14,471 bases of DNA, taken from contig JAYNIA010000059.1 in assembly GCA_038108555.1 (NCBI GenBank), positions 1 through 14,471 on the forward strand, in the 5' to 3' direction. Every line of letters starts with the position of its first letter. Within the stretch, counting starts at the first letter, position 1. The DNA is from Nitrospinota bacterium (lineage in GTDB: Bacteria > Nitrospinota > Nitrospinia > Nitrospinales > VA-1). Under the pieces are notes generated by a model, which was not told where the DNA came from, ran no database searches, and saw only the letters and a program-made list of their open reading frames with translations. Position numbers and translations under genes: made by a program. This document shows, piece by piece, positions 1-14,471 of the stretch.

Positions 1-487
1 CAGCGGTAGACTTTGCGGCATTAGCTGAATTCTGTGCGGCGGCAGCAGCACTTGCAGCACTATCAGCGGTAGATTGTGCTGCATTGGCTGAATTCTGAGC
101 GGCGGTGGCGGCACTTGCGGCACTATCAGCGGTAGACTTTGCGGCATTAGCTGAATTCTGTGCGGCGGCAGCAGCACTTGCGGCACCATCAGCGGTAGAC
201 TTTGCGGCATTGGCTGAATTCTGCGCAGCGGCGGCAGCACTTGCAGCACTATCAGCGGTAGATTGTGCTGCATTGGCTGAATTCTGCGCGGCAGCAGCAG
301 CACTTGCGGCACCATCAGCGGTAGATTGTGCGGCGTTGGCTGAATTCTGCGCGGCTGCGGCAGCACTGATGGCACTATCAGCGGTAGATTGTGCTGCATT
401 GGCCGAATTCTGAGCGGCGGCGGCGGCACTGACGGCACTATCTGCGGTAGATTGTGCGGCGTTGGCTGAATTTTGAGCGGCAGCAGC
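1..487. repeat. 63-bp coding tandem repeat, about 7.7 copies visible
   Basis: GCYGAATT motif recurs at 24, 87, 150, 213, 276, 339, 402 and 465 (exact 63-bp period). Differences are mostly synonymous in the minus-strand frame. Confidence 0.97.
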
Positions 488-652
488 ATCTGCTACTGCT
501 TGATCAGCAGTAGCTTTAACAGCACTTATTTGTTGTGGAATACTTGTACCAGGTTGGGTGTTTCCCTTTTTTTGAGCAAATGCAAAACTGCTAAAACTAA
601 AAAAGAAAAATAGAACTGTAAATAAAAAAACAGGTGCAGGTAAACGATTCAT
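1..652 (-). CDS. Secreted alanine-rich 21-aa tandem-repeat (alanine-zipper/coiled-coil) protein, 3' end outside window
   Basis: Hand translation from ATG at 652: MNRLPAPVFLFTVLFFFFSFSSFAFA-QKKGNTQPGTSIPQQISAVKATADQAVADAAA then (AQNSANAAQSTADSAASAAAA)n, open to the window edge. GGGGAG SD upstream; signal peptide ending AFA. Absent from the ORF track because there is no stop codon in the window. Confidence 0.88.
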   Translation of the reverse strand, partial: MNRLPAPVFLFTVLFFFFSFSSFAFAQKKGNTQPGTSIPQQISAVKATADQAVADAAAAQNSANAAQSTADSAVSAAAAAQNSANAAQSTADSAISAAAAAQNSANAAQSTADGAASAAAAAQNSANAAQSTADSAASAAAAAQNSANAAKSTADGAASAAAAAQNSANAAKSTADSAASAATAAQNSANAAQSTADSAASAAAAAQNSANAAKSTA

Positions 653-790
653 AATCTTTCTCCCCGAAAATAAATTTGCAACATAAAAAAAATCCTGCGA
701 TATAAAAGAAGTTTTAAACCTGATAAAACAGTTTAAATTTTGGAAGGTAGAAAAACTAAAACAAGGCAATGGTACTAATTATTGGACTGC

Positions 791-817
791 AAAAATACCC
801 CCACAAATAGGGGGTAT
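791..817 (-). terminator. Putative intrinsic terminator downstream of tRNA-Glu
   Basis: 8-bp stem ATACCCCC/GGGGGTAT (795-802/810-817) running into a T tract on the minus strand. Confidence 0.5.
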
Positions 818-946
818 ATGGACCGTTAGGAAATTATTAGAGGCTAATATTGGAGGATAGTTACAACTGGAATTGAAGGCTACTACGCTGGCAAGAAAAA
901 AAATTTATCTATATCTTTTTTAAGGTAAGTATTCACCCACGGTGAG

Positions 947-978
947 TGGTAGTCCCAAGGGGAATCGAACCCCTGTTT
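947..978 (-). pseudogene. Duplicated 3' fragment of a tRNA-Glu (variable loop, T-arm, acceptor 3' strand, CCA)
   Basis: Minus strand reads AAACAGGGGTTCGATTCCCCTTGGGACTACCA. Positions 949-978 match 1054-1083 at 29/30. Confidence 0.9.
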
Positions 979-1018
979 TACCCGTTCCGGGCATGAAATT
1001 TAAGGATGAGGATATCAC
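979..1018 (-). mobile_element. Miniature hairpin-ended dispersed element, copy 1 (40 bp)
   Basis: Minus strand GTGATATCCTCATCCTTAAATTTCATGCCCGGAACGGGTA, homologous to 8360-8398 and 8459-8496. It abuts the tRNA fragment exactly. Mobility is inferred. Confidence 0.65.
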
Positions 1019-1054
1019 ATCAGCGTTTTTTCTCACGCCTCCACGTTAGTGGAG

Positions 1055-1126
1055 TAGCCCCAAGGGGAATCGAACCCCTGTTTCCGGCGTGAGAGGCCAG
1101 CGTCCTAACCGCTAGACGATGGGGCC
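1055..1126 (-). tRNA. tRNA-Glu (anticodon CTC), CCA not encoded
   Basis: Cloverleaf: acceptor GGCCCCA/TGGGGCT, anticodon arm CTGGC-CTCTCAC-GCCGG, T-arm AGGGG-TTCGATT-CCCCT, discriminator A followed by CTC rather than CCA. Confidence 0.95.
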
Positions 1127-1148
1127 AGGTAAGTTTGTAGAAGACTTC

Positions 1149-1613
1149 TTAGAAACCATCGCGTTTCATGATGGGAGGACCGCTGCTCTTTTTCTTCTTT
1201 TGTTTCCTAATTTCGTTTTCGGCTTCGAGATCGCGTTTGTTCACTCCCGAAACCAGATAAACCATCAAGGGATAAGCGGGTAAGGACAAAATCCCCCAGG
1301 TCAGCATGAACTTTCCACCGGCAGAAATCATTCCCCCATCTTCACCATCATTTCCCCCTGTGCCGAATGCGAGGAAAAGCATCAGTCCCAATAACATTCC
1401 CATTAGCGAGGAAACGGATGTTTTATGCGCGACTTCGTTCATATATAGTGTTGGTAGCAACGGAAAATCGCTGACATAGGCACCGATGAGCCCCAATGTA
1501 AACATGATGAAAATGGCTGCCATTAAAAAGTCGTTGGTGATGGCAATGGTCGCGACCAACTGGTAAAGGGGAGCACAAAGGCCGACAATAAATGGATTTC
1601 GATAAATATTCAT
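1149..1613 (-). CDS. Hypothetical integral membrane protein (about 4 TM, basic C-terminal tail)
   Basis: ORF with four hydrophobic segments. ATG at 1613 has GAGG just upstream and is preferred over the TTG at 1625. No family recognised. Confidence 0.75.
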   Translation of the reverse strand: MNIYRNPFIVGLCAPLYQLVATIAITNDFLMAAIFIMFTLGLIGAYVSDFPLLPTLYMNEVAHKTSVSSLMGMLLGLMLFLAFGTGGNDGEDGGMISAGGKFMLTWGILSLPAYPLMVYLVSGVNKRDLEAENEIRKQKKKKSSGPPIMKRDGF

Positions 1614-1626
1614 TTTTCCTCGCAAT

Positions 1627-1648
1627 AAAAAAGCGGAGAAGCTCCGCT
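1627..1648 (-). terminator. Intrinsic terminator downstream of tRNA-Gln
   Basis: Minus strand AGCGGAG-CTT-CTCCGCT followed by TTTTT. Confidence 0.7.
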
Positions 1649-1726
1649 CATTTGGCGTATTAACCGTGACTATATTTGAGACCGCAAACTATTTTCAGCT
1701 GGTATTGGCTTCCCCTGCTAAAGGGT

Positions 1727-1800
1727 TGGCTCGGGTACAGGGATTCGAACCCCAACATTCAGAACCAGAATCTGACGTCCTACCGTTAGACGATACCCGA
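1727..1800 (-). tRNA. tRNA-Gln (anticodon CTG), CCA encoded
   Basis: Acceptor TCGGGTA/TACCCGA (U1-A72 typical of bacterial tRNA-Gln), anticodon arm TCAGA-TTCTGGT-TCTGA, T-loop TTCGAAT, ends G-CCA. Confidence 0.96.
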
Positions 1801-1826
1801 GCGTTTATTCCCTTGGATAATGATTT

Positions 1827-1855
1827 ATAATAATTTTTATAAATATCCATGTCAA
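1827..1855 (-). promoter_or_regulatory. Sigma70-type promoter for tRNA-Gln
   Basis: TTGACA (1855-1850), 17-bp spacer, TATTAT (1832-1827), about 27 nt upstream of the tRNA 5' end. Confidence 0.75.
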
Positions 1856-1893
1856 GATGGATCACCCTGATGCTAATTAAGGAACTATTTTAA

Positions 1894-2463
1894 ATGCGAG
1901 TGATTTCCGGTACGGCACGTGGAACCCGACTGGTGGATTTGGAGGATGCTGACATCCGCCCCACACTGGATCGGGTTAAAGAATCGTTTTTCAATCAGGT
2001 CGGACCCGACTTAACGGGACTTTCCTTTCTCGACTTGTTTGCCGGAACCGGGTCCATGGGCATAGAAGCTCTCAGTCGGGGTGCCGATCGGGTCGTATTT
2101 GTGGAGCAGAATTCCCAGTCCCAAAAGCTGATTACACGCAATTTGGAAAAGTGCCGGATGACAGGAGAAGATCAAGTTTCCCGCTGGGAATTGATGAAAG
2201 CAGATGCATTGGAATCTTTGTCTATTTTGAGTGAAAAGGATTTTTCCTTTGACCTTATCTATGTAGACCCTCCTTTTGCCGAAAATCTTTATGATTCTTG
2301 TCTCTCCCACCTGGCAGAATCTGAAATTTTGAAAGAGGATGCATGGGTTATTGTGGAGCATTTCCATAAGACAGGATTACAGGAAAGGTATGGTAGACTT
2401 GAATCTTTCAAGGATAGGCGGCTGGGGGATTCCTGTCTGTCGTTTTTCAAAATAGAACCATGA
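1894..2463 (+). CDS. rsmD: 16S rRNA (guanine966-N2)-methyltransferase
   Basis: MRVISG start, IRPT, RVKES.FN, DLFAGTG SAM motif, EALSRGA, DPPF. Confidence 0.95.
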   Translation: MRVISGTARGTRLVDLEDADIRPTLDRVKESFFNQVGPDLTGLSFLDLFAGTGSMGIEALSRGADRVVFVEQNSQSQKLITRNLEKCRMTGEDQVSRWELMKADALESLSILSEKDFSFDLIYVDPPFAENLYDSCLSHLAESEILKEDAWVIVEHFHKTGLQERYGRLESFKDRRLGDSCLSFFKIEP

Positions 2464-3533
2464 ATGAACCTGAAAAAATAGCGATTGCCATGAGCGGAGG
2501 GGTGGACAGCTCCGTTGCGGCTTCCATTATAAAAGAACAGGGTTATCAGGCTGTGGGCATCTCCCTGCAGTTGTGGAATTATTCCGAGTCGGATAACCGT
2601 TTCGGAACCTGCTGTTCTCTGGATGATCTTGCCGATGCCCGTCGTGTAGCAGAAAAAGTTGGCATTCCTTTTTATATTCTTAATATGGAGAAAAAGTTTA
2701 AGGAAGAGGTGGTCGACTATTTTATTTCAGAATACATGCAGGCTCGCACTCCGATCCCCTGTACTTTGTGCAACCAGAAATTAAAATTTGATGAGATGAT
2801 CCAGAAGGCCGAATCCTTCGGTGTGCGCCGGGTGGCTACAGGCCATTACGCTTCGATTGTCAAACATCCCAGCGGTAAGTTTCTGGTTCGACGCGGCCGT
2901 GACCGCTGGAAAGACCAGAGCTATTTCCTTTTCAATTTGTCACAGGACCAGCTATCTCGCCTGGAATTCCCTTTGGGAGATATGGACAAAAACGAAGTAC
3001 GTGACCGTGCACGGCAATTGGGATTGAATGTGGCAGAAAAAGCGGAATCGCATGAAATCTGTTTTATTCCCGATAACGATTACCCGAAATTTATTGCAAA
3101 ACAATTGAACGGCGATGCTTTCCAGCAGGGCGATATAGTGAATTCCAATGGAGAGGTGTTGGGCAAGCACAAAGGTTACCCGGCTTTTACCATTGGGCAA
3201 AGAAAGGGTTTGAATATTGGGGGACTCAAAGAGCCACATTTCGTCACTCATATTGATCCTGTGAACAACCGCATTACTGTAGGAACCAAAAAAGAATTGG
3301 AACGTGCAGATTGTTTTGTGGCCAATGTCAACTGGTGTCTGGATGTGGAAAACGCTATCCGTGCAGATGTGCAGATTCGATATCGTCACCAGGCCGTGCC
3401 GGCAACCCTCAATAAAATTGGTGATGATCGTGTGAAGGTTGAATTTGACCAGCCTCAATTATCCATTGCTCCGGGACAGTCCGCCGTGTTTTATGAGGAA
3501 GATTGCGTGATCGGCGGCGGGTGGCTGGAATGA
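2460..3533 (+). CDS. mnmA: tRNA 2-thiouridine(34) synthase
   Basis: SGGVDS PP-loop, PCTLCN (CxxC, C-type), ATGHYA, DQSYFL, EICF, TIGQRKG, PGQSAVFY. ATGA overlap with rsmD. Confidence 0.97.
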   Translation: MNEPEKIAIAMSGGVDSSVAASIIKEQGYQAVGISLQLWNYSESDNRFGTCCSLDDLADARRVAEKVGIPFYILNMEKKFKEEVVDYFISEYMQARTPIPCTLCNQKLKFDEMIQKAESFGVRRVATGHYASIVKHPSGKFLVRRGRDRWKDQSYFLFNLSQDQLSRLEFPLGDMDKNEVRDRARQLGLNVAEKAESHEICFIPDNDYPKFIAKQLNGDAFQQGDIVNSNGEVLGKHKGYPAFTIGQRKGLNIGGLKEPHFVTHIDPVNNRITVGTKKELERADCFVANVNWCLDVENAIRADVQIRYRHQAVPATLNKIGDDRVKVEFDQPQLSIAPGQSAVFYEEDCVIGGGWLE

Positions 3534-4312
3534 GTCAGGAAGTCATAGTCGCCGTAGAAGCCGCATTGCAGGCGGGTAAAATCCTAAAAGAACGCGCTGA
3601 CGATATCGGTAAAATTTCATTTAAAGAATTTCATGATCCGGTAACAGAAGTTGACCACCTTGCCGAGCAGGCAGTCATTACCCGAATTAAAAAAACTTTT
3701 CCCGATCACGATTTCCTCGCCGAAGAATCAGGGGATTCCCAGGGGAGCGACTCTACAAGTAAATGGATCATTGATCCTCTCGACGGTACTTTGAACTATT
3801 CCCACGGTTACCCCTGCTACTGCGTTTCCATTGCATTAGAGCAGGAAGGCGAAGTTAAAGTGGGAGTCATCTATAATCCCTGTCTCGATGAATTGTTCGT
3901 CGCCGAAAAGGGGCAGGGTGCCATCCTGAATGGCAAGCCCATTAAAGTCTCCTCCATTGACACTTTGCAAAAAAGTTTGCTGGTCACCGGTTTTGCTCCG
4001 CGTGTGGTGAAATCCGAGAAAGATAACCTCGACCATTTCTGTAATTTCATGAAAGCCAGCCAGGCTGTTCGAAGACCCGGTTCCGCAGCTATGGACCTTG
4101 TCTATACCGCCATGGGGCGCTTTGAAGGATTCTGGGAGAGAGGACTCCACGCCTGGGATGCGGCGGCAGGTCTCCTGATCGTTCTGGAAGCCGGTGGAAT
4201 GGCCAGTAAATTCGATGGCAGTCCGGTTACCATTTATGACCAGGAAATTCTGGTGAGTAACGGATTGGTCCATCAGGAAATGGTGGATGTGTTGCAGAAG
4301 GGAAAGTTGTAA
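3530..4312 (+). CDS. suhB: Inositol monophosphatase family protein (SuhB-like)
   Basis: VTEVD, AEE, WIIDPLDGTLNY, GSAA and WDAAAG motifs. Start placed at the ATG overlapping the mnmA stop (ATGA). Confidence 0.9.
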   Translation: MSQEVIVAVEAALQAGKILKERADDIGKISFKEFHDPVTEVDHLAEQAVITRIKKTFPDHDFLAEESGDSQGSDSTSKWIIDPLDGTLNYSHGYPCYCVSIALEQEGEVKVGVIYNPCLDELFVAEKGQGAILNGKPIKVSSIDTLQKSLLVTGFAPRVVKSEKDNLDHFCNFMKASQAVRRPGSAAMDLVYTAMGRFEGFWERGLHAWDAAAGLLIVLEAGGMASKFDGSPVTIYDQEILVSNGLVHQEMVDVLQKGKL

Positions 4313-4331
4313 TATCCCCCGGACTTTGTCC

Positions 4332-4964
4332 ATGAAAAAATCTTTCCAAATTATCCTCTTAATTTTTTTATTGCTCGGATGCCAGTCCACTCCTGCAAAA
4401 GATTGTGTGGGTTGCGCACATGATTTGTTCCTGTGGAAAACCGCTGTAGACACAATTGCCCTGGCCAACTTTCCTGAAGAAGAGTTTGTTTCGGTGGTGC
4501 ATTATGCAAATTTTTCCAACGCCTGGGTGACCACGGGAAATGAAGTCAACATCACAAAAAACTTTCTCCACGAACTGACAACAGAGCAACGGGTGGCAGT
4601 GGCCGCTCATGAAATTGCACATCTCAAATCAGGACATTACTATACCAAGCTGGGTGCCTCCATCCTGACCTCGATTGGTTTTTCTGTGCTCAATTTATTT
4701 GTGCCCGGTGCCGGGTATAGCGAATATGTGGTCAAGCCTGCATTGATGGGCGGGTTCTCCCGTACCCAGGAACTGGAAGCAGATAAGCTGGGTATTCAGT
4801 ATTTAAAAAAGGCGGGATTGGGAAAAGAATACTATATTCAGTTGTTACAGGTGCTTCAAAAACACTCGGGAAATAAATCAGAAGAAACCAGCTATTTTGA
4901 TACCCATCCCTCAAATGAAGAGCGAATCAGACAGGTCATTGGTTTGCAAACTATAGTGGATTGA
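4332..4964 (+). CDS. M48 family zinc metallopeptidase, predicted lipoprotein
   Basis: MKK...LLLGC lipobox from ATG 4332; NAW, AHEIAH (HExxH), FSRTQELEAD, THP motifs. Confidence 0.88.
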   Translation: MKKSFQIILLIFLLLGCQSTPAKDCVGCAHDLFLWKTAVDTIALANFPEEEFVSVVHYANFSNAWVTTGNEVNITKNFLHELTTEQRVAVAAHEIAHLKSGHYYTKLGASILTSIGFSVLNLFVPGAGYSEYVVKPALMGGFSRTQELEADKLGIQYLKKAGLGKEYYIQLLQVLQKHSGNKSEETSYFDTHPSNEERIRQVIGLQTIVD

Positions 4965-4970
4965 AATGGA

Positions 4971-6887
4971 TTATTTGGCTTTATCGGGATTGACCAGATA
5001 AGTGTAGCCGCTAAGTCCTTCCTTATAAAGACTCAGAAAATCATCGGCCTCTTTTTGTGTGACCACTCCCCGTTGCACACAGCCGATGAGGAATCCATCA
5101 ATACGTCCGGCGAGTTCATCCGCTGAAAATTGCACATAGTCGAGCACATCGGTTACATCCTCACCTTCGATGATCTGTTCGTATTTCAACGAACCATCAT
5201 CGTTCAGCGAAACATGAATCGTGTTGGTGTCGCCGAACAGGTTGTGAAGGTCGCCGAGAATTTCCTGATAGGCCCCTGTCAGGAAAATGCACAAAGGATA
5301 AGTTTCACCAGGTTCTAACGGATGCACCCGAAGCGTATTTTCTGTACCTCGATTGGTGCCGATGAAAGTATCTATTTTGCCATCGGAGTCACAGGTGATG
5401 TCTTCCAATGTTGCATCGCGGGTGGGTTCCTCATTTAATCGATAAAGTGGAACCACTGGGAACACCTGATCAATCGCCCATGAGTCGGGGACAGATTGAA
5501 ATATGGAAAAGTTGCAGAAGTATTTATCCGCCAGGCGGGTTTTCAGGCTCCGAATTTCATCAGGCATGAACTTGAGCCGCGTGCTCAGCTTTTCAATTTT
5601 ACGGCAGATGCCCCAGAAAATTCGTTCCGCCATGGCACGGCTTTCAAGAGAGATCAGTCCCAGCAAAAACTGGTTCTGCGCTTCATCTTTTAAATGCACC
5701 GCATCGTGCCAGGACTCGTTCAGGTTTTTATTAGAAGTGGAGTCGAGCACATGGAAAATTTCTTTGACCACTTCGGGAGCCTCTTCGTCAATCTCAATGG
5801 TATCGCTCCATTCGGGAAAGCTGGTGACATCAAGCACGTTGACCACCAGAATGGAATGATGCGCCGTCATGGCTCGTCCCGATTCTGAAATGATGTTGGG
5901 GTGCGGCAGGTTTTCCTTGTTGCAGATTTCCAGAAGGTGATAAACAACATCGTTCGCATACTCCTGCACGGTATAATTGGTGCTGGATGCGAAAGTGGAG
6001 CGCGAACCATCGTAGTCCACTCCCAGTCCGCCACCGACATCTATATATTCAATACCGCAACCGAACCGCATCAGTTCGGAATAAAAACGGCCCACTTCCT
6101 GCAAACTGTTTTTGATTCGGCGGATATTAGTGATCTGGCTGCCCAGATGGAAATGGATCAGCTTGATACTGTCGAGAATGTTTTTCTCTTTCGCAATTTG
6201 AAGAGCTTCCATTAACTCGATCGAGTTCAAGCCAAACTTGGAGTGTTCCCCGGCAGAAGAAGACCAGCGTCCCTGGCCGCTACTTAATAGCTTGATACGC
6301 AATCCGATATTGGGTTTGATTCCCAGTTCCCTGGCTACTTTTTCAATGAGAGAGAGCTCGTCCAGTTTTTCCACAACGATGAAAACTTTTTTCCCCAGCT
6401 TCTGACTCATCAGTGCTAACCGGATAAAAGCCTCGTCTTTATATCCGTTGCAAACGAGCAGGGCTTCGGGATTATCGAGAATGGCGAGAATGGCGTGCAG
6501 CTCGGGTTTTGATCCCGCTTCCAGTCCGATATTGTAGGGTTGGCCGAATTTTACGATTTCCTCAACGACTTGGCGTTGCTGGTTGACCTTGATGGGGTAG
6601 ACTCCGTGGTATTGTCCGTTGTAGTTGTATTCGTTGATGGCCTTACTGAAAGAATTTGCCAGGTTGGCGATACTCGCTTTCAGGATGTCAGAGAACCGGA
6701 TGAGGACGGGCAGGGAGTAGCCCTTTTCCTGGATATCGTCGACCAGTTCCTTGAGGTCTATATCATGCCGGCTTTGACGATTGGATCGGACGACGATATT
6801 GCCCTTGGCATTGATATCAAAATAACCCGCACCCCAGCCGTCAATATTATAATGTTCACGGGCTTCTTCAATCGTCCACTTCGGCAT
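4971..6887 (-). CDS. speA: Biosynthetic arginine decarboxylase
   Basis: 638 aa; YPIKVNQ (PLP Lys), GLEAGSKPEL, HFHLGSQ, DVGGGLGVDYDG, ESGRA, NFSIFQSVPDSWAIDQ, TCDSDG, GAYQEILG. Confidence 0.97.
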   Translation of the reverse strand: MPKWTIEEAREHYNIDGWGAGYFDINAKGNIVVRSNRQSRHDIDLKELVDDIQEKGYSLPVLIRFSDILKASIANLANSFSKAINEYNYNGQYHGVYPIKVNQQRQVVEEIVKFGQPYNIGLEAGSKPELHAILAILDNPEALLVCNGYKDEAFIRLALMSQKLGKKVFIVVEKLDELSLIEKVARELGIKPNIGLRIKLLSSGQGRWSSSAGEHSKFGLNSIELMEALQIAKEKNILDSIKLIHFHLGSQITNIRRIKNSLQEVGRFYSELMRFGCGIEYIDVGGGLGVDYDGSRSTFASSTNYTVQEYANDVVYHLLEICNKENLPHPNIISESGRAMTAHHSILVVNVLDVTSFPEWSDTIEIDEEAPEVVKEIFHVLDSTSNKNLNESWHDAVHLKDEAQNQFLLGLISLESRAMAERIFWGICRKIEKLSTRLKFMPDEIRSLKTRLADKYFCNFSIFQSVPDSWAIDQVFPVVPLYRLNEEPTRDATLEDITCDSDGKIDTFIGTNRGTENTLRVHPLEPGETYPLCIFLTGAYQEILGDLHNLFGDTNTIHVSLNDDGSLKYEQIIEGEDVTDVLDYVQFSADELAGRIDGFLIGCVQRGVVTQKEADDFLSLYKEGLSGYTYLVNPDKAK

Positions 6888-7042
6888 ACTGTTTCTTTGA
6901 AAATCGTATTAATAAGTATAGCTATTTGGCCCTAAGGCAAAGGGAAAGTCAAATGAAATCAAAGTGTTTTTTTGAATATTGAAATTATGCTATAACCTCT
7001 GGATTGTTTAATTGAATCACCTATTCCCATTAGAGATAGAAA

Positions 7043-8278
7043 ATGAAAATTGAAAATGTCGAAGTCCAGGAAATAGCCAGTCAGTTTGGCACGCCTGTTT
7101 ATGTTTATAGTCTGGAAATTCTGCGCCAGTCCATCAATGAGATAAAAAAGCTTTCCCCCGTGGTCCGTTACGCGATGAAGGCCTCGTCCAATGTGAAAAT
7201 TTTGCAGGAGATGCTGGCAAATGGAGTGAAGATCGATGCAGTGAGTGTCTACGAAGTTCAACGCGCCATTCGCGCCGGATATAAGGCTGAAGACATTTGT
7301 TTCACCAGCGATGTGTTTTTCAATGCCGACGATGTGAACTATTGCCTGGAAAATAATGTCTACTGCAACTGCGGAACGCTGGGGATGGTTGAAGAATATG
7401 GCCAAGCACTCAAAAAGCAGGGAAAAGGCTCCTCTAAAATTTCAATTCGTATCAATCCGGGAGAAGGGGCAGGGCATTCCAAAAAAACCAATACAGGTGG
7501 ACCCTACAGCAAGCACGGTATCTGGTACCAGAATCTGGATGAAGTTAAAGCGTTGTTGAAGAAGTACGACCTCATTTTATCAGGTGTGCATATGCATATC
7601 GGTTCCGGCGGCGATATGGAACATCTCAAACGCATCACCGGTAAGCTTGTAGATTTTGCAAAGGAATTCCCGGATGTGGAGCAGATTAATTTCGGCGGAG
7701 GACTGCCATACCAGTATGACCCTGATCAACCACAGGAAGATATTTCCGGTTATAAATCGATTATCGATGAGCGTGCACGAGTATTGAAAGAACATTTTGG
7801 CAGGGAAGTGGTATGTGAAATCGAACCCGGAAGACGCTTTGTAGCAGGCTGCGGATATTTGATTGGCGAGGTGCGATCTCTCAACCACACCTTCGATGAA
7901 GATGGAAAACGCATCGACTATGTTCTAACCAATGTTGGATTCTGTCATTTGATTAGACCGATGGCCTATGGTTCGTTTCACCCTATTTGGTTCGATGGTG
8001 AAGGCCTGGGGCCGGAGCAGGATCTGATCATTGCCGGTCCGGTTTGTGAGTCGGGAGATGTATTGACACAAAAAGATGAGGAGCCGGTTCCTCGAAAACT
8101 TCCGATGCCAAAGGCCGGGGATTGTATAGTAATCGGCGGGGCAGGGGCTTATGGGCATGTCATGTCCTCCAACTACAATTCGCAACCTCTCATTCCAGAA
8201 GTGATTGTTGATGGCGACCAATGCACGTTGACGCGCAAACGCCAGACGCTTGATGACATTATGCAAGCTGAAGAATAA
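7043..8278 (+). CDS. lysA: Diaminopimelate decarboxylase
   Basis: GTPVYVY, YAMKA (PLP Lys), RINP, HMHIGS, GGG, EPGR, LIRPMAY, GPVCESGD, GAYG, SNYN. Confidence 0.9.
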   Translation: MKIENVEVQEIASQFGTPVYVYSLEILRQSINEIKKLSPVVRYAMKASSNVKILQEMLANGVKIDAVSVYEVQRAIRAGYKAEDICFTSDVFFNADDVNYCLENNVYCNCGTLGMVEEYGQALKKQGKGSSKISIRINPGEGAGHSKKTNTGGPYSKHGIWYQNLDEVKALLKKYDLILSGVHMHIGSGGDMEHLKRITGKLVDFAKEFPDVEQINFGGGLPYQYDPDQPQEDISGYKSIIDERARVLKEHFGREVVCEIEPGRRFVAGCGYLIGEVRSLNHTFDEDGKRIDYVLTNVGFCHLIRPMAYGSFHPIWFDGEGLGPEQDLIIAGPVCESGDVLTQKDEEPVPRKLPMPKAGDCIVIGGAGAYGHVMSSNYNSQPLIPEVIVDGDQCTLTRKRQTLDDIMQAEE

Positions 8279-8300
8279 AATCCAACTTTAAAGGTAAAAC

Positions 8301-8414
8301 AAATCCCCCCAACCCCCTTCGTAGAAGGGGGTGCTTTAATGGACCCCTCTTTTGTAAAGTACCCTTTCAGGGCATGAAATTTGAGGGAGAAGTATTACGG
8401 AAGGGAGGGGATTT
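8301..8414. repeat. REP-like inverted doublet (C-rich hairpin family), right arm interrupted
   Basis: Terminal inverted repeat AAATCCCC/GGGGATTT. Left arm hairpin ACCCCCTTC-GTA-GAAGGGGGT. After removing 8360-8398 the right arm reads AAATCCCCTCCCTTCCCTTT-ACA-AAAGAGGGG on the minus strand and aligns with the left arm. Confidence 0.75.
8360..8398 (-). mobile_element. Miniature hairpin-ended dispersed element, copy 2 (39 bp)
   Basis: Minus strand GTAATACTTCTCCCTCAAATTTCATGCCCTGAAAGGGTA. The last 23 nt match copy 1 at 21/23, and the two differences are a compensatory base pair. Confidence 0.7.
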
Positions 8415-8440
8415 CAATTTCTTTTCATCAACTTTCTACT

Positions 8441-8569
8441 GTCATTGCGAGCGTAGCCGTGATATTTGACCGATAGCTTCGTGCCCGGCACGGGTAGTGG
8501 CAATCCAGCGTCTCTTTTTTAAATCTTAAATTCTGGATCGCCACGTCGCCATTGGCTCCTCGCGATGAC
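8441..8569. repeat. Palindromic REP/RPE-like element (GTCATTGCGAG...GTGGCAATC family), left arm interrupted
   Basis: Outer IR GTCATTGCGAG (8441-8451) / CTCGCGATGAC (8559-8569) 10/11; inner IR GTGGCAATCCAG (8497-8508) / CTGGATCGCCAC (8533-8544) 11/12; AT-rich spacer. Confidence 0.8.
8459..8496 (+). mobile_element. Miniature hairpin-ended dispersed element, copy 3 (38 bp; may include C8458)
   Basis: GTGATATTTGACCGATAGCTTCGTGCCCGGCACGGGTA. The first 7 nt are identical to copy 1 and the last 19 match at 17/19. Removing 8458-8496 restores GCGAGCGTAGC-GTGGCAATCC. Confidence 0.7.
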
Positions 8570-8602
8570 GATATTTTCCGGAATTTAGCATGCTGGTGGT
8601 TT

Positions 8603-8908
8603 CTAAAATAGCGGGTCAATTTTCTGTGCCATTTGTACATCGGCAAGGGTGACGCCGCTGACCGTATGTGTCCAGTATCTTACTGAAATCCGTTTGTAGT
8701 TTATGATGATATCGGGATGGTGATTATTGTCTTCCGCGGCCTGGGCTACCTTTTCTACAAAGGCAATTCCTTCCATGAATTTTGAAGCGTGGTGCACCCG
8801 CTCGATATAGGGCACGCCTTTTTCGTTTTTCCCGGTTTTCCATTCCGGCGCCATCTCTTTCAACTTTTCTTCCAGTTCCTGTTCGGTCAAAGCCGTTTTT
8901 TCTACCAT
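8603..8908 (-). CDS. phhB: Pterin-4-alpha-carbinolamine dehydratase
   Basis: F..GIAFV.KVA..AE..NHHPDI, WTH..SGVT..D...A..ID pattern; GGAG SD. Confidence 0.9.
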   Translation of the reverse strand: MVEKTALTEQELEEKLKEMAPEWKTGKNEKGVPYIERVHHASKFMEGIAFVEKVAQAAEDNNHHPDIIINYKRISVRYWTHTVSGVTLADVQMAQKIDPLF

Positions 8909-8951
8909 TTAAAATCTCCAGATCAACGTGCGACAAAGCGCAACGGTAAAT

Positions 8952-9197
8952 TTAAATCAGTTTTTCCAGTTTTTTTCGTAGCGTTTTTTCATGCACTTTA
9001 TAAACAAAGCTTTCTTCCCCATTGAGACGTACAACGGGAATTCTTTCTTTATAAGATTCAAAAAGGCTGGGATCGGATTCAATATCCGTCATTTTCAGAT
9101 ATGCCGGGAAATCGGGTAAGACCCTTTCAACAATTTCCTTGGCATCGTCACAAAGAGAACAATCTTTTTTCGTTAGGATTTCGATTTCTATATTCAC
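8952..9197 (-). CDS. Glutaredoxin-like protein (DUF836-type)
   Basis: CSLC motif, DIESDP.L...Y...IPVV cis-Pro loop. Start uncertain (GTG 9197 with GAGGGGG upstream, or TTG 9215). Confidence 0.82.
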   Translation of the reverse strand: MNIEIEILTKKDCSLCDDAKEIVERVLPDFPAYLKMTDIESDPSLFESYKERIPVVRLNGEESFVYKVHEKTLRKKLEKLI

Positions 9198-9203
9198 TAA
9201 AAT

Positions 9204-9233
9204 AAACCCCCTCAATCCCCCTTATCAGGGGGA
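9204..9233. repeat. Single arm of the C-rich REP-like hairpin family
   Basis: AAACCCCCTCAA-TCCCCCT-TATC-AGGGGGA, same layout as 8301-8331. Confidence 0.65.
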
Positions 9234-9339
9234 GGAATAAAAACCAAAAAAAGGTTGGTTACTTAAAACTTATTTCCAGAAGCTTTTACATGTGTCTTGG
9301 TAAAAATGTTTTGACCTAATCCCATCGGGCGAGGCCCGA

Positions 9340-10353
9340 TTACATGGAGTGGGTCATGGTGGTTACCGATCCCCAGATGATGAGAGCCGTGAAAAGGGTG
9401 ATGAACCCAATTAGAATCGCCATGGCTAAGGGACGTTTTTTCCAATACCGTTCTTTGCTTTGGTCGACGATAGGAATGGCTGCTAAAAATCCAATGATGA
9501 TAGGAGGAGCAACGATTAGAGATGGCACCCACAGGTTTTCCAAAGCGTATATCCAGACAAACTGCCAGGGCGGTTTGGTGACTTCAAGTCCCAACACCGG
9601 TTCCTCTCCAAGCGGAGGCGCAATGGTGAGAGCCAATGCACAGATTAAAAGAAATATTCCGGCCCCGGCTCTTCGGAGATAGGCCATATGCTGAGTGAAC
9701 GGAATATTTTTAGCCGGTTCCCTGGCATCGGGTAATTGCGAAAGTTTGTGGTACTTCACGTAGAACAAATGCAATCCCACCATGATTAAAACTATGATGG
9801 GTAGTAGGGATATATGGGCCATGTAGATTCGACTTAAAAGAGGAACCCCTTCAGCAAATGCTTCCGTGAGGGGCAGGCCAAATACACCCAATTGATCCGC
9901 CACATAAAGGAAATGGGCCAGAGCCTCATAAGCTTCCTGATCCCATTTAAGAACGGTGCCAGTGAACAGCAGGGTGACCATCAACACCATCAATCCAATG
10001 CCGATGAGCCAATTGATCTCTCTTGGGTTCTTGTAGGATGCGGTGAAGAAAACACGAATAGCGTGCAGTGTCATGGTAACGGTCAGTACCTCTGCAGCCC
10101 AGAAGTGGATACCGCGGAGAAACCAGCCCAGGTAAACCTGATCTGTCAAATAATGCAGGCTGCGGTTAGCGCGCTCAGGATCGGGGATGAAAAACTGTGC
10201 CAGAAGGATGCCGCTGATTACCAGGACCCCAAAGGCGGATAGGGTCATCCCCCCGAGGGAATACTTTATGGAGTTGGCGTGTTCTGGAATATCGTATTCA
10301 AGAAGGTGTATGCCCAGCCGGTCTTCCAAAATTTTTGTAAGTCCGTTGGCCAT
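9340..10353 (-). CDS. Divergent cytochrome b (b6-like N-terminal domain fused to subunit IV-like domain, about 7 TM), no adjacent Rieske or cytochrome c gene
   Basis: Heme ligands H83/H97 and H180/H195, [24 protein letters not shown] position reads PPWQ; the heme ci Cys position reads YSLGG. Confidence 0.9.
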
Positions 10354-10357
10354 CCGG

Positions 10358-10786
10358 TTATTCTCCCGGTTTGAGGAAGGTCAGTCCCGCAAAAATTATT
10401 CCAGCAAAAAAAGTGATGCCTGCCGCCATGCCGTAACCTTTGGCGGATGTCTCCACGACTTTATGTTTCGCCTTTTCCACCTTCGGCATATTATGGTCGT
10501 CATGGTCATTGTGGCTGCCTTCCATTTTCATGTCGGTATTAGCAACGGGATCAGGGGCAGCAATTTCACCTTCCGTGAACAGGTCACTGGGTGAAAACAA
10601 ATCTGAATCATCATTTCCCAGAGGGTCGGATTCCTTCTTTTCTTGGGCGGCATACATGGGGTCAAGAACGGCAGGTTCTTCCACTGTAGAAACGGGAGCG
10701 GGTTCCTTTTTTTGACCGCTATGTGCCAACGCATTCGCAGTGATGAAAAAACAGGCAGCCGCCAGCCACAGAGTGATTTTTTTCAT
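10358..10786 (-). CDS. Exported His/Met-rich protein with C-terminal membrane anchor
   Basis: Signal peptide ending ALA followed by His, acidic/Pro low-complexity linker, [16 protein letters not shown]-terminal hydrophobic helix. Gaps of 2 and 4 bp to neighbours. Confidence 0.8.
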
Positions 10787-10788
10787 AA

Positions 10789-11364
10789 TCAGCTTCCCAT
10801 TATTAACTGGGTAAAAGCTTCCAAAGTTTCATCGTTGGCCCAGTCTCGCGGGCCCACCGCTTTATGTCGAATGAGACCATCCCGGCCCACGATAAAAGTT
10901 TCCGGAACGCCGGTGGTTTTATAAACTTTTTTTGCAACCTTTTCATCCGGGTCCAGCAATACGGGAAAGGTCAGATTGAATTTCTTCATAAAAGGTTCGA
11001 TCAGGGTTTGGTCCTTATCGATACTAATTGTCAGCATTTCGAATCCATGGTCTTTGAACTTCTGGTACAACTTTTCCATTGAAGGCATTTCAACTTCGCA
11101 GGTACCACACCATGTGGCCCAGAAATTTATAAATACGACTTTTCCGCGATAGTCTGAAAGTTTTACTTTCCCACCTGCCAAAGTGGGAAGCTCGAAATCT
11201 GGAGATATAAATGCTTCAGCAGGATATTCCGTTTCAAAGGGTTTGAGCTCAACTTTATTCAGCGATACTACAAACACCGATAAAAGCGCTGCGACCAGAA
11301 AAGTGTATGGGATATAGATGCTGATCGGTTTGTCTTGTACTGCGTTTTCCATAGTTTTTTGCAT
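10789..11364 (-). CDS. TlpA/ResA family membrane-anchored thiol-disulfide oxidoreductase
   Basis: N-terminal TM, PDFEL, LSDYRGKVVFINFWATWCGTCEVEMP, GVPETF. Alternative start at ATG 11352. Confidence 0.92.
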   Translation of the reverse strand: MQKTMENAVQDKPISIYIPYTFLVAALLSVFVVSLNKVELKPFETEYPAEAFISPDFELPTLAGGKVKLSDYRGKVVFINFWATWCGTCEVEMPSMEKLYQKFKDHGFEMLTISIDKDQTLIEPFMKKFNLTFPVLLDPDEKVAKKVYKTTGVPETFIVGRDGLIRHKAVGPRDWANDETLEAFTQLIMGS

Positions 11365-11376
11365 TATCAGATTGAT

Positions 11377-11835
11377 TTAGGCCCGGCGATAAGGTCGATA
11401 GAATTTTTTGTCAACGGCAATAACAATTTCGTCGAGCGTTTTACCCTGATTGTATAATTCATAGGCGTAAAATACTTCATTCAAACAAATATCGCATTTC
11501 GAACCGTGCTTGTTGGTGTAGCAGGTCAATAAAGTTTTATGGTTATGGTTTTTTTTGCAATAGCAGTAACAGAACAGGCTGTCCAAAACCTTGGGGATTT
11601 CTGCAGCTATTCGGTAGGCTTTTGCAACTCTCCCGGTAAAAATTGCATCGGATAAAATCGGACGGGTTTCTATCAAAACGCCTGTTGCCGGAGCCACCGG
11701 CGGAACTTTTACCGAAGATTTTGTTCCGACATAAACCCCTGCAACCACCACGCAGACGAAAATTGCCATCACTATTTTTGAGATGCGATTAATACTTTTC
11801 TTGGAAGTCTTTTTTTCTGGTTTCTTTTTTCCCAT
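11377..11835 (-). CDS. PCYCGC-motif family Cys-rich membrane-anchored protein (here FCYCYC)
   Basis: Basic N-terminus plus one TM; AY..AA..P.VL..LFCYCYC....HNHKTLLTCY...HGSKCDIC pattern. Confidence 0.8.
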   Translation of the reverse strand: MGKKKPEKKTSKKSINRISKIVMAIFVCVVVAGVYVGTKSSVKVPPVAPATGVLIETRPILSDAIFTGRVAKAYRIAAEIPKVLDSLFCYCYCKKNHNHKTLLTCYTNKHGSKCDICLNEVFYAYELYNQGKTLDEIVIAVDKKFYRPYRRA

Positions 11836-11979
11836 ATTCTGCGATTAACCTCGCTATTGAGTCAGTAGTGTATATATCTAATTATATGGACTGACATCAT
11901 TTGTTTCAACTAAAACCCCAGTCATCAGGGTATTGATCTTTTGCTTGAGCGTTGCCCCATTACCTGCGGCGGTTCGCCG

Positions 11980-12657
11980 CTAGCGGATTATTTGGTACCA
12001 CTTCGTTAGAATGCGGGGGGGGAACCTGAGTTCAAAAAGAGTTGCGATGAGGATGTTTCTCAGAGTCGTGAACCAGATCCCCTCTTTATTCCATCTGCGA
12101 GGGGAGGTCAGGACTTTTTCTTTGAGGAGAATCACTGGTCCTGCTTTTCTGAGTCGTTTGAAAAAATCAATATCTTCGCAAATGGGAATCTCAGCAAATC
12201 CATTCATATTCTTGAAGATGGTATTTTTTACAAAGAACGCCTGGTCGCCGTAAGCCATACCAAGGTATTTCGAACGCAAATTTGCAAATTGGTTGATCAG
12301 GCGCAGGCTCCATTTTTCTGAATCTATATGAAGTGAAAAAGCTCCTCCAATTTCTTCAGAGTCTTCCATAGAATTCGATATTTTTTCCAGACTGGCAGGT
12401 TCCATGCGACTGTCCGCATGAAGAAAAAGCAGGATATCTCCTGTGGCGATTTCCGCTCCGGCGTTCATCTGTAGTGCACGGCCGGTAGGCCCTTCGACAA
12501 CGTTTTTAGTGAAGGCGGCAGCTATTTCGAGAGTTTTATCGTTGCTTCCACCATCACTTACTATTATTTCGTGAGGTGCAAGCTGTTGAATATGTTTCAA
12601 GGTCTCAGCCAAACCCCTTTCTTCATTCAGGGTTGGGACAATGATCGAAATTTTCAA
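11980..12657 (-). CDS. Glycosyltransferase family 2, TIGR04283-like
   Basis: ISIIVPTLNEE, DGGSND, GRALQMNAGA, LLFLHADS, YGDQAFF, CED, TSPRRW. TTG start with AGGA 7 nt upstream. Confidence 0.88.
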   Translation of the reverse strand: MKISIIVPTLNEERGLAETLKHIQQLAPHEIIVSDGGSNDKTLEIAAAFTKNVVEGPTGRALQMNAGAEIATGDILLFLHADSRMEPASLEKISNSMEDSEEIGGAFSLHIDSEKWSLRLINQFANLRSKYLGMAYGDQAFFVKNTIFKNMNGFAEIPICEDIDFFKRLRKAGPVILLKEKVLTSPRRWNKEGIWFTTLRNILIATLFELRFPPRILTKWYQIIR

Positions 12658-12870
12658 GGAAAAATCCTATCTATTTTTTAGGGTAATTTTCCTCGATTTT
12701 GACGTTAGGGGGTGAAACCGGCAAAAAATCAAGGTTTGGAATTGGAAATAGAAATATTTTCATTGAAACCACTCCCTCTTGTTCGCACGCATAAATATAT
12801 ATTAGAATGATGGTAAGTTAAACCCGATTACATTGCTTTTCTTTACTCCCCAAAACGGGGCAGGGTGATT

Positions 12871-13656
12871 ATGTTAGCGCATTTTATAGACTCCCGATCT
12901 TTTCAGTGCGGTTATTTTCAAGACCGTGATTCCCTTTTTGAAGAATACCTGCTTGAAGATGTTTCGGAAGTTGAATTCGAATATTTACTGGCACATGGGA
13001 TGAGGCATTTCGGCGATTATTACTTCCGTCCCCGTTGTCATAATTGCTATTTATGTATTCCCATTCGTGTCCGTATAAACGATTTTAAAATGACGCGTAA
13101 CCAGAAGCGCGCATTGGTCTCCTGCAAAGATGTCAAAATGAAGATTGGAGACCCCGTTTACACCGAAGAGAAATTCCGGCTTTACCTGAAACATAAGGAA
13201 AGGTTCAACTCATTGCAAGATGATGTGGAGGATGAACAGAATTTTCGCATGTCGTTTTACGTCAATACTCCGTTTGGGATCGAGTTTGAATATTATCTGG
13301 ATGGAAAGCTGATCGGAGTAGCGCTGGGAGATAAAACCTCCAAATCCTTTTCAGCGATTTATACCTTTTACGAGGTGCCAAACAAACGAATGAGTCTTGG
13401 AACGTACAGCGTATTAAAGCAATTGGAATACGCGAAGCAATATTGTATGAAGTATTTTTATCTCGGCTACTATATTGCCGAGAACGCCTCCTTGAAGTAC
13501 AAAGCCAGTTTTCGTCCCAATGAAGTTTATATGGGAAGGGAATGGCGTCGATTCCGAAACGCAGCCGGAGACTACCTGATTTCCAAAAAACGGTTGCAAT
13601 GGAAAAACTCCGACCTGCTTGTCAAAGCAGCCTCCACCAGCGTCACCCTGGATTAG
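12871..13656 (+). CDS. bpt: Ate/Bpt family aminoacyl-tRNA--protein transferase (annotated as arginyltransferase; Asp/Glu leucyltransferase)
   Basis: CGY, G.RHFG.YYFRP.C..C..C...RV, SAIYTFY, SLGTYSVLKQ, YLGYYI, YKA.FRP.E. Start ATG 12871 or GTG 12865. Confidence 0.88.
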   Translation: MLAHFIDSRSFQCGYFQDRDSLFEEYLLEDVSEVEFEYLLAHGMRHFGDYYFRPRCHNCYLCIPIRVRINDFKMTRNQKRALVSCKDVKMKIGDPVYTEEKFRLYLKHKERFNSLQDDVEDEQNFRMSFYVNTPFGIEFEYYLDGKLIGVALGDKTSKSFSAIYTFYEVPNKRMSLGTYSVLKQLEYAKQYCMKYFYLGYYIAENASLKYKASFRPNEVYMGREWRRFRNAAGDYLISKKRLQWKNSDLLVKAASTSVTLD

Positions 13657-13757
13657 CCAAGAACCAATTATATTTAGAAAAACTGGAATAAATTGTCTCT
13701 AGAAGCAGAAGTATGATTGTTTCGCTGAAAAAAGAATAGACCTATTGCCCGTCCTCG

Positions 13758-13889
13758 CTAGAGGACACCGGTGTATACGAGGATCATCCAGATAACCAGG
13801 ATGACGTTAAAGATCACCCCAACGTGAAAAAACACGTTGAAGAATTTGGTGTGGCTGTATTCATAATCGTCGTTTTTTTCTTCAGTCAT
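13758..13889 (-). CDS. Small (43 aa) single-pass membrane protein, below ORF-track cutoff
   Basis: Hand translation MTEEKNDDYEYSHTKFFNVFFHVGVIFNVILVIWMILVYTGVL*. Starts 6 nt after the LRR gene stop; charged N-terminus and hydrophobic C-terminus. Confidence 0.65.
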   Translation of the reverse strand: MTEEKNDDYEYSHTKFFNVFFHVGVIFNVILVIWMILVYTGVL

Positions 13890-13895
13890 AATCGG

Positions 13896-14471
13896 TCAGT
13901 CCATTACCAGGGTGGTGAGTCGTTTGGCCAGCTCGGACCCTCGAATTATTTTTCTTACAGGACGCTCTATATAATTAAGACTCATATAAAGGCGGTCTAG
14001 ATTCAAAAAAATTTGAGATTCAGCAATGGCCTGTCCTCCTTCATCCCTTATTTCATTTCGCCAGATACTCAACGCTGTCAGGTTTTTCAGGTGCGGTGAG
14101 TTGGCCAGCGCAATGGCTCCAGTATTCCCCATTTTGTTGGAACATAAATATAGTTTTTCAATCTCTGCCAGGTGTTTGCTTCCCGCAAGCGCAACAATTC
14201 CATCATCTCCAATTCCCGTGCTGTCGAGGTGCAGCGCTTTCAGGCTGGGCCATTTTCCGGCGGCCGCAATGGCGCGTGCACCCTCAGGGCCGATGGGATT
14301 CGAATCCAGAAAAATGATTTCCATATTTTTCAGGTTTTCTGATTCTGCCAGGGCAGCAGCGCCAGCGGACCCAATATTATTTGCTTCCAGCATGAGGCAT
14401 TTCAGGTTTTTCAACAGGTCGGCTTTTGCCAGAGACTTCGCCTCTTCATCGCCGATGATATTGTGGTTGAG
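13896..14471 (-). CDS. Leucine-rich repeat protein (28-residue RI-like repeats), 5' end outside window
   Basis: Frame stays open upstream of 14414 (LNHNIIGDEEAKSLAKADL-). Repeats L..L.L..N.IG..GA.ALA.S..L.N with a 28-aa period. Confidence 0.9.
   Translation of the reverse strand, partial: LNHNIIGDEEAKSLAKADLLKNLKCLMLEANNIGSAGAAALAESENLKNMEIIFLDSNPIGPEGARAIAAAGKWPSLKALHLDSTGIGDDGIVALAGSKHLAEIEKLYLCSNKMGNTGAIALANSPHLKNLTALSIWRNEIRDEGGQAIAESQIFLNLDRLYMSLNYIERPVRKIIRGSELAKRLTTLVMD

Follow-up and report, generated by a model that had tools for sequence, protein, structure and literature searches.

The window, a 14.5-kb contig analysed here whole and belonging to the genome G000 (2.9 Mb, 92% complete), carries three copies of a 39-41-nt family that is almost certainly a non-autonomous mobile element, without any gene, of the Nitrospinaceae (Nitrospinota). 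The element occurs in marine nitrite-oxidising bacteria at dozens to hundreds of sites per genome. It probably moves as one folded DNA strand with paired ends, and we infer that it is mobilised in trans by an enzyme. A sequence-only reading of the window had proposed a very small non-autonomous element that lands in structured DNA, and this description is upheld by nested insertions, by a host repeat in the relative G001 that lacks the element, and by empty sites that fold stably. The three copies are present on the strands reported by that reading, with right ends as reported, while each left end lies one base further out (Table 1). The extra left base is taken as part of the element since nested self-insertions and the host-repeat consensus are restored exactly only in this way.

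Table 1. Copies of the element and neighbouring features in the window.
Feature	Position	Strand	Remarks
Duplicated tRNA-Glu 3' half	948..978	-	right flank of copy 1; degenerate anticodon-stem arm resumes at 1020-1028, on the other side
Copy 1	979..1019	-	41 nt; T at base 1, paired with the A that precedes the hairpin; closing pair G-C
Intact tRNA-Glu(CTC)	1054..1126	-	source of the duplicated fragment
Pyridoxal-dependent decarboxylase gene	7043..8278	+	flanking; lysA-like by our own reading
C-rich/G-rich host repeat	8302..8414		split by copy 2; orthologous G001 site has the repeat without the element
Copy 2	8360..8399	-	40 nt; closing pair T-A; end-to-end pair is a C/A mismatch (minority class)
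GTC-tagged palindromic host repeat	8440..8508	+	split by copy 3; halves 8440-8457 and 8497-8508, read directly from the sequence
Copy 3	8458..8496	+	39 nt; C at base 1, paired with the G that precedes the hairpin
Copy 3, TTCR tetranucleotide	8478-8481	+	last two bases pair with element bases 1-2
Copy 3, terminal hairpin	8482..8496	+	6-bp stem, invariant G·T pair, GNA triloop
Pterin-4a-carbinolamine dehydratase family gene	8603..8908	-	flanking

Copy 1 does adjoin the tRNA-Glu fragment, as had been noticed earlier, but rather than merely abutting it the copy sits at the 3' foot of the anticodon stem within a degenerate duplicate. The same tRNA-Glu position is also occupied in G001, G024 and G041, by different variants. 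In G041, a spare full-length tRNA-Glu-like gene (C1, about 835,360-835,590; L327) is interrupted at the anticodon loop by one copy and at the anticodon-stem foot by two more, and an intact tRNA-Glu(CTC) lies elsewhere in that genome. In the window, the stretch between tRNA-Glu and copy 1 (1020-1053) contains two short hairpins, including an inverted stretch resembling the anticodon arm. At the decarboxylase/dehydratase locus, eight of 11 relatives have a gap of 3-4 bp, one has unrelated DNA and one a contig end; the eleventh, G001, has the same host repeat free of the element, so that an empty orthologous site, a check suggested by the sequence-only reading, is on record. The type of repeat split by copy 2 also flanks DUF559 genes in G041. 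The repeat split by copy 3 has its inverted partner at 8533-8570 and may be labelled CGTC-type by resemblance to the repeats described in the available part of PMC3733652.

G000 holds about 39 copies; of the outcomes that would have refuted the sequence-only reading, neither a lack of further copies, nor a lack of empty sites, nor a constant place in the host repeats came about. An nhmmer search of that genome returned 40 matches at E<=1, 39 of which passed a hairpin filter, and the reversed genome gave 0 at this threshold; a 19-nt right-end pattern gave 19 exact matches against 0 for the pattern read backwards, and a strict 15-nt hairpin pattern gave 23, nearly all with the left-end motif about 25 nt upstream. 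A permissive peeling script yielded 43 copies, about four of them apparently false by eye, and the statistics based on 43 include those. The part of G041 that was read (2.46 of 2.86 Mb) holds 399 copies, 31 being outer layers that span 78-159 nt and at least two looking like false matches. The full pattern is present in 38 of 120 Nitrospinota genomes, with up to 343 exact matches per genome and 0 in the control. It occurs in 36 of the 69 other genomes of the family, with 6/6 in genus g9, 21/23 in another genus and 5/16 in the genus of the window. A GTDB-wide scan found at least 128 matching stretches, and 78 of the 80 titled ones are Nitrospinota; the two other titles (KSB1 and Marinimicrobia) are probably misbinned records, since their genes are 54-85% identical to G041 and G000 proteins. 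A few viral contigs carry copies, one 50-kb contig having several, and the remaining viral matches consist of the right end without a left end. By blastn with one copy each, plasmids gave a single 26-nt partial match (E=0.1) and phages no match. In an Rfam search of the window the element was unmatched, and the matches at E<=1 were two tRNAs, a T-arm fragment and a sub-threshold antisense match on tRNA-Glu.

The consensus, read 5' to 3', is Y-G-T-(G/T)-A-T-A-T, a pyrimidine-rich variable middle with a conserved CC, T-T-C-R, and then a hairpin with a 6-bp stem, a G-N-A loop and the end G-G-G-T-A. The length is 39-41 nt in 347 of 352 copies. All four bases occur at the middle of the loop, and the middle of the element is very variable (mean identity 46% among 26 39-mers of G000). 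In some variants, bases 1-11 resemble a promoter box of the extended -10 type. A Watson-Crick pair links base 1 to the base directly preceding the hairpin in 452 of 516 distinct sequences (TA 265, CG 173, AT 14), the rest being CA (33), TG (14) and others (17), so that C/A or T/G stands there in 47, about 9%, copy 2 included. The second pair, between base 2 and the next base out, is GC in 474, GT in 22, AT in 5, AC in 12 and other in 3. The end-to-end pair holds inside G000 alone (TA 21 and CG 16 of 42; p=7e-9), in G041 taken separately, and in 131 new metagenome sequences (TA 53, CG 43, AT 4, GC 1, CA 28, TG 2; p=2e-12), where CA is commoner (28/131) than among the 516. When each of 128 target clusters contributes a single copy, no other usable internal covariation is as strong (z=52); next to it stands the closing pair (z=34), whose covariation the sequence-only reading had correctly picked out. 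In a tree of 272 39-mers built without the end-pair columns, and rough because the sequences are so short, 55 and 65 changes are required when the two positions are taken singly and 77 when they are taken together. Of the near-identical pairs, 117 differ at one end-pair position and 64 at both, which indicates that single changes do occur.

Given this pairing of bases 1-2, joining the ends would extend the stem from 6 to 8 bp, with the junction two pairs above the stem base. One stem pair is G·T; this pair is canonical on the top strand in 96% of sequences and on the bottom strand in 4%, and the full stem is possible on the top strand only. The invariant G·T pair and the GNA loop point to one folded DNA strand. 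GNA mini-hairpins of DNA, with any N, are described as much more stable than their RNA counterparts in the accessible part of PMC13037366.

The earlier observation that no target is duplicated was sustained, as overlap lengths at 220 non-tandem events equal those of shuffled flanks. Terminal inverted repeats and target duplication, the features of MITEs, were tested and are absent, and so is a core common to the element end and the target, the right end sharing no base in 177 of the 220 events and the left end in 193. The 255 events fall into 162 different site classes. In G001, the element lies inside its own loop up to five deep, the layers closing last-in, first-out, and self-insertions occur at several element positions on both strands. 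A repeated intergenic 11-mer is touched by 21 of the 43 sites in G000, compared with 260 of 1500 intergenic positions drawn at random, and the predicted folds of the empty sites are more stable than those of random intergenic DNA (-6.15 vs -3.7 kcal/mol, p=2e-7). Because identical host-plus-guest composites recur at unrelated sites, the unit probably moves with cargo; re-insertion at hot spots is the alternative. Many copies in G041 and G042 lie in intergenic mosaics with deep nesting, surrounded by other small hairpin units that recur and that may be further tiny mobile families.

The target has G at -5 in 189 of 255 events and in 109 of 137 in a new metagenome set, A at -2 in only 3/255 and 5/137, and mostly a purine at -3. 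This preference 5' of the cut resembles the last five bases of the element, and for each of the two cuts it therefore seems to be the 5' side that is read. The preference varies with the element variant: T at base 1 accompanies C at -2, and T at base 4 accompanies G at -1 (p about 1e-5 when each site class is counted once; p=7e-4 and 0.03 in the metagenome set). Several other rules were rejected. There is no fixed position in the host hairpin over 127 sites. As for the middle acting as a programmable guide, right-flank complementarity was suggested by one lineage, column covariation rejects it, and longest-complement tests on 255 events all gave |z|<2. The swapped right ends predicted by a four-base coupling-sequence model were not found. 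No in-frame insertion was seen in conserved genes, the two apparent cases in G041 looking like false matches.

Copies nested in a loop (examples are L102, L119, L129, L132 and L171) show one irregularity. The 5' arm of the host reads GAGC instead of CCC in 8 of 35 loop-nested hosts versus 0 of 604 un-nested copies (p=4e-11). Donor flank may sometimes replace target bases -4/-3, as hosts and guests differ, yet the altered 5-mer is a common target in host repeats. In tandem units, the end of the resident is intact in 40 of 41. The 5-nt loop is common to adjacent units with different middles in 12 of 17 pairs, where shuffling gives 4.8; when the expectation is made partly genome-specific, the figures are 11 of 17 and 5.6 (p=0.003). 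Such sharing, seen in G024, G041, G042 and others, could come from heteroduplex repair after one-strand insertion or from later slippage. In contigs of four DNA runs from one study, no joint skips a copy, although such contigs cannot exclude skipping. Among the runs listed as containing this DNA none was of RNA, and no circle of the element was observed.

We tentatively favour movement of the folded strand through a circle whose junction lies in the 8-bp stem, carried out by a putative single-strand DNA transposase acting in trans; that the strand transfer follows HUH-like chemistry is held just as tentatively. The folded strand would be excised, with its two ends meeting at a nick in a continuous helix, and would be closed into a predicted circle with the junction inside the 8-bp stem. 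It would then be transferred into a single-stranded or extruded hairpin elsewhere, and replication would fix the insertion. The enzyme would read sequence 5' of both cuts, as HUH Y1 transposases do. In favour of this reading, TTCR sits at the 5' foot of the hairpin, where IS200/IS605 and RAYT hold their guide tetranucleotide. Counted against it are the absence of Y1_Tnp from four of five genomes, the roughly 9% of mismatched end pairs and the absence of a bias towards the lagging-strand template (57 vs 82 clusters, p=0.04 in the opposite direction, on one chromosome of which 86% was read; 48 vs 61, p=0.25, without composite repeats). A bolder version, which is conceivable but which we rather doubt, is a minimal single-stranded DNA circle moved by an undescribed class of transposase that would seal and open a nick inside the 8-bp hairpin, read a few bases 5' of the target cut, accept at least 120 nt of internal cargo and sometimes carry donor flank. 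If true, undescribed transposase chemistry would explain the Nostoc small dispersed repeats, and scar-free insertion would be available with a 39-nt recognition unit.

The mover was not found among the genes covered; Y1, RT, IS110, Ssn-like and DUF559 proteins do not track the element; the enzymes suggested by the sequence-only reading (Y1 of IS200/IS605 or RAYT, IS91, IS110) fared no better. Pfam Y1_Tnp is absent from four of five element-bearing genomes, including the single-contig chromosomes G041 and G042, and in the single genome with a Y1 gene no right end of the element lies within 1.5 kb of it. Y2_Tnp was found in 0/5 genomes by a search that was silent in control genomes as well, RVT_1 in 2/5, G000 not among them, and IS110 in 3/5, G000 and G044 being those without a match. 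The richest chromosome has only two tyrosine recombinases, of 300 and 309 aa and thus XerC/D-sized. No convincing HUH-motif protein was seen among the called G041 genes of up to 330 aa (2.46 of 2.86 Mb), and 505 genes found only in G041 were screened for motifs and copy number. G041 and G000 have 148 non-syntenic genes in common, and the 108 of at most 420 aa were scanned; those that look mobile are one HNH protein, one RNase_H_2 protein, and stand-alone GIY-YIG and DUF559 nucleases, the genes of the latter two being flanked by host repeats of the element. The search, incomplete as it is, covered non-syntenic genes, a minority of the G041-only genes and 2.46 Mb of G041.

Over 70 genomes, neither GIY-YIG (Ssn-like) nor DUF559 presence tracks the element. 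An Ssn-like query matched none of the six genomes of genus g9, all element-bearing, and missed G000 at E<=1e-18; DUF559 is absent from G096 (85 element matches) and present in G010, G020 and G021 (0 element matches). Stand-alone GIY-YIG as defined by Pfam is positive in 34 of 34 genomes and does not discriminate. No recurrent flanked nuclease was seen among 664 neighbouring ORFs or 26 doubly flanked G041 genes, nor, judged by eye, among 68 unmatched metagenome neighbours. The suggestion that the element is the remnant or scar of an insertion sequence found no backing, as a long or gene-carrying version was not seen in G000, in the loci or in those parts of G041 that were read; the half-ends left over in G041 look like the products of deletion or decay. 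A role of the junction as the origin of a small virus was also rejected, since none of 13 exact matches to the junction pattern in viral contigs continues as the element.

It is unlikely, though it fits part of this survey, that the folded DNA is nicked by a small structure-specific nuclease belonging to the host repeats (an Ssn-type GIY-YIG or a DUF559 protein) and that host ligase or repair joins the freed strand into other hairpins. These are the mobile-looking genes common to G000 and G041 and flanked by invaded repeats, and the paired ends would form a ligatable nick. SsnA itself cuts single-stranded DNA beside its hairpin according to the available text of PMC11893778, but that cut is upstream of the hairpin whereas the element lands inside such hairpins. 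Moreover, neither gene tracks the element, and a plain nuclease alone leaves the precise joining of two ends unexplained.

We consider it quite improbable that a reverse transcriptase inserts an RNA copy whose 3' hairpin end is fixed and whose 5' end is settled by short homology to the target. The end pair and the stem fold as RNA too, the middle is very variable, and bases -4/-3 differ from the host arm in the 8 loop-nested hosts described above, as if 5' flank had been carried along. Against this, the left end is as a rule precise, the free choice of N in the GNA loops speaks for DNA, RVT_1 is confined to two of five genomes without G000, and orientation between co-directional genes shows no bias (42 sense, 37 antisense, p=0.65). 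A recombinase, either a bridge-RNA IS110 enzyme in trans or an integron-like tyrosine recombinase on the folded circle, seems very improbable. An IS110 element does recognise the hairpin loop, and head-to-tail tandem arrays with a stem split between the ends resemble integron cassettes; the stems of integron attC sites are likewise completed only in the circle. However, IS110 recombination centres on a shared core in the accessible part of PMC11208160, and no core is shared here at most events; the guides of IS110 correspond to the loop and to the end of the IS itself rather than to the element junction; and IS110 was not found in G000 or G044, nor does the richest chromosome offer more than its two XerC/D-sized recombinases. 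Finally, the notion that the element is a constant part of host repeats, spread by amplification and gene conversion, draws on G041 composites amplified together with their host repeat and on the loops often shared by adjacent tandem units, which suggest gene conversion, and is largely refuted by the 162 site classes, the self-nesting at several positions on both strands, the same host repeat empty at an orthologous site, and four independent events at one tRNA position with different variants.

The nearest known elements, compared by description only, are SDR1-8, the small dispersed repeats of Nostoc punctiforme and its relatives. Footprint-free insertion of very small repeats was reportedly described in 2008, when Elhai et al. 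are said to have presented SDR1-8 of Nostoc punctiforme as 21-27 nt long, self-nesting and with compensatory structure; to our knowledge, no mover of SDRs has been named. In the portions of the articles that were available, the Nostoc repeats are very small, non-coding, dispersed and precisely inserted into other repeats (PMC4390886, PMC2884548, PMC3116915), with a length of about 20 nt (PMC2884548) and an insertion of SDR5 into HIP1 (PMC4390886). Like SDRs, the present element inserts precisely without target duplication (220 events), lies inside other repeats and its own copies, and shows compensatory changes of structure. Unlike them, it is 39-41 nt long, belongs to a different phylum, has ends that pair across the junction, and follows the rule of G at -5 rather than one fixed site. 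We therefore rate the kind of element as already known from Nostoc SDRs, the additions being the end-to-end pair, the target rule on the 5' side, a probable tolerance of cargo and an IS110 parasite.

The preferred reading, a folded strand moved by a single-strand DNA transposase, draws on comparison with REP/REPIN-RAYT and IS200/IS605. The accessible parts of the literature describe a tetranucleotide 5' of the hairpin foot that sets the cut by base pairing in both (PMC3479197, PMC6006769), two guide bases that straddle the cut in RAYT (PMC3479197), and single-strand specificity with circular single-stranded intermediates in IS200/IS605 (PMC3479197, PMC6006769, PMC3733652). The element shares, as far as these parts go, the pairing of a hairpin-foot tetranucleotide with bases at the cleavage site. 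It differs from REP/RAYT in its tag, TTCR rather than GTAG, in having both paired bases 3' of the cut, and in flanking no Y1 gene. In contrast to IS200/IS605, one hairpin serves both ends instead of two subterminal ones, G at -5 alone is strongly preferred in place of a tetra- or pentanucleotide target, and there is no preference for the lagging-strand template. CGTC repeats and SRM with the Ssn GIY-YIG, in the available text of PMC3733652 and PMC11893778, are likewise short dispersed hairpins that act as single-stranded DNA without a classical transposase, but the element has no GTC tag, is not palindromic over its length and flanks no nuclease gene. The CGTC-looking repeats are the hosts of the element, not its family; the published SRM pattern matched 0 of 43 empty sites in G000, so that the host repeats are merely CGTC-like. 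A non-autonomous derivative of IS110 would differ in having a core common to junction and target. In a search largely confined to papers outside subscription, no paper naming the mover of such repeats and none on this Nitrospinota family of 39-41 nt was found. The family makes the question of the mover testable, as the end-to-end pair predicts an exact intermediate, and the simple target rule, over 500 natural variants and a presence pattern across 120 genomes are resources for finding the enzyme.

The element is itself a landing site. G042 has 24 IS110 matches, and among 15 IS110 loci examined (13 in G042, one each in G041 and G043) the right junction lies in the loop of the element in 14, on the bottom strand and with a CT core; the G043 locus has no end motifs. 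The loop-inserted 1.2-kb element occurs at L209 and L212-L223 of G042, at L210 of G041, and at L078, which adds one more junction. The left non-coding end of this IS110 has two predicted internal loops with stretches matching the target on either side and the donor on its left; the right donor guide was not located by script. IS110 is thus a parasite of the mini-element, with the loop as its landing site. Bridge RNAs as described in the accessible part of PMC11208160 similarly have target- and donor-matching stretches in loops of the IS110 left end, and the REP-targeting IS621 and ISPpu10, in the available text of that article and of bioRxiv 10.64898/2026.03.19.712850, likewise combine a repeat-hairpin target, a CT core and guides like those of bridge RNAs, whereas the target here is itself a mobile mini-element without a core of its own. 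IS110 guides that match the loop mean that a transposon tracks a smaller mobile element as its landing site.

A second element of the IS110 family, with subterminal inverted repeats, lies in a GTC-type host repeat on a metagenome contig (L465:1860-3305). It stands between two copies and was considered as a gene-carrying version, which was rejected as its own inverted ends lie inside the host repeat. At positions 1-504 of the window, a minus-strand gene for a predicted secreted protein, cut off by the contig end, has a 63-bp tandem repeat that encodes a 21-aa Ala/Ser-rich unit. Inside the long decarboxylase gene, contigs of three runs depart from the window at clustered sites in 5649-5754, which reflects either a strain difference or an assembly chimera, and contigs of three runs break at 9202-9235, where another C-rich/G-rich repeat lies.
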